Part shown: in pieces, positions 1 to 64,000 of the stretch | Layout: each line of letters starts with the position of its first letter | Numbering within the stretch: position 1 is the first letter of the stretch | Source of the DNA: Candidatus Omnitrophota bacterium | Lineage (GTDB): Bacteria > Omnitrophota > Gorgyraeia > Zapsychrales > Zapsychraceae | DNA length: 64,000 bases | Assembly: GCA_015233405.1 (NCBI GenBank) | Contig: JADFXT010000001.1 | Span: 105,386 to 169,385 of the forward strand | Reading direction: 5' to 3' | The notes under the pieces: model-generated | Seen by the model: only the letters and a program-made list of their open reading frames with translations | What the model was told of the DNA's origin: nothing | Databases searched by the model: none | Position numbers and translations under genes: made by a program

Positions 1-21
1 AGAGAATTAAAGAATGAGTGA
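1..21 (+). CDS. rpmC: probable 3' end of ribosomal protein L29 gene (partial, runs off window)
   Basis: Frame 1 reads R-E-L-K-N-E-stop ending at 21 and overlaps the S17 start, which is where L29 sits in the conserved S10 operon. It is too short to verify. Confidence 0.25.
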   Translation, partial: RELKNE

Positions 22-280
22 AGCGGTCAATAGATTAAATCGAAGAAAAAATCTTCAAGGCATTGTTGTCAGCGATAAGATGAACAAGACCCGTGTGGTT
101 CAGGTAAAGTGGGATCAGAAGCATTCCCAATATCTTAAAGGTGTTCGTCGAGCTTCAAAATATAAAGCGCATGACGAAAAGAACGAGTCCAAAATGGGGG
201 ATGTTGTTCGTATTATGGAAACACGGCCCATTTCTAAAGATAAACGCTGGGTCATCATGGGGATTCTCCAGAAGGCTTAA
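14..280 (+). CDS. rpsQ: 30S ribosomal protein S17
   Basis: 88 aa; LQGIVVSDKMNKTRVV...HDEKNESKMGDVVRIMETRPISK is typical S17, and the gene is first in conserved S17-L14-L24-L5 order. Confidence 0.95.
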   Translation: MSEAVNRLNRRKNLQGIVVSDKMNKTRVVQVKWDQKHSQYLKGVRRASKYKAHDEKNESKMGDVVRIMETRPISKDKRWVIMGILQKA

Positions 281-291
281 AGGGGACTTTT

Positions 292-660
292 ATGGTTTAT
301 TTAAAAACATTATTAGATGTCGCAGATAATACAGGAGCCCGTAAGGCTTCGATGATAGGTGTTCTAAACGTTAAAGGCAGAAATTTCGCTTATGTGGGCG
401 ATATGATAAAAGTCAACATTAAAGAATCTGCTCCCGAAGCTGCGATCAAAAAAGGTGATAAAGCGAAAGCCATAATCATCAGGACAACCGCTCCGATTCG
501 CCGTTCAGATGGGACGTATGTACGATTTGATACAAATGCGGTGGTGATTGTTGATGATGCAGGCAATCCGAAAGGCACACGTATTTTTGGGCCTGTAGCC
601 AGAGAATTACGAAATTTAGATTATATGAAAATAGTTTCATTAGCTCCTGAGGTGGTCTAA
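292..660 (+). CDS. rplN: 50S ribosomal protein L14
   Basis: 122 aa; the LDVADNTGARK...IRFDTNAVV...GTRIFGPVAREL signature matches L14. Confidence 0.97.
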   Translation: MVYLKTLLDVADNTGARKASMIGVLNVKGRNFAYVGDMIKVNIKESAPEAAIKKGDKAKAIIIRTTAPIRRSDGTYVRFDTNAVVIVDDAGNPKGTRIFGPVARELRNLDYMKIVSLAPEVV

Positions 661-662
661 GT

Positions 663-974
663 ATGTTAGGCATAAAGAAGAACGATCAAGTGATGATTAT
701 TACCGGGAAAGATAAAGGAAAAACCGGAAAAGTTTTAGAAATTTTCCCCAATGAACAAAAGGCTGTTGTTGAGAACCTTAATCTCGTCAAGAAAGCCAAA
801 CGAAAAACTCAAAAAGATCAGCAAGGCGGGTTTGCTGAGGTAGAGGCCCCGATTCATTTGTCTAATATCATGTTGATGGATAAAAAGACCAATCGGCCGA
901 CGCGATTCTCAACGGAAATATTAAAAGACGGAACTAAAGTGCGCATCAGCAAAAAAAGTGGCGAGGTTATCTAA
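663..974 (+). CDS. rplX: 50S ribosomal protein L24
   Basis: 103 aa with a KOW-like motif (KKNDQVMIITGKDKGKTGKV); operon position fits. Confidence 0.95.
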   Translation: MLGIKKNDQVMIITGKDKGKTGKVLEIFPNEQKAVVENLNLVKKAKRKTQKDQQGGFAEVEAPIHLSNIMLMDKKTNRPTRFSTEILKDGTKVRISKKSGEVI

Positions 975-975
975 G

Positions 976-1521
976 ATGATTCCACGTTTACAGAAAAAAT
1001 ATCAAGAGCAGTGCCTTCCTAAGATGAAAGAAAAGTTTCATATCACTAATGATATGGCCGTTCCTCGTCTTGAAAAGATTGCTATCAATATGGGAGTTGG
1101 GAAATCCATTGCGGATATTAAAATCCTCGATGCTGCTGTCAAAGATTTGGAATCCATCACTGGCCAAAAGGTGGTTATGACGAGAGCCAAAAAAGCCATT
1201 TCAAATTTTAAATTACGCATTGGTCTTCCGATTGGTTGCCGGGTGACACTACGTCGTGCGAGAATGTATGAATTTTTAGATCGGTTGATTTCTATCGCCC
1301 TTCCACGTATTCGTGACTTTAACGGGATTTCAAGACATTCTTTTGATAAACAAGGAAATTATACTTTAGGGATTACTGACCAAACAATTTTTCCTGAAAT
1401 TGATACGGGAAAATTACAAAATATTCAGGGAATGGACATAACTATTGTTTTTAACCAAGGGAACCCTGAACAGACTTTTGAATTATTGAGTTTGTTAGGA
1501 ATGCCGTTTACAAAGAAATAA
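976..1521 (+). CDS. rplE: 50S ribosomal protein L5
   Basis: VPRLEKIAINMGVG and the downstream L5 core. I prefer ATG 976, which has GAGG 9 nt upstream and lies just after the L24 stop, over the GTG at 958 used in the track. Confidence 0.95.
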   Translation: MIPRLQKKYQEQCLPKMKEKFHITNDMAVPRLEKIAINMGVGKSIADIKILDAAVKDLESITGQKVVMTRAKKAISNFKLRIGLPIGCRVTLRRARMYEFLDRLISIALPRIRDFNGISRHSFDKQGNYTLGITDQTIFPEIDTGKLQNIQGMDITIVFNQGNPEQTFELLSLLGMPFTKK

Positions 1522-1527
1522 AAAATT

Positions 1528-1713
1528 ATGGCAAAAAAATCAAAAATTAATAAATCAAAACTTAAAGCTAAGTTCTCAACAAGACAGCATACTCGTTGTC
1601 AGCTCTGCGGAAGACCAAGAGGGTATTTACGCCGGTTCGGTATTTGCCGTATTTGTTTTCGAGAGTTGGCCTGGCGCGGGGAAATCCCTGGAGTTAAGAA
1701 AGCCAGCTGGTAA
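1528..1713 (+). CDS. rpsN: 30S ribosomal protein S14, zinc-binding type Z
   Basis: 61 aa short form with CxxC...CxxC ([23 protein letters not shown]). Confidence 0.95.
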
Positions 1714-1746
1714 CTTAATAGACTGATTTGAAAGAGGTTTAATCTT

Positions 1747-2142
1747 ATGTCATTGAATGATCCTATTAGTAATTTTCTTACAATAGTCCGTAATGGGACG
1801 AGAGGGAACAAAGAAACGGTTGATGTCCCTGCATCCAAACTTGTCGGTAAAGTTTTGGATATTTTTAAGGCTGATGGCTATATTGAAGATTTCCGTTTAA
1901 TGAAGGATACGGCTCAAGGAATCTTTAAGGTTTATCTCAAATATGAAGGAAAAAAGCCTGCCATTACTGGAATCAAAAGAATTTCAAAATCAGGGTTAAG
2001 AATTTACGCCAACAATCATGAAATCCCCTATGTTTTAAACGGCCTTGGGACTGCGGTGTTGTCTACGTCCAAAGGAATTCTTTCTGACCGTGAAGCACGG
2101 AAAGCAAAGATCGGCGGGGAAGTCATCTGTTACATCTGGTAG
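1747..2142 (+). CDS. rpsH: 30S ribosomal protein S8
   Basis: 131 aa; DPISNFLTIVRNG...GGEVICYIW is classic S8. Confidence 0.97.
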   Translation: MSLNDPISNFLTIVRNGTRGNKETVDVPASKLVGKVLDIFKADGYIEDFRLMKDTAQGIFKVYLKYEGKKPAITGIKRISKSGLRIYANNHEIPYVLNGLGTAVLSTSKGILSDREARKAKIGGEVICYIW

Positions 2143-2153
2143 GATAAAAAAAT

Positions 2154-2693
2154 ATGTCAAGAATAGGAAAAATCCCAGTTAAGTTGCCTAAAGAAGTGAA
2201 AGCTTCTATTAATAAAGATACTGTCCTTTTGGAAGGCTCTAAAGGAAAGATCGCCATCAATCTTCCGTCGAGCATTAAAGTCGAACAGAAGGATGATCAA
2301 TTAGTTGTTTTGCGCGATGGAGACACCAAACAAAATCGTGCGGATCATGGGACCATTCGCGCCCGGTTGGAGAATATGATCTTAGGCGTGAGCAAAGGTC
2401 ATAAAAAAGATTTGGAAATTCAGGGACTCGGTTTACGCGTTCAGGCCCAAGGAAATAAACTGACGTTTAATTTAGGGTTTAGCCATCCGGTTGAATTTGA
2501 AGTCCCGAAAGACCTTAAAGTCACAACGCCGACCCAGACGGCCATTATGCTGGAAGGGGTCGATAACATTTTAGTTGGACAAATTGCAGCAAAAATCCGA
2601 GATCTTAAGCCTGTGGAACCTTATAAGGGAAAAGGCATTCGATATGTTGGAGAATTTGTCCGAAGAAAACAAGGGAAATCCGTAACCAAGTAG
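2154..2693 (+). CDS. rplF: 50S ribosomal protein L6
   Basis: 179 aa; MSRIGKIPV...PEPYKGKGIRY motifs. Confidence 0.97.
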   Translation: MSRIGKIPVKLPKEVKASINKDTVLLEGSKGKIAINLPSSIKVEQKDDQLVVLRDGDTKQNRADHGTIRARLENMILGVSKGHKKDLEIQGLGLRVQAQGNKLTFNLGFSHPVEFEVPKDLKVTTPTQTAIMLEGVDNILVGQIAAKIRDLKPVEPYKGKGIRYVGEFVRRKQGKSVTK

Positions 2694-2701
2694 GTTAAGA
2701 C

Positions 2702-3070
2702 ATGTCATCATTAAATCGAAAAGAACAAAGCAGGATTTATCGGCACGATAGAATTCGTAAGAAATCTTTAGGGACTTCTGAACGCCCGCGATTGTGTGTT
2801 CATCGAAGCCTGAAGAACTTAACAGCTCAAGTTATTGATGATCAAACTGGTAAGATTATTATCGGAATGTCAACATTGAGCAAAAATATTCGTGGGAATA
2901 TTAAAAATGGTGGGAATCAGGACGGGGCATCACAATTTGGCGAAGCCTTTGCTAAAGAAGCTCAGAAAAAAGGGATAAAGAAAGTTTGTTTTGATCGCGG
3001 TGGGTATCTTTTCCATGGAAGGGTCAAAGCATTTGCCGAAGGTGCTCGTAAGGGAGGCTTGGAATTCTAA
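2702..3070 (+). CDS. rplR: 50S ribosomal protein L18
   Basis: 122 aa; [20 protein letters not shown]...[20 protein letters not shown]. Confidence 0.95.
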
Positions 3071-3074
3071 GACT

Positions 3075-3758
3075 ATGGATGAAAATAAAGAAAAACCAAA
3101 AAAAGTAAATTCTCCAGAAAAACCGGTTGTTCAGGAAAAGGATGATGTCGTTTTACAGGAAGGCGTTCCTGCTGAGGCGGCAGATCTTCTTAAAGTTCCG
3201 GCAGATGCCGAGTTCGTTTCTCCTCGAAAGAAAGCTAAAAAAGGAAAAGACGATCTTGAGCTCCCTGAGGGAATTGTCACAGGGCGGAAAGATGATTCTT
3301 CGGGTCTTTTTGAGAAAGTCATTTCCATTAACCGTATCACAAAGGTTAGAAAAGGCGGGAAAAAACTTTCTTTTAGCGCGTTAGTTGTTGTTGGAGACGC
3401 GAAAGGCCATGTGGGTTATAGTCTTGAGAAAGCGGCGGAAGTTTCTGTGGCCATTAAAAAATCCATGGCTGTTGCGAAGAAAAATATGATTAAGATTTCA
3501 ACTCGCGGAACAACGATTCCCCACGAGATCATTGGTGTTTGTGGAAGTTCCAGGGTTCTTCTTAAGCCTGCGGCTGACGGTACCGGCGTTATTGCGTCCG
3601 GCGCTGTCCGTGCTGTTTGCGACGGAGTTGGTATTCGTAATATTTTAACAAAATGTCATCGGTCGAATAATCCGATCAATGTTATTAAAGCGACGATTGA
3701 CGGGTTAAGCCGTTTAAAATCGGTTAAACAAGAAAATAAGGAAGTTGGGATTCAATAA
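3075..3758 (+). CDS. rpsE: 30S ribosomal protein S5 with a long acidic/basic N-terminal extension
   Basis: The S5 core ([27 protein letters not shown]...) starts near residue 78. The first in-frame ATG after the L18 stop is 3075. The track ORF from 2991 overlaps rplR and is not used. Confidence 0.92.
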
Positions 3759-4240
3759 TGCAGCTACATGAATTAAAACCACCAAGAGGTTCTACGACAC
3801 GAAAAGTCATTGTTGGCCGAGGAAAAGGGTCTGGCCATGGAAAGACCAGCGGTCGCGGACGCGACGGGCAAGGATCTCGTGGAGGTCCTGGAATTCTGGG
3901 CGCCTTAGAGGGCGGCCAAATGCCTTTAATCCGACGACTTGCGAAAGTAGGATTCCGTAGCAAGCGCCCTATTTTAAATCAGATTGTTAGCTTGGCAAGT
4001 TTGAATCGTTTGGATAAAGGGACAGTGATTAATGCCGAGATCTTGAAAAAAGAGGGATTTATCGAAAGCATTAATAAACCGTTTAAGATCTTAGGCGATG
4101 GGGACATTGAAAAAGCCTTGATTTTTCAAACAGATTGTCTTTCAGCGTCAGCCAAAGAAAAAATTCTGAAGGCTGGTGGAAAGATTGACGTTAAAGAAGC
4201 GAAAGTAGCAGTGAAGAAACCTGCTCAAAAACAAAAATAA
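3758..4240 (+). CDS. rplO: 50S ribosomal protein L15
   Basis: 160 aa; [12 protein letters not shown]...GRGKGSGHGKTSGRG is the L15 N-terminus. It follows S5 directly with no L30 gene. Confidence 0.95.
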   Translation: MQLHELKPPRGSTTRKVIVGRGKGSGHGKTSGRGRDGQGSRGGPGILGALEGGQMPLIRRLAKVGFRSKRPILNQIVSLASLNRLDKGTVINAEILKKEGFIESINKPFKILGDGDIEKALIFQTDCLSASAKEKILKAGGKIDVKEAKVAVKKPAQKQK

Positions 4241-4246
4241 ATTTTC

Positions 4247-5599
4247 ATGCTCTCATCATTCGTAAATTGTTTTAAGATCCCTGAATTAAAGAAAAAGATT
4301 TTATTTACTTTAGGGATCATTATTGTTTATCGCATCGGGTGTTTTATACCGACGCCTGGCGTAAATGGCGCAGCTTTGGCCGAATTATTCCGGCAGAAGT
4401 TTGATTCAGCGGCATCAGGAAGCATGTTCGGGATCATGAATATGTTTTCCGGTAGGGCTTTGGAGAAATTGACGATTTTTGCTTTAGGCATCATGCCGTA
4501 TATCTCTAGCTCTATCATTATGCAGCTTTTAACCGCTGTCATTCCATCTTTGGAAAAATTATCCAAGGAAGGACAGGCTGGGTATCGCAAGATTAATCAA
4601 TATACGCGCTACGGCACTCTTTTCTTAGCGCTGGTTCAATCATTTTTTATTGCTCTTTGGCTTGAAAGTCCACACGCGTTTCAAGGAATTCAGATCGTCA
4701 ACAACCCCGGATGGGGATTTCGTTTGGTGACGGTCTGTACATTATCCGCCGGAACGCTTGTTCTGATGTGGTTAGGGGAACAGATTCAGGAAAAAGGTAT
4801 CGGTAACGGAATATCCCTTATCATTACCGCCGGGATCCTTTCTTCTGCTCCGTCGGCGGCAAGAATGCTTATGATGCTTTTATCTCCTCAGGCTGGTGGA
4901 GGGGTAAGTCAGATCCAACCGCTGACATTGATCATTATGGTTTTCTTCCTGGTGGCGGTTATTATTTCCATTACCTTAATTACTCAGGCGCAGAGAAAGA
5001 TTCCAGTTCAATACGCCAGAAGGATTGTCGGAAGACGGGTTTACGGCGGACAAAATACGTACATTCCTTTAAAGGTTGATACAGCGGGGATTATCGCGAT
5101 CATCTTTGCGCAATCCATCATTCTTTTTCCGGCGACGATTGCAAGTTTTATCCCGAATCAAGCTATTCAGGGAATGGCAATGTGGATTCAACGCGGGCAT
5201 GTTTCGTATTATATGATTTATGGTTTGTTGATCGTGTTCTTTTGTTATTTTTATACAGCTATTGTTTTTAATCCTGTGGATGTGGCGGAAAACATGAAGA
5301 AGCACGGCGGATTCATCCCCGGGGTCAGGCCAGGAACACAGACAGCGGATTATTTGGATTTTGTTATGACGCGCGTCACTTTGGCTGGAGCTTTATTTGT
5401 TTGCTGTATTGCGGTTATGCCTGATTGGATTATGGCCTCTTTTAAAGTTCCTTATTTGGTTGCGTCATTCTTTGGTGGTACGGGTGTTCTGATTACCGTC
5501 GGCGTTATGTTGGATACGATGAAGCAGATTGAATCGCATCTTTTGACAAGACATTATGAAGGTTTTATGAAAACCGGTCAATTAAGAGGACGTCGATGA
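4247..5599 (+). CDS. secY: preprotein translocase subunit SecY
   Basis: 450 aa polytopic protein with SecY motifs (LGIMPYISSSII, GNGISLII) in the canonical position after L15. Confidence 0.97.
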   Translation: MLSSFVNCFKIPELKKKILFTLGIIIVYRIGCFIPTPGVNGAALAELFRQKFDSAASGSMFGIMNMFSGRALEKLTIFALGIMPYISSSIIMQLLTAVIPSLEKLSKEGQAGYRKINQYTRYGTLFLALVQSFFIALWLESPHAFQGIQIVNNPGWGFRLVTVCTLSAGTLVLMWLGEQIQEKGIGNGISLIITAGILSSAPSAARMLMMLLSPQAGGGVSQIQPLTLIIMVFFLVAVIISITLITQAQRKIPVQYARRIVGRRVYGGQNTYIPLKVDTAGIIAIIFAQSIILFPATIASFIPNQAIQGMAMWIQRGHVSYYMIYGLLIVFFCYFYTAIVFNPVDVAENMKKHGGFIPGVRPGTQTADYLDFVMTRVTLAGALFVCCIAVMPDWIMASFKVPYLVASFFGGTGVLITVGVMLDTMKQIESHLLTRHYEGFMKTGQLRGRR

Positions 5600-6243
5600 A
5601 AATCGTTTTATTAGGACCACCTGGAGCTGGAAAAGGAACATTAGCTGAATCTCTTAGAGACACATTAGGTCTTTTACATATTTCCACGGGAGATATCTTA
5701 AGGGAAGAAATGAAAAATGGAACTCCCTTAGGCAAGGAAGCAAAAAAATTTGTGGAAAGTGGCGGGTTGGTTCCGGATGAATTGGTTACACGTTTGATTA
5801 AGAACCGTCTTGAGAATGATCCAAAGGCCAAAAAAGGATTTTTAATGGACGGGTTTCCCCGTACACAAAAACAGGCCGAAGATTTAGATAAGATTTTAAA
5901 AGATTTGAATCAGCCGGTGGATTGCACGTTATGTTTAGAAGCCTCCGTCAAGACGGTGGTGCAGCGATTAACCGGACGCCGCGTCTGTAAGCAATGTGGC
6001 GCTCTTTATCATATGACGAACAAACCGCCTAAAAAAGAAGGCGTTTGCGATAATTGTGGCGGTCCATTATATCAGCGCGCGGATGATAATGAAGAGACGA
6101 TTCAAAATCGGATGAAGGTTTATACCGAAAGCACAAAACCGATCATTGAATATTATAAAGCCCAAGGGAAATTAAGATCCATTGATGCGGACACAGATTC
6201 CCAGACGGTGAGAACCGCAGCTCTGAAAATTATTAATGGCTAG
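5596..6243 (+). CDS. adk: adenylate kinase (zinc-lid type)
   Basis: P-loop GPPGAGKGT, LMDGFPRT, and a lid with CKQC...CDNC. Confidence 0.97.
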   Translation: MKIVLLGPPGAGKGTLAESLRDTLGLLHISTGDILREEMKNGTPLGKEAKKFVESGGLVPDELVTRLIKNRLENDPKAKKGFLMDGFPRTQKQAEDLDKILKDLNQPVDCTLCLEASVKTVVQRLTGRRVCKQCGALYHMTNKPPKKEGVCDNCGGPLYQRADDNEETIQNRMKVYTESTKPIIEYYKAQGKLRSIDADTDSQTVRTAALKIING

Positions 6244-7003
6244 GCCATTTAAAATTGGGATAAAATCCAAGCAAGAAATTGCTATTCTTCGTGACGCGGG
6301 GAAAATTTTATCAGCAATTGTAGAAAGTCTTAAGCGCTCTTTAAAAAGTGGGATGACAACCCGAGAAATTGATGCCCTGGCTGATAGCTTGATAAGAAAA
6401 TATAACGTGGTGTCAGCGTTTAAAGGGTATCGCGGATATCCTGGAAATGTTTGTGTTTCCGTTAATGAAGAAGTCGTTCACGGAATTCCCGGGGCGAAAG
6501 TCATCAAAGACGGTGATATTGTCAGCATTGATGCGGGGATTATTTATCGGGAATATTATTCCGATATGGCGGTAACCGTCGGGATAGGCACCATCGACCC
6601 TGTTCTTCAGAAATTGATTGAGACAACGCAAAGTTCTTTGTCTTTAGGGATAGAACAGGCGAGGGCCGGAAATCATTTGTTCGATATTTCGCATGCGGTG
6701 CAGAACAAGGTTGAGTCAAACGGGTTTTCGGTCGTTCGGGAATTTGTCGGGCATGGTATCGGAAGACATTTGCATGAAGATCCGGAAATTCCAAATTTTG
6801 GCGAACCGCATGAAGGTCCGATTTTAGAAGAAGGAATGGTTTTTGCGATAGAACCGATGGTCAACGTAGGCGATTGGCGTACAAAGATTTTAAATGACGG
6901 ATGGACCGTTGTTACGGCCGACAGAAAACCGTCAGCACATTTTGAACATACAGTTGTTGTTTTAAAAAAAGGCGCAGAAATCCTAACACAATACTATGGC
7001 TAA
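6236..7003 (+). CDS. map: type I methionine aminopeptidase
   Basis: 255 aa; M24A motifs ([36 protein letters not shown]). Confidence 0.95.
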
Positions 7004-7214
7004 AGAAGACCTGATCGAAGTTGAAGGAGTGATAAAAGAATCTTTGCCGAACGCAAAATTTCGCGTTCAGCTGGATAATGGCCATATTGTTTTAGCTCAT
7101 ATATCCGGGAAGATTCGGATGAATTTCATCCGTATTCTCCCTGGGGACAAAGTCAAAGTTGAACTCTCTCCATATGATTTATCTAAGGGGAGAATAACAT
7201 TCAGGGTGCAATGA
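6996..7214 (+). CDS. infA: translation initiation factor IF-1
   Basis: 72 aa; [13 protein letters not shown]...FRVQLDNGH...[14 protein letters not shown]. Confidence 0.97.
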
Positions 7215-7215
7215 T

Positions 7216-7329
7216 ATGAAAGTTAAATCGTCCGTCAAAAGAATTTGCAGCAATTGTAAGGTCGTACGCCGGGAAGGTGTTGTCCGGGTGATTTGCTCCA
7301 ATCCCAAACATAAACAAAGACAAGGATAA
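7216..7329 (+). CDS. rpmJ: 50S ribosomal protein L36
   Basis: Not in the ORF track because it is under 60 aa. I translated [37 protein letters not shown] by hand, between infA and rpsM. Confidence 0.93.
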
Positions 7330-7334
7330 GGATT

Positions 7335-7715
7335 ATGCCGAGGATATTAGGTGTTGACATTCCAAGAGAAAAAAGAATTGAGGCCGCGTTGCCTTATATT
7401 TATGGACTAGGTCCTCATCGGGCGAAATTGGTCTTAAAACAGGCGAATATTGATCTTAACCGCCGGGCCAAAGAACTTACCGATGATGAAATCGCAAGAA
7501 TCACCGTGATCATCCAAAATAATTATATTACGGAAGGCGATCTTCGACGGGAAATCAGTCAGAATGTCCGAAGACTTGTGGATATCGGGTCCTATCGCGG
7601 GCTTCGTCATCGCCGAGGACTTCCTGTTCGCGGGCAAAGAACACGGACCAACGCGCGCACACGCAAAGGTCGTAAACCGATTGTGGCCGCTAAAATAAAA
7701 GAAGAGAAAAAATAA
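7335..7715 (+). CDS. rpsM: 30S ribosomal protein S13
   Basis: 126 aa; [10 protein letters not shown]...[26 protein letters not shown]. Confidence 0.97.
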
Positions 7716-7732
7716 AAAGGATTTGAAATCTT

Positions 7733-8161
7733 ATGGCAAATAATCCAACAACACCAGCAGCAGCACCTGTTGTCGATAAAAAGAAGGAAAAAGCAAAGAA
7801 GAAGATTTTAAAGGGCATCACAGCCGGGACTGTCCATATCAACGCGTCTTTTAATAATACGGCGATTACGATTTGTGATAAACAAGGCAATGTCATTGTT
7901 TGGTCTACGCCTGGGGTCGTTGGTTTTAGTGGCTCAAAAAAATCAACTCCTTTCGCGGCCCAGGTCGCTGCAGCAGATGCTGCCAAAAAAGCTAAAGACC
8001 TTGGGTTAAAGAGCGTGGATGTGTTCGTGAAAGGCCCTGGATCAGGACGAGAATCTGCGATCCGCGCATTACAATCGAACGGATTAATTATTACAACAAT
8101 CAAAGATGTGACCCCTATGCCGCATAACGGATGTCGGGCAAAAAAGAAACGTCGCGTTTAA
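7733..8161 (+). CDS. rpsK: 30S ribosomal protein S11
   Basis: 142 aa; [10 protein letters not shown]...[14 protein letters not shown]...[11 protein letters not shown]. Confidence 0.97.
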
Positions 8162-8180
8162 TTTTTAGGAGAGGACTTTC

Positions 8181-8810
8181 ATGGGAAAATATATTGGTTC
8201 AAGATGTCGGATGTGTCGCAGGGAAGGCGCAAAGCTTTTCTTAAAAGGGACACGATGTTCTACCCATAGATGTGCGATGGAACGTAGAGCCTATGCGCCC
8301 GGATTTCATGGAAAAACGCAACGGGTTAAATTGTCCAACTATGGTCTTCAGCTTCGCGAAAAACAAAAGGTCAAAAGGATTTACGGCCTTTATGAAAAAC
8401 AATTCCGGAATTATTTTGCTAAAGCTGTTCGCAACAAAGGTGTTACCGGCGAGATCTTGCTGCAGTTCTTGGAAAGAAGATTAGATAGCGTGCTTCTCAA
8501 TTTAGGATTTTGTTCATCCCGCAGACAGGCGCGTCAGGTTGTTGGCCATGGCGTTGTCCATGTTAATGGCCGGAAAGTTAATATTGCATCCTTTTTAGTC
8601 AAGAAAGATGATGAACTAGCTCTGAAATTCAAGAAAAAAGGACAGGAAGCCATTAAGAATAATATGGAACTTACTAAAGACCGGGCTATTCCCGCTTGGC
8701 TTTCATTAGATAAGAATCAATACAAAGCAAAAGTCATTAGGCTGCCGGAGCGAGGAGATATTACCTTCCCTGTTAACGAGCAGTTAATTGTTGAGCTTTA
8801 TTCACGATAA
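8181..8810 (+). CDS. rpsD: 30S ribosomal protein S4
   Basis: 209 aa; N-terminal Cys cluster, YGLQLREKQK, and an S4 RNA-binding domain. Confidence 0.97.
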   Translation: MGKYIGSRCRMCRREGAKLFLKGTRCSTHRCAMERRAYAPGFHGKTQRVKLSNYGLQLREKQKVKRIYGLYEKQFRNYFAKAVRNKGVTGEILLQFLERRLDSVLLNLGFCSSRRQARQVVGHGVVHVNGRKVNIASFLVKKDDELALKFKKKGQEAIKNNMELTKDRAIPAWLSLDKNQYKAKVIRLPERGDITFPVNEQLIVELYSR

Positions 8811-8830
8811 GAGAAATTGAGGAGGAAAAT

Positions 8831-9817
8831 ATGGGTGTGAAATGGCGAGATTTTCAAATGCCAAAAAGGCTAGAATGTGATGAAAGTTCCTATACCGATA
8901 CCTACGGAAAATTTGTCGCAGAGCCGTTTGAGAGAGGGTATGGCGTCACTTTAGGAAATTCTTTAAGACGTATTTTACTTTCCTCTATTGAAGGAAGTGC
9001 CATCACCTCCATTAAAGTGGAAGGGGCTCGACATGAGTTTTCAACGATTCCAGGGGTTGTGGAATCGGTTGCGGATATCATCTTGAATATCAAGAAGATT
9101 GTTTTACGTTTGCATTCCAAGGTCCCTAAGCCTATTTATATTCAGGCAAATGAAAAAGGGGAAATCAAGGCTGGCGATATTATTTGCGATGAGACCGTGG
9201 AGATCCTTAACCCGGAATTGCATATCGCGACCTTGTCCCGTGATGCAAAATTAAATATTGAATTAGAAGTTTCTCGCGGACGCGGTTATGTCCCGGCAGA
9301 ATTAAATAAAAAAGATGCCGTCGATGTCATTGCGGTCGATTCTATTTTTACGCCGATCATTAAGGTGAATTTCCATGTGGAAAATACCCGCGTCGGACAA
9401 AGAACCGATTATGACCGTTTGCTTTTGGAAATTTGGACCAATGGCGGCATTAATCCTAAAGAAGCTCTTCTTTATGCGTCCAATATTTTGCAAAGACATT
9501 TGGATGTCTTCGTAAGCTATGGACAACTTCCTGAAGAAGAAGAGGAAGAAGAAGAAATTTCTGCAGAGGAGAAGGCTTTATACGAGAAATTACGTTTACC
9601 GATTTCAGAACTCGAGCTTTCTGTCCGAAGCGCCAACTGTTTAAAAGATGCGAATATCAAGACCATCGCCGAACTTGTTAAAAAGACAGAGTCGGAACTT
9701 TTAAGTTTCCGAAATTTTGGTAAAAAATCCTTAAGTGAGATCAACGATCTTTTAAAGATCATGGGTCTTCATTTAGGAATGAAGATTGATCAAAAGAAAT
9801 TAAGAAAAAAGGAATAA
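8831..9817 (+). CDS. rpoA: DNA-directed RNA polymerase subunit alpha
   Basis: 328 aa; NTD GNSLRRILLSS, CTD LELSVRSANCLK; a poly-Glu linker (EEEEEEEE) is encoded at about 9533-9556. Confidence 0.97.
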   Translation: MGVKWRDFQMPKRLECDESSYTDTYGKFVAEPFERGYGVTLGNSLRRILLSSIEGSAITSIKVEGARHEFSTIPGVVESVADIILNIKKIVLRLHSKVPKPIYIQANEKGEIKAGDIICDETVEILNPELHIATLSRDAKLNIELEVSRGRGYVPAELNKKDAVDVIAVDSIFTPIIKVNFHVENTRVGQRTDYDRLLLEIWTNGGINPKEALLYASNILQRHLDVFVSYGQLPEEEEEEEEISAEEKALYEKLRLPISELELSVRSANCLKDANIKTIAELVKKTESELLSFRNFGKKSLSEINDLLKIMGLHLGMKIDQKKLRKKE

Positions 9818-9818
9818 C

Positions 9819-10433
9819 ATGCGACACAAAATGGCAGGAAATAGACTTAATTGGAAGTGGAGTCACCGCAAAGCAACGGTCAGGGATATGGCTAAAGCAA
9901 CGTTGATTCAAGAACGAATTTGTACAACGAAAGCTAGAGCCAAAGAAACCCGAAAACTCGTCGAGAAATTAATTACTCTTGGCAAAAAAGGTACCTTAGC
10001 CGATAAAAGATTTGCTTTTGCCATTTTGTGTGATCATCAGCTTGTCAGTAAATTATTTAATGTGATTGCCCCTCGATTTACTAAACGGGCCGGCGGCTAT
10101 ACGCGGATTATCCCTTTACCGACACCTCGAAAAGGGGATAGTGCCGTTATGGTTTTTCTTGAGTTAACAGAAAAAGAAGTGGTTGTTGTCAGTAAGCCAA
10201 AAACCAAATCTGCTGCTAAAACCGAAAGCGCGAAAACAGCTGCTCCTAAAACAACAGGCGTTCAGAAATCAGAATCTAAAGAGGAAGCTCCTGGCGAAAA
10301 GAAAGAACATAAAGAAAAAGCGACCCATGAGCACGAACCAGAATCTAAGAAGCATATTCCTCAAGGGAAAATAAAGAACCAGAAATTCGACGGGTTTACA
10401 AAAATGTTTAGGAGAAAAGCTCCAGGCGAATAA
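9819..10433 (+). CDS. rplQ: 50S ribosomal protein L17 with a Lys/Glu-rich C-terminal extension
   Basis: MRHKMAGNRLN..SHRKA..GGYTRI core, followed by about 85 residues of low-complexity tail. Confidence 0.93.
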   Translation: MRHKMAGNRLNWKWSHRKATVRDMAKATLIQERICTTKARAKETRKLVEKLITLGKKGTLADKRFAFAILCDHQLVSKLFNVIAPRFTKRAGGYTRIIPLPTPRKGDSAVMVFLELTEKEVVVVSKPKTKSAAKTESAKTAAPKTTGVQKSESKEEAPGEKKEHKEKATHEHEPESKKHIPQGKIKNQKFDGFTKMFRRKAPGE

Positions 10434-10447
10434 AGGAGGCTTTCCCC

Positions 10448-11620
10448 TTGGCTCTCAAAGTCAATAGACGCATAAAAGACGTAGAAGGTTCTTCCACCCT
10501 GGCCATCACAGCAAGAGCTAATGAATTAAAAGCCCAAGGATGTGATGTCGTTAATTTTGGCGCCGGAGAGCCTGATTTTGATACGCCAGTTCCCATCAAG
10601 AAGGCTGCCATAAAAGCCATCGAAGATGGTTTTACGAAATACACGCCCACCATCGGAACTATCAAACTTCGGGAAGCCATCTCGAAGAAATTCAAAAAAG
10701 ATAACAATCTCGATTATACGGTCAAGCAGATCGCTGTTTCCTGCGGGGCCAAACATACGATTTTTAATGTCGTCCAGGTTTTAGCGGATGAAGGGGAAGA
10801 GGTCTTGATCCCTTCACCATACTGGGTCAGTTATCCGGAAATGGTGAAGATCGCAGGTGCCACATCCAAATTTCTTCCGACAACAGCTAAGACAAATTTT
10901 AAGATAACGGCCAAGCAACTTTCCGAAAGCGTTACATCCAAAACAAAGATCCTTATTCTTAATTCTCCGTCGAATCCGACCGGAATGTTATATGATAAAG
11001 ATGAATTGAAAGCCATTGCAGACATCTGCGTTAAGAACCATATTTATGTGATCAGCGACGAGATCTATGAGAAATTGATTTATGAAACAGATTCTTATGT
11101 CTCCTTCGCGTCATTGGGCAAAGAGGTCTATGATTTAACGATCACCGTTAATGGTATGTCCAAAGCTTATGCCATGACGGGATGGCGCATCGGTTATTGC
11201 GGGGCATCCGAAGAGATCATTGGTTATGTCAATCGCTTTCAAGATCATTCCACATCTAATCCGACGTCGATCAGCCAAGTCGCGGCCATGGCCGCGTTAA
11301 ATGAGCCCGAGGATGCCATTATCGCGATGCGTAGTGAATTTAAGAAACGCCGGGACATCATGATGGCGGCTTTGGATAAGATCGACGGTGTGACCTATAC
11401 GAAACCGGACGGCGCTTTTTATTTGTTCGCTGACTTTTCCAAATTCGGTGAGTCATTCGATTTGGCGAAAAGGATCCTCAATGATGTGAATGTCGCGGTC
11501 ATTCCAGGAGAAGGCTTTGGCGCTCCGGGTTTTATGCGTTTTAGTTTTGCGACTTCCGCGGAGAGGGTTCAAGAAGGCATGAAAAGAATTGCGGAATGGC
11601 TTAAGAAAAACAGTAAATAA
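10448..11620 (+). CDS. class I pyridoxal-phosphate aminotransferase (aspartate aminotransferase-like)
   Basis: 390 aa, TTG start. Motifs NSPSNPTG and SKAYAMTGWRIGY (PLP lysine) are typical of AspC/AAT family I. Confidence 0.9.
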   Translation: MALKVNRRIKDVEGSSTLAITARANELKAQGCDVVNFGAGEPDFDTPVPIKKAAIKAIEDGFTKYTPTIGTIKLREAISKKFKKDNNLDYTVKQIAVSCGAKHTIFNVVQVLADEGEEVLIPSPYWVSYPEMVKIAGATSKFLPTTAKTNFKITAKQLSESVTSKTKILILNSPSNPTGMLYDKDELKAIADICVKNHIYVISDEIYEKLIYETDSYVSFASLGKEVYDLTITVNGMSKAYAMTGWRIGYCGASEEIIGYVNRFQDHSTSNPTSISQVAAMAALNEPEDAIIAMRSEFKKRRDIMMAALDKIDGVTYTKPDGAFYLFADFSKFGESFDLAKRILNDVNVAVIPGEGFGAPGFMRFSFATSAERVQEGMKRIAEWLKKNSK

Positions 11621-11638
11621 TCAACGGGGGAAACAACT

Positions 11639-12712
11639 ATGGTTACTATCAAAGATCTTCTAAACCTGTGCGTTGAACATGCCGCTTCTGATCTTCATTT
11701 AACCCAAAATACCCCGCCTGTTTTGCGTATCGACGGAAAACTTGTGATCTTCGAACAATATGGCCTTTTGCAAAAAGAGCAATTAAAGAAAAGTATTTAT
11801 AGCTTTTTGAATGAAAGACAAATAGAGAAATTTGAAGCGGATAGAGAGCTGGATTTTTCTCTAGCACTGGAAGGCATGCCGCGGTTTCGTGTCAATGTCC
11901 ATATCCAGCGCAGCAGCGTCGAGGCGGCGTTTCGATTGATCCCGACGCATATCCCGGCCCCGAATGAATTAGGATTGCCCCCGACGGTATTAGATTTTGC
12001 GCGTAAACCAAGCGGACTTATCCTGATCACTGGTCCGACCGGAACCGGTAAAACGACAACCCTAGCGTCTTTGATCGATTTGATTAACGGGGAACGAGCC
12101 TGTATGATCATGTGCATCGAAGATCCGATTGAATATATTCATTCCAATAAAAAATCTATTATCAAACAACGCGAAGTTTATAGCGACACGAAATCGTTTG
12201 CCGAGGCGTTAAAACGATGTTTACGTCAGGACCCGGATGTCATTGTCGTCGGCGAGATGAGAGATTTGGAAACGATTTCAACGGCATTGACCGCTGCGGA
12301 AACCGGCCACTTGGTTTTAGCCACGCTCCATACGCCCGATGCCGCTCAGACCGTTGAACGTATTATCGATGTTTTTCCGCCTTATCAGCAACAGCAGGTG
12401 CGTTTGCAATTATCCGCTTGTCTTCAGGGAATCGTTTCCCAGATATTGCTTCCCCGCGCTTCCGGAAAAGGCCGCGTGATGGCTTCTGAAGTTTTAGTCG
12501 CGACTCCTGCCATCAGAAATTTGATACGGGAGAAAGCTGTCGAGCAAATTCCGACGACCATTCAAACCGGCGGCCAGTTTGGTATGCATACGATGGACAT
12601 GTCTTTAAAGAATCTTTATCAGAAAAAAATCATCACGTATGAAGAAGCCATCGCCCAAGCCAAGAATATCCAAGAGTTCAAACAATTATTAGAACATAGC
12701 CAGAAGTTCTAA
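11639..12712 (+). CDS. pilT: type IV pilus retraction ATPase PilT family
   Basis: 357 aa; Walker A GPTGTGKTTT, DPDVIVVGEMRD, and a PilT-type His box (ATLHT). No pilB/pilC nearby. Confidence 0.88.
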   Translation: MVTIKDLLNLCVEHAASDLHLTQNTPPVLRIDGKLVIFEQYGLLQKEQLKKSIYSFLNERQIEKFEADRELDFSLALEGMPRFRVNVHIQRSSVEAAFRLIPTHIPAPNELGLPPTVLDFARKPSGLILITGPTGTGKTTTLASLIDLINGERACMIMCIEDPIEYIHSNKKSIIKQREVYSDTKSFAEALKRCLRQDPDVIVVGEMRDLETISTALTAAETGHLVLATLHTPDAAQTVERIIDVFPPYQQQQVRLQLSACLQGIVSQILLPRASGKGRVMASEVLVATPAIRNLIREKAVEQIPTTIQTGGQFGMHTMDMSLKNLYQKKIITYEEAIAQAKNIQEFKQLLEHSQKF

Positions 12713-12732
12713 GAAAAAAACAGACTCCTTCC

Positions 12733-13944
12733 ATGACCAATAAAATCATTGAGACAGCCCAAGAAAAGTTTGCATTGTTAATTGAAGAACAATTGCGCCG
12801 TATAGAAAAAATGAAGCAAGATACGGGATGGGTTGACTATGCCGCTCTTTCTCCTATTATTATTGGAGTATGTTTTGGCGATGGCATCGGCGAATTTATT
12901 TCCAAGCAGGCTGAGCGCGTTTTACGCCATACGCTTCAAGAAGAGGTCAAAAAAGGAAAGATCCAGTTTAAAGATATTGCGGGCTTGACCATTGAAAATC
13001 GCGTTAAACATAATAAGGCTATTCCCGACGACGTTTTGGAAGAACTTAAAAGTTGCCATGTTATCTTAAAAGGCCCGACCACAACGCCTCAGGTGGGAGA
13101 CCCTTGGCCGAATATTGAAAGCGCCAATGTGTCGATGCGACGCTATTTGGATCTTTTCGCCAATGTTCGACCTGTGAAAATCCCTCAAGATAATATTGAT
13201 TGGTGTTTTTTCCGAGAGAATACAGAAGGCGCTTATATCTTAGGCTCCAAAGGATTTGATGTCACCGAAGACTTAAGTATTGATTTTAAAGTGATTACCG
13301 AACAAGGCAGCGAGCGCATTATCCGTATGGCCTTTGAATATGCGAAAAAGAATCACAAACGCCGCGTGACCGTCGTGACCAAATCGAATGTGATTAAAAC
13401 AACTGATGGACGATTTTCGCGCGTGGCCAAACGGATCGCTAAGGAATATCCTGGCATTACTTGTGATGAATGGTATGTGGATATTATGTCGGCGAAACTT
13501 ATTGATCCTGCCCGGCGTCATGAATTTGAGGTGATCGTGCTTCCGAATCTTTATGGAGACATCTTAACTGATGAAGCGGCTCAACTTCAGGGCGGCGTGG
13601 GCACGGCCGGCAGCGCCAATATTGGAAAAAAGTGGGCAATGTTTGAGGCTATCCATGGAAGCGCTCCGCGCATGGTCAAGGAAGGCCGCGCACAATTTGC
13701 CGATCCGTCTTCGATGATCCGTGCTAGTGCGATGTTGCTCAGGCATATTGGCTTTCCCAAAGAAGCTCTTAAAGTGGATATGGCCTTAGAGATGTGTGGT
13801 CAATTTGAGAAGAAGAAAGTCATTACAGGGCGGGAAAACGGAGCAACCGGAATAGAATATACAGAATATTTATTATCTTGGCTTGACCGTCCAGATCTTG
13901 CAGAAAAATGGGAGAATGAAGTAGAGAAGTTAAAAAGGCAATAG
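12733..13944 (+). CDS. isocitrate/isopropylmalate dehydrogenase family protein (probable isocitrate dehydrogenase)
   Basis: 403 aa; NVSMRRYLDLFANVRP, NLYGDILTD, FEAIHGSAP resemble the beta-decarboxylating dehydrogenase family, most closely the ICDH layout. Confidence 0.8.
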   Translation: MTNKIIETAQEKFALLIEEQLRRIEKMKQDTGWVDYAALSPIIIGVCFGDGIGEFISKQAERVLRHTLQEEVKKGKIQFKDIAGLTIENRVKHNKAIPDDVLEELKSCHVILKGPTTTPQVGDPWPNIESANVSMRRYLDLFANVRPVKIPQDNIDWCFFRENTEGAYILGSKGFDVTEDLSIDFKVITEQGSERIIRMAFEYAKKNHKRRVTVVTKSNVIKTTDGRFSRVAKRIAKEYPGITCDEWYVDIMSAKLIDPARRHEFEVIVLPNLYGDILTDEAAQLQGGVGTAGSANIGKKWAMFEAIHGSAPRMVKEGRAQFADPSSMIRASAMLLRHIGFPKEALKVDMALEMCGQFEKKKVITGRENGATGIEYTEYLLSWLDRPDLAEKWENEVEKLKRQ

Positions 13945-13969
13945 ACCTTTTTGCTTATTTTAATATAAT

Positions 13970-14005
13970 AGCCTCGTTCCTTTTTTTTGGTTCGAGGCTT
14001 TTTAA
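13970..14005 (+). terminator. rho-independent terminator candidate after the IDH-family gene
   Basis: Stem AGCCTCG (13970-13976) pairs with CGAGGCT (13993-13999) and is followed by TTTTTAAT. Confidence 0.55.
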
Positions 14006-14009
14006 TCCC

Positions 14010-14200
14010 AAATTTTGCATTACAATCAATAGCGCGACGATTAGGCGCGCATAAAAAGATGCAATGCAAAATTTGCCTTCGGTTGCGGTTTACCGCAAGG
14101 ATTAACCCCGCACGTCTCGGCTTCGCCGAGACATTGCGGCCCTTTGGGCGTATTTTGCTTTGGCCTGCCAGGCGGCAGGATAAGCAAAATCCGGGTTAAT
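14010..14200. other. cluster of nested GC-rich hairpins: candidate structured RNA or palindromic repeat element
   Basis: 12-bp inverted repeat AAATTTTGCATT (14010-14021) with 14063-14074. Hairpin TTGCGG-TTTA-CCGCAA at 14083-14098. A 100-nt closed multi-stem unit at 14101-14200 (P1 ATTAACCC/GGGTTAAT plus three internal hairpins). Confidence 0.4.
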
Positions 14201-14241
14201 TTATCTTAAATCCCTGCCAAAACAATATAAGAAATCCGATC

Positions 14242-14892
14242 ATGGAAAATAAGAATAAAATTCAGTGCATTGACCTTGGCCTTATTGAATACCGGAAGGC
14301 TTATGAGCTTCAAAAATGTTATGTTCAAGACGCGATTACCCGAGGGCAGAATTTTTTGCTGATCTGCGAGCATCCGGCGGTCTTGACCTTGGGGCGTTTA
14401 ACAAATCCCAAACATATTTTAGTATCACAAAAGCTTTTAGAAGAAAAAGGGATCCCCATGATTGCCATAGACCGTGGCGGTGATGTCACCCTTCATGCCC
14501 CGGGACAGTTGGTGATTTATCCGATCCTCTGCCTTCAATATTTCGGGAAAGATTTGAAAAAATATTTGTGGCAATTAGAACAAGTTGCCATTGATTTATT
14601 AGGTGATTTTGATATAGTGGCTAATAGACTCGAGGGGAAAACCGGGGTTTGGGCCCAAGAAAAAAAGATTGCTTCCATTGGGATCGGCGTGCGCAAGTGG
14701 GTGACATTCCACGGGATAGGGATTAATATCAATACGGATTTAGATTTGTTTTCTTTGATTAAGCCCTGCGGACTGGATGTTTCCATGACGTCTTTATCCA
14801 GGATCAAGAATAAATCCATAAAAATGCAAGATGTAAAAATAAAACTGCTCGATGTTTTTCAAGCTGTTTTTAATGTTTCCCAAGGAATTTGA
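14242..14892 (+). CDS. lipB: octanoyltransferase (lipoyl(octanoyl) transferase) LipB
   Basis: 216 aa; CEHPAVLTLGR, DRGGDVTLHAPGQLV, KIASIGIGVRKWVTFHG are LipB signatures. Confidence 0.9.
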   Translation: MENKNKIQCIDLGLIEYRKAYELQKCYVQDAITRGQNFLLICEHPAVLTLGRLTNPKHILVSQKLLEEKGIPMIAIDRGGDVTLHAPGQLVIYPILCLQYFGKDLKKYLWQLEQVAIDLLGDFDIVANRLEGKTGVWAQEKKIASIGIGVRKWVTFHGIGININTDLDLFSLIKPCGLDVSMTSLSRIKNKSIKMQDVKIKLLDVFQAVFNVSQGI

Positions 14893-15125
14893 AGATGAAG
14901 AACATTGTTTTACCGGATTTAGGTGAAGGAATAGAAAAAGGCACGGTGTCCTTATCGTATGTCAAGGAAGGGGATATTGTCAAAGAAGGGGATGATATCG
15001 TCGAGCTTGTGACAGATAAGGCGGCATTTAATGTCCCGACGGAATATGCGGGGCGCATCCAAAGTCTTAAAGTTAAACAGGGACAGGAAGTCAAGATCGG
15101 TGACGTCCTGGCCGTTTTAGAATAG
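14889..15125 (+). CDS. stand-alone lipoyl-attachment domain protein
   Basis: 78 aa; LPDLGEGIEKG...ELVTDKAAFNVPTEYAGRI matches the E2-type lipoyl domain with the target Lys in DKA. ATGA overlap with lipB. Confidence 0.85.
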   Translation: MKMKNIVLPDLGEGIEKGTVSLSYVKEGDIVKEGDDIVELVTDKAAFNVPTEYAGRIQSLKVKQGQEVKIGDVLAVLE

Positions 15126-15133
15126 TTTTATTT

Positions 15134-16288
15134 ATGATGATGACAGATAAGCAAAAGAAAAAACGTGTTTTGTTAATGTATATCACCCGTGTTTCTGGCC
15201 ATCGTCAGGCTACGGTCGCGATTCAAAAATCTCTGAAGGAATTGCAACCCAATCTCGAAGCCCCCACCATAAACGGATTTGGCCATACCTACCCTATCGT
15301 CGAGAATATTGTCAATAGAGCCTACATGAGCGTGATCAAGCGTACTCCGAAAATCTGGGATTATTTGTACGATAATCCTAAAGTGATCAAACAGACCCAG
15401 TTGATCAAGAGCTATGTCTATAAGAGCAGCGAGAAGAAAATAGGCCAGTTATTGGCGCGGTATAAACCGGATGCGGTGGTGTGTACGCAGGCTTTTCCCT
15501 GCGGGATGGTCGCCCATTATAAAAGAACGCATCACTTGAATATTAAGCTCATTGGCGTTTTGACTGATTTTGCTCCTCATGGATTTTGGATCAATGAAGG
15601 CGTGGATTATTATATTGTCCCATCCCAGGATTCCAAAGAACGTTTTATGACCAAAGGTGTTCCGGAAAATTCTATAAAGGTTTATGGGATTCCTATTCAA
15701 CCAAAATTTGCGCTTCGACCCGATAAAAAGATAATCGCGCAGAATTTGGGATTAGATCCCCATGTCCCGACGATTCTGATCATGGGCGGAGGGCAAGGAT
15801 TAGGACCCATTAAATTGATTTTGAAATCTCTTATTAAAATAGATTTTAATTTTCAGACGATTATCTTGGCCGGGACCAACAAGAAAATCGTTAAGGGACT
15901 GAAAAAGATAGCAGATAAAACGGATAAAAAGATCCTGATCTTTGAATTCGCCCGCAATGTCGATGAGCTCATGGAATTGGCGTCCTTGATTATTACCAAA
16001 ACCGGAGGAATGACGACGGCAGAATGTTTGACCAAAGGGCTTCCGATGGTGATCGTCAACCCTATTCCGGGCCAGGAAATGCGCAACGCGGATTTTCTCG
16101 TCAATAAAGGGATCGCAATTCGTGTGAATGATTTAAATGACGTCGAGGAAGAGATAGAATTTTTGTTAAAATCCCCGGAAAGGCTTTTGGCCATGCGCCA
16201 GGCCGCTTATGAAAATGCCAAGCCTCATGCGGCCTTAGATATCGCAAAATTGATATTAAATGATCTAGAAAATTCTCCCCATGTTTAA
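15134..16288 (+). CDS. MGDG-synthase/UgtP-like diacylglycerol glycosyltransferase (GT28)
   Basis: 384 aa; N-terminal MGDG_synth-like region (SGHRQA) and a C-terminal GT28 motif (ITKTGGMTTAECL). Confidence 0.82.
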   Translation: MMMTDKQKKKRVLLMYITRVSGHRQATVAIQKSLKELQPNLEAPTINGFGHTYPIVENIVNRAYMSVIKRTPKIWDYLYDNPKVIKQTQLIKSYVYKSSEKKIGQLLARYKPDAVVCTQAFPCGMVAHYKRTHHLNIKLIGVLTDFAPHGFWINEGVDYYIVPSQDSKERFMTKGVPENSIKVYGIPIQPKFALRPDKKIIAQNLGLDPHVPTILIMGGGQGLGPIKLILKSLIKIDFNFQTIILAGTNKKIVKGLKKIADKTDKKILIFEFARNVDELMELASLIITKTGGMTTAECLTKGLPMVIVNPIPGQEMRNADFLVNKGIAIRVNDLNDVEEEIEFLLKSPERLLAMRQAAYENAKPHAALDIAKLILNDLENSPHV

Positions 16289-17135
16289 ATATTTCCTTTA
16301 TAAGATAGGACAATTTTTAGCCAGCCGATTTCCTTTAAAGGTGTCTTATCGAATAGGTGTTTTCCTCTCTGACATGCAGTATGTTTTTTCTTTCCGGGAT
16401 CGTCGGTCCGTAAAAAATAATCTGAAAAAGATCGCACATCTTAACGGCAAGATCGATGAATCCACGCGGCAGGTCTTTCGTAATTTTGGGATTTATTTGA
16501 CGGAATTTTTGCGGATGGATAAATTGGTGACGGACGATTTTATTCGTGATAGAGTAAAATTGCAGAATGTCGAAGCGGTCCATGAAGCGTTGAAGCACGG
16601 AAAAGGCGGGATTATTTTATCCGCTCACATCGGCAACTGGGAAATGGGCGGAGCGGTCATCGCCCGGCTAGGATTTCCTTTTATGGCGGTGGCTTTGCCG
16701 CACAAAGACCGGCCCGTCAATGATCTTTTTAATTATCAGAGGGAAGTGCACGGCGTTATCGTTGTTCCGGCGAACATCGCGGTCAGACGATGCATTGAAC
16801 AATTAAGGTCGAATAAGTTGGTGGCGTTAGTCGGCGATAGGGATTTTGGCCAGCATGGAGAAGTGTTAGATTTCTTAGGCGGCAAGGCGGTCATTCCTAA
16901 AGGTCCGGCGATCTTCTCTGCGAAAACAGGTGCGCCGGCGATCCCGTCTTTCTTTATCCGAAATCCGGACAACACGTTTACGTTCCATTTTTCTGATCCC
17001 ATATATCCGCCTTCGAATATGATGAACCAGGAAGATATTTTAAATCTCATGAAGAAACATGTTGCCGCAATCGAAGATATCATTCATCGATATCCGACGC
17101 AGTGGCTCATGTTTCGGGAGTTTGACGTCAAATGA
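16281..17135 (+). CDS. LpxL/HtrB-family lipid acyltransferase
   Basis: 284 aa; HIGNWEMGG catalytic motif and overall lauroyl-acyltransferase layout. Confidence 0.82.
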   Translation: MFKYFLYKIGQFLASRFPLKVSYRIGVFLSDMQYVFSFRDRRSVKNNLKKIAHLNGKIDESTRQVFRNFGIYLTEFLRMDKLVTDDFIRDRVKLQNVEAVHEALKHGKGGIILSAHIGNWEMGGAVIARLGFPFMAVALPHKDRPVNDLFNYQREVHGVIVVPANIAVRRCIEQLRSNKLVALVGDRDFGQHGEVLDFLGGKAVIPKGPAIFSAKTGAPAIPSFFIRNPDNTFTFHFSDPIYPPSNMMNQEDILNLMKKHVAAIEDIIHRYPTQWLMFREFDVK

Positions 17136-17797
17136 ACATTTGTATTTTGATCCCGGTCCATAATGAAGCGAGAACCATCGCAGAGATTGTGCGCCGGTTA
17201 AAGCAGCTAAAATATTCTGTGCTTGTCGTGGACGACGGCTCAAAAGACAATTCGGGGTCCATGGCCGAAGGTCAAGGAGCAGAAGTCCTGCGTAATGACG
17301 GCCAGAAGGGAAAAGGGGCTTCTTTGCGCCGTGGGTTTGCTTATGCCTTAGAGAAAAACTATGACGGCGTGATTATGATGGACGGCGATGGGCAGCATAA
17401 TATTGGCGACATCCCGAAATTTATTGAAGAAGCCAAACGTTATCCTAAGGTCATTGTGGTGGGAAACCGGATGACGAATGCCAAAGGCATGCCGTTTGTG
17501 CGGTATTTGACGAACCGGTTTATGTCATTATTGATTTCTTCGGCCTGCTGGCAATATATTCCCGATACGCAATGCGGGTATCGGTATATCAGCCCTAGCG
17601 CCCTAAAGGAATTGAAATTGTCGTCGGACAGCTTTGAGATCGAAACGGAAATTCTCATGAAGGCCAGAAAAAAGAAAATCAAGATCAGCTCTGTCCCGAT
17701 TGAAACGATTTATGAGGATGAAAAAAGCAAGATCAATCCCTTGATTGATACGCTGCGGTTTTTTATCTACTTTATTAAAGAATTGTTTTCTTTTTAA
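17132..17797 (+). CDS. family 2 glycosyltransferase
   Basis: 221 aa; IPVHNEA, VVDDGSKDN, MDGDGQH are GT2 (DPM1-like) motifs. Confidence 0.85.
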   Translation: MNICILIPVHNEARTIAEIVRRLKQLKYSVLVVDDGSKDNSGSMAEGQGAEVLRNDGQKGKGASLRRGFAYALEKNYDGVIMMDGDGQHNIGDIPKFIEEAKRYPKVIVVGNRMTNAKGMPFVRYLTNRFMSLLISSACWQYIPDTQCGYRYISPSALKELKLSSDSFEIETEILMKARKKKIKISSVPIETIYEDEKSKINPLIDTLRFFIYFIKELFSF

Positions 17798-17828
17798 GTT
17801 CTAACCTCCCTTTCCAGGATTAACATTT

Positions 17829-18551
17829 ATGGATGATAAACGATTGACCTACGCGCTTTTGATTTCCTTTTTTCTTCATTGCGCCATTATTGCGGGTCTG
17901 TCCTTTTCCCGATCAAAATTGCTTCAGGAACCTGTCAAGCCGATGGAAGTCACATATACTCGTGTTAAATCCATCGTCAGAAAACCGCAAGACCCGCGGT
18001 ATAATCTGTCAAAAATCGTCGAGAAAGAAAAAGGCCGCCTTAAGGTGAAGGCTTTTATAAAAGGAGCGGGGAAGGGATTTGAGGCGCTGTCTCAACAGAA
18101 AAGTTCCCTGCCGTCTTTTCAGGAAAGAATAAAAGATACAGCGAAATTAGGAGGCAACATTAAGTCTGACGGTCGATATCTCTCTAAGCTGCCGATACTT
18201 AAATCCGAGAAGAAAATCGATGTCCCATTCCTTAAGTCTGAGAAAATCACCAATGTCAAATATATCAGTTATAACGAAAATATTAGGCAGAAAATTCGCC
18301 AAGAGGCTTATAAATATGCTGACCATCCTGATTTTCAATCCGGTGAAGTTTATTTGACGTTTATTTTGACGGCGGACGGCATGCTCAAAGATGTCAAAAT
18401 CATTGAAGATAAAACCCGCGCGAATCCATATTTGCGCAATGTTGGGTTAAAGAGTGTGCGGGAAGCCAATCCGTTTCCGGCCTTCCCGAGAGATCTCAAT
18501 TATCCGGAATTAACTTTTAATGTTGTGATTTCGTTTGAAGTGAAAGAATAA
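17829..18551 (+). CDS. TonB C-terminal domain protein
   Basis: N-terminal TM helix and a C-terminal GEVYLTFILTADGMLKDVKI...NPFPAFP TonB_C-like domain. Confidence 0.72.
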   Translation: MDDKRLTYALLISFFLHCAIIAGLSFSRSKLLQEPVKPMEVTYTRVKSIVRKPQDPRYNLSKIVEKEKGRLKVKAFIKGAGKGFEALSQQKSSLPSFQERIKDTAKLGGNIKSDGRYLSKLPILKSEKKIDVPFLKSEKITNVKYISYNENIRQKIRQEAYKYADHPDFQSGEVYLTFILTADGMLKDVKIIEDKTRANPYLRNVGLKSVREANPFPAFPRDLNYPELTFNVVISFEVKE

Positions 18552-18643
18552 CCTTCATATCGAAAAGCTTGTTTCGTTGACAATAACGGTTTTAAATGAT
18601 AGTCTAAAACAAACTTTTTTTGGCTTTTTAAAAAGGATTTTTT

Positions 18644-18946
18644 ATGACAGAAGAAAATAAGGAATTAGGGGAAGAAACGTTAAGTTTTTTAAATTATATT
18701 GCCAGTTTGGCATTCCAAGCCATGATTTTTTTAGGGGAAGTGCCGAGTCCCATCACCAATCAGGTCGAGAAAAATGTTGTTCAGGCCAAGCTTTTGATTG
18801 ATACGCTTTCCATGCTCAAAGAGAAGACCGCCGGCAATCTTACCGACGAGGAAGATAATCTGTTAAACGGTGTTTTGTATGAGCTTCATTTGAAATATGT
18901 GGATGTCAGCCAGAAAGAACAAGGGAAGATCATCACAGAATTATGA
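18644..18946 (+). CDS. DUF1844-like protein
   Basis: 100 aa; the pattern FLNYIASLAFQAMIFLGEVP...LLIDTLSMLKEKTAGNL resembles DUF1844 as I recall it. Confidence 0.65.
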   Translation: MTEENKELGEETLSFLNYIASLAFQAMIFLGEVPSPITNQVEKNVVQAKLLIDTLSMLKEKTAGNLTDEEDNLLNGVLYELHLKYVDVSQKEQGKIITEL

Positions 18947-19110
18947 TTGAGCAAAAGCTTTTAGATATTTTATTGTGTCCCGCCTGCCAGGGGGATGTTA
19001 AAGAAGAAAATGCAAAGATTGTCTGCCTCAAATGCGGCAGGAAATATCCTATAAAAAATGGCATACCCGTTTTGCTCATCGATGAATCTGAAAAATCAGC
19101 AAAGGCTTAA
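18943..19110 (+). CDS. Trm112/YcaR-like zinc-ribbon protein
   Basis: Not in the track (55 aa). Hand translation [19 protein letters not shown]...[21 protein letters not shown] fits the Trm112 family. ATGA overlap with the upstream gene. Confidence 0.75.
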
Positions 19111-19124
19111 AGAGGAGGCAAACA

Positions 19125-19562
19125 TTGAATAAGATTCTGGTAATTCATGGCCCCAATTTAAATCTGTTAGGGCAAAGAGAACAAAGCGTTTATGGGAAAA
19201 CAACCCTAGAGGAAATCAACAATCTTCTGACCAAGATCGCTCAAGAAAACAATGTTTCCCTCGAGATATTCCAGTCCAATCATGAAGGCGAGATCGTCGA
19301 CAAGATCGGCAAAGTGAAATTGTCCAATATCCAAGCCATTCTTATCAATCCTGCCGCATATACCCACACAAGCATTGCTATCCGCGATGCGGTTGCGGCG
19401 GTTGATATTCCTACGGTAGAAGTCCATTTGTCTAACATCTATGCACGAGAGGACTTTCGCCACACGTCTGTCATTGCTCCTGTTTGTAAAGGCCAAATCA
19501 GCGGCTTTGGGGTCAATAGCTATATTTTAGGCCTGAACGCAACCATCCAATTATTAAAATAA
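19125..19562 (+). CDS. aroQ: type II 3-dehydroquinate dehydratase
   Basis: 145 aa, TTG start; [33 protein letters not shown]. Confidence 0.93.
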
Positions 19563-19593
19563 TCATCGAAAAGTAATTTTTTATTCTTTTATT

Positions 19594-20646
19594 ATGAATA
19601 AAAATATAAAGAATTATATTAATAATTTAAAAAATGCTCGCCTGGATTCTTTTCTCATCACAAATGATTGTAATATCCGATATCTGACCGGCTTTGAGTC
19701 GTCGGAATCCTGGCTTTTGGTAAGCCGTAGAAAAGTTTTCTATATTACCGACGGCCGTTATGTTTCTGAGGCCAAGAAGCATTTAAATGGAATCGAAGTT
19801 CGTTGTTTTAAAAAGACGATGATCGACAGCGTCTATGAAATTCTTAAAGCTCAGAAGTCTCGACGAGTGGGGTTTGATAGCCGACATTTGAGCCATTTTT
19901 TATATAACAAACTTGAAGAAAAACGTCCCAAACAGATTTCTTTCATCGAGTGTAACGGCCTTATTGAGGAGATGCGTCAGATCAAGACTTCTGAGGAAAT
20001 CCTCAAGATTAAAAAGGCCCTTCAAATCCATCAAAAAACTCACCAATATCTAAAAAAGATCATCCAGCCTGGGGTTTCGGAGAGGGAGATTGCCTTACAA
20101 TTGGAGCAGTTTATCAAGAAAGAAGGCGCGGTGTTTTCTTTCCCGCCCATTGTCGCTTCTGGTCCGAATTCGAGCTATCCCCATGCCCAAATTACTTCTA
20201 GAAAACTTCAGAAAAATGACGTAATTCTCGTCGACATTGGAATAGACGTTGAAGGCTATAAGTCCGACTTGACACGTATGTTCTTTTTAGGTAGAATACC
20301 CCCGCTTGTTAAAGATATTTATCGAATTGTTCAAGAAGTTCAGAGAATAGCCATAGGTGAAATCCGCGATGGCGTAAAGGCCAATCAAGTTGATTATCTG
20401 GCACGTAAGTATCTTAAAAAACATAAGTTAGATAAACTTTTTATTCATTCTTTAGGGCATGGCGTTGGGTTAGAGGTTCATGAAGCCCCACGATTGTCCG
20501 CGAAGAGCGCAGCTATCTTAAAAGAAGGAATGGTTTTAACTGTAGAACCGGGGGTTTATCTCCCCGAGCAGTTTGGCATTCGCATCGAAGATATGGTGCT
20601 CGTAAGAAAAGACGCAGTGGAGGAGCTCAGTGACAATATCAATTAA
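19594..20646 (+). CDS. pepP: Xaa-Pro aminopeptidase (M24B)
   Basis: 350 aa; creatinase-like N-domain plus M24 metal ligands (DIG..V, HSLGHGVGLEVHE, EPG, IEDM). Confidence 0.9.
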   Translation: MNKNIKNYINNLKNARLDSFLITNDCNIRYLTGFESSESWLLVSRRKVFYITDGRYVSEAKKHLNGIEVRCFKKTMIDSVYEILKAQKSRRVGFDSRHLSHFLYNKLEEKRPKQISFIECNGLIEEMRQIKTSEEILKIKKALQIHQKTHQYLKKIIQPGVSEREIALQLEQFIKKEGAVFSFPPIVASGPNSSYPHAQITSRKLQKNDVILVDIGIDVEGYKSDLTRMFFLGRIPPLVKDIYRIVQEVQRIAIGEIRDGVKANQVDYLARKYLKKHKLDKLFIHSLGHGVGLEVHEAPRLSAKSAAILKEGMVLTVEPGVYLPEQFGIRIEDMVLVRKDAVEELSDNIN

Positions 20647-21196
20647 TGAAGTTGAATCAGGAATGGGGTTAATGATCGACGGGAACATTTATTTGGTCCT
20701 CGATTATAATCATGTCAAGCCGGGCAAGGGTGCCGCGTTCGTCCGTATCAGGATGAGAAATGTTAAGACGGACCAGGTCTTGGAACGCACATTTCGAACC
20801 GCTGACAGCCTTGAAGATGTTCCCTTAGAAGAACGCAAGCTGCAGAATCTTTATCGTAATGGGGATAATTGTATGTTTATGGACATGGCCAGTTATGAAG
20901 AAGTGGCCATTCCTGTTTCTATCATTGGTGAACAGATCCGTTTTCTTCAGGACCATTTGGTTGTCATCGGACTTTCCCACAATGATTCAATTCTAAAAGT
21001 GATCCTTCCTAATTTCATCGAAGCGGAAATTACTCATACGGAGCCTGGAATCAAAGGCGATTCTACGAAGGCCGGGGGTAAATTCGCGACGATCGACACC
21101 GGAACTGAGATTCAAGTCCCGCTTTTTATTAACGTCGGGGATTTTGTTAAGATCGATACCAGAACGGGAGATTACATCGAAAGGGTGAAAAGATGA
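20630..21196 (+). CDS. efp: elongation factor P
   Basis: 188 aa, GTG start; VKPGKGAAFVRIRMRN and TEPGIKGD motifs. Confidence 0.95.
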   Translation: MTISINEVESGMGLMIDGNIYLVLDYNHVKPGKGAAFVRIRMRNVKTDQVLERTFRTADSLEDVPLEERKLQNLYRNGDNCMFMDMASYEEVAIPVSIIGEQIRFLQDHLVVIGLSHNDSILKVILPNFIEAEITHTEPGIKGDSTKAGGKFATIDTGTEIQVPLFINVGDFVKIDTRTGDYIERVKR

Positions 21197-21654
21197 ATTT
21201 AAAAGAGATCAAAGAGATCATTAATCTTATGAACGAACATGGGTTAGCCGAAGTGGAGCTTGAGACGGACGGCACAAAGATCAAGCTGAAGAAGACCTCC
21301 TCGGGAGTCACTCAAGTTGTTCAAGCGGCACCGTTAGTCCATCCTACCATTATTGCCCAACCACCTGTTAAAGCCCAAGAATCCGTCGCGGCAGAAACCT
21401 CTTCAGGTAAAAAACAAGGAGAGATCAAGTCTCCGATGGTCGGGACATTTTACCGAGCCCCTTCTCCGGAAGCGGCACCTTATGTGGATGTCGGGCAGGT
21501 CGTTGAAATCGGTCAAGTGTTATGCATCGTAGAAGCGATGAAACTTATGAACGAGATCAAATCTGAAGTCCGAGGGAAAATCCTGGAAGTCAAAGTGGAA
21601 AATGCCCAGCCTATCGAATTCGGTCAAACCTTATTTGTTATTGAACCCATGTAA
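21193..21654 (+). CDS. accB: acetyl-CoA carboxylase biotin carboxyl carrier protein
   Basis: 153 aa; biotinylation motif CIVEAMKLMNEI. Confidence 0.95.
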   Translation: MNLKEIKEIINLMNEHGLAEVELETDGTKIKLKKTSSGVTQVVQAAPLVHPTIIAQPPVKAQESVAAETSSGKKQGEIKSPMVGTFYRAPSPEAAPYVDVGQVVEIGQVLCIVEAMKLMNEIKSEVRGKILEVKVENAQPIEFGQTLFVIEPM

Positions 21655-21686
21655 TTTAAAGAAAGATCCCTAAAGAGACCAAACTT

Positions 21687-23045
21687 ATGTTTTCAAAAGT
21701 TTTGATTGCTAACCGTGGAGAAATTGCTTTAAGAGTTATCCGTGCCTGCCGTGAATTAAGTATCCCCACCGTGGCTGTTTTTTCCGAAGCTGATAAAGAT
21801 TCTCTGCATGTCCGTTTTGCTGATGAGGCTGTTTGTATCGGGCCGGCCGCGAGTGCCGAGAGTTATTTGAATATTCCGGCTATTATTTCGGCGGCGGAAG
21901 TCACCGACGTGGAGGCCATTCATCCCGGATATGGTTTTTTATCCGAGAACGCGCATTTCGCAGAAATTTGTGAATCCTGCAATATCACATTTATTGGGCC
22001 GACGCCGGAAGCGATTCGGGCGATGGGCGATAAAGTTGTGGCTAAGGAAACCATGCGTAAGACAGGTGTTCCGCTGACTCCGGGCAGTAATGGTGTCATT
22101 AAAAATAAAGAAGAGGCGCTTAATCTTGCCAGGAAAATCAAATATCCCGTGATCATTAAGGCTGTTGCCGGAGGCGGTGGAAAAGGCATGCGCGTTTGCC
22201 ATAATGATATTACGCTGATCAATTCTCTTTCCATGGCGCAAAAGGAAGCTGGCGCTAATTTTGGGAACTCTGATGTTTATCTCGAAAAATATATTCAAGA
22301 TCCCCGTCATGTGGAATTTCAGATCGTAGCGGATAATTACGGAAACGTGATCCATCTCGGGGAGAGAGATTGCAGCATTCAACGGCGTCATCAAAAATTG
22401 ATTGAAGAATCCCCGTCGCCAGCCTTAGACCAGAAACTTAGAAAAAAGATGGGGGAATTTGCCGTCAAGGCGGCTAAAGCCGTGAATTATCGCGGCGTGG
22501 GAACCATTGAATTTCTTTTGGACTCGAACGGCGAGGATTTTTATTTCATGGAAATGAACACCCGTATTCAAGTCGAACATCCCGTTACGGAAATGGTCAC
22601 GGGCATCGATCTTGTGAAAGAACAAATTAAAATTGCGGCGGGTAAAAAGTTAAAGATCAAGCAGGAAGACGTGAAAATAACCGGTGCGGCGATTGAATGC
22701 CGTATCAATGCGGAAGATCCTTACAATGGGTTCATGCCTTGCCCGGGCAAGATTGAACAGCTCAATTTGCCTGGCGGCTTTGGTGTTAGAGTTGATACGC
22801 ATATTTATCCCGGATATAAAATCAGCCCTTATTATGACTCGATGGTCGCGAAATTAATCTGCCATGGGGTTAATCGGGAGGAAGCTATTAAAACCATGCG
22901 TCGGGCCTTGGAAGAATTTTATGTGAGCCCTATCAAGACCACGATTGGGCTTCATAGTGAAATTTTACGGAATTCCGCATTTCTCGAAGGCAATATTTCC
23001 ACGCACTTTTTGGAAAAAATGACCAAAAGCGACGGAGGCTCTTAG
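21687..23045 (+). CDS. accC: acetyl-CoA carboxylase biotin carboxylase subunit
   Basis: 452 aa; [33 protein letters not shown]. Confidence 0.97.
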
Positions 23046-23401
23046 TGGCTGAAGTGGGACAATCCAATCCGGGGACTATTTTGATCCAGAAGAAAGTTAT
23101 CGCGGATATCGTTGCCTCCGCGTTAAAGGATTTAGACGGCGTGCGGTTGGCGGACAAGACTTTTCTCGACCAGTTATTGGAGCCGTTTACCAATCAAGAT
23201 GTCCCGCAGGTCGTAATCCGCGCGAATGATCAGAACCAAATAAGCCTGGATATTAAAGTTTGTGTGAGATATGGCTTACCTATTTCCGACGTAGCCAAGG
23301 AAATTCAAAGCGTTGTGCGAACGGCTCTTGAGAAAAACGTTGCCATTAATCTCAAGGAAATCAATGTCAGCATTCAAGGGCTTGAGAGGACTTCCACATG
23401 A
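23045..23401 (+). CDS. Asp23/Gls24 family envelope stress protein
   Basis: 118 aa, GTG start; the pattern VIADIVASALKDLDGV...VNVSIQGL matches Asp23. Confidence 0.82.
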   Translation: MAEVGQSNPGTILIQKKVIADIVASALKDLDGVRLADKTFLDQLLEPFTNQDVPQVVIRANDQNQISLDIKVCVRYGLPISDVAKEIQSVVRTALEKNVAINLKEINVSIQGLERTST

Positions 23402-24021
23402 GGTTTTTTAACCGGATCGCAGTTTTATTTTATGTGACGATCGTTCTTTTTATCGGGACGGTGATGGTGAGCTATGTTTTGCACTGGATTGATTTTCATG
23501 GCCTTGCGGTCACGCTCTATGCGTGCTATGTGGATTATAAGCTGAGGATGGTCATCGGTATTACCGGCGGAGTTCTTCTTTTTATTAATTTTATTTTTTA
23601 TAATATGTTTACCGTCAACGTTCACCGGGAAAAAATTATTGCCTTTGATAATCCGGCAGGACGCGTCCGGGTTTCCTTGATCGCGATGGAAGATATTGTT
23701 AAGAAAACCGTGATGAAATTAGGGGATGTCAATGAAGTCAAGTCGGATATTCGGGCGACCAAAAGAGGTTTACGCCTTAAGGTGCGGTTGTCCTTATGCT
23801 CGGAGGTGAACATCCCGGAATTTGCCTCCAAAATCCAGGAAACCATCAAAGATAAAATTCAAGATATGATCGGGCTCGACGAGCCTTTATATATTAGTAT
23901 TTATGTCGGAAAGATTCTTCTCCCTGACAAGATAAACCAGAAATCCGACGAAGATAGTGATCCAAACGACAGTGATAATCCTATGACTGCCAATATCCCA
24001 TTTCGTGGTTATCGAGCCTAA
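23398..24021 (+). CDS. membrane protein, AmaP-like (Asp23 membrane anchor) candidate
   Basis: 207 aa with two N-terminal TM helices, translationally coupled to the Asp23 gene. Family assignment rests on context only. Confidence 0.5.
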   Translation: MRFFNRIAVLFYVTIVLFIGTVMVSYVLHWIDFHGLAVTLYACYVDYKLRMVIGITGGVLLFINFIFYNMFTVNVHREKIIAFDNPAGRVRVSLIAMEDIVKKTVMKLGDVNEVKSDIRATKRGLRLKVRLSLCSEVNIPEFASKIQETIKDKIQDMIGLDEPLYISIYVGKILLPDKINQKSDEDSDPNDSDNPMTANIPFRGYRA

Positions 24022-24033
24022 AAGGAGAGAAAC

Positions 24034-25059
24034 ATGAAAAAGATTGGTATCTTGACCGGCGGGGCTGATTGTCCTGGACTCAATTCTGTCATTCGTTCGG
24101 TAGTTCGAAAAGCCGTGATGGAAGGGTTTGTGGTTACCGGCATTAAAAATGGCTGGAATGGCCTGATGGACGGGGATATGCGTATTTTGGACCTTCGTAT
24201 GACATCAGGAATCTTAGACCGCGGCGGTACAATTCTTGGAACAAGCCGGGTGGTTCCTCCTTTTGAGCCTGAGAAAATGAAGATCATCGCTGAGAATTTT
24301 AAACGAAGCGGTATGGACGCCCTCATTACCGTCGGCGGAGAAGATACCCTTAAGGTCGCACTCGATTTATATAAACAGTATGGTATTCCCGTAGTCGGGG
24401 TTCCCAAATCCATTGATAACGCGCTTTCCGGAACGGATTATGCTTTCGGATTTGATACCGCGGTCAATATCGCAACCGAATGCATTGACCGGCTTCATAC
24501 CACAGCCGAAAGCCATCATCGTATCATTGTTATTGAAGTCATGGGCCGTTATACCGGATGGATTGCATTGGAAGCGGGGATTGCCGGCGGGGCGAATATT
24601 ATCCTGGTTCCCGAGTATCCAATTGACATCGACCAGGTTTGCCAATCATTGAATGAGCGGCATAAACGAGGAAAGATGTTTAGCATTATCGTCGTTTCCG
24701 AAGGAGCTCGGGTCAAAGGTTATTCCTTGGAATCGTTTGGACCGGAACGCCGTAAATCAAGGCGCTCCAGCAATGTTAGCGAATTGATTGCAAATCTTAT
24801 TGAGGAAAAAACCGGTTATGAAACCCGGGTGAGCGTTCTGGGCCATATTCAGCGCGGAGGAACACCATCGGCATATGATAGGATTATCAGTACCCGCTTT
24901 GGTGTGCGGGCGGTTGAGCTCGTCAAGGAAAACCTCTTCGGTAAGATGGTCAGCCTCCATAATAATAAAATCCGCTATGTGAGCATTGAAGACGCCGTCA
25001 GAAAACGAAAAATGATCGATAAGGACCTGTACGAAATTTCGAAAGTATTCTCAGGATAA
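24034..25059 (+). CDS. pfkA: ATP-dependent 6-phosphofructokinase
   Basis: 341 aa; GILTGGADCPGLN, GGEDT, PKSIDNA, MGR, GHIQRGG. Confidence 0.93.
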   Translation: MKKIGILTGGADCPGLNSVIRSVVRKAVMEGFVVTGIKNGWNGLMDGDMRILDLRMTSGILDRGGTILGTSRVVPPFEPEKMKIIAENFKRSGMDALITVGGEDTLKVALDLYKQYGIPVVGVPKSIDNALSGTDYAFGFDTAVNIATECIDRLHTTAESHHRIIVIEVMGRYTGWIALEAGIAGGANIILVPEYPIDIDQVCQSLNERHKRGKMFSIIVVSEGARVKGYSLESFGPERRKSRRSSNVSELIANLIEEKTGYETRVSVLGHIQRGGTPSAYDRIISTRFGVRAVELVKENLFGKMVSLHNNKIRYVSIEDAVRKRKMIDKDLYEISKVFSG

Positions 25060-25061
25060 AA

Positions 25062-25625
25062 ATGAAAAACAAAGTCGAACAAATTTTTAGAGAATCCATC
25101 GATGTTAAGGAAAAAACCCTTAAGGCCAATCTTAATAATATAGTTTTAGCTTCCAAGGAAATTGTCCGGGCATTAAAAAAGGGCAAGAAAATTATCTTTT
25201 TCGGTAATGGAGGTTCGGCGGCAGACAGCCAGCATGCGGCTGCAGAGCTCGTCGGACGTTTTCAAAAAGAGCGCCGGGCGCTTCCGGCCATCGCTTTAAC
25301 GACCGATACGTCTATTTTAACAGCCCTCGGCAATGATTATTCTTTTGATATTGTGTTTAAACGTCAGATCGAAGCGTTAGGACAAAAAGGTGATGTCGCG
25401 TTTGGAATCTCAACCAGTGGAAATTCCCAAAATGTTGTCGAGGCGATCAAGCAAGCAAAGAAAATGGGATTAAAAACAATGTCTCTTTCTGGCCGGGATG
25501 GCGGCGCATTAGCCAAGCTTACGGATATCAGCATCATTGTTCCGGCGGAAAAAACGGCAAGGATCCAGGAATCCCATAGTTGTATTATTCACGCGATCTG
25601 CGAATTGGTGGAAAGCCAGTTTTAG
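25062..25625 (+). CDS. gmhA: phosphoheptose isomerase (SIS domain)
   Basis: 187 aa; FGNGGSAADSQHAAAEL, GISTSGNS. Confidence 0.9.
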   Translation: MKNKVEQIFRESIDVKEKTLKANLNNIVLASKEIVRALKKGKKIIFFGNGGSAADSQHAAAELVGRFQKERRALPAIALTTDTSILTALGNDYSFDIVFKRQIEALGQKGDVAFGISTSGNSQNVVEAIKQAKKMGLKTMSLSGRDGGALAKLTDISIIVPAEKTARIQESHSCIIHAICELVESQF

Positions 25626-25628
25626 CTT

Positions 25629-26126
25629 ATGAAAACGGTCAGTTTACGGAATAAAATTCTTTCATTGTCATCGCTCAAGAAAAGGATCGCTTCTTTAAGG
25701 CGTCAGGGGAAAACAATCGCATTTACTAATGGCTGTTTTGATATTATTCACGCCGGCCATGTGAGTTATCTGGAAAAAGCAAAAGGCCGTGACCGGATTT
25801 TGATCGTCGGATTAAACAGCGATTCTTCTGTACGGAAAATCAAAGGGCCCCAGCGGCCGATTGTCCCCGAGAAAGAACGATCGTTTGTTTTAGCGGCTTT
25901 AGCGTGTGTGGATTTTGTGACGATTTTTCAAGAAGAAACGCCGTATGATCTTATTAAGGCCATTGAGCCGGACATTTTGATTAAAGGCGCGGATTGGAAA
26001 GAAAAGACAGCGGTGGGAAGCGATATCGTAAGAAATCGCGGCGGGAAAGTGGAATATATCCGATATGTTCCCAATTGTTCTTCAACAAATATTATTAAGA
26101 GTATCCTAGAAAAGTGCGCAAAATAA
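25629..26126 (+). CDS. D-glycero-beta-D-manno-heptose 1-phosphate adenylyltransferase (RfaE domain II only)
   Basis: 165 aa cytidylyltransferase fold; TNGCFDIIHAGHVSYL. No kinase domain is attached. Confidence 0.85.
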   Translation: MKTVSLRNKILSLSSLKKRIASLRRQGKTIAFTNGCFDIIHAGHVSYLEKAKGRDRILIVGLNSDSSVRKIKGPQRPIVPEKERSFVLAALACVDFVTIFQEETPYDLIKAIEPDILIKGADWKEKTAVGSDIVRNRGGKVEYIRYVPNCSSTNIIKSILEKCAK

Positions 26127-26536
26127 AAGTTCGTGAAGATAGTTTGTACCGGATCATTGACGCGAATTTAAACCGTGCCAAAGAAGGATTAAGGGTCTGT
26201 GAGGACATTTGCCGGTTCGTCCTAGATGACAAAGCGGCGACAAAAGATTTTAAAAAGATCCGTCATCAGATCACGGAAACCATTTGTTCTTTGAAGCTTG
26301 TTGATATCATTCGATCGCGGGACATTGAAAATGATGTGGGGCGGCAGACGACGTCCACAGAATTAAAACGAGAAAAGGTCGCGGATATTTTTTTTGCTAA
26401 TGTCCAGCGCGTGAAGGAATCCATTCGCGTGTTGGAAGAATTTTTGAAATTATTTCATAAGGAGACGGCGCAGGATTTTAAGATGCTCCGTTATCGAATT
26501 TATGCAGTGGAGAAAAAAGTTACTCAAAGATTCTAA
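26114..26536 (+). CDS. ThiE-associated domain protein (function uncertain)
   Basis: 140 aa; the LYRIIDANLNRAKEGLRVCEDICRF pattern is one I recall from N-terminal extensions or neighbours of thiamine-phosphate synthase. It overlaps thiE by 35 nt in another frame. Confidence 0.5.
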   Translation: MRKIKVREDSLYRIIDANLNRAKEGLRVCEDICRFVLDDKAATKDFKKIRHQITETICSLKLVDIIRSRDIENDVGRQTTSTELKREKVADIFFANVQRVKESIRVLEEFLKLFHKETAQDFKMLRYRIYAVEKKVTQRF

Positions 26537-27173
26537 GTTATATCTTATCCTGGATACGGAAGTTTGCGGATATGGCCGGCTTTTGGATATTGCCAAAAAA
26601 GCATTTCGCGCGGGTGTTAATATCTTTCAGATTCGGGATAAAAGAGGCTCTGTCCAAGAGATGCTTTTGTTTTCTCAGAAAATGGTCAGGATGCTTAATA
26701 AGAAGGCCTTGTTCATTGTAAATGACCGTGTTGATGTGGCTTTGGCTGCTGATGCCGATGGCGTGCACGTCGGGCAAGAGGATTTGCCGTGTTCGGTTAG
26801 CCGGGACATTTTGGGAAGTGACAAACTGGTCGGTGTTTCCTGTCAAACCCTTCGGCATGTGGAAAGAGCACAGCAAGCTGGAGCGGATTATATCGGGTTT
26901 GGGTCTGTGTTTAAGACGTTGACAAAACCAGGCCGTCAGGCGATGGATTTAAATTTTCTCAAGCACATTGTCAAAGAAAGCCGGATTCCGTTATTCGCCA
27001 TCGGTGGAATTAATTTTGACAACATTTATTCTGTGACGCAAGCGGGAGTGAGCCGTGTTGCCATTTGTCGGGCGATTTGTCAGGCAAGGGATGTTGAACG
27101 GACAACGAAATCTTTTAAGGATTTTTTGGCTGGGAAAAAATATGGGATATCGGCGGGTATTTTGCGAGGGTAA
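26502..27173 (+). CDS. thiE: thiamine-phosphate synthase
   Basis: 223 aa; LYLILD, QIRDK, VNDRVD, GVHVGQED, FAIGGI. The stop codon lies inside the tRNA-Gly acceptor/D-arm. Confidence 0.9.
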   Translation: MQWRKKLLKDSKLYLILDTEVCGYGRLLDIAKKAFRAGVNIFQIRDKRGSVQEMLLFSQKMVRMLNKKALFIVNDRVDVALAADADGVHVGQEDLPCSVSRDILGSDKLVGVSCQTLRHVERAQQAGADYIGFGSVFKTLTKPGRQAMDLNFLKHIVKESRIPLFAIGGINFDNIYSVTQAGVSRVAICRAICQARDVERTTKSFKDFLAGKKYGISAGILRG

Positions 27174-27234
27174 TTCAATGGTAGAATGTCAGCTTCCCAA
27201 GCTGAGAATGCGGGTTCGATTCCCGTCCCTCGCT
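27164..27234 (+). tRNA. tRNA-Gly (anticodon CCC)
   Basis: Folded by hand: acceptor GCGAGGG/CCCTCGC, D-stem ATTC/GAAT, anticodon stem TCAGC/GCTGA with loop TTCCCAA, T-arm GCGGG-TTCGATT-CCCGT, discriminator T. No encoded CCA. Confidence 0.95.
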
Positions 27235-27882
27235 TATGTTTTGTTCTTTTGTATGGTTATAGGGCTGGTCAGTGGCTGCGCGGTAACGTCGACGCAATAT
27301 GTGACGGAATATCCTGAACCCGAACAGGGCGGCGTTTACCACAAGATCAAGCCTGGCGAGACGCTCTGGAGGATCGCCAAGACCTATGATGTGGCGATGG
27401 GCGATATTATTAAGGCCAATAGTATCCCGGATGGCGCACGCATTGAGCAAAATCAGTTGGTCTTGATCCCTGGTGCTCATCAAGTCAAGGATGTGGTCTT
27501 AGATACAGAGCAGACCAAAAATGAATTTGTCTGGCCGGTGACGGGCAAGGTCATTAAATATTTTCGGGAGTCCCGGGACGGTCTTGTGAATAAAGGGATT
27601 GATATTGAAACAGAGAAAGGCCAGCTCGTCGAGGCATCCCGGACCGGTAGAGTGGTTTTTGCGGATTATTTGCCCGGCTATGGTCGGACGGTCATTTTAG
27701 ATCACGGGGACGGATATTTTTCCGTGTATGCACATAATGCCAAGCTTTTAGTAAGATCAGGAGATTTCGTTCTTAAAAATAAAGATATTGCACGGGTGGG
27801 AGAAAGCCAGAATATTTCCTATGTGCATTTTCAAATTCGACACAGTGCTGTAGAGGATAATCCTCTTTATTATTTGCCATGA
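27208..27882 (+). CDS. LysM + degenerate M23 peptidase lipoprotein (NlpD-like)
   Basis: LysM (YHKIKPGETLWRIAKTY) and an M23 domain with NKGIDI in place of HxxxD, as in E. coli NlpD. The start is uncertain. ATG 27208 gives an ideal lipoprotein signal (MRVRFPSLAYVLFFCMVIGLVSGC) but lies inside the tRNA; the alternatives are 27241 and 27253. Confidence 0.78.
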   Translation: MRVRFPSLAYVLFFCMVIGLVSGCAVTSTQYVTEYPEPEQGGVYHKIKPGETLWRIAKTYDVAMGDIIKANSIPDGARIEQNQLVLIPGAHQVKDVVLDTEQTKNEFVWPVTGKVIKYFRESRDGLVNKGIDIETEKGQLVEASRTGRVVFADYLPGYGRTVILDHGDGYFSVYAHNAKLLVRSGDFVLKNKDIARVGESQNISYVHFQIRHSAVEDNPLYYLP

Positions 27883-29516
27883 AATATATCGATCTAGAAC
27901 ATAATTTTTTTGGACGGACGGACATTTTAAAGCTTTTAAAGCGGCGGGTCGTTGATCTTAAAGACGGCTATCGGCAGAATGTCGCCCTTTTAGGAAGTCC
28001 ACACGTCGGAAAAAGCTCGATCTTAAAGAATTTTATCTTGAATTTCGAAGATGAATGTATCACTTCCATTTATTTGGACCTCGAAAACAAGGACAGCCAG
28101 TATGTTTATTCCAAATTTTGTGGCAGCCTTCTTTTCAATCATCTTCAAAGTAAAGGGTTACCCGTCCAGGAAGATTTAAATCTTCTTTTAGAAACGGCCC
28201 AAAAACATATTCCTCAAACTGTTCAAGTCATTAAAAAAGTCCGTGAGGATTTTGCTCAAAGGAAATTGAAGGATTCCTTTTTGGGGCTCTTGACGTTGTC
28301 AGAGGTTTACACGAATGAAACTTCCAAATATTGTATTTTGATTCTCGACGAATTTCAGAATTTAGAGGATATCTTAGGAGAGCATGCCTTTCAAGACCTG
28401 GGCAAAAAAATCATGACCCAGAAAAAATGTTTTTATCTTTTTGCCAGCTCCTACAAAGCGGCGGCTCAGAAAATTTTGTCCGAGAAACTTTCTTTGTTGT
28501 TTGGGAATTTTGAGATGATCCACGTCGGGACGTTTGACCTAAAGACCAGCCAGGAATTCATCGCTCATAACCTTAAAGATGTAAAAGCCAGTGTTCAACT
28601 GAAGCATTTCTTGACGGATTTTACCGGTGGCCATCCGTTATATTTGAATCTTGTCTGTAAGGAATTGATGAATCTCAGCGCGGTTTATAAGCAGGATGAA
28701 ATTTATATGCCGCTGTTGGCACAAGCCGTGGAAAACACTCTTTTTAACCGTTGGGGGGTCATTAGCCGTCATTTTGAATTGATGATTAATGATCTATGCT
28801 ATGGAAAAGATAATCGTGTGGTGTCGTCGATCTTAATGGCGTTGTCCAATGGTCAACATAAACAGGAAGACATTTTTGAAAATACCGGAGTCAATAAGAC
28901 CCAAATCCGGCAGAAAATGACGCGGTTGATGGAGCAGGGGATTGTGGTCAAGAATGGCCAGTTCCATTATCTGCAGGACAAGCTTTTTAAATATTGGGTC
29001 AAATATGTGTATCAAAAAAGGCTTAAGGACGTTGAATTGTCGCCGGATAAACAGAAAAAAGAATTTAAAGAAGAGTTTGGCCGCTCGATGGAATCCATCC
29101 GCTTAAGTTCCAGCAGGGATTTTTCTTCGCGGGTTGTCGATCTGTTACATTGTTTCGATAACGAGTCGTTCGATCTTAATGGGCGGAAATATAAATTACC
29201 GGTTTTCCGGGAAGTCGTTCCTTTTAAACTTAAGAATGATGGTGGCGCTTCTTTAGACATGATCAAAGCAAAAACGGATGATTCCTGGTGGGTGATCGCT
29301 CTTAAGAAAGACAGCGTCGTCGAGAATGATGTCAACGCCATTATTTCTGAATCAAAACAATTGGGTGTCAAGCCGGACCGCTGCGTAATTATTTCTTTGG
29401 CGGACCTGGAGGAAAATGCCCGTTTGAAGGCGTTACAAGAAAAATTTTGGATTTGGAATGAAGGAGAATTAAATACGCTTTTAACCGTTTTCGACAAACC
29501 TTATATCTTAAAATGA
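27879..29516 (+). CDS. AAA/Arch_ATPase-like ATP-binding protein
   Basis: 545 aa; Walker A GSPHVGKSS, Walker B ILILDEFQ. Layout resembles the archaeal-ATPase/DUF234 family. Confidence 0.72.
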   Translation: MKYIDLEHNFFGRTDILKLLKRRVVDLKDGYRQNVALLGSPHVGKSSILKNFILNFEDECITSIYLDLENKDSQYVYSKFCGSLLFNHLQSKGLPVQEDLNLLLETAQKHIPQTVQVIKKVREDFAQRKLKDSFLGLLTLSEVYTNETSKYCILILDEFQNLEDILGEHAFQDLGKKIMTQKKCFYLFASSYKAAAQKILSEKLSLLFGNFEMIHVGTFDLKTSQEFIAHNLKDVKASVQLKHFLTDFTGGHPLYLNLVCKELMNLSAVYKQDEIYMPLLAQAVENTLFNRWGVISRHFELMINDLCYGKDNRVVSSILMALSNGQHKQEDIFENTGVNKTQIRQKMTRLMEQGIVVKNGQFHYLQDKLFKYWVKYVYQKRLKDVELSPDKQKKEFKEEFGRSMESIRLSSSRDFSSRVVDLLHCFDNESFDLNGRKYKLPVFREVVPFKLKNDGGASLDMIKAKTDDSWWVIALKKDSVVENDVNAIISESKQLGVKPDRCVIISLADLEENARLKALQEKFWIWNEGELNTLLTVFDKPYILK

Positions 29517-29998
29517 AAATTTATGTTTTATCAGATACGCATTCCCGGGAAATCCCAAAATCCGTCGTCGCTGATTTAAAGAAAGCGGATTTGATCATTC
29601 ATGCGGGGGATTTTTGTTCGATCGAGGATTTAAATTTTTTAAAGAAATTTAGCAATCTTAAAGCGGTCCATGGAAATGTTGATGCGGCGGATTTAAAAGG
29701 GAGCCTCCCGCAAAAGGTTGTTCTTAAAGTGGAGGGATTGTCCATTGGGGTTTGTCATGGCGAAGGTCAGCCCTCAACGATATTAGAACATCTTCAGGAT
29801 GTTTTTTGCGTCGATAAAGTGGACATTGTGATTTTCGGGCATTCGCATTGTCCTTTTAATGAAAAAATTAAAGGTGTTTTATATTTTAATCCCGGTAGCG
29901 TGACGGATAAGGTCCGTTCTCCGTATCGATCGTATGGATTATTGGAGATCAAAGACGGCCGGGTCGTCGAGGCGCAGATCATTAAGGTGGAGGATTAA
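29513..29998 (+). CDS. YfcE/MJ0936-family metallophosphoesterase
   Basis: 161 aa; SDTH, HAGD, GNVD, GHSH motifs. Confidence 0.85.
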   Translation: MKIYVLSDTHSREIPKSVVADLKKADLIIHAGDFCSIEDLNFLKKFSNLKAVHGNVDAADLKGSLPQKVVLKVEGLSIGVCHGEGQPSTILEHLQDVFCVDKVDIVIFGHSHCPFNEKIKGVLYFNPGSVTDKVRSPYRSYGLLEIKDGRVVEAQIIKVED

Positions 29999-29999
29999 T

Positions 30000-30491
30000 A
30001 TGCAGCATCTTTGGGCACCATGGCGGGTAGGGTATATTACCGATGCGCAAAAACACAAGAAGGGCTGTGTGTTCTGCCGGATGCTTAAGGATAAGAAAGA
30101 TGAAAAAAGTCAGATATTGATTCGTCGCGAGTTTAGTTTTGTTGTCTTGAATATTTTTCCGTATAATAATGGGCATCTATTGATTTTGCCCAATCGTCAC
30201 GTCGATGATTTGAGCAAGTTAAGTCAGAAAGAGAAGCAGGAGCTTTGGGGCCTTCTTGAAGAAACCAAGGACCTGTTGGATAGAACGCTTAAACCGGCCG
30301 GATATAATATCGGGATTAATTTGGGAAGGATCGCCGGCGCCGGATTTCCGGGGCATCTTCATATTCATGTGGTTCCCCGATGGAACGGCGATGCGAATTT
30401 TATGCCGGTTGTCGCGCATACTAAAGTTATTTCTCAGTCTTTAAACGAATTGTATAAATTATTAAACGATGCGTACAAGAAAAGACATTGA
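30000..30491 (+). CDS. HIT family nucleotide hydrolase/phosphorylase
   Basis: Start MQHLWAPWRVGYI at ATG 30000; histidine triad HLHIHVVPR. The track ORF from 29934 overlaps the upstream gene and is not used. Confidence 0.85.
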   Translation: MQHLWAPWRVGYITDAQKHKKGCVFCRMLKDKKDEKSQILIRREFSFVVLNIFPYNNGHLLILPNRHVDDLSKLSQKEKQELWGLLEETKDLLDRTLKPAGYNIGINLGRIAGAGFPGHLHIHVVPRWNGDANFMPVVAHTKVISQSLNELYKLLNDAYKKRH

Positions 30492-31641
30492 GTTTTTCGA
30501 AGAGAAAAGCCTGGCGCCGTATGCCATGAAAAGCAAGGATTCCGCCGGACGGGAATTCTATGAGCCGCCGCATGACACCCGCACCTGCTATCAACGCGAC
30601 CGCGATCGGATCGTTCATTGCGAGGCGTTTCGTAAGCTCGAATATAAAACCCAAGTTTTTGGGATCTTTGAAGGCGATTATTATCGCACCCGGCTTACCC
30701 ATACTATTGAAGTGGCTCAAATCGCCAGAACCATCGGACGAAGTTTGTGTTTAAATGAAGATTTGATTGAAGCCATTGCTTTGGCGCACGACTTGGGCCA
30801 TCCGCCGTTCGGACATGCCGGTGAGGGGGCCCTCAATGCGATTATGCAAAAGCATAAAGTTGGGAGTTTTAACCATAATCTTCACAGTTATGAAATCGTG
30901 ACCGAGCAAGAAAAAAAATATCCGGATTTTGTCGGTCTTAATTTGACCGATGAGGTCTTGATCGGAATTTTAAAACACGAAACAGATTATGATAAAGGAA
31001 AGTCCATTTCTAAATATAAAAATAAAGGCCCGACCTTGGAAGCGCGGGCGGTTGACATCGCCGATGCGCTTGCGTATTTATCTCATGACATCGACGACGG
31101 TTTGACCTCGGGATGTATTACACCGGAGGATCTAAACCCCAGCGCCTTGTGGCAGAAAGCCTCGGAGCGTGTCCCGCAAGGATTGGATAAAGAGATGTTT
31201 AAATATCAAATTGTCCGCGCCCTGATCGATATTCAGGTTAAAGATCTGTTGGCTCAGTCTGAAAAAAATCTTAAACAACATCATTTTCGCTCGTCCCAGG
31301 AAATCAAAGATTATCATTTAAAACATAAAGACGCGTTCTTAATTGGATTTAGTCTGGAAATGAAAAATGAACGCGATAAGTTGCAGAAACTTTTACATAA
31401 AAAATTTTATGAACATTATCGCGTTGTTCGTATGACCGATAAAGCTCGACGGATCATCAATGATCTGTTTGCCGTGTACGCCGAAACACCCAAGCAATTA
31501 CCGTATACGGTTTATCCGCGGGACAGAAAATATACTAAGAAAATCAAATACGAGGTCATCTGTAATTATATCGCTTCGATGACCGACAGGTTCGCACTCG
31601 ATGAACACAAAAAACTCTTTGAGCCATACCAAAAAGTATAA
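30469..31641 (+). CDS. dGTPase-like deoxynucleoside triphosphate triphosphohydrolase (HD domain)
   Basis: 390 aa; RDRDRIVHCEAFRKLEYKTQV, RLTHTIEVAQI, AHDLGHPPFGH. Confidence 0.9.
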   Translation: MRTRKDIEFFEEKSLAPYAMKSKDSAGREFYEPPHDTRTCYQRDRDRIVHCEAFRKLEYKTQVFGIFEGDYYRTRLTHTIEVAQIARTIGRSLCLNEDLIEAIALAHDLGHPPFGHAGEGALNAIMQKHKVGSFNHNLHSYEIVTEQEKKYPDFVGLNLTDEVLIGILKHETDYDKGKSISKYKNKGPTLEARAVDIADALAYLSHDIDDGLTSGCITPEDLNPSALWQKASERVPQGLDKEMFKYQIVRALIDIQVKDLLAQSEKNLKQHHFRSSQEIKDYHLKHKDAFLIGFSLEMKNERDKLQKLLHKKFYEHYRVVRMTDKARRIINDLFAVYAETPKQLPYTVYPRDRKYTKKIKYEVICNYIASMTDRFALDEHKKLFEPYQKV

Positions 31642-32677
31642 GCTGGTTCTCTCGGCGGTCCATATGGTCTATAGACTGGTCAATTCCACCTATAATGTCC
31701 AGGAGCTGAGTTTGCGTTTATGCCGTCTTGTCTGCCAGTTTATAAAAGCGGATATGTCGGCTGTTTATATTCTGGAACCGGGGAAGAACAAGCTGCTTTT
31801 GAAGGCTCTTTTTAACAATCAAATTAATATTCTCGTCAAAAAGAAGAAGGACCTAGAGGCGATCACCAAAGAGGAAAAGAAGGTTCTCGACGGATTTTGT
31901 ATCTTTGATTCTCATGTTCTCGGTTTGCCTTTAGTTGCGGATGAAAATGTGGGCGCAATTATTCTCTGGCGCAAGAAAAAAGATGCGCCGTTCTCGGATT
32001 CCGACCGGGAAATGCTCTCGGCGGTCAGTGAACAATCTGTCACGGCCATCAAAAATTTGCAGCTTTATCAAGAGCAACAAAATATTATTTTAGGAAGTAT
32101 TAAATTTATCGGAAAACTGTTAGAGCAGCAAGGCTATAAAAAACAGGGAGACCATCATACGCCGGTCCATTTTAAAATTGTTAAAAGTATTGCCGAGAAA
32201 GAGCATGTCTCGACGCAGAATGTTGAAAGTTTATACTATGCGAGCATTTTGCGCGATACCGGAGCGATCGATGTCCCGTATGATATTCTGTCCAAGACGA
32301 GCCAGTTAACGTCGGAAGAATTTCGGGTTATCAAAAGACAGCCGACGAGAAGCGCGGAGTTGATCCGGCCGGTCGCATTCTTAAAACCTGTTTTGCCGAT
32401 CATCCTTTATCGTCATGAAAAATATGATGGGACAGGTTATCCGTCGGGATTAAAGAAAGAACAAATTCCTTTAGGGGCGCGGATTATGGCTGTCGCGGAT
32501 GCTTTTGAAGCCATGACGGCACAGCGGACCTATAAAACGCGATTGTCCGTCGATGAAGCCATTGCGGAGATCAATCGTCATAGCGGAACCCAATTTGATC
32601 CTAAAATTGTGGATATTTTTATCAAGCTGTCCAAACAAAAAAAATTCAGAAATATCTTGAGTTTAACCCATAAATAA
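31601..32677 (+). CDS. GAF domain + degenerate HD-GYP domain protein
   Basis: GYP motif EKYDGTGYPSGL is present, but the HD dyad reads RD (LRDTGA) and HHE reads RHE. An alternative start is ATG 31664. Confidence 0.82.
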   Translation: MNTKNSLSHTKKYKLVLSAVHMVYRLVNSTYNVQELSLRLCRLVCQFIKADMSAVYILEPGKNKLLLKALFNNQINILVKKKKDLEAITKEEKKVLDGFCIFDSHVLGLPLVADENVGAIILWRKKKDAPFSDSDREMLSAVSEQSVTAIKNLQLYQEQQNIILGSIKFIGKLLEQQGYKKQGDHHTPVHFKIVKSIAEKEHVSTQNVESLYYASILRDTGAIDVPYDILSKTSQLTSEEFRVIKRQPTRSAELIRPVAFLKPVLPIILYRHEKYDGTGYPSGLKKEQIPLGARIMAVADAFEAMTAQRTYKTRLSVDEAIAEINRHSGTQFDPKIVDIFIKLSKQKKFRNILSLTHK

Positions 32678-32693
32678 ACTTATAATAAATTTT

Positions 32694-33341
32694 ATGAGAA
32701 ATACATATAATAAAGCTTCCCAACTTGAATTATTTTCAGCCACCATAGACAATCATGGCGCCAACGCTGTTAAGAAAACGCCATTATTTCATAATATTAA
32801 TTTAACGGTAGAGAACAGTGTTGTTGCGGGGATTATTATTCTTATGGCTTTAGTGCTGTTTTTTTCTTTAGGAATTGAAAGAGGAAAACAGCTCGCCTTG
32901 GTTACTACAGCTCCCCAGAAAATAGCGGTTGCAGAAGAACCGAAAAATGCTATAATTGCTCGCCCTCAAATCCTGCAAAGGTTTCCGGGTGCGGTTTCGG
33001 GCCAACAGGTCAAGAGACAGGCTCTTCCAGTGGAGAAGGCCGTCAACGTAAGAATTCCTCAGCCACAAAAAGTTTCTCCGGCTGTCGTTACGCCTCCACC
33101 GAAAGAACGCGACCTGCTTAATGATTATTATACGATCCAGGTCGCTTCTTATAAACAGAACGACAGGGCGCAGAAAGAGGCGTTGAAGATAAAAAATAGT
33201 TGGGGACATGAAACGTTTGTCGTCGTCAAAGGAAGTTATTCGATCGTGTGCCTTGGAAAATTTGTTAAGAGAGACGAAGCTAAATTACTTGCAGGTCGAT
33301 TAAAAGGAAAATACACGGATTATTTAATAAGGAGATTATAA
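32694..33341 (+). CDS. SPOR domain membrane protein
   Basis: 215 aa; one TM helix and a C-terminal SPOR-like YYTIQVASYKQNDRAQ...KGSYSIVCLGKF. Confidence 0.78.
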   Translation: MRNTYNKASQLELFSATIDNHGANAVKKTPLFHNINLTVENSVVAGIIILMALVLFFSLGIERGKQLALVTTAPQKIAVAEEPKNAIIARPQILQRFPGAVSGQQVKRQALPVEKAVNVRIPQPQKVSPAVVTPPPKERDLLNDYYTIQVASYKQNDRAQKEALKIKNSWGHETFVVVKGSYSIVCLGKFVKRDEAKLLAGRLKGKYTDYLIRRL

Positions 33342-33617
33342 ATGTCTATCCATCCATCGTTAAAAATTGATTCAGCTGGCGTTCAGCAAAGAAGCGTGTT
33401 GACACGCATTGAACGAATCAAAGGGTTAATGAAAAAAGGCGCTTGGTCTGAAAGTCAAGCTGTTGTTGGCCTGCCTAAAACAAAAATTCTCAAGATCAAA
33501 GCCAAAAAAGTTGTTAAAGAAAAAGAAGGCGAAGAAGGCGCAGCAGTAGGAGCTAAAGCTCCAGAAGCTGCCAAAGCAGCAGCCAAGCCAGCAGGAAAAC
33601 CAGCGGCGAAAGCATAA
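33342..33617 (+). CDS. small basic protein with Ala/Lys/Pro-rich tail
   Basis: 91 aa; the N-terminal MSIHPSLK...RSVLTRIERI..GLPKTK resembles the PVC-group 'small basic protein' family as I recall it. C-terminus is AKAPEAAKAAAKPAGKPAAKA. Confidence 0.6.
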   Translation: MSIHPSLKIDSAGVQQRSVLTRIERIKGLMKKGAWSESQAVVGLPKTKILKIKAKKVVKEKEGEEGAAVGAKAPEAAKAAAKPAGKPAAKA

Positions 33618-33652
33618 TAACTTCCACAGCCCAGTTGTTTTCTTCCCTCAAC

Positions 33653-34492
33653 ATGACTCTACGGAAAATAGGATTAGTCGTTATTTTTTCTTTTTGTCTT
33701 TGCTCGTTGTGCCTTGCAAAGCCAGAAGCATTCCCTTTTTTAGCTCAAGCCGTTAAAGATAAAGTCAATGTCCGCGCCGGAGAAAATGTCAATTTTGAGA
33801 AACTTTGTCAGATCAGTCCGACGGACAAAGTCCTTGTCGTAGGAAAAAATTACGCGTGGTATAAGATTGAGCTTCCTACCAGCTGTCCGATCTATATTAG
33901 TAAAAAATACATTCGGGAATGTGATGCTCATTTAGGGGAAGTGCTCGCCAAGGACGTTAATTTGCGCGCGAAGCCGAATATCAATGCGTCGGTCTTAGGA
34001 CGCGTAACATTAGGCGACAAGATTTATATTTTAGAGGAATCAGCGGATTGGTATAAGATTGAGCCGACACAGAAGACCTACGGCTGGGTCTCCGAGGATA
34101 TGCTTACCTTTCAGTCACAGAATGTTTCTTCTTATAAGGACAATAAGCAGTTGCCTCAAAAAATAAGAGAATATGAGGCCCAAAAGAGCTCGAATACCCC
34201 GCTGGCAAAAGAAACGCAAGAAAGTCATTTGACGGTTCAGAAAAAAGAAGAGCAAGAGACTTTTATAAAGACTGAAGGCATCTTAGAAAAACGCATGACC
34301 GCTGAGGCGGACCCTATCCAGTATCTTATCTCAGAGAACCATGTTCCTGCCTATTTTGTGGAAGGCCCCCAAGACATTATTCGGGAGTTTGTGAATCATC
34401 GGGTGACTGTCGAAGGCATGGTCAATTTTAAACTCAAAGAACAATATCCTTATCCGGTCTTGACCATCAAGAGGATACAGTTCGTCTTATAA
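33653..34492 (+). CDS. secreted bacterial SH3-domain protein
   Basis: Signal peptide MTLRKIGLVVIFSFCLCSLCLA, then two SH3b-like units (VNVRAGENVNF...AWYKIE; VNLRAKPNINA...DWYKIE). I prefer the ATG at 33653 to the TTG at 33635. Confidence 0.7.
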   Translation: MTLRKIGLVVIFSFCLCSLCLAKPEAFPFLAQAVKDKVNVRAGENVNFEKLCQISPTDKVLVVGKNYAWYKIELPTSCPIYISKKYIRECDAHLGEVLAKDVNLRAKPNINASVLGRVTLGDKIYILEESADWYKIEPTQKTYGWVSEDMLTFQSQNVSSYKDNKQLPQKIREYEAQKSSNTPLAKETQESHLTVQKKEEQETFIKTEGILEKRMTAEADPIQYLISENHVPAYFVEGPQDIIREFVNHRVTVEGMVNFKLKEQYPYPVLTIKRIQFVL

Positions 34493-34507
34493 TTCTCTCT
34501 TCATCTT

Positions 34508-35128
34508 ATGATTATTGATATCATTTTTATTGTTTGTATCATTTTCTTGTCGATCATCCTGCATGAATGTGCGCATGGGTGGGTGGCCTATCAATGCGGC
34601 GACCCGACGGCCAAATTAGCAGGACGTTTGACGCTTAATCCGTTAAAGCATATCGACCCCGTCGGTACGGTTTTGCTCCCCGGGATCCTTTTGGCACTGC
34701 GGTTCTTCGGATACCACACGTTTCTTTTTGGTTGGGCGAAGCCGGTGCCGGTCAATTTTTTTGCGCTTCGTCATCCTAAAAGGGACATGATCTCTGTCGG
34801 GTTCGCTGGTCCGGCGACAAATTTTATGATCGCTTTCTTCTGCATTTTTCTTTTAAAGCTCAATGTGTTTTCTAATGCCAAAGATATTCTGGAGATGACG
34901 ATCTTTTTTAATTTTCTCTTGGCGGTATTTAATTTGATCCCGATCCCGCCTTTGGACGGTTCTAGAATCGTTACAGGGCTTTTACCTCGGCCACTCGATT
35001 ATCGGTATGCCTCTTTGGAAAAATATGGTCTTTTGATCGTGTTTGCATTAATATATTTTGGATTACTTAATAGAACCATTTTCCCCATCGTTGATGCGCT
35101 GGGAAATTTCTTCGGAGTTAAATTTTAA
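34508..35128 (+). CDS. M50 site-2 protease family membrane metalloprotease
   Basis: 206 aa; HECAHGW (HExxH) within a polytopic protein, with a later NLIPIPPLDG motif. Confidence 0.85.
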   Translation: MIIDIIFIVCIIFLSIILHECAHGWVAYQCGDPTAKLAGRLTLNPLKHIDPVGTVLLPGILLALRFFGYHTFLFGWAKPVPVNFFALRHPKRDMISVGFAGPATNFMIAFFCIFLLKLNVFSNAKDILEMTIFFNFLLAVFNLIPIPPLDGSRIVTGLLPRPLDYRYASLEKYGLLIVFALIYFGLLNRTIFPIVDALGNFFGVKF

Positions 35129-36213
35129 TGCATATGATTCGTGTTTCCCTTAAAGACAGAAGCTATTCGATCATCGTCGGCAATAAGATCCTTGTCCAGT
35201 TGGGCGCACATCTTAAAACCTTAAAGATCGGCGATGATGCCATCATCATTACCAATCCAGTCATTGAAAAGCATTACGCCAAGCCGATCATTAATAGCTT
35301 GAAAAAAGAAGGCATGACGGCCAAAGTTTTCTCGGTTCCCGAAGGGGAAAAGAGCAAGTCCGTGCAGCAGGCCTTTGCCCTTATGACGAAAATAGCCCAG
35401 TATGATGTCTTAAAGAAGCCGTTCATTATTGCTTTAGGCGGAGGTGTGGTCGGAGATTTGGCTGGGTTTATTGCCGCTGCTTATAAACGAGGCATTCCTT
35501 ATGTTCAAGTGCCGACGACGCTTTTGGCACAGATTGATTCGGCGATTGGCGGCAAAGTGGCTGTTGACCTTGCCGCGGGCAAAAATCTCGTTGGAGCATT
35601 TTATCAGCCCAAATTGGTTTTTAGCGACGTGTCCGTTTTGTCGACGCTATCCAAACGGCAGATGCTGAATGGTTTTGCTGAGGCCGTTAAATATGGCATC
35701 ATTTATGATAAAAAACTTTTTAAGTATATTGCTTTAAATTATAAAAAGCTGTTGGCCTTTGACGCACACGCGCTTGATTTTGTCGTCTCAGCGTGCAGCC
35801 GGATCAAAGCTAAGGTCGTAAGTCAAGATGAGAGGGAAGCTAAGGGCATCCGTACCATTCTTAATTTCGGCCACACGGTTGGTCATGCCGTCGAAGCTGC
35901 TGCAGGATATGACGTTTATCATCACGGTGAAGCCGTGGCCTTAGGAATGCGCGTGGCGGCTTATATTTCTCAGGAAATGGGAATGCTAAGTATGGAGGAG
36001 GCTAAGACGATCAATCGACTTCTCTCGGACATAGGGCTGCCGGAAAAAATCGGCAAGATCCCTCTTAAAGATATTTTGAGAACCATGCAGCATGACAAGA
36101 AGTTCCTCTCCAAGAAAAACCGTTTTGTCCTGGCGACAGCCATCGGACAGGTAAAGGTCGTCGAGGGAATCCCGCTAGAAATCATTCAAAAAGCCATCAA
36201 GGCCTATAGGTAG
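35128..36213 (+). CDS. aroB: 3-dehydroquinate synthase
   Basis: 361 aa; GGGVVGDLAGFIAA, VQVPTTLLAQIDS, GHTVGHA. Confidence 0.95.
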   Translation: MHMIRVSLKDRSYSIIVGNKILVQLGAHLKTLKIGDDAIIITNPVIEKHYAKPIINSLKKEGMTAKVFSVPEGEKSKSVQQAFALMTKIAQYDVLKKPFIIALGGGVVGDLAGFIAAAYKRGIPYVQVPTTLLAQIDSAIGGKVAVDLAAGKNLVGAFYQPKLVFSDVSVLSTLSKRQMLNGFAEAVKYGIIYDKKLFKYIALNYKKLLAFDAHALDFVVSACSRIKAKVVSQDEREAKGIRTILNFGHTVGHAVEAAAGYDVYHHGEAVALGMRVAAYISQEMGMLSMEEAKTINRLLSDIGLPEKIGKIPLKDILRTMQHDKKFLSKKNRFVLATAIGQVKVVEGIPLEIIQKAIKAYR

Positions 36214-36214
36214 A

Positions 36215-36835
36215 TTAGTAAGATTGCCCGACCGAAAGGGTGATCGGTTTTCCGTCTATTTCAATAACAACCTTATCTTTAGAAATCTCCAGGATTTTCC
36301 CGCCATTTACTGTGTCGCCGATTTGATGAACTTTGTTATTAATGAGGGCGACTTTCTTCTCATCTAAAAGCATGATCCCGGATACGATAATAGAAGGCGC
36401 TGGGGCCGCGGCCTGCGGTTGAGCAACCTGGGCGACAGGTGCTTGCTCTACGGCTTGAGGTTGTGTGGCCTCCATAGTAGGCGCCGGTGTTGGGGTTGTT
36501 ACAGTTTGTGCAGCCGTTGTCGTTACCGGTTCTTGGGCCGGGGCCGCCGTTACTGTCATGGGGACAGGATTTACAGGCATCACTGCTGGTGTGACATGCA
36601 AATGTTCCGCTTGTATTTTGGGCGGAAGATGAGAAATATGGATGCTCAAAAGCAAAATAACAACGCAGGCAATTACTAATAATATCAAAGCAGTATTTTT
36701 TTTTGGATTTCCTGGATCAAGGTTTGGCCTTAGAGAAGGGTCCGGCGGCCTAGGATTCTTCAGCGTCGGAGTTTGATAATTAATGTCCTGCAAATTTTTC
36801 TGAGTTTTTCTTAAGGCGTCGTGGATGAAGCTCAT
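36215..36835 (-). CDS. GspB-like (type II secretion protein B family) membrane protein
   Basis: Start MSFIHDALRK (GspB-type N-terminus), one TM helix, a Pro/Thr/Ala/Gln-rich linker, and a C-terminal GIMLLDEKKVALINNKVHQIGDTV domain. The track ORF starts 8 codons earlier, inside exeA. Confidence 0.68.
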   Translation of the reverse strand: MSFIHDALRKTQKNLQDINYQTPTLKNPRPPDPSLRPNLDPGNPKKNTALILLVIACVVILLLSIHISHLPPKIQAEHLHVTPAVMPVNPVPMTVTAAPAQEPVTTTAAQTVTTPTPAPTMEATQPQAVEQAPVAQVAQPQAAAPAPSIIVSGIMLLDEKKVALINNKVHQIGDTVNGGKILEISKDKVVIEIDGKPITLSVGQSY

Positions 36836-36837
36836 GG

Positions 36838-37659
36838 TTAACAGATCTCCTTGATGCATTCGTAAATAAGTTCTTGGTCAAAGGTGTGGGCTTCTTTGGT
36901 AAATCCAGCCAAAAGAACGCGGTCACATAAGATGTTGATTTTGCGCGGGATCCCTCCGGAATATTGATAGATGACTTTTAACCCTTCCTCGGTAAAATGG
37001 CAGACGCCGTTTGGATGTTCTTCGGCGCTCGCGACTTTCAGGCGGTGATGGATATAAGAATCGATCTCGTGGTATTCCAAAGGTTTCATGTGATAACGCA
37101 CCGTCACGCGCTGGTCTAATTGTTTTAAAGAAGGCAGCTTCAACTTATCGACAAGCTCTGGTTGTCCGACCAAAATGATCTGCAACAATTTTTCCTTTTC
37201 CGTTTCGAGGTTCGATAAGAGACGGATCTGTTCGAGCTGCTGGGGTTTAAGGTTCTGTGCTTCATCGATAATGAGCGCAACATTATTCCCCAGATTGGAT
37301 TCTTCGATAAGGAACTGATTTAAGGCGTTAATGAGCGCGAATTTGTTACGATGTTCTCCTTTGATTCCCAGGTCTTTGAGGATGAGTTTTAAAAGCTGGA
37401 TATCTGAGAAGCTGGGGTTTAAGATCAAGGCGGTCTTTGTTTTATCATCAAGGCGGTTTAAAAGGGTGCGGCAAAGGGTGGTTTTGCCTGCGCCAATTTC
37501 ACCGGTAATGACCAAAATGCCTTTGCGCTGGCTGATGCCGTAGGCCAAATGAGAAAAAGCTTCAGAATGGCGGGCACTAAAGAAGAAAAAGTCCGGGTCT
37601 GAGGTAACGTTAAAAGGATTTTCTTTAAGATGGTAAAATGCTTTATACATTTGCCCCAA
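36838..37659 (-). CDS. ExeA/GspA-family AAA ATPase
   Basis: 273 aa; NPFNVTSDPDFFF, Walker A GEIGAGKTT, Walker B LIIDEAQNL. Confidence 0.85.
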   Translation of the reverse strand: MGQMYKAFYHLKENPFNVTSDPDFFFFSARHSEAFSHLAYGISQRKGILVITGEIGAGKTTLCRTLLNRLDDKTKTALILNPSFSDIQLLKLILKDLGIKGEHRNKFALINALNQFLIEESNLGNNVALIIDEAQNLKPQQLEQIRLLSNLETEKEKLLQIILVGQPELVDKLKLPSLKQLDQRVTVRYHMKPLEYHEIDSYIHHRLKVASAEEHPNGVCHFTEEGLKVIYQYSGGIPRKINILCDRVLLAGFTKEAHTFDQELIYECIKEIC

Positions 37660-37730
37660 TTATACCAGGTTCTTTGATAATGGCAAACGCTGATTTTTTG
37701 TAAAAATAAGTATTTTAAGAACAAAAACAA

Positions 37731-37758
37731 TTGTCACTCAATAATATTATGATATAAT
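37731..37758 (+). promoter_or_regulatory. sigma-70-like promoter candidate for the PilZ gene cluster
   Basis: TTGTCA (37731-37736), a 16-nt spacer, and an extended -10 TGATATAAT ending at 37758. The RBS GGGGGAG precedes ATG 37791. Confidence 0.45.
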
Positions 37759-37790
37759 GCACACGGTAAGACGGAAAAAGGGGGAGTTCA

Positions 37791-38147
37791 ATGGGATTTC
37801 GATTGGAAGATTTTCAGGAAAAAAGGACCAGTCCCAGGGTTCGTTTCCAGGACGCGGTTCAATTCGTCCTTAAGGACCCCACGCAATTTGGCGGAAGTTT
37901 GGGCTGTGATATCAGCGAAGGCGGAATGCGTCTTACGGTTAATAAATTTATTCCTTTAAATAGTGAAGTGACTTTGACGGTGCAGCTCGGGGCCGAATCT
38001 TCCATCGAGTGTGTCGGTCGGGTTGTCCGGATTCAGCAGATGCCTTTTTCCGAGAATTTTCAGTTAGGCCTAGAATTTGTCAAAGACGAATCTCAGGCGT
38101 ACATTCGTAAAGACATCCATCAGTATCTTAATCAAGTGATGTCTTAA
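37791..38147 (+). CDS. PilZ domain protein
   Basis: 118 aa; RxxxR (RTSPR) and DxSxxG (DISEGG) c-di-GMP binding motifs. Confidence 0.8.
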   Translation: MGFRLEDFQEKRTSPRVRFQDAVQFVLKDPTQFGGSLGCDISEGGMRLTVNKFIPLNSEVTLTVQLGAESSIECVGRVVRIQQMPFSENFQLGLEFVKDESQAYIRKDIHQYLNQVMS

Positions 38148-38180
38148 TTAATCAAAGCAGTTGAAAGGAGTTAGTGTTGT

Positions 38181-38342
38181 ATGGCAGAACAAGCAGAAGA
38201 AAAAGAGATTGGTAAGAATTGTGGTTCATGTAAAAAGCCGTTAAAAAGAGCCCGACGTTATTATCGTAACGGAGGTTATTTTTGCAACTTAAATTGCTTT
38301 AAGAAAAAAGAAGCTAAAGCGGCCAGCGAAGGCAAAGAATAA
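38181..38342 (+). CDS. small zinc-ribbon-like protein (hypothetical)
   Basis: Not in the track (53 aa). Hand translation MAEQAEEKEIGKNCGSCKKPLKRARRYYRNGGYFCNLNCFKKKEAKAASEGKE has CxxC...CxxxC. AGGAG lies upstream, and the gene is wedged between two PilZ genes. Confidence 0.5.
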   Translation: MAEQAEEKEIGKNCGSCKKPLKRARRYYRNGGYFCNLNCFKKKEAKAASEGKE

Positions 38343-38344
38343 TT

Positions 38345-38716
38345 ATGCATTCCATGCCAGAACGCAGACGAGATCCCCGTTTAGAGAACAATATTCCTGT
38401 TAAGATCTGCCAGGAAGACGGGGACATTGTCACGGAAACAGGGAATATCAGCCGGTCCGGCGCCTATTGCCGGGTCACCCGATACATCGAGCCGATGACA
38501 AAGTTCAAGATGTGTCTGCTTATTCCTATTCGAAAAAAAGGAAAAGATGTTACGAAAAAGATCTGTTGTCAGGGTGTTGTCGTCCGTACCGAACCCATCG
38601 TCGGAAAAGAAGAATATAATATCGCGGTCTTTTTTAATGACATCGCCCCGCGCGACGCGGAATGCATTTCGGATTACGTGAATTCCTATTTAGAGAATAG
38701 CACTGGCCATAATTAG
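38345..38716 (+). CDS. PilZ domain protein
   Basis: 123 aa; RRDPR and NISRSG motifs. Confidence 0.8.
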   Translation: MHSMPERRRDPRLENNIPVKICQEDGDIVTETGNISRSGAYCRVTRYIEPMTKFKMCLLIPIRKKGKDVTKKICCQGVVVRTEPIVGKEEYNIAVFFNDIAPRDAECISDYVNSYLENSTGHN

Positions 38717-38784
38717 TATTTTTCCTGTCTTGATTTCCAGAATGATCATCTTGCCTGTTATGATAAAACTAAAGGTGCCACTCA

Positions 38785-39558
38785 GTGTTTGCCTCCAGTG
38801 AAAATCCCATCCATAAGCCAGAAGCCAATAGATTGAAGCCTACAGATGCCAGGCCTTCGGTTCAGGACCACGCCCAACGGGCTAAAATTAACCCGTCGGA
38901 TTCCATAAAAATTCTGTACGAAGATGATTGTTTTGTCGTATTTGACAAGCCGTCTGGCCTGTTGGTCATTCCAACGCCTAAAGGGGAAACGAGGACCATG
39001 ATGTCCCTCGTTAATGAGCAAATTTTAAGGAAGGCTGATGCCCCAAGACTTCATCCTTGCCATCGGCTCGACCGGGAAACGTCCGGCGTCATTATCTTTG
39101 CTAAGGGTAAGCACAATCAGCAGGTGATGATGGACCTTTTTAAACATAAAAAGGTTACCAAAAAATATATCGCGTTTGTGCAGGGGCAATTACTGCATGA
39201 TGCCGGGGAAATCAAAGGATTTACAAAATCATTTGAGCAAAAGATTTATCGAAAGAGTGCGCCGGGATATTTTTCCATCACGCGTTATAAAGTCCTCGAG
39301 CGGCGCAGGCTTTTTTCCATTGTGGAAGTCGAGCCGTTGACCGGGCATACAAACCAGATACGGCTTCATTTTAAAGGCCTGAAGCATCCGCTGGTCGGAG
39401 ACAGAAAATATGCTTTCGGCAAAGATTATGCTTTAAAATTTCGCCGGACCGCGCTGCATGCCTTAAGCATTGAGTTTATGCATCCGTCGACAAAAAAACA
39501 CATTAAAGTTCAATCCCCGTTACCAAATGATATGGAGGTGTTCCTTGGAAGAAATTAA
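38785..39558 (+). CDS. RluA-family pseudouridine synthase
   Basis: 257 aa, GTG start; catalytic HRLDRETSGVIIFAK. No S4 domain. Confidence 0.9.
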   Translation: MFASSENPIHKPEANRLKPTDARPSVQDHAQRAKINPSDSIKILYEDDCFVVFDKPSGLLVIPTPKGETRTMMSLVNEQILRKADAPRLHPCHRLDRETSGVIIFAKGKHNQQVMMDLFKHKKVTKKYIAFVQGQLLHDAGEIKGFTKSFEQKIYRKSAPGYFSITRYKVLERRRLFSIVEVEPLTGHTNQIRLHFKGLKHPLVGDRKYAFGKDYALKFRRTALHALSIEFMHPSTKKHIKVQSPLPNDMEVFLGRN

Positions 39559-39859
39559 TGTCAAAGGCCGTTCTTTAAATGATTTAGCCGCGTTATGCCA
39601 CAGCATTGCCAAAGAAAAAGGGTTTTGGGACGAGAAGCGTAATATCGGAGAAGCGCTCATGCTCATCGTCACCGAGCTTGCCGAAGGGATGGAGGCATAT
39701 CGTAAACAGGACCAGGAAAATTTCAAAGAAGAACTGGCCGATACGTTCATCCGTTTGCTGGACCTTTGTGGAGGTCTTAACATTGACATCGAGGAAGAGA
39801 TTCATAAAAAATGCCTAAAGAACAAAAATCGTCCCTACAAACACGGGAAGATTTGTTAA
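39545..39859 (+). CDS. MazG-like nucleotide pyrophosphohydrolase domain protein
   Basis: Core LAALCHSIAKEKGFWDE...ELAEGMEAYRK...EELADTFIRLLD has the EExxE/D pattern. The start is uncertain: TTG 39545 lies after GGAGG, and ATG 39527 is also possible. Confidence 0.62.
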   Translation: MEEINVKGRSLNDLAALCHSIAKEKGFWDEKRNIGEALMLIVTELAEGMEAYRKQDQENFKEELADTFIRLLDLCGGLNIDIEEEIHKKCLKNKNRPYKHGKIC

Positions 39860-39869
39860 GGAGGGGTCC

Positions 39870-40394
39870 ATGATAAAGAAGATTTTATATGCCCTAATGA
39901 TCTTATGTTTGACCGGTTGTGCGACGGTGAGCATTCCCCGCTATATCAAAGATGATTATCCTTATAAAGAAAAAATTTCTGCCGACTATGACTCTGTCCT
40001 CAAAGCCGCGCATCAAGCCTTGAAGGATTTGCACTGGACGGTTGGGGGTGAATCCGAGCCGGCGGTTTTTGAGGAGTCCAAGGATATCCAGGACCCCAAT
40101 AATAAACAGGTGATGCTCTTTACTGAGATCCGTCAGTCGTCGATGTTTTTATGGACGCACTATTCCCGCATCAATGTTTTTTTGCGAGGGTATAAGGATG
40201 AATTTACGGAAGTCGAGATCCGCTATTTAGGGACGACGTCCGTGATGTTCATGAAGTTTGCCGGTTATCATAATGACCGGCTTGCCAAAAAATTGTTGGC
40301 GAAGATCAAGAAGAACCTTACGATACAGAATTCCCGGGATTTAGGAGCTCCTCCAAAATCCCAAGACGCTGACGGAAAAATCCCTCATGGATAA
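39870..40394 (+). CDS. lipoprotein, unknown function
   Basis: 174 aa; signal plus lipobox MIKKILYALMILCLTGC. Confidence 0.7.
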   Translation: MIKKILYALMILCLTGCATVSIPRYIKDDYPYKEKISADYDSVLKAAHQALKDLHWTVGGESEPAVFEESKDIQDPNNKQVMLFTEIRQSSMFLWTHYSRINVFLRGYKDEFTEVEIRYLGTTSVMFMKFAGYHNDRLAKKLLAKIKKNLTIQNSRDLGAPPKSQDADGKIPHG

Positions 40395-42363
40395 GTTTGT
40401 CCTGGAAAGCAAATTTCAACCTGTCGTCGAGCAAAGCGAGGCGGTGGAGAAATTAGTGAAGGGTATTGACGCGGGGATCCCTTCTCAAATCCTGTTAGGC
40501 GTGACCGGAAGCGGCAAGACGTTCACTCTCGCCAACGTTATTGCCAAGATCAACCGCCCCACATTGGTCATTTCCCATAATAAGACTTTAGCCGCACAGC
40601 TCTATGGCGAATTTAAAGAGTTTTTCCCCCATAATGCCGTCGAATTCTTCGTGAGCTACTATGATTATTACCAGCCTGAAGCTTATATCCCTCAGACGGA
40701 TGTTTATATCGAGAAAGATGCGTCCATCAATGACCGTTTGGACCGATTGCGGTTGTCCGCCACGACATCTTTGATGTCCCGACGGGACGTGATTATCGTT
40801 GCAAGCGTTTCGTGTATTTATAACTTAGGCTCGCCGGAAGATTACCGTGAATATCTTTTGTATTTGAAAGAAGGGGAGAATTTAGACCGGGACGAAGCGT
40901 TAAGAAAACTCGTCGACATTCAGTACGAGCGTAACGATTATGAGTTTTCCCGAGGGAAATTTCGTGTGCGCGGCGATGTGGTCGAAGTTTATCCGGCGTA
41001 CCGCCAGGATGCGCTAAGGATCCAATTCTTCGGTAACACTATTGAGAAGATCCAGCAGATCGACCCTGTTTCCGGCGAGGAAATCCAAAGGCTACAGACC
41101 ACGGCGATTTATCCGGCGAAACATTTTATTATCTCGCACTCTCGCGTCGAAGACGCTTGCGCCGAGATCGAGGGGGAACTAAAAATCCGGCTCTCAGAAC
41201 TTAAAGCCGAAGGAAAGCTTCTCGAGGCTGAGCGTTTAAATGCCCGCACGCGTTATGACATGGAAATGCTTCGAGAAATCGGCTATTGTCACGGCATTGA
41301 GAATTATTCCAGGCATCTTTCAGGCCGTCCGCCGGGAAGCCGGCCGTTTTGTTTGATTGATTATTTTCCTAAAGATTTTTTGACACTCATTGACGAGTCA
41401 CATGTGACTATTCCGCAAGTCCACGGGATGTATGAAGGCGACCGTTCCAGGAAAGAAGTTTTAGTCACGCACGGGTTTCGTTTGCCGTCGTGCCTGGATA
41501 ATCGTCCGCTTAAATTTAATGAGTTTAAAGACACTATCGATCAATGCATTTATGTTTCGGCGACGCCGGGGCCGTTTGAAAAGAAGGATTCTAAAAATCA
41601 GGTGGCTGAACAGATCGTTAGGCCTACCGGTATCATTGACCCGCCGATTGAAGTTCGTTCGACGGAAGGCCAGGTGGATGATCTGGTTAAGGAAATTAGA
41701 AAGCATACAGCCCGTGGAGGCCGAACGCTGGTCACGACCTTAACCAAGCGGATGTCGGAGGATCTAACCGAGTATTTACAGGACAAGGGGCTTAAAGTAA
41801 AATACCTTCATTCGGATATCGAGACGATTGACCGTTCGAAGATCCTTAAAGATCTGCGTCTTAAGAAGTTTGATTGTCTCGTCGGTGTAAATCTTTTAAG
41901 AGAAGGGTTGGATTTGCCGGAAGTCTCGTTGGTCGCTATCTTTGATGCAGACAAACAGGGATTCTTGCGCTCGGAAACGTCATTGATCCAAGTCTCCGGC
42001 CGTGCGGCGCGAAATATTGATGGCGTTGTGATCATGTATGCTGATAAGATAAGCGCGGCGATGCAGAAGGCCATCGGTGAATGCGAGCGCCGGCGTAAGA
42101 TCCAAACAGAATACAACAAGAAACATCACATCACGCCGCAGACGATTCAAAAGGCTATTGCCGAGGGCGGTATCGACGAGCTGGCAGAAGAAAAAACGGA
42201 AGAAATTGTCTTAGGCGCCATTGGAAAGAATAAAGAAGATTATATCTTGTCGGAATATGTGGCTGAATTGGAACGTGAAATGGAGCTTGCTGCACGGAAT
42301 CTGCAGTTTGAAAAGGCCGCGATTTTTAGGGACAAAATAAAAGAATTGAGAGGACAAAAATGA
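40387..42363 (+). CDS. uvrB: excinuclease ABC subunit B
   Basis: 658 aa; GVTGSGKTF, DESH, helicase motifs and a C-terminal UVR domain (FEKAAIFRDKI). Confidence 0.97.
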   Translation: MDKFVLESKFQPVVEQSEAVEKLVKGIDAGIPSQILLGVTGSGKTFTLANVIAKINRPTLVISHNKTLAAQLYGEFKEFFPHNAVEFFVSYYDYYQPEAYIPQTDVYIEKDASINDRLDRLRLSATTSLMSRRDVIIVASVSCIYNLGSPEDYREYLLYLKEGENLDRDEALRKLVDIQYERNDYEFSRGKFRVRGDVVEVYPAYRQDALRIQFFGNTIEKIQQIDPVSGEEIQRLQTTAIYPAKHFIISHSRVEDACAEIEGELKIRLSELKAEGKLLEAERLNARTRYDMEMLREIGYCHGIENYSRHLSGRPPGSRPFCLIDYFPKDFLTLIDESHVTIPQVHGMYEGDRSRKEVLVTHGFRLPSCLDNRPLKFNEFKDTIDQCIYVSATPGPFEKKDSKNQVAEQIVRPTGIIDPPIEVRSTEGQVDDLVKEIRKHTARGGRTLVTTLTKRMSEDLTEYLQDKGLKVKYLHSDIETIDRSKILKDLRLKKFDCLVGVNLLREGLDLPEVSLVAIFDADKQGFLRSETSLIQVSGRAARNIDGVVIMYADKISAAMQKAIGECERRRKIQTEYNKKHHITPQTIQKAIAEGGIDELAEEKTEEIVLGAIGKNKEDYILSEYVAELEREMELAARNLQFEKAAIFRDKIKELRGQK

Positions 42364-43133
42364 AACGTAAAAGTTGTTCTGATCTGCTGACCATTGACAT
42401 TGGGAATACCACAACGGCATTAGCGGTATTTTGCGGGAAGAAGATCGCACATGTTTACAGAATTGATTCGCAGCTTCCTAAGAAAGGCTATGAATATCAA
42501 TTGTCGTTGATCCTTCAGAAAATTAAAAAGTCTGCTTGCGGCCTTAGGGTCCCTATTGTTTGTAGTGTTGTGCCCCGGTTGACTAAAATAGTCGAGACAC
42601 AGATACAAAAACAATTAAAGATCGGGTCTAAGGTCGTCGGACGGGATGTTGAAGTTCCTATTGAGAATAATTATCATCTGCCTAAACAAGTCGGGCAGGA
42701 TCGATTGATGTGCGCTTATGCGGCTAAAGAATTGTATGGTTCGCCGTGTTTGGTGATCGATCTAGGGACGGCTATCACGATTGACGTTGTTTCTGCTCGA
42801 GGAGTTTATGAGGGCGGGATGATTATCCCTGGCATCCGTTTGTCGTTAGCGTCGCTGTTTGAACATGCGGCGCTTTTGCCGGAAATCGAGAAAGTCGAGG
42901 TCCCTAAACATCTCGTCGGGAAGAATACCAGGGAAAGCATGTTAAGCGGGGTCTTTTATGGTTATGGCGCGATGCTTTCCGGTTTGATTGACATGATGGC
43001 CAAGAATTTGAAAGGGAAGCCCAAAGTCATCATCACCGGAGGATATGCAGAGTTGATGAAGCAATTTCTCGTCAAGAAGGATAGCCGCATCGATGCCGAC
43101 CTTATTTTTAAAGGAATGCAGTTATTGATATAG
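42360..43133 (+). CDS. coaX: type III pantothenate kinase
   Basis: 257 aa; TIDIGNTTT, VIDLGTAITIDV. Confidence 0.92.
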   Translation: MKRKSCSDLLTIDIGNTTTALAVFCGKKIAHVYRIDSQLPKKGYEYQLSLILQKIKKSACGLRVPIVCSVVPRLTKIVETQIQKQLKIGSKVVGRDVEVPIENNYHLPKQVGQDRLMCAYAAKELYGSPCLVIDLGTAITIDVVSARGVYEGGMIIPGIRLSLASLFEHAALLPEIEKVEVPKHLVGKNTRESMLSGVFYGYGAMLSGLIDMMAKNLKGKPKVIITGGYAELMKQFLVKKDSRIDADLIFKGMQLLI

Positions 43134-43147
43134 ATCCTCTAGAAAAA

Positions 43148-44353
43148 ATGAGCATTAATCCCAAAAATTCTTTTAACGGCAAAATGGCCCTGTTCATTAT
43201 TATTGCCGTATTTTTTTTCGCTTTTTTTGGGATGATGGATGTTTTCCATGTCAACCTCATGGAACAAATGGGGATTCCGGTTATCAAACTTTGTTTTGCG
43301 GATTTAAGAGTTTTGACCTCTGGATGTGATGCTTTACGGGCGGGAGATGACCCGTTACTTTTGAATCCATTGGACCCGTGGAAACGACCGACGAATTATC
43401 CGCGAATTTGGCTTGTTTTAGCGGCATTAGGTGTTCATCAGACGCATACGATTTTAATCGGTGTTTTGTTGGTAGTTTGTTTTTATGTTTCCATATTTAA
43501 GATTATTCCGTCGATTAATGGCTTCTTAGACTTACTTATTTACAGTCTGATTATTTTGTCTCCTGCATGTATGCTGGCGGTCGAACGCGGCAATGTGGAT
43601 ATGGCCGTATTTATAATTTTGTCTTTCGCTCTGTTTATCCCGGAGAGGAATAAATTGTTTTTTTATTTTTCTTTATTATTGGCATCGCTATTAAAATTTT
43701 TTCCTGTTTTTGCTTTCCTCGCGGCCTTTAAAGAATCGCCCAAAACTTTTATAAAAGTAGGCGTGGTTTGTTCCTCCTTGTTTTTATGCTATCTTTTGTT
43801 TACTTGGAAAGATTTTTTAATGATTGATAAAGCAACTCCGCGCATGATGTATTCTTCTTATGGCAATTTGGTCTTAATGTGCATCTGCTCGCGGCTTATT
43901 TTTTCGACACGATTATGGAGATGGGGAGGATTCCTCTTAACGGCACTTGTTTCTTTAGGGGCATATAGTTTAGCGCGATTTAAGGGCAAAGATATGCGGC
44001 CTTCTTTAAGCCATATCACTTCTTTTCGAATAGGGGCAGGGATTTACGTCGGGACATTTCTTTTAGGGAATAACTTTGTTTACCGGTTGATCTTCCTGAT
44101 ATTTACGATCCCGCAGTTTTTAGACTGGGCCCGCAATGCTGACGGTGAGCTAAAACAGCTAGCTCAGGTTTCTTTATTACTGATGATCATCATTTTTTGG
44201 TCGTTGCTCTGGACACAATATGTTCCTTTCCTGAATTGGGGCGGCATTTCCGTCCTAGAGGAAGTTTTTACCTGGTCTTTGTTCGCGATTTTAATTGCTG
44301 TGTCATTTAGCTCGCTTCCACATTGGGCAAAAAGAGGATTAAAATTATCTTAA
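43148..44353 (+). CDS. polytopic integral membrane protein (possible GT-C-type glycosyltransferase)
   Basis: 401 aa, hydrophobic throughout with many predicted TM helices. I recognise no diagnostic motif, so the function is a guess. Confidence 0.75.
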   Translation: MSINPKNSFNGKMALFIIIAVFFFAFFGMMDVFHVNLMEQMGIPVIKLCFADLRVLTSGCDALRAGDDPLLLNPLDPWKRPTNYPRIWLVLAALGVHQTHTILIGVLLVVCFYVSIFKIIPSINGFLDLLIYSLIILSPACMLAVERGNVDMAVFIILSFALFIPERNKLFFYFSLLLASLLKFFPVFAFLAAFKESPKTFIKVGVVCSSLFLCYLLFTWKDFLMIDKATPRMMYSSYGNLVLMCICSRLIFSTRLWRWGGFLLTALVSLGAYSLARFKGKDMRPSLSHITSFRIGAGIYVGTFLLGNNFVYRLIFLIFTIPQFLDWARNADGELKQLAQVSLLLMIIIFWSLLWTQYVPFLNWGGISVLEEVFTWSLFAILIAVSFSSLPHWAKRGLKLS

Positions 44354-44363
44354 CGAGGTTAAT

Positions 44364-46019
44364 ATGAAGCAATTGAAAATGAGCCAAATTTTATCTTTCA
44401 TTTTATCAAAGCAAAAAATTATTTTTTTTGTCTTAACCCTCTTATCAGGGCTTTGGATCTTATCTTCCTTTAGTGATTTCCAATATTATCTTGCCCAAGG
44501 CGACCATGGCCAGCATTTATATTCCACAAAAATGGCTTTTGATGGCCATAAACCATATCGTGATTTCTTCTGGTGGTATAGCCCTTTGATGCTTTATTAT
44601 TATAGTTTCTTTTATTATTTCTTTGGCGTGACGATTCAAAGCATTCTTCTCGGGCAGAATATTTTGCTTCTTCTGTCTGGCATCTTTATTTATCTTGCCA
44701 GTTCTGTTTTTATTTCTCCGGTTCTTTCTTTTATGTGCGCTTTATGGTATTGGACACAGCGGGGGATGGACTTTGCCTATACGTTCAATCATCCCGGAGG
44801 AGTTCTCCTTTTAACGATCATATTATATTGCCTTTTTGAGTATTTCAAAAAACCGCGGAATGTTTATGTCTGGCTCGGTGCTTTAAACATTTTTTTACTT
44901 TTCTTTGTCCGCATCAATATGGCCTTAGGCGTCTTGGTCTTATTTTTTATTTTTTTAAGCATCTCTAACGCTTTTCATCAAATCCCTAATTCTGCGAAAC
45001 AAAATAAATTTTATTTTCTTCTGGGAACCGCGGTTTTGGCAGGTTCCTTTTTAATTTATTGGTATCTTTTAAAAGGTCTGCCAGCCTATATTATCCATCA
45101 ATGTTTTGCTTATTTTAAAAGCGATCAAGTTCAACATAGCTATGCCATTTTCCCGAAGCTCTATGATCTTTTGATGATGGCCAAGGCTTTTTTTAATACA
45201 AACCCGATCAAAAGAGTTTTAGGGGGCGCACTTGTTTTATCTCTCGTGCAGATCGCTTTTTCTATCACAAGAAAAAAGGTCACAGAACAAGAAACCAGAA
45301 CGCTTCTTTTTCCCGGCATTTGTCTTTTTGTTCTTATGATGCTTTGTTTGCATGAATTTATTATGAGCGGCATAGTGTACCGGGCAAACTGGGCCATTTC
45401 GTTTGAAGCTATGCTAATATTTTTGCTTCTCGAATCCCTTTTTCGTTTAAGAGGACCGCTTTTGATCACACCGTTGATAAAGGTTTCTATTGTATGGATG
45501 GTTTTTGGGGTTTTGTTGTTGAGCGCCATTGATAATTATTATCTGATTGAATCTTATAAAAGCCCCGAACATGAACTTATTGTCGGAAAGAATCATATTT
45601 ATACGACCCAGCCGTTGTCTTGGTTTAAGACCGTCGAGCAAACAACGCAATTTATCAAAGAGCACACGAAGCCAAGTGAAAAAATATTTGCCATTCCCTA
45701 CGAGCCTCTGTATTATTTTTTGGCTGAACGGGATTGTGCCACGCGCCAGACAGCATTTTTCTTGTTTAATAATATTACTGAAGAACAGGAACGAAAGACC
45801 ATCGAGGACTTAGAAAAAGAAAAAGTGAATTGGATTATTCTTTCCAATCGGATTGTTTCTACGGAATATGGGATGGGCATCTTTGGCCAGACTCATTGTA
45901 AGATTCTTTGGGAATATATTAATAAAAATTTCGGGGTGTTTACTCAATTCGGAGAACACCTCCATGAATCTGGCGACTGGGCGACAAATCATTCTACCTA
46001 TATTTTAAAACGCAAATGA
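44364..46019 (+). CDS. polytopic membrane protein with C-terminal soluble domain (GT-C/ArnT-PMT-like layout)
   Basis: 551 aa; about 12 hydrophobic helices followed by a soluble domain of roughly 150 aa, the architecture of GT-C glycosyltransferases. The assignment is tentative. Confidence 0.75.
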   Translation: MKQLKMSQILSFILSKQKIIFFVLTLLSGLWILSSFSDFQYYLAQGDHGQHLYSTKMAFDGHKPYRDFFWWYSPLMLYYYSFFYYFFGVTIQSILLGQNILLLLSGIFIYLASSVFISPVLSFMCALWYWTQRGMDFAYTFNHPGGVLLLTIILYCLFEYFKKPRNVYVWLGALNIFLLFFVRINMALGVLVLFFIFLSISNAFHQIPNSAKQNKFYFLLGTAVLAGSFLIYWYLLKGLPAYIIHQCFAYFKSDQVQHSYAIFPKLYDLLMMAKAFFNTNPIKRVLGGALVLSLVQIAFSITRKKVTEQETRTLLFPGICLFVLMMLCLHEFIMSGIVYRANWAISFEAMLIFLLLESLFRLRGPLLITPLIKVSIVWMVFGVLLLSAIDNYYLIESYKSPEHELIVGKNHIYTTQPLSWFKTVEQTTQFIKEHTKPSEKIFAIPYEPLYYFLAERDCATRQTAFFLFNNITEEQERKTIEDLEKEKVNWIILSNRIVSTEYGMGIFGQTHCKILWEYINKNFGVFTQFGEHLHESGDWATNHSTYILKRK

Positions 46020-46040
46020 TAAGGGATAAAAAACATTTCT

Positions 46041-46691
46041 ATGCAGCCTGATAAAATATTGGTTTCGGACTTCGACGGGACCATCACAAAATATGATTTT
46101 TATGATTTGGTTTGCCAGGAATTCCCTGAGATCGCCGGAGGATTTTGGGATCAGTATGAAAAAGGGGAAATCACTCACTTTGAGGCCTTGCGCGGGATAT
46201 TTGCAGGGTTACGTACGGAGGAATCTCGGTTACTACAAATAGTAGATAGTATGCAAATTGATCCGCGGCTTTCAGCGTCAGTGACTAAGCTTGCGAATAA
46301 TGGTTGGAGCGTTGTCGTTGCTTCCGCCGGATGCGATTGGTATATTCGACGGTTGTTAAAAGAAAGCGGCGTATCTATTTCTGTACACGCTAATCCGGGG
46401 GATTTTTCATCGACGGAAGGACTCAAGATGCGATTGCCAGAAGATTCTCCGTTTTTTTCGCCGGAACTAGGTGTCAATAAGGTCGCTGTGGTGCGTGATG
46501 CGTTAAAAAAGTCTGCGTGCGTGGCGTTTGCCGGTGACGGTCGTCCAGATCTGGCGCCGGCGTTGTTAGTTCCACCGCAAAGGCGGTTTGCCAAAAATTG
46601 GCTTGCCAAGAAATTACAGGAAATCGGCGAGGATTTTCAAGCCTTTGATACATGGTCAGACGTGGCGGAAAAACTTCTTCAAGGAGAGTAA
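46041..46691 (+). CDS. HAD-superfamily phosphatase (subfamily IB-like)
   Basis: 216 aa; DxDxT motif VSDFDGTIT and a later GDGRPD. Confidence 0.8.
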   Translation: MQPDKILVSDFDGTITKYDFYDLVCQEFPEIAGGFWDQYEKGEITHFEALRGIFAGLRTEESRLLQIVDSMQIDPRLSASVTKLANNGWSVVVASAGCDWYIRRLLKESGVSISVHANPGDFSSTEGLKMRLPEDSPFFSPELGVNKVAVVRDALKKSACVAFAGDGRPDLAPALLVPPQRRFAKNWLAKKLQEIGEDFQAFDTWSDVAEKLLQGE

Positions 46692-46694
46692 AAA

Positions 46695-47747
46695 ATGTTA
46701 AGGAACACCTCGATTGTTATTCCAACGCTCGTGCGTATTAAACCTGGCGCGTTGGATCGCCTCGGCGTTTATGCCAAGCGCAATCAGTTTAACAACATTG
46801 TCCTTTTTTATAGTAAAGAACTAGACGCGGCGCTAATTGAGCGGGTCAATCAATCCATGGGTCGGGAATCTATTGATGTTTTGCAGCATATTGAGATTTC
46901 TTCCTCGAGCTTTGAACATGCGGAAAAGATTTTTCAGTCTTTACCCCACAAGACGAACGCTATTATTGCCTTCGGTGGAGGCAAGGCGCTTGATGTCGCT
47001 AAATATGTCGCGTTTTTATCGCGGCTCCCTTATATTGCGGTGCCGACGGCGTTGTCCAATGACGGATTTTGCAGCCCGCAGTGTAGCCTAGATTTTCAGG
47101 GCAAGAAGCGTTCTTTGCCGGCGGCCATGCCGTACGGTGTTGTGATTGATACGGAAGTTTGTTTAAACGCGCCGAAGATCCTTTGGATTTCCGGCATTGG
47201 GGATCTTGTTTCTAAGATTACGGCGGTTTATGATTGGAAGATCGCTTATAAGAAAAAAGGGACGCAGCTTGATGATTTTTCTGCGCTTTTATCGGATGCC
47301 ACGGTTTTTCAGTTAATGGCAAAGCCCGACCATGATCTCGAAGGGATGCGTTTACTCGGTACCGCGCTTATGCTTAATGGCATTGCCATGGAGATCTGCG
47401 GCTCCTCGCGTCCGGCGAGCGGCAGCGAGCATTTGATTTCCCACGCGCTTGACCTTATCAGTAAGAAACCGCACCTTCATGGGATACAAGTTGGTACGTC
47501 GACATATATTATGAGCCAATTACAGGGATGCCGCGGAACCGATCGGATCGCAAAAGTTTTTGATACGATCGGATTTTGGGACGCGGTTAAAGCAGATCCA
47601 TTTATCCGAAGTGAATGGCTCGAGGCATTCAAAATCGCACCGACCATCAAATCCGATTTCTACACCATTCTCTCCGAAAAAGATTATACTCAGGATTTTA
47701 TCCGTATCCTGGATAACGACTCCCGCCTTCAAGGGGTTTTTGTCTAA
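46695..47747 (+). CDS. iron-containing alcohol dehydrogenase superfamily, glycerol-1-phosphate dehydrogenase (EgsA/AraM)-like
   Basis: 350 aa; FGGGKALDVAKY, VPTALSNDGFCSP, GDLVSKITAVYDW, SGSEHLISHALD, LHGIQVG resemble G1PDH family signatures as I recall them. Confidence 0.6.
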   Translation: MLRNTSIVIPTLVRIKPGALDRLGVYAKRNQFNNIVLFYSKELDAALIERVNQSMGRESIDVLQHIEISSSSFEHAEKIFQSLPHKTNAIIAFGGGKALDVAKYVAFLSRLPYIAVPTALSNDGFCSPQCSLDFQGKKRSLPAAMPYGVVIDTEVCLNAPKILWISGIGDLVSKITAVYDWKIAYKKKGTQLDDFSALLSDATVFQLMAKPDHDLEGMRLLGTALMLNGIAMEICGSSRPASGSEHLISHALDLISKKPHLHGIQVGTSTYIMSQLQGCRGTDRIAKVFDTIGFWDAVKADPFIRSEWLEAFKIAPTIKSDFYTILSEKDYTQDFIRILDNDSRLQGVFV

Positions 47748-47906
47748 TTGTTTTTCAAGAAGGAAACACAAAGAAAGCGTTTCCAGAACATCGATTCCCT
47801 CGCCTTGTTTTTTCCCTTTTATATGTAATACTTTATGTAGTAATGGATCTGCATCTATGACTCTGCTTCGTTGGTTTTAGACAAACCTTATACAGGGGGA
47901 GAGGAA

Positions 47907-50900
47907 ATGAAATATTTCCATAAAATCATTAGCAGTGTCATATTAGTTGCCTTTTTTTTCACCTCGATTTTACCGCCGGCGCGCGCACAAGAAATGCCCT
48001 GGATGCCCGTGCCCGGAATGGCAGTGGCCTTAACTCCCACATTTACTCCTGCCTATCTTAAAGGGATGGTGATTCATCCCAACGACCCGTTTAAGTTTGA
48101 TTTCATCATATATCGTGGAGATAAAAATCTTGGCAAGGATGATAAGCAAGATGAATATTCGAAGCTGATTAAGTATTTTTTAGCGGCCTTGGCTGTTCCT
48201 GATACTGACCAGTGGGTGAACCTCTCGCCGTATGAGAAAAATAGAATCATTCCTGACAGTTTCGGATTAACAGAAATGGGCCGGGATCTTTTAGCCCAGG
48301 ACTATCTGTTAAAGCAAATTACAGCATCGTTAATGAGTCCAAATACGGAATTGGGGAAAAAGTTCTGGGCCTCCGTCTATGAGAAAGCGTATGAGAAGTT
48401 CGGGAAGATGGATATCCCGATGGATATTTTCAATAAGGTTTGGATCGTTCCGGACAAAGCGGTGATTTATGAGAAGGACAATACGGTTTATGTGCTGGAA
48501 AGTCATTTAAAGGTGATGACGGAGGAAGATTACGAAGCGCTCAAAATGAGCGCGGAGTCCCGAGCTACTGCGAGGGATTTAGCGGCACAAAAGACTGTAG
48601 GGGCGGGGTTTCCCCGCCCTGATGATAAAGGGCGCGGGGACCGCGCCCCTACACAGATCATCAAAGAAATCATCATTCCTGCCCTTGAAAAAGAAGTCAA
48701 CACGGGAAAAAATTTCGCACCGTTACGCCAAGTCTATAGCGGGATGCTTTTAGCGACGTGGTACAAGCGAAGCTTAAAGGAATCTATCTTGGGAAAAATT
48801 TATGCGGATAAAGTGAAGGTGAAGGGTGTTGACCAGGACCCGAAGACGAACCAACAGATTTATGAGCAGTATGTGGCGGCGTATAAGAAGGGCGTGTTTA
48901 ACATGATCAAAGAGGATTATGATGCGTTGTCGAAGCAGATCATTCCGCATAAATATTTTTCAGGTGGGACGGAAGGGTATGTGAATGTAAAATTTGACCA
49001 TGCGATGATAAGCCGTGATCAAATCCAGCAAGGAAAGAAAAATAATGACATTGTTGGCGTTTCTTTGGTGAAGATTGAAGAATTCCTTAAGAAATCTCCT
49101 CTTGCTTCTGTGACGAATCGTTCATTAAAAATTGCACAGCAAAGAATGCAGCAGATTAAGCAAAGAATGTGGGTGAGCAAACTTTTTAGCTCTCAGCTAC
49201 ATACCCTGCAAAAAAGAACGTCGCGTTCAATACTTTGGGATTCTATTTTAAAAAGGGCGGTTATAAGAGTAGCGGATTCTTCTAGAACTAAGGCCGAAGC
49301 CTTTGCCGCGATTGATATGATTTTGGGGCTTATTGACTCTAAGCATGCTTGGAATAGCGAGTTAATAAAGTTTTTTAATGAAATAACCGGGTCCTCTCGG
49401 CAAAGCAACAATATAAGAAAGAGGACTGTTCAGGCGGAACCAGAATCAACAGCGGATTTGCAAATTGCGATTTATGATCTCTTTTTTGAGATACAAAGCA
49501 TCCTTAAAAGCGTAGAAGAGAAAAATTGGCCTTTTGTTTTTCATTACGGCGAGCAAGTCATCAAATATCTTGAACCTTCTAGTCAAGACAATCAAGCCCT
49601 TGTAAGTTTAAAACATACTTTTAATCCGCAAGCCTATACTCGTGAGTTGGGTTTAGATTCCAATGAATTAAATGAATTTATAAACAATGGGAAGATTGTC
49701 GATTTAATTCAGGCGGTGAAAGAGATTTCGAGGGCTTGGAGTCAAGCTGATGATGAGCGAAATCAGGTTCTCTATAAATATTTGCCTCGGGTGATTCGTG
49801 TTGAAAGCATTCTTAATACGATTGTAGAGGCTTTTCAGGGCAAGAGAGATATGAGAGTGGATTTTGAAGTTTATAGAGAGGGACGGGCTTTAAGTACAGT
49901 GAGTCTTTTGGATATTGAAGACGCTGTGAATCGGTCGCAGAATCTTGTCAAGGGTGATCGTGCGATGGTGACACAAAAATCAATGGAAGAAAATAAGACG
50001 CGTTTGTTGTCTTATCAGGTGGAGCAATTGATTGTCAAAAAGGAAACCACCGACGTCGTATTGACTAATAGCGGATATTATAAGATGGAAATTGCTTTAA
50101 GGTCGAAATTAGACGGCAAAGTGGTCAAATTTGATGAGGAAAATTTTAAGGAAGATTTTGATCTTAAGATCTTAAAACAGACCACTGACTTTGGAGCCTG
50201 GGCAGGCCCGGAAACAGCCGGGAATAATCCTCGTCGGCTTATTTTGGCTATGACCATTGATTCTAAGAATGTTGGCCATGATCTGAAGAAGGCGAGAAGC
50301 ATTTTGGAAATCGTCGCCAAAAATATGAAAAAGTATCTTTATGTTACCGACCAAGCGATGACAACGGCGGATGCCAAGAAAAATATAGGGAATACTATCC
50401 AGAAATTCATTGATTTAGTACATCCAGGGACTTTTTATAATGATAGAGAAGATTTGCGTCCGCATCGGCAGCTGGAAAGTATGCTGACTGCGTTAAAGAT
50501 TCCGGTTCAGGCCGCCCAAACAAAAGCAGACTGGGGTGCTATTGTAAAGACTTTGGAAAGCGATTGGGACACGACCTTTAATTTGATAGACAATCTTTCT
50601 CATGAAAGCTTAAAAGGTCCGGAGCAGTTTGATTATTTCCGAAAAAAGGCGTTAAAGGTCGAGTTAAAGAAGATGTTTCGCAATCTTAATACTTTGATTC
50701 GACAATCCGCTAACCAGGCGATGAGCGTGGATTTGAACTATGCGTTAGATGCGGAAGAACGGCCAGCGTTTGAATCTTGGACCAAAGATTATCAAGAAGG
50801 CCGAATGACCCAGCCCAATTTTATAAAATTGTTGGAGGGGCTTAAATTAACAAAGGAAGAAATTAAATCCATCGTGGCCGACTTGGATAAAGCAAAAGCT

Positions 50901-53900
50901 GGTGACCATGCGATGACGGTGGAGAAGATACAAGCTGCCATTCCTGTTGCCGTGAGAACGCATACAGGGAAGTTCAGCTTCATTTATCAATCTGAATATT
51001 ACGGTAATCTCGAGTTATTAGCCGATAAAATGCTCGAGAATGCCAAACAACACAATCTCATGGCCATATCCACTTTTAATGGCTACATTATTTATGCCGA
51101 TGCAAACTCAACAAAGGGAGACATTGTAAATCAGTATAAAGAACAGATTCTCGCTGGCGGTCTTCTGACTTCTCGGACGGCCCCAGGCTTTTATACGGAT
51201 TCCGAACATCAAGGAATAACAACAGACTCGAATTTGAGAAGATTGTCTCTGGCTAATCGGGATGTTCCTTATCTGGGCGTGGTTGATAGCAAGCCGTCGG
51301 TGTATCTCGATGGCAAAAAAATAGATTATACCGGCAAGATGGCGGTGGTGGAAGATATTGAGATGGAAAAGGCCCGAAATGTTGAATTGTATGGACTAAA
51401 TATGTCCGTCGATTCCTGGATTTTTGCGGTTAATTCAATATGGAAAAAAATCTCAGAGAGTAATTTTAAGTTCTGGCCCATAGACCTTTATTATCAGCAT
51501 GGTGGAGTAGGGTCATATGGTGTCGGGCCAGTGGCGTATTTGATGGTTAAAGCCGTCAAAGGATTTAGAATCAAGGTGGCCAGATATAAAAGCGACGATC
51601 TGGTCTTCTTAGACGCTGATGCCGTGGAATTGCGGCGTTCTTTAGGGACCGTATTTGCATCTGAGAAGGTGAAGAAGGATAAGAAGGCTGAACTTTTGAA
51701 GTGGTTAGTTCAGACCAGTGAAGAGTTAGTCAAACGGAATTCTTTTTTTGAAAACAAACTTCAGCCGCTTGCTAAGGACCAGGCGATGATTACGAAAGAT
51801 AAGGGAAAGAATAATTTGACTGAATTAAAGCGACAATTGTTTGAAACACAAGTATCGTTCGGGAAGTTGGCGATAAAATTCCAGGACCAGTTGACAAATC
51901 AACAAGGAAATTATGAATGGCCGATTTTGAATCGCGCAGAAAATGCCATAAAAGAAGATATGAATAAAACCCGGGATAGAATCGAAAGCCTTCAGAAAGA
52001 GATACGTCGAGCAAGAAGAGCCGATCACCCCATAGCGACAAAAAGTAATGAGAAGAATCAAACCAAATTGACAGAATTACAACAATTGACTAAGGCACAA
52101 ATTTTGTTCGGGAAGTTGACGATGAGATTGCAGGACCAGTTGACAATTCAGCAAGGAAATTATGAATGGCCGATTTTGAATCGCGTAGAAAAAGCCATAA
52201 GGGAAAAAATGCGGCAAACCCGTAGGACAATCGATGCCCTTCAAAAGAGGATACCTAAGGAACAGCAAACCGACAGTGCTATGGCGACGAAAGGCAAGGA
52301 GAAAAATCAAGATAGCTTGACGGAATTACAACAACAATTAACTGAGGAACAAATTTCGTTCGGGAAGTTGGCGATAAAATTGCAGGACCAGTTGACATAT
52401 CAAAAATCAAATTATGAATGGCCGATTTCGGATCGTGTAGAAAAAGCCATAAAGGAAGATATGAATAAAACGCGAGATAGAATTGAAAGTATTCAGAAAG
52501 AGATACGTCGAGTGAGAAGAACCGAGCGCCCCATGGCGACAAAAAGTAATGAGAAGAATCAAACCAAATTGACAGAATTACAACAATTGATTAAGGCACA
52601 AATTTTGTTCGGGAAGTTGACGATGAGATTGCAGGACCAGTTGACATATCAAAAATCAAATTATGAATGGCCGATTTCGGATCGCGTAGAAAAAGCCATA
52701 AGGGAAAAGATGAATATAGCCCGAGATAGAATCGAAAGCCTTCAGAAAAAGATACGTCAAGCGAGAAGCACCGACCGGGCGATGACCTCGGAGACTTTAT
52801 TGCCGCTTCAAGAAATAGAACAGATAGAATCGGATGCGACGAGGCAGTTCCCCAAGAAAGCGGTTGTTGTGGACATTCCTGAAGAGCCGGGTATTCACGC
52901 GAGGCTGGCTGCCCAAATTGTGGATGTCGCCAACCGGGTCCTCGAGAAGCTAAAAATCGAGTTGCTTATAAATCCATTTAATAAACATCGTGGATTTCTT
53001 GTGTCAGCAAGAAGCATATTGAATATTGAGCTTTCTGAGATCGAAAACGGTCAGACTGTTGAACTTTACGCGAAGGACAACGGAAATAATAAAAAAGAGA
53101 CTATTGATGCGGTCTTCAATATACTGGAACGGCTGTTGCATGACGTTCGAATTATTCATACAAATATTCATGAATACGTCAACGAGGTCGACAAATTAGC
53201 GGAGAATATCGACCAGGCGATGACGGCGAAAAACATAATAAGTACTCTGCCTGCGGCCGTGAAAAATCATAAAGGGGCTGTTGTCATATTAAGGAAAGAA
53301 TACGGGGCCGCCGATATGAGGGGAGAAGTCGCAAATATGTTTTTAGAGCGCGACCAATGGCCCAAGGCGGACAATGTGATCGTTTTGACATCCTTTAACG
53401 GAGTTCTTCTTTATGTTTCAAAGGACACAAAAGACATCGATTCCGTCTTAACAACGCAATGGAGTAGCGCGTTGGAGAAAATGAAAAAAAATCCGATAAG
53501 TTTTAGCGTCCTTGCACAAGATCCTACGGAATCAAAGAGTACTTACAAAAAACATCTGGTCGACCGATCAGAAGAGTTTGGAGGTTCGCCGGTTGTGGTC
53601 GGCGCTATTGACCAGAAACTCGTCGTTATGACCAAGGAAACCATTGCGGCGATGAAAGCTGAAGCGAATATTCAAAACATCAGAGCGCTCATTCCACAGG
53701 CGGTGAGAAATCATCAAGACCATATTATGATCGTAAGTGATACCACTGTGAATCTTGATAATCTTTTGAGGAACATGATGAGAGAACAAAAGAATTCGCC
53801 GGATGAAAATGTCCTTGTGCTGGCATCTTTTAACGGGAGTCTTCTTTATGCCACAAAGGGTATGAAAGAATCTGAACTTATGAATCAGGTCCGAGAATGG

Positions 53901-55226
53901 TGGTCTCGGAACGGACATTTTGTCACTCTGGGACAACTTCCAGGTCAACCAGACAGGGAATATTTGGACGCCTTGATCCGTGAGTCTAAGAAATATGAGA
54001 GGTCTCCGGTGGCGGGTTCAATTAATAAACAATTAAGGATTTTTGTCAACGGAACGGAAATGGACCAGGCCATGACGGCGGCGGACGACGATTTTGACAG
54101 CTTTTTGCGCGCCAACAGAATGAGAATGGAGACAAACGAAACACGGGAAATCACAGTGAACAATGTTCTAGGAATACACATGAAACCCTCGAGAGCGATT
54201 TATCGAGCGGCAGAAGCGTTCGCTAAACAAGGTGTTTTTGTTACGATTGAAACTGAAGATGATATTGTCAGAATTTATGATGAGTCCGAGCCAAGTCTCA
54301 TCATGAGCATTCAAAGTTTAGGCATACAAGACGAGCAGCCAATAAAGGTAACAATCGATAGCCAAAAGAAATTGTCACCGGAAACGATCAATTTTGTCTT
54401 TGATAAATTAACGTACTTGTTGCAAACCAAAGCATTGCTTGAAAATCCAGAATGGGATACAAACAATGCCACAAAGATTTATTTAGAAGAGATCGCGCAG
54501 TTTTTTAAATCACAAGACAAGGCGATGACGAGCAAAGAAGCAGAGGCTATCGTTGAACAATTAGTGAAGCTTGGGCAAGACCAAGCTCGTGATAGAAATG
54601 CCAGGATGGATGAGGCCCTCAAGATCATAGCAAGACAAGAAAAAATCGATCATTTTAAAGTTGTTGAAATGTATCATTTGCTCTACCCGCATGGGGCTTC
54701 GGGGTTAGATTTTGCTCTTAGCAGGTTTTTAGATGACTGGGAAGACCCTGCAGAGAAAAGGGAAAGGAACAAGCCGGCCACTCTTACAGATAAGCGCGCA
54801 GAAGAGATTGTTGAAGGGCTGGTTAAATTAGCTCATGGAAACGCTTTGGATAGATCTGAGAGAGAGAAGGGTATATTTAAATTGCTAGGGCCTCTTGTTC
54901 CGAAAGATTTTCCTAAATTGTATGAGACTTTTATATCTAGATATCCAAAGGGTGCCGGTGGAGATTTTGATATCGGCAGGTATATATTGGATCAAGCCAT
55001 GTCGACCCGAACAATAAATCCCAAGATCTCCGACGTCGGACTGACTCCTGATACCAAAGGTGGTATTGATTTCAATTCCTCCAATCTTGACATGCAGATC
55101 AAGCGCGATGGAAAGGGCGTTGTGCTTCCGGTCAGCCAGCAGAATTTGGAATCGATTCATATTAACGGTCTCATGCCGGTGATTCTGGATATTAAGCCTG
55201 GCGTGTCATTACCGATATTTCAATAA
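47907..55226 (+). CDS. giant (2439 aa) signal-peptide-bearing modular protein with HPr-like domains and recurrent D-x-A-M-T/S punctuation
   Basis: Uninterrupted ORF. ATG 47907 follows GGGGGAGAGG. The N-terminus MKYFHKIISSVILVAFFFTSILPPARA-QE looks like a Sec signal. Internal repeats and domains are described under findings. Confidence 0.9.
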   Translation: MKYFHKIISSVILVAFFFTSILPPARAQEMPWMPVPGMAVALTPTFTPAYLKGMVIHPNDPFKFDFIIYRGDKNLGKDDKQDEYSKLIKYFLAALAVPDTDQWVNLSPYEKNRIIPDSFGLTEMGRDLLAQDYLLKQITASLMSPNTELGKKFWASVYEKAYEKFGKMDIPMDIFNKVWIVPDKAVIYEKDNTVYVLESHLKVMTEEDYEALKMSAESRATARDLAAQKTVGAGFPRPDDKGRGDRAPTQIIKEIIIPALEKEVNTGKNFAPLRQVYSGMLLATWYKRSLKESILGKIYADKVKVKGVDQDPKTNQQIYEQYVAAYKKGVFNMIKEDYDALSKQIIPHKYFSGGTEGYVNVKFDHAMISRDQIQQGKKNNDIVGVSLVKIEEFLKKSPLASVTNRSLKIAQQRMQQIKQRMWVSKLFSSQLHTLQKRTSRSILWDSILKRAVIRVADSSRTKAEAFAAIDMILGLIDSKHAWNSELIKFFNEITGSSRQSNNIRKRTVQAEPESTADLQIAIYDLFFEIQSILKSVEEKNWPFVFHYGEQVIKYLEPSSQDNQALVSLKHTFNPQAYTRELGLDSNELNEFINNGKIVDLIQAVKEISRAWSQADDERNQVLYKYLPRVIRVESILNTIVEAFQGKRDMRVDFEVYREGRALSTVSLLDIEDAVNRSQNLVKGDRAMVTQKSMEENKTRLLSYQVEQLIVKKETTDVVLTNSGYYKMEIALRSKLDGKVVKFDEENFKEDFDLKILKQTTDFGAWAGPETAGNNPRRLILAMTIDSKNVGHDLKKARSILEIVAKNMKKYLYVTDQAMTTADAKKNIGNTIQKFIDLVHPGTFYNDREDLRPHRQLESMLTALKIPVQAAQTKADWGAIVKTLESDWDTTFNLIDNLSHESLKGPEQFDYFRKKALKVELKKMFRNLNTLIRQSANQAMSVDLNYALDAEERPAFESWTKDYQEGRMTQPNFIKLLEGLKLTKEEIKSIVADLDKAKAGDHAMTVEKIQAAIPVAVRTHTGKFSFIYQSEYYGNLELLADKMLENAKQHNLMAISTFNGYIIYADANSTKGDIVNQYKEQILAGGLLTSRTAPGFYTDSEHQGITTDSNLRRLSLANRDVPYLGVVDSKPSVYLDGKKIDYTGKMAVVEDIEMEKARNVELYGLNMSVDSWIFAVNSIWKKISESNFKFWPIDLYYQHGGVGSYGVGPVAYLMVKAVKGFRIKVARYKSDDLVFLDADAVELRRSLGTVFASEKVKKDKKAELLKWLVQTSEELVKRNSFFENKLQPLAKDQAMITKDKGKNNLTELKRQLFETQVSFGKLAIKFQDQLTNQQGNYEWPILNRAENAIKEDMNKTRDRIESLQKEIRRARRADHPIATKSNEKNQTKLTELQQLTKAQILFGKLTMRLQDQLTIQQGNYEWPILNRVEKAIREKMRQTRRTIDALQKRIPKEQQTDSAMATKGKEKNQDSLTELQQQLTEEQISFGKLAIKLQDQLTYQKSNYEWPISDRVEKAIKEDMNKTRDRIESIQKEIRRVRRTERPMATKSNEKNQTKLTELQQLIKAQILFGKLTMRLQDQLTYQKSNYEWPISDRVEKAIREKMNIARDRIESLQKKIRQARSTDRAMTSETLLPLQEIEQIESDATRQFPKKAVVVDIPEEPGIHARLAAQIVDVANRVLEKLKIELLINPFNKHRGFLVSARSILNIELSEIENGQTVELYAKDNGNNKKETIDAVFNILERLLHDVRIIHTNIHEYVNEVDKLAENIDQAMTAKNIISTLPAAVKNHKGAVVILRKEYGAADMRGEVANMFLERDQWPKADNVIVLTSFNGVLLYVSKDTKDIDSVLTTQWSSALEKMKKNPISFSVLAQDPTESKSTYKKHLVDRSEEFGGSPVVVGAIDQKLVVMTKETIAAMKAEANIQNIRALIPQAVRNHQDHIMIVSDTTVNLDNLLRNMMREQKNSPDENVLVLASFNGSLLYATKGMKESELMNQVREWWSRNGHFVTLGQLPGQPDREYLDALIRESKKYERSPVAGSINKQLRIFVNGTEMDQAMTAADDDFDSFLRANRMRMETNETREITVNNVLGIHMKPSRAIYRAAEAFAKQGVFVTIETEDDIVRIYDESEPSLIMSIQSLGIQDEQPIKVTIDSQKKLSPETINFVFDKLTYLLQTKALLENPEWDTNNATKIYLEEIAQFFKSQDKAMTSKEAEAIVEQLVKLGQDQARDRNARMDEALKIIARQEKIDHFKVVEMYHLLYPHGASGLDFALSRFLDDWEDPAEKRERNKPATLTDKRAEEIVEGLVKLAHGNALDRSEREKGIFKLLGPLVPKDFPKLYETFISRYPKGAGGDFDIGRYILDQAMSTRTINPKISDVGLTPDTKGGIDFNSSNLDMQIKRDGKGVVLPVSQQNLESIHINGLMPVILDIKPGVSLPIFQ
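48597..48652. repeat. GC-rich double-hairpin palindromic element embedded in frame in the giant ORF
   Basis: GTAGGGGCGGGGTTTCCCCGCCC...GGGCGCGGGGACCGCGCCCCTAC forms two 8-bp hairpins bracketed by GTAG/CTAC. It has the same GTAGGGGCG...CGCCCCTAC ends as the palindrome at 60807-60834. Confidence 0.6.
51777..52772 (+). repeat. four tandem ~249-nt (about 83-codon) coding repeats inside the giant ORF
   Basis: Units start at 51777, 52023, 52272 and 52524. Long near-identical nucleotide stretches link units 2 and 4, and units 1 and 3. Confidence 0.9.
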
Positions 55227-55247
55227 TCTTCCTGTTGTCTTTGCGAG

Positions 55248-55280
55248 GAGGGCTTTAGCCCGACGCGGCAATTTTTTTTA
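55248..55280 (+). terminator. hairpin plus T8 tract downstream of the giant ORF (weak terminator candidate)
   Basis: GGGCT-TT-AGCCC (55250-55261) followed 10 nt later by TTTTTTTT (55272-55279). The whole unit is nested in an 11-bp inverted repeat, GTCTTTGCGAG 55237-55247 with CTCGCAAAGAC 55307-55317. Confidence 0.3.
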
Positions 55281-55323
55281 AAATTAATTTAAAAAGGATT
55301 GCTTCGCTCGCAAAGACGCAATG

Positions 55324-55346
55324 GCGCTTCGCGAAGCGCTCCTACG
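55324..55346. repeat. GC-rich palindrome, degenerate member of the TTCGCGAA-core family
   Basis: GCGCTTCGCGAAGCGC is a perfect 16-nt palindrome (55324-55339) followed by TCCTACG. Compare GGCGGTTCGCGAACCGCCCCTACG at 60810-60835. Confidence 0.4.
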
Positions 55347-55501
55347 TAATCAACAAAACGGAATTGGGCGTTTCCTCAATTGATGGTGCGCACCCTGAAT
55401 TCGGTGCAGCCTACCAAAATATCTATTGATTTCAATCCTGACCGAGGACGGAATGTCCGAGGGAATGGTTGAGCCTCTAGCGAAACCAAAAATAAAAATT
55501 C

Positions 55502-55529
55502 TTGACAAAATTTTTCTTTTTGCTAAATT
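55502..55529 (+). promoter_or_regulatory. sigma-70-like promoter of groESL
   Basis: TTGACA (55502-55507), a 16-nt spacer, and TAAATT (55524-55529) overlapping the CIRCE left arm. Confidence 0.6.
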
Positions 55530-55554
55530 AGCACTCTTGGAAACAGTGTGCTAA
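55528..55554 (+). promoter_or_regulatory. CIRCE operator (HrcA binding site)
   Basis: TTAGCACTC-N9-GTGTGCTAA differs from consensus TTAGCACTC-N9-GAGTGCTAA at one position. It lies directly upstream of groES. Confidence 0.85.
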
Positions 55555-55598
55555 CCAGAAATTTTCAGTTCAATTTTAAAATACAAGGAGGTGTGGAA

Positions 55599-55886
55599 GT
55601 GAAATTACAACCATTAGCAGACAGAGTAATCGTCAAGGCTTTGGAAGCCGAAGAAAAAACCAAAGGCGGGATTGTCCTTCCGGATACTGCCAAGGAAAAA
55701 CCTCAAGAAGGTAAGATCGTTGCCGTCGGAAAAGGGAAGACTGCGGAAGACGGAAAAACCATCGCGATGGAACTTAAAGTTGGCGATCGCGTTCTTTACG
55801 GAAAATATAGCGGCAGTGAGATCACCGTTGATGGCGAAGAATATTTGATCATGAGAGAAGATGATATTTTAGCTGTTGTTAAATAA
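55599..55886 (+). CDS. groES: co-chaperonin GroES
   Basis: GTG 55599 follows AAGGAGG. (M)[13 protein letters not shown]...[22 protein letters not shown] is canonical GroES. The track ORF start at 55548 lies in the CIRCE element and is not used. Confidence 0.95.
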
Positions 55887-55900
55887 AAAATTTTGTTATC

Positions 55901-55996
55901 CTCGCCTCGTCTGTCATTCCCGCGAAAGCGGGAATCCAGAGTCACGAAGCGAGAATATAAAAACATGGATCCCCGCTAAAAAATTGCGGGGATGAC
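55901..55996. repeat. MITE-like palindromic element in the groES-groEL spacer
   Basis: Terminal inverted repeats GTCATTCCCGC (55913-55923) and GCGGGGATGAC (55986-55996). Each end also self-folds: ATTCCCGC-GAAA-GCGGGAAT at 55916-55935 and ATCCCCGC-N9-GCGGGGAT at 55969-55993. An outer stem pairs CTCGCCTCGT with ACGAAGCGAG. Confidence 0.5.
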
Positions 55997-56010
55997 AAAA
56001 ATGATGTTAA

Positions 56011-57666
<1,656 letters not shown>

Positions 57667-57740
57667 ATTAAGGAAGTCCTGTGCCTGTTGGCACAGGACT
57701 CCCGGAAACATTTCGTTTCCGGTCGGGTTTATAATAAAAT

Positions 57741-57780
57741 AAGGGCGTGGATATTTTATCCGCGCCCTTATTATTTTATA
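57741..57780 (+). terminator. rho-independent terminator after groEL
   Basis: AAGGGCGTGGATA-TTTT-TATCCGCGCCCTT followed by ATTATTTTAT. Two further hairpins precede it at 57675-57700 and 57702-57722. Confidence 0.6.
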
Positions 57781-57781
57781 T

Positions 57782-57810
57782 TTGACTTTTGACGAGAAAC
57801 AGATTATATT
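57782..57810 (+). promoter_or_regulatory. possible promoter upstream of the guaB3-like/guaA genes
   Basis: TTGACT (57782-57787), a 17-nt spacer, and TATATT (57805-57810). Pattern match only. Confidence 0.3.
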
Positions 57811-57906
57811 ATAACCTTAATTCGTCACTTCATTTGAGCCAAAAACCCTTTATTTTGATACAGTTATAAAATATATATACTACTTATTATTTAGAAAGGA
57901 CAGTTT

Positions 57907-59067
57907 ATGGGAGAATGGATTGGTATAGACAGACGCGCAAGACGTTGCTACGGGTTTGACGAGGTTGCGTTGGTTCCGGGTATGCAGACGATTAATCCAA
58001 ACGAGGTTGATACGAGCTGGGAAATCGGGGAAATGAAGTTGAAGATTCCCATTATCGCGGCGGCTATGGATGGCGTTGTGGATGTTTCTTTTGCGATAAA
58101 AATGGGAAAAATGGGCGGGATCGCGGTCCTAAACCTCGACGGTGTTCAGACGCGTTATGAAGACCCGGATGAGATCATGCAGGAAATCGTTAATGCCACA
58201 CCCCAGGAAGCGACCGAACTACTTCAGAAATTATACCAGCCACGAATTAAAGACTCTCTGATTACCAAACGAATTCAACAAATTAAGCAAGGCAAGGTTC
58301 CGGCTTTTGTCAGCTGCATTCCTCAAAATGCGGAAAAATTTGGGCGGCTTGCCCAGGAAGCTGGCGCGGACTGTTTCATTGTCCAATCCCAGGTCTCGTC
58401 GGCAAAACATATTTCTACAGAATACAAAGTCTGCGATTACGGAAAATTATGCCAGGATTTAAAAATCCCTGTTGCCATAGGAAATGCCGTCACTTATCCT
58501 ATGACGTTATCTTTGCTGGAATTAGGCGTCGACGCTGTTCTGATTGGTGTCGGGCCGGGAGCGGCGTGCACGACTCGCGGGGTTTTAGGCATTGGCGTTC
58601 CTCAAATCACTGCCACCGTGGATGCTTCTGCCGCACGGGACCATCATTATAAACGGACGGGAAAATATGTTCCTATTATTACTGATGGCGGAATGCGAAT
58701 CGGTGGAGAAATTTGTAAGGCCATCGCGGCCGGCGCAGATGCGGTCATGGTCGGTTCCGCGTTTGCCAAAGCCGAAGAAGCTCCGGGCAAAGGCTTTCAT
58801 TGGGGCATGGCGACCTCACACGCTAATCTCCCGAGAGGCACGCGCATTCATGTCGGGACGACTGGAACGCTCGAACAGATCCTGCTTGGTCCTGCCAAGG
58901 TGGATGACGGGTCTCAAAATCTCGTCGGAGCATTGAAGACCTCCATGGGGTCTTTAGGCGTCCAAAATTTAAAGGCAATGCATGATGTGGAAATCATTAT
59001 AGCGCCCTCTATTCAGACGGAAGGAAAGGTTTTTCAAGTCGGACAGCGCGTTGGAATGGGCAAGTAA
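57907..59067 (+). CDS. IMP dehydrogenase family protein without CBS pair (GuaB3-like)
   Basis: 386 aa; TIM-barrel IMPDH motifs (AAAMDGV, GVGPGAACTTR with the catalytic Cys, TDGGMR, VMVGS), but no CBS subdomain insertion. Confidence 0.82.
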   Translation: MGEWIGIDRRARRCYGFDEVALVPGMQTINPNEVDTSWEIGEMKLKIPIIAAAMDGVVDVSFAIKMGKMGGIAVLNLDGVQTRYEDPDEIMQEIVNATPQEATELLQKLYQPRIKDSLITKRIQQIKQGKVPAFVSCIPQNAEKFGRLAQEAGADCFIVQSQVSSAKHISTEYKVCDYGKLCQDLKIPVAIGNAVTYPMTLSLLELGVDAVLIGVGPGAACTTRGVLGIGVPQITATVDASAARDHHYKRTGKYVPIITDGGMRIGGEICKAIAAGADAVMVGSAFAKAEEAPGKGFHWGMATSHANLPRGTRIHVGTTGTLEQILLGPAKVDDGSQNLVGALKTSMGSLGVQNLKAMHDVEIIIAPSIQTEGKVFQVGQRVGMGK

Positions 59068-59103
59068 TTTATCAATCATTTAACCTAAAGGAAGGTTTTT
59101 CCT

Positions 59104-60789
59104 ATGGTTCCCAAAACCAAGACACAAGGTAAGATCGCAAAATTAAAAACGAGAATCAAAATGGGCCAGAAACGCAGGATCGGGAATTTGCCGAAATTAA
59201 AGAAAATGGCCGGGCAGATGCCGGTTTCGATCAAGGTGCGTAAGATTAAGACGAAGGACATTGTCCTGGTCCTTGATTTCGGTTCTCAGTATACTCAGCT
59301 CATTGCTCGTCGGATACGCGAGAACAAAGTTTTTAGCAAGATCGTCCCTTATAATATTTCCATTGAAGAGATTCAGAGCATGAATCCCAAAGGCATTGTC
59401 CTTTCCGGAGGGCCGTTAAGCGTTTATGACAAGAACGCTCCGCTTCCGCATAAGGATATTTTTAAATTGAATGTCCCTATTCTAGGTATTTGTTATGGGA
59501 TGCAAGCCATTACCAATATGTTGGGAGGTAAAGTGGATGGAAGCAAAGAGAGGGAGTTCGGCCGTGCGGAATTGTTTATTGATAGTAACAAGGATTTGTT
59601 CGCGAACCTCCCGTCGAATTTGACCTGCTGGATGAGCCATAGCGATGAACTCAAAAAGCTTCCGGCCGGATTTGTCAAAATTGCGCATACACTCAACGCT
59701 GATGTCGCGGCGTTTGCCAATTATCAGAAGAAAATTTATGGTGTTCAGTTCCATCCGGAAGTGGTTCATACTCAGCGCGGAAGCCAGATCTTGCTTAACT
59801 TTTTATTCCATATCTGCGGATGCCTGCCACGGTGGACCATGGATAAATTCATTGATTCTACGATCAGGCAAATCGCGGAAACCGTCGGAAACAAAAAAGT
59901 TGTTTTGGGTTTAAGCGGCGGAGTGGATTCTTCGGTGGCGGCTTTGATCATCCATAAAGCTATCGGCAGTAAGCTGCACTGTATTTTCGTCGATAACGGC
60001 CTTTTGCGTAAAAATGAAGTCGCGTCCGTTCAACGGACATTTAAGGATAATTTCAAAATGAACCTGATGTGCGTGGATGCCGAGAAGAACTTCTTAAAGC
60101 GTCTCGCCGGGGTGACCGATCCGGAAGAAAAAAGAAAGATCATCGGCGATGAGTTCGTCAAGGTCTTCACGGAAAAATCCAAACATATTAAAGATGCCGC
60201 GTTCTTGGCGCAAGGGACCCTTTATCCTGATGTGATCGAATCCCATTCGCCTATCGGCGGGCCTTCAGCAAAGATCAAGAGCCATCATAATGTCGGCGGT
60301 TTACCAAAGAATTTGAAATTCGAACTGGTCGAACCGTTACGAGAACTTTTTAAAGATGAAGTCCGTGCGATCGGAAAAATTCTCGGAGCGCCGGAATCGA
60401 TTCTAAAACGCCAGCCGTTTCCTGGTCCTGGTTTAGCCATTCGTGTTATCGGTGAAGTCACGAAAGAGCGGCTTGAGATCTTAAGAGAAGCTGATGAGCG
60501 AGTCTTGGATGAAATTAAAAAAGCCGGTCTTTATAATGACATTTGGCAGTCGTTTGCGGTGTTGCTTCCTATTAAGACCGTCGGTGTCATGGGAGACCAA
60601 AGGACGTATGAAAATGTCGTGGCTATTCGTTGTGTCACGAGTGTCGACGGCATGACCGCTGATTGGGTCCAGCTTCCTTATGAACTTTTAGGAAAAATTT
60701 CCAACCGCATTATTAATGAAGTTCCCGGTGTTAACCGTGTTGTTTACGATATTAGCTCCAAGCCTCCCGCCACCATTGAGTGGGAATAA
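59104..60789 (+). CDS. guaA: GMP synthase (glutamine-hydrolysing)
   Basis: [33 protein letters not shown]-terminal ATIEWE. The first ~50 residues are a Lys/Arg-rich extension, and internal ATGs at 59161 and 59206 are alternative starts. Confidence 0.92.
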
Positions 60790-60806
60790 TCCTTTAGCAG
60801 ATAGTG

Positions 60807-60834
60807 GTAGGGGCGGTTCGCGAACCGCCCCTAC
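60807..60834. repeat. perfect 28-nt GC-rich palindrome (REP-like; may act as a bidirectional terminator)
   Basis: GTAGGGGCGGTTCGCGAACCGCCCCTAC lies between the guaA stop (60789) and the dnaE start (60844). Confidence 0.7.
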
Positions 60835-60843
60835 GATTCAATC

Positions 60844-63800
60844 ATGAGCCAGTCCGATTTCATCCATCTTCATGTTCATACTCAATACAGCCTTTTAGAC
60901 GGTGCCTGCCGTATTAAATCTCTCATTCAAAAATGTGTCACAAACCAGATGCCGGCGGTCGCGATGACCGACCACGGCAATATCTTCGGTGCCGTTGATT
61001 TTTATCAGAACGCTACTGCTTCCGGGATCAAACCCATCATCGGTAGCGAGACCTATATTACGAAGACCGGCACGCGGTTCGATAAAACTCCTCAGCAAAA
61101 AGGCAACGCCTCGCATATCGTCCTTCTGGCTAAGAACCAGATAGGTTATCAAAATTTATTAAAACTTGTTTCTGCCGGATATCTCGAGGGGTTTTATTAC
61201 AGCCCGCGAATTGACAAGGATATTCTTTCCAAGCACGCCGAAGGGCTCATTGGGCTTTCGGCCTGTTTAAAGGGCGAGGTTTCCCAACATCTTTTAGACG
61301 GCAATTTCCATTTAGCGCTTAAAGCCGCCGATGATTACATGCAGATTTTTGGTAAAGAAAATTTTTTCCTTGAGATCATGGACCAAGGCATTCCTGAGCA
61401 AAAGATCGCGAATGAAGGCCTTCTTCAAATTTCTAAACAGTTAAGTGTTCCGTTGGTCGCGACCAACGACGTCCATTATCTGGAAAAGGCCCAGGCCCGT
61501 GCGCAGGAGGCGTTACTTTGTATTCAAACACAGACGACCTTAGACGACCCTAACCGGATGCGTTTGTCGACGGACGAATTTTATTTTAAGACCGCAGAAG
61601 AAATGAAAACCCTTTTTTCCTGGGCGCCTCAAGCCGTCACAAATACGCTTCTTATCGCCGAGAAATGTGATGTCAAATTTAACTTTAACGTCATCCATCT
61701 TCCTAAATTCGAGCCGCCCGAAGGCAAGACCAAGGAAGAATACCTTAAACAGCTTTGTGAGGAGAATTTAAATAAACGGTATCCTCAAGTGACGACAGAG
61801 ATCAGAGATCGTCTGGAATTTGAGCTTAAGATCATCGAGAAGATGGGCTTTGTCGGTTATTTTCTGATTGTCTGGGATTTTATCAATTTTGCGAAAAGCA
61901 AACGTATTCCCGTCGGGCCTGGACGCGGATCCGCCGCCGGAAGTATTGTCAGCTATCTTTTGGGGATCACGGACTTAGACCCGTTACGCTACGGTTTATT
62001 GTTCGAACGGTTTTTAAATCCCGAGCGCGCCGGGATGCCTGATATCGACATCGATTTCTGCTATGAACGTCGCGGGGAGGTCATCGAGTACGTCACCCGA
62101 AAATATGGTTCGGATAAAGTCGCCCAGATCATCACCTTCGGGACCATGCAGGCCAAGGCCGCGATCCGTGACGTGGGTCGTGTCATGGGAGTCGCCTATG
62201 CCGACGTGGACCGGATCGCCAAGCTCGTCCCTAACGAACTGGGGATAACACTCGAAGATGCTTTGGTCAAAGAGCCGCAATTAAAGAAACTTTGCGATGA
62301 GGACAACGCGGCCAAGGATATCATTGAGACCGCCAAGGTCTTGGAAGGATTAAATCGCCACGCCTCGATTCATGCCGCCGGTGTTGTCATTGCCGACAAA
62401 CCTTTAGAGGAATACGTCCCGTTATTTAAGACGAGTGATGGCCAGGTGACGACGGGTTTTACCATGAACGATATCGCCAAGATCGGTCTTTTAAAAATGG
62501 ACTTCTTGGGGCTTCGCACCTTGACCGTCCTTAACGAGGCGGTTCGGCTCATTAAGGAGATCCACGGGGTCGATATCGATATCACCCAAATCCCTCTCGA
62601 CGACAAAAAGACCTATGAATTGTTAAGTCATGCCAACAGTTTCGGTATCTTCCAGCTGGAAAGTTCGGGGATGCGCGACCTTTTAAAGAAAACCAAGCCG
62701 TCGGAATTCGAGGACATTATCTCTATTCTGGCGCTTTATCGTCCGGGCCCGATGGGAAGCGGTATGCTTGATGATTTCATTAAGCGTAAACGCGGCGAGG
62801 TCCAGGTCAAATATGACCATCCGAAGTTGGAACCTATCCTTAAAGAAACGTACGGCATTATCGTTTACCAGGAACAGGTCATGAAAATCCCCGTTGCGCT
62901 CGCCGGGTTTTCCTTGACGCAGGCGGATCATCTTCGTCGGGCTATGAGTAAGAAAATTGCAGCCGTCATGGATAAGATGCGTGCGGATTTCGTTAAAGGT
63001 TGTGAGAAAGAAAGTAAAATTCCCGAATCGCTCGCCAATAAGATTTTTGATTTGATCGATTATTTCTCCGGTTACGGTTTTAACCGCAGCCACTCGGCCG
63101 CTTATGCGATGATCAGCTATCAGACCGCCTATTTAAAGGCGAATTATCCGGTGGAATTTATGTGCGCGCTTCTCAATAGCGAACAGAATAACACGGATAA
63201 GATCGTCGAGTATGTGAAAGAATCTGAAGCCATGGGCATTAAGATCCTGCCGCCGCATATTAATGAGAGCTTCAAGAAATTTATGGTGATGGACCCTAAG
63301 ACGATACGCTTCGGCCTTTTAGCGGTTAAAAACGTCGGGGAAACCGCCATTGATTCGATTATTGAACAACGGGAATCCAACGGAAAATATTCTTCTTTGT
63401 ATGATCTTTGCGAGCGGGTGGACCTTCGCCTCGTCAATAAAAAAGTGGTGGAAAGTCTGATTAAGTGCGGCGCACTCGATTTTGACGGCGTTTTTCGTTC
63501 GCAGATGATGGCGGTCGTCGAGAAATCGCTCGAAATTGGATCGAAAACCCAGAAAGAGCGGGCCTCAGGCCAGGTGTCTTTTTTTGATATGTTCGCCAGC
63601 AAGGAAACCAATGTTAGCCAACGTTATGACGCCCTGCCGGATATCAAAGAGTGGCAGAAAAATCAATTGTTGGCGTTTGAAAAAGAAATGCTGGGTTTTT
63701 ATGTGAGCGGGCATCCCTTGGCGCATTATTTAGCCGAAATAAAGAAATTTACCGAGATGTCGACAGCGTCTTTAAAACAATCTTTCGACGGGGAAGAAGT

Positions 63801-64000
63801 CAAGATTGTCGGGCTGATTGAAAGTGTGAAATTGACGTATACCCGCAAGAACAATGAGCGCATGGCGATCGTGAAACTTGCGGATATTGACGGCGAGGTC
63901 GAGGTGGTGGTTTTCCCGTCGTCCTATGAAAAGCTCGCGCCGTGTTTACGGGAAGGGGAAGTGGTCTTTTTAGTCGGACGCGCCAGCCTTAAAGACGAGG
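60844..64000 (+). CDS. dnaE: DNA polymerase III subunit alpha (5' part; continues beyond window)
   Basis: Absent from the ORF track because it has no stop in the window. Hand translation from ATG 60844 gives MSQSDFIHLHVHTQYSLLDGA (PHP domain), GPGRGSAAGS, PDIDIDF and FNRSHSAAYA, and stays open to 64000. Confidence 0.95.
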   Translation, partial: MSQSDFIHLHVHTQYSLLDGACRIKSLIQKCVTNQMPAVAMTDHGNIFGAVDFYQNATASGIKPIIGSETYITKTGTRFDKTPQQKGNASHIVLLAKNQIGYQNLLKLVSAGYLEGFYYSPRIDKDILSKHAEGLIGLSACLKGEVSQHLLDGNFHLALKAADDYMQIFGKENFFLEIMDQGIPEQKIANEGLLQISKQLSVPLVATNDVHYLEKAQARAQEALLCIQTQTTLDDPNRMRLSTDEFYFKTAEEMKTLFSWAPQAVTNTLLIAEKCDVKFNFNVIHLPKFEPPEGKTKEEYLKQLCEENLNKRYPQVTTEIRDRLEFELKIIEKMGFVGYFLIVWDFINFAKSKRIPVGPGRGSAAGSIVSYLLGITDLDPLRYGLLFERFLNPERAGMPDIDIDFCYERRGEVIEYVTRKYGSDKVAQIITFGTMQAKAAIRDVGRVMGVAYADVDRIAKLVPNELGITLEDALVKEPQLKKLCDEDNAAKDIIETAKVLEGLNRHASIHAAGVVIADKPLEEYVPLFKTSDGQVTTGFTMNDIAKIGLLKMDFLGLRTLTVLNEAVRLIKEIHGVDIDITQIPLDDKKTYELLSHANSFGIFQLESSGMRDLLKKTKPSEFEDIISILALYRPGPMGSGMLDDFIKRKRGEVQVKYDHPKLEPILKETYGIIVYQEQVMKIPVALAGFSLTQADHLRRAMSKKIAAVMDKMRADFVKGCEKESKIPESLANKIFDLIDYFSGYGFNRSHSAAYAMISYQTAYLKANYPVEFMCALLNSEQNNTDKIVEYVKESEAMGIKILPPHINESFKKFMVMDPKTIRFGLLAVKNVGETAIDSIIEQRESNGKYSSLYDLCERVDLRLVNKKVVESLIKCGALDFDGVFRSQMMAVVEKSLEIGSKTQKERASGQVSFFDMFASKETNVSQRYDALPDIKEWQKNQLLAFEKEMLGFYVSGHPLAHYLAEIKKFTEMSTASLKQSFDGEEVKIVGLIESVKLTYTRKNNERMAIVKLADIDGEVEVVVFPSSYEKLAPCLREGEVVFLVGRASLKDE

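Follow-up and report, generated by a model that had tools for sequence, protein, structure and literature searches.

A REPIN-like dimer of GTAG-tagged REPs, most probably inserted in frame in a hypervariable loop of a giant Omnitrophota protein

The host gene and its palindromic element

The 64-kb stretch of Omnitrophota DNA analyzed here (the window) contains a giant ORF whose predicted product begins with a signal-peptide-like N-terminus, which is the only hint of a surface location. This region is followed by an N-terminal domain that is conserved throughout Omnitrophota; the middle of the protein is long and modular, and its C-terminal part carries a conserved motif. A compact palindromic element lies within the part of the gene that encodes the N-terminal domain, and two relatives of the element are located farther downstream, one in the spacer that follows the giant ORF and the other between guaA and dnaE (Table 1). 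The guaA gene encodes GATase and GMP_synt_C domains, and dnaE encodes PHP and DNA_pol3_alpha domains. The palindrome that separates them is 17 nt past the guaA stop codon and 9 nt ahead of the dnaE start codon.

Table 1. Positions of the host gene, the palindromic element and its relatives within the window
Feature	Coordinates	Strand	Description
Host gene	47871..55226	+	2451-codon ORF, likely start ATG 47907
Hypervariable loop, host site of insertion	48519..48677	+	Between HLKVM and P-x-L-E-K-E-V-N
REPIN-like head-to-head heterodimer of two GTAG-tagged REPs, GTAG outside	48597..48652		56 nt, in frame in giant ORF
Left REP unit	48597..48619	+	GTAG foot + stem GGGCGGGG / loop TTT / CCCCGCCC
Spacer	48620..48629		10 nt, AT-rich, TGATGATAAA
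Right REP unit, inverted	48630..48652	-	Minus strand: GTAG + GGGCGCGG / TCC / CCGCGCCC
Degenerate double-foot REP	55319..55346		GCAATGGCGCTTCGCGAAGCGCTCCTAC; spacer after giant ORF; left foot decayed
Intergenic double-foot GTAG...CTAC REP	60807..60834		28-nt perfect palindrome between guaA (stop 60789) and dnaE (start 60844)

The original prediction held that the element is translated without breaking the reading frame, and this is the case in the giant ORF. The element is read as VGAGFPRPDDKGRGDRAP(T), which gives the peptide VGAGFPRPDDKGRGDRAPT. The frame that is used is the sole open frame in the orientation of the element: the second frame begins with TAG, and the third contains TGA-TGA-TAA within the spacer. 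Because both other frames are stopped, survival of the insert required the frame that is used. Because the length of the palindrome is not divisible by three, the event either added 1 nt or removed 2.

Structure and folding of the element

Both hairpins of the element (48601 to 48619 and 48630 to 48648) consist of a perfect 8-bp stem of 100% GC and a 3-nt loop, and the GTAG and CTAC brackets that were originally described are present. GTAG (48597 to 48600) and its complement CTAC (48649 to 48652) each abut an 8-bp stem, and both stems open with GGG directly after GTAG. On the plus strand, the right hairpin reads GGGCGCGG-GGA-CCGCGCCC and is followed by CTAC. Perfect GC-rich hairpins with stems of at least 7 bp occur seven times in the whole window, and both hairpins of the element as well as those at 60807 and 55324 are among them. 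The arms at 48596 to 48620 and 48629 to 48653 (25 nt, 84% complementary) form the longest inverted repeat in the window.

The RNA fold of 76 nt around the element has an energy of -47.9 kcal/mol, compared with -24.1 +/- 3.2 kcal/mol for shuffled sequences (z = -7.4; none of 200 shuffles was as stable), and the DNA fold of the element is consistent with the RNA fold (z = -6.2). Sliding 70-nt folds along the 7.3-kb ORF average -12.0 +/- 4.8 kcal/mol, and the element is the most stable position by far. The two hairpins that were expected from the sequence are both perfect, but the preferred fold of the mRNA is not a pair of hairpins: the minimum-energy structure of the transcript is a single long hairpin. 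The element also stands out in composition, as had been claimed, with a GC content of 0.71 versus 0.42 in the flanks and in the ORF.

An intrinsic (rho-independent) terminator was ruled out, since the GC hairpin is not followed by a T-run; the next bases are ACAGATCATC. No terminator-like call was obtained at 48597 to 48652 or at 60807 to 60834, and a scan for promoters and terminators found nothing at the elements. Within the window, the sole match to Rfam 15 at the gathering threshold is a tRNA (27164 to 27234), and the element matches no Rfam family.

The host loop and its homologues

The N-terminal 408 residues of the host protein have 1335 homologues, mostly labeled as hypothetical proteins of Candidatus Omnitrophica/Omnitrophota, and the impression that this domain is conserved was therefore correct. 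The nearest homologues share 65 to 68% identity with the domain, 68% being the maximum. A Foldseek search of the PDB with a model of the domain gave no match at E <= 0.001.

The alignment reveals approximately 17 additional residues (VGAGFPRPDDKGRGDRA) in the window protein relative to its homologues. The blocks that flank the insert, HLKVMxExDY and REIIxPAxEKEVNEGKNFAPLRQVYSG, are strongly conserved. Loop lengths were measured in the 101 homologues in which both anchor motifs were located, and the loop comprises 53 aa in the window protein versus a mode of 36 aa in these homologues. The inserted peptide (GAGFPRP or GRGDRAP) occurs in none of the 120 retrieved homologues. The segment of about 19 residues is thus most probably an insertion, as was originally proposed, and it falls in a hypervariable loop. 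One homologue (P0078) has a loop as long as that of the window protein and carries no REP in it, so the element may have replaced an older loop sequence.

AlphaFold2 was applied to the homologue alignment with a 408-residue query that starts at ATG 47907 (mean pLDDT 69.7, pTM 0.66). In the resulting model, the inserted peptide corresponds to query residues 231 to 249 and forms a coil between helices at 206 to 225 and 247 to 266. The pLDDT is below 50 at query residues 228 to 237 and 239 to 242. As modeled, the insert adds approximately 19 aa in a flexible loop that is predicted as low-confidence coil.

Relatives of the element

The 28-nt palindrome between guaA and dnaE is a true relative of the element, as had been suggested by its termini. 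For the pattern GTAGGGGCG-N(4-34)-CGCCCCTAC, shuffling of the window gives an expectation of 0.00 matches. The copy at 55324 to 55346 was correctly recognized as degenerate: it retains the TTCGCGAA core and the CCTAC end, and over positions 55319 to 55346 it is identical at 24 of 28 positions to an intact variant in contig L113. Local copies within the window amount to two that are intact and one that is decayed.

Species-representative genomes (596 Gb) were scanned for the pattern GTAGGGGCG-N(8-38)-CGCCCCTAC, which was found in at least 120 stretches, with 125 matches listed. By our own estimate, about 270 matches with random spacing would be expected by chance in 596 Gb; the peak at 28 nt and the internal palindromy indicate that the genome matches are not due to chance. 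Phyla represented among the matches listed are Chloroflexota, Cyanobacteria, Desulfobacterota, Acidobacteriota, Bacteroidota, Firmicutes, Patescibacteria, Nitrospinota, and Planctomycetota, and Omnitrophota are represented there by two MAGs. Palindromes of 28 nt make up 81 of the 125 genome matches listed, and their inner bases co-vary. The exact 28-mer from position 60807 is found among the matches listed at seven loci in different phyla, and 11 of the 125 are two-hairpin dimers of 46 to 56 nt.

The palindrome lies within an ORF in 25 of the 125 genome matches listed, which is an upper bound. The count includes every match in a stop-to-stop ORF of 200 codons or more that extends 50 codons or more to either side of the palindrome, and it is inflated because GC-rich contigs yield spurious long ORFs (L015_896, L035, L037, L101). 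Pfam backs three of the intragenic cases. In a Hydantoinase_B protein, the insert is the exact 60807 28-mer, which is translated as GRGGSRTAPT; a DUF2142/PMT_2 membrane protein contains three REP-like peptides, and a 46-nt dimer is present in the gene for a SEFIR/TIR protein. For genome annotation, peptides such as VGAGFPRP..., GRGGSRTAPT, and VGAQHAAPL within proteins mark REP insertions, not functional motifs.

Metagenome sequences were scanned for the REP unit GTAGGGGCGSGGNNNCCSCGCCC, which yielded at least 10 head-to-head dimers, at least 21 double-foot hairpins, and at least 102 single-foot matches, all of these counts being lower bounds. The left 23-mer of the window element is found identically in many metagenome and genome contigs. 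Identical units of 23 to 28 nt are thus present in contigs of many phyla, and GC contents range from 0.33 to 0.70 in the contigs with matches.

The closest relative of the complete element is a 55-nt dimer in metagenome contig L131 (0.44 GC), whose REP units differ from those of the window element by one loop base. The spacers differ (TTTATTTTA in L131 versus TTTATCATCA in the window). This dimer is intergenic and is located just past a terminator-like hairpin downstream of a PEP-CTERM-type gene, which bears out the expectation that the element family also resides between genes. The flanking sequences in L131 and the window are unrelated, and similarity ends exactly at GTAG and CTAC. An intergenic near-twin with such sharp ends implies that the 56-nt unit is discrete, portable, and independent of the giant gene.

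An origin of the palindrome by chance, as a property of native coding sequence, is ruled out by the shuffles, the fold z-score, the GC contrast, and the absence of the peptide from homologues. An assembly artifact is similarly at odds with these observations and with the near-identical copy in L131. Only the intact reading frame speaks for either explanation, and both are almost certainly wrong.

Another possibility is that selection maintains the hairpin as a cis-acting structure of the gene, at the RNA or the DNA level, rather than the hairpin being a neutral passenger. It might cause a translational pause, provide an RNase III or RNase E processing site by which the N-terminal domain is uncoupled from the remainder of the giant mRNA, or serve as a gyrase- or IHF-type site, as suggested for E. 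coli REPs. RNA-level roles of REPs have been proposed in the literature, the structure is exceptionally stable within the 7.3-kb ORF, and both of its 8-bp stems are still perfect. However, the palindrome is missing from all 120 homologues, which have unrelated palindromes or none at that place, and L131 has the same dimer in an unrelated intergenic setting. A cis-acting function is also disfavored by the lack of an Rfam match, a T-run, and a terminator-like call, and we consider such a function quite unlikely.

Relationship to RAYT transposases

No RAYT-like ORF was detected in the window, which makes up only a small fraction of a genome, when its six-frame ORFs were searched by phmmer with E. 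coli RayT and the RAYT-like ORFs of loci L015 and L108. RAYT-like ORFs in other loci match NCBIfam NF047646 (REP-associated tyrosine transposase) with E-values of 4.6e-16 and 3e-15, under the equivalog cut-off. In the RAYT-like ORFs of L015, L108, L146, L163, L235, and L239, the same REPs occupy in-frame positions that separate the HuH motif (MPNHxHGI) from the Tyr region (WQRNYxEHxIR). Five REPs are present in the L146 ORF, one of which gives the peptide VGAGFPRPG. The idea that most cross-phylum matches to the 28-mer reside inside RAYT genes was ruled out, since this applies to 2 of 120 genome loci among the matches listed. Mobilization of REPs in vivo by TnpA_REP/RAYT is still described as a hypothesis in the literature (PMC8266576).

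The window element is most probably a non-autonomous, REPIN-like GTAG dimer of the subclass 2.4 type that was inserted in frame into a disordered loop and was tolerated there. The dimer would be of the type that accompanies subclass 2.4 RAYT/TnpA_REP proteins, and the 60807 28-mer would belong to the same family. Perhaps mobilized in single-stranded hairpin form by a RAYT whose gene lies in another part of the genome, a copy of the dimer probably entered the DNA for the hypervariable, disordered loop in the N-terminal domain of the Omnitrophota giant protein. The insert probably survived because it landed in the only stop-free frame of the element, and because about 19 more residues would presumably be harmless, and hence neutral, in that loop. 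Both stems are still perfect, which suggests that the insertion was recent.

Alternatively, the REP-derived sequence might have been placed without a RAYT, by illegitimate or template-switch recombination, by gene conversion from a REP copy, or as part of a horizontally transferred gene fragment. The lack of a RAYT gene within the 64-kb window is consistent with such an event, as are the length of the element, which is not divisible by three, and the occurrence of identical REP sequences in distant phyla. The equally long non-REP loop of P0078 is suggestive of replacement over pure insertion. Nevertheless, the homology with L131 ends exactly at the GTAG/CTAC feet, as for a discrete unit, and the same REP is physically tied to RAYT-like genes elsewhere. 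Placement by these other routes is highly unlikely, and insertion of a dimer of the RAYT-associated type remains our preferred explanation.

Comparison with known palindromic repeats

In its anatomy, the element corresponds to a head-to-head dimer of GTAG-tagged REPs, which agrees with its original designation as REP-like. GTAG-tagged REPs carry GTAG at the foot of a GC-rich stem of 5 to 13 bp with a loop of 2 to 20 nt, and they are often paired head-to-head, with GTAG outside, such that the two units fold separately or as one large stem-loop (PMC3733652). In this class, 24 numbered families have been described, with tens to thousands of copies per genome (Di Nocera 2013, PMC3733652). The window element corresponds to a head-to-head heterodimer of this kind in its tag, stem, loop, order of units, and joint folding. 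Its spacer of 10 nt differs from those of most GTAG dimers, which measure 1 to 5 or 20 to 100 nt (PMC3733652). Intragenic GTAG dimers that are in frame encode 20 to 30 residues in flexible loops, and they are most numerous in Opitutus terrae, a member of the Verrucomicrobia within the PVC superphylum (PMC3733652). What is new relative to the GTAG REPs of Di Nocera is the host, both as a phylum (Omnitrophota) and as a gene.

A more specific likeness is to the repeats that accompany subclass 2.4 of TnpA_REP, which is equivalent to RAYT group 4 and is scattered over many phyla. This subclass is associated with canonical long REPs in which the stem base consists of three G-C pairs, and with double-foot REPs, which begin with GT[AG]G, end with C[TC]AC, and possibly arose from a central deletion of an inverted dimer (PMC6006769). 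The three G-C pairs are present at the stem base of both units of the window element, and the 60807 28-mer has the double-foot arrangement. Judging from sequence, this 28-mer represents the double-foot class, and the element at 48597 represents the dimer without the deletion. REPs that lie in frame within the transposase gene have been called a "unique feature of subclass 2.4" (Quentin et al. 2018, PMC6006769), and our analysis again turned up RAYT-like genes in which the same REP lies in frame between HuH and Tyr. Quentin and colleagues stress insertions in the transposase gene itself, whereas the host of the window element is an unrelated giant gene.

A REPIN, like the window element, is a pair of inverted REPs that together form one long hairpin. 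The REPIN is the replicating unit, and its original definition was based on high-copy populations in Pseudomonas that are associated with RAYT groups 2 and 3 (Bertels & Rainey 2011, PMC3116915).

Rickettsia palindromic elements (RPEs), like the window element, are selfish palindromes that genuine proteins tolerate as translated inserts. RPE-1 is longer than 100 bp. The GTAG tag and the length of 56 nt rule out membership of the window element in the RPEs. RPE-4 and RPE-6, which are intragenic in Rickettsia, are CGTC repeats (PMC3733652).

The kind of element described here is therefore already established, and the novelty lies in the host phylum, the giant host gene, and the loop that is used repeatedly. 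Our literature search found no report of REPs in Omnitrophota, and the GTAG/double-foot REP type that is tied to subclass 2.4 RAYTs extends to this phylum. The giant gene also provides a clean and well-bounded case of selfish palindromic DNA that is translated within a real protein.

Other palindromes in the same loop

Homologues with longer loops often exhibit loop peptides that are typical of translated palindromic repeats. These include VIPAKAGIQ/H, SERSEESQKRDPS, ASEAKQSFKEIA...LRSTSRND, SSPNALIGDPG, and GQPGDMF...LNVKAPQGN. The DNA of six long-loop homologues was examined, and clear palindromes were found in the loops of five (L121, L122, L123, L245, and L246); the sixth (L247) is a doubtful case. 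These homologues were picked for their suspicious-looking loops, so they give no measure of a statistical target preference. The palindromes in L121 (10616 to 10792, GTCGTTGCGAG...CTCGCAATGAC), L122 (GTCATTCCGGCGAAAGCCGGAATCC), and L123 (GTCATTCTGAG...CTCAGGATGAC) are long and are of the GTCAT...ATGAC type. This survey shows that the long loops in the examined homologues are owed to palindromic inserts. Seven genes, the giant gene included, were compared by 70-nt folds, and in five of them the greatest stability within the whole gene falls in the loop.

It is conceivable, but doubtful, that the HLKVM-EKEVN loop is a preferred landing or retention site for several unrelated families of palindromes, beyond being merely permissive. 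If this were true, REP-type elements would constitute a recurrent source of diversity in an exposed loop of a highly modular and variable protein. The repeated filling of one loop by different palindromes is the sole part of these observations that goes beyond published work.

One further homologue, P0060, has the loop peptide VGAGSKPVPT, as expected from a translated double-foot GTAG REP. Judged by this peptide, the loop of P0060 probably holds such a repeat.

Palindromic repeats in the protein loop

The hypervariable loop between HLKVM and EKEVN, which in the giant protein carries the in-frame GTAG REP dimer, also holds long palindromes in other Omnitrophota homologues. DNA was checked for homologues chosen for suspicious-looking loops, and the palindromes, in frame at the equivalent position, are unrelated to the GTAG REP; they include a GTCATTC...GAATGAC type, plus others (see table). 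One position of one protein family has captured at least five different types of palindromic repeat. A peptide of the form AESRxxxRDL, located just upstream of the REP at window 48558-48590 and around 640-675 in locus L246, is common to the window protein and the homologues P0073 and P0078. Its DNA folds as a small imperfect hairpin, GAGTCCC...GGGATTT, and the segment may be an older, decayed insert common to this subgroup.

The N-terminal domain that contains the loop (window 47907-49130) has 1335 homologues, most of them labelled Omnitrophota. No Pfam family covers this domain, and comparison with PDB folds by using Foldseek gave no match (best E = 0.38). At the C-terminus, the members of the family have a motif in common, GGID..(N)L..QIKRDG.G.PLP..QQ, which in the window protein lies around 55080-55223. 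The window protein looks like a family member with approximately 1900 residues inserted between its two conserved ends.

REPs in other genes and phyla

Between the HuH and Tyr motifs of RAYT-like transposase genes lie in-frame GTAG REPs, from one to several per gene, an arrangement known for TnpA_REP subclass 2.4 (Quentin 2018, PMC6006769). An ORF across position 2106 of L049, a locus from an Anaerolineae MAG, encodes a DUF2142/PMT_2-type membrane protein in which REP-like peptides occur at three separate places (ARAGLRPAPT, VGATHASPLR and VGAHSRAPLS).

The 28-mer at window 60807, GTAGGGGCGGTTCGCGAACCGCCCCTAC, occurs unchanged in loci L010, L012, L038, L085, L088, L092 and L108 among the matches listed; the MAG labels for such loci, again among the matches listed, are Nitrospinota, Dehalococcoidia, Deltaproteobacteria, Cyanobacteriota, Chloroflexi and Calditrichaceae. 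Its identity across phyla points either to horizontal transfer alongside the transposase or to a sequence that the enzyme constrains strongly.

Coordinates of repeats, palindromes and REP-bearing genes
Feature	Location	Remarks
Tandem array	window 51857-52775	within giant ORF; 249-nt unit x 3.7, 79% matches
D-x-A-M copies	giant protein positions 376, 696, 827, 1012, 1303, 1468, 1635, 1781, 2065, 2216, 2374	
RAYT-like gene with in-frame REP	L146 67-1005	five REPs within or adjoining gene
RAYT-like gene with in-frame REP	L163 887-1537	
RAYT-like gene with in-frame REP	L235 4595-5143	
RAYT-like gene with in-frame REP	L239 99-773	
RAYT-like gene with in-frame REP	L015 2721-3434	
RAYT-like gene with in-frame REP	L108 1-282	
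Loop palindrome	L121 10616-10792	
Loop palindrome	L122 10631-10759	
Loop palindrome	L123 10625-10759	
Loop palindrome	L245 1037-1249	
Loop palindrome	L246 601-792	
GATTGCTTCGCTCGCAAAGACGCAATG	window 55296-55323	
Palindrome ATCCCCGC-N9-GCGGGGAT, then GACA	window 55969-55993	upstream of groEL (56029)
Inverted repeat, 24-nt arms, then T-rich tail	window 57730-57780	directly after groEL

Modules of the giant protein

Two stretches of the giant ORF match the HPr-like family (PTS-HPr, PF00381), the top-scoring one at residues 1667-1753, and the tandem array encodes FGKL..QDQLT.QQGNYEWPI modules. The motif D-x-A-M, most commonly as DQAMT or DRAMT, occurs 11 times in the protein (window 47871-55226), versus 0.34 expected from shuffles (1000 shuffles, maximum 3). 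Its copies appear to be placed at module boundaries, and several homologues in the N-terminal domain alignment have similar strings after this domain. The motif could be a linker or processing site of a polyprotein-like architecture.

Repeats flanking the giant ORF

Besides the GTAG REPs, the window contains palindromes of other types. In the spacer 3' of the giant ORF, the decayed GTAG REP copy is directly preceded on its 5' side by GATTGCTTCGCTCGCAAAGACGCAATG, so that repeat remnants form a mosaic there. The minus strand of the palindrome upstream of groEL, including GACA, resembles the GTCAT...GGAATCC family of the homologues' loops. The inverted repeat that follows groEL is the top terminator-like site in the scanned region.
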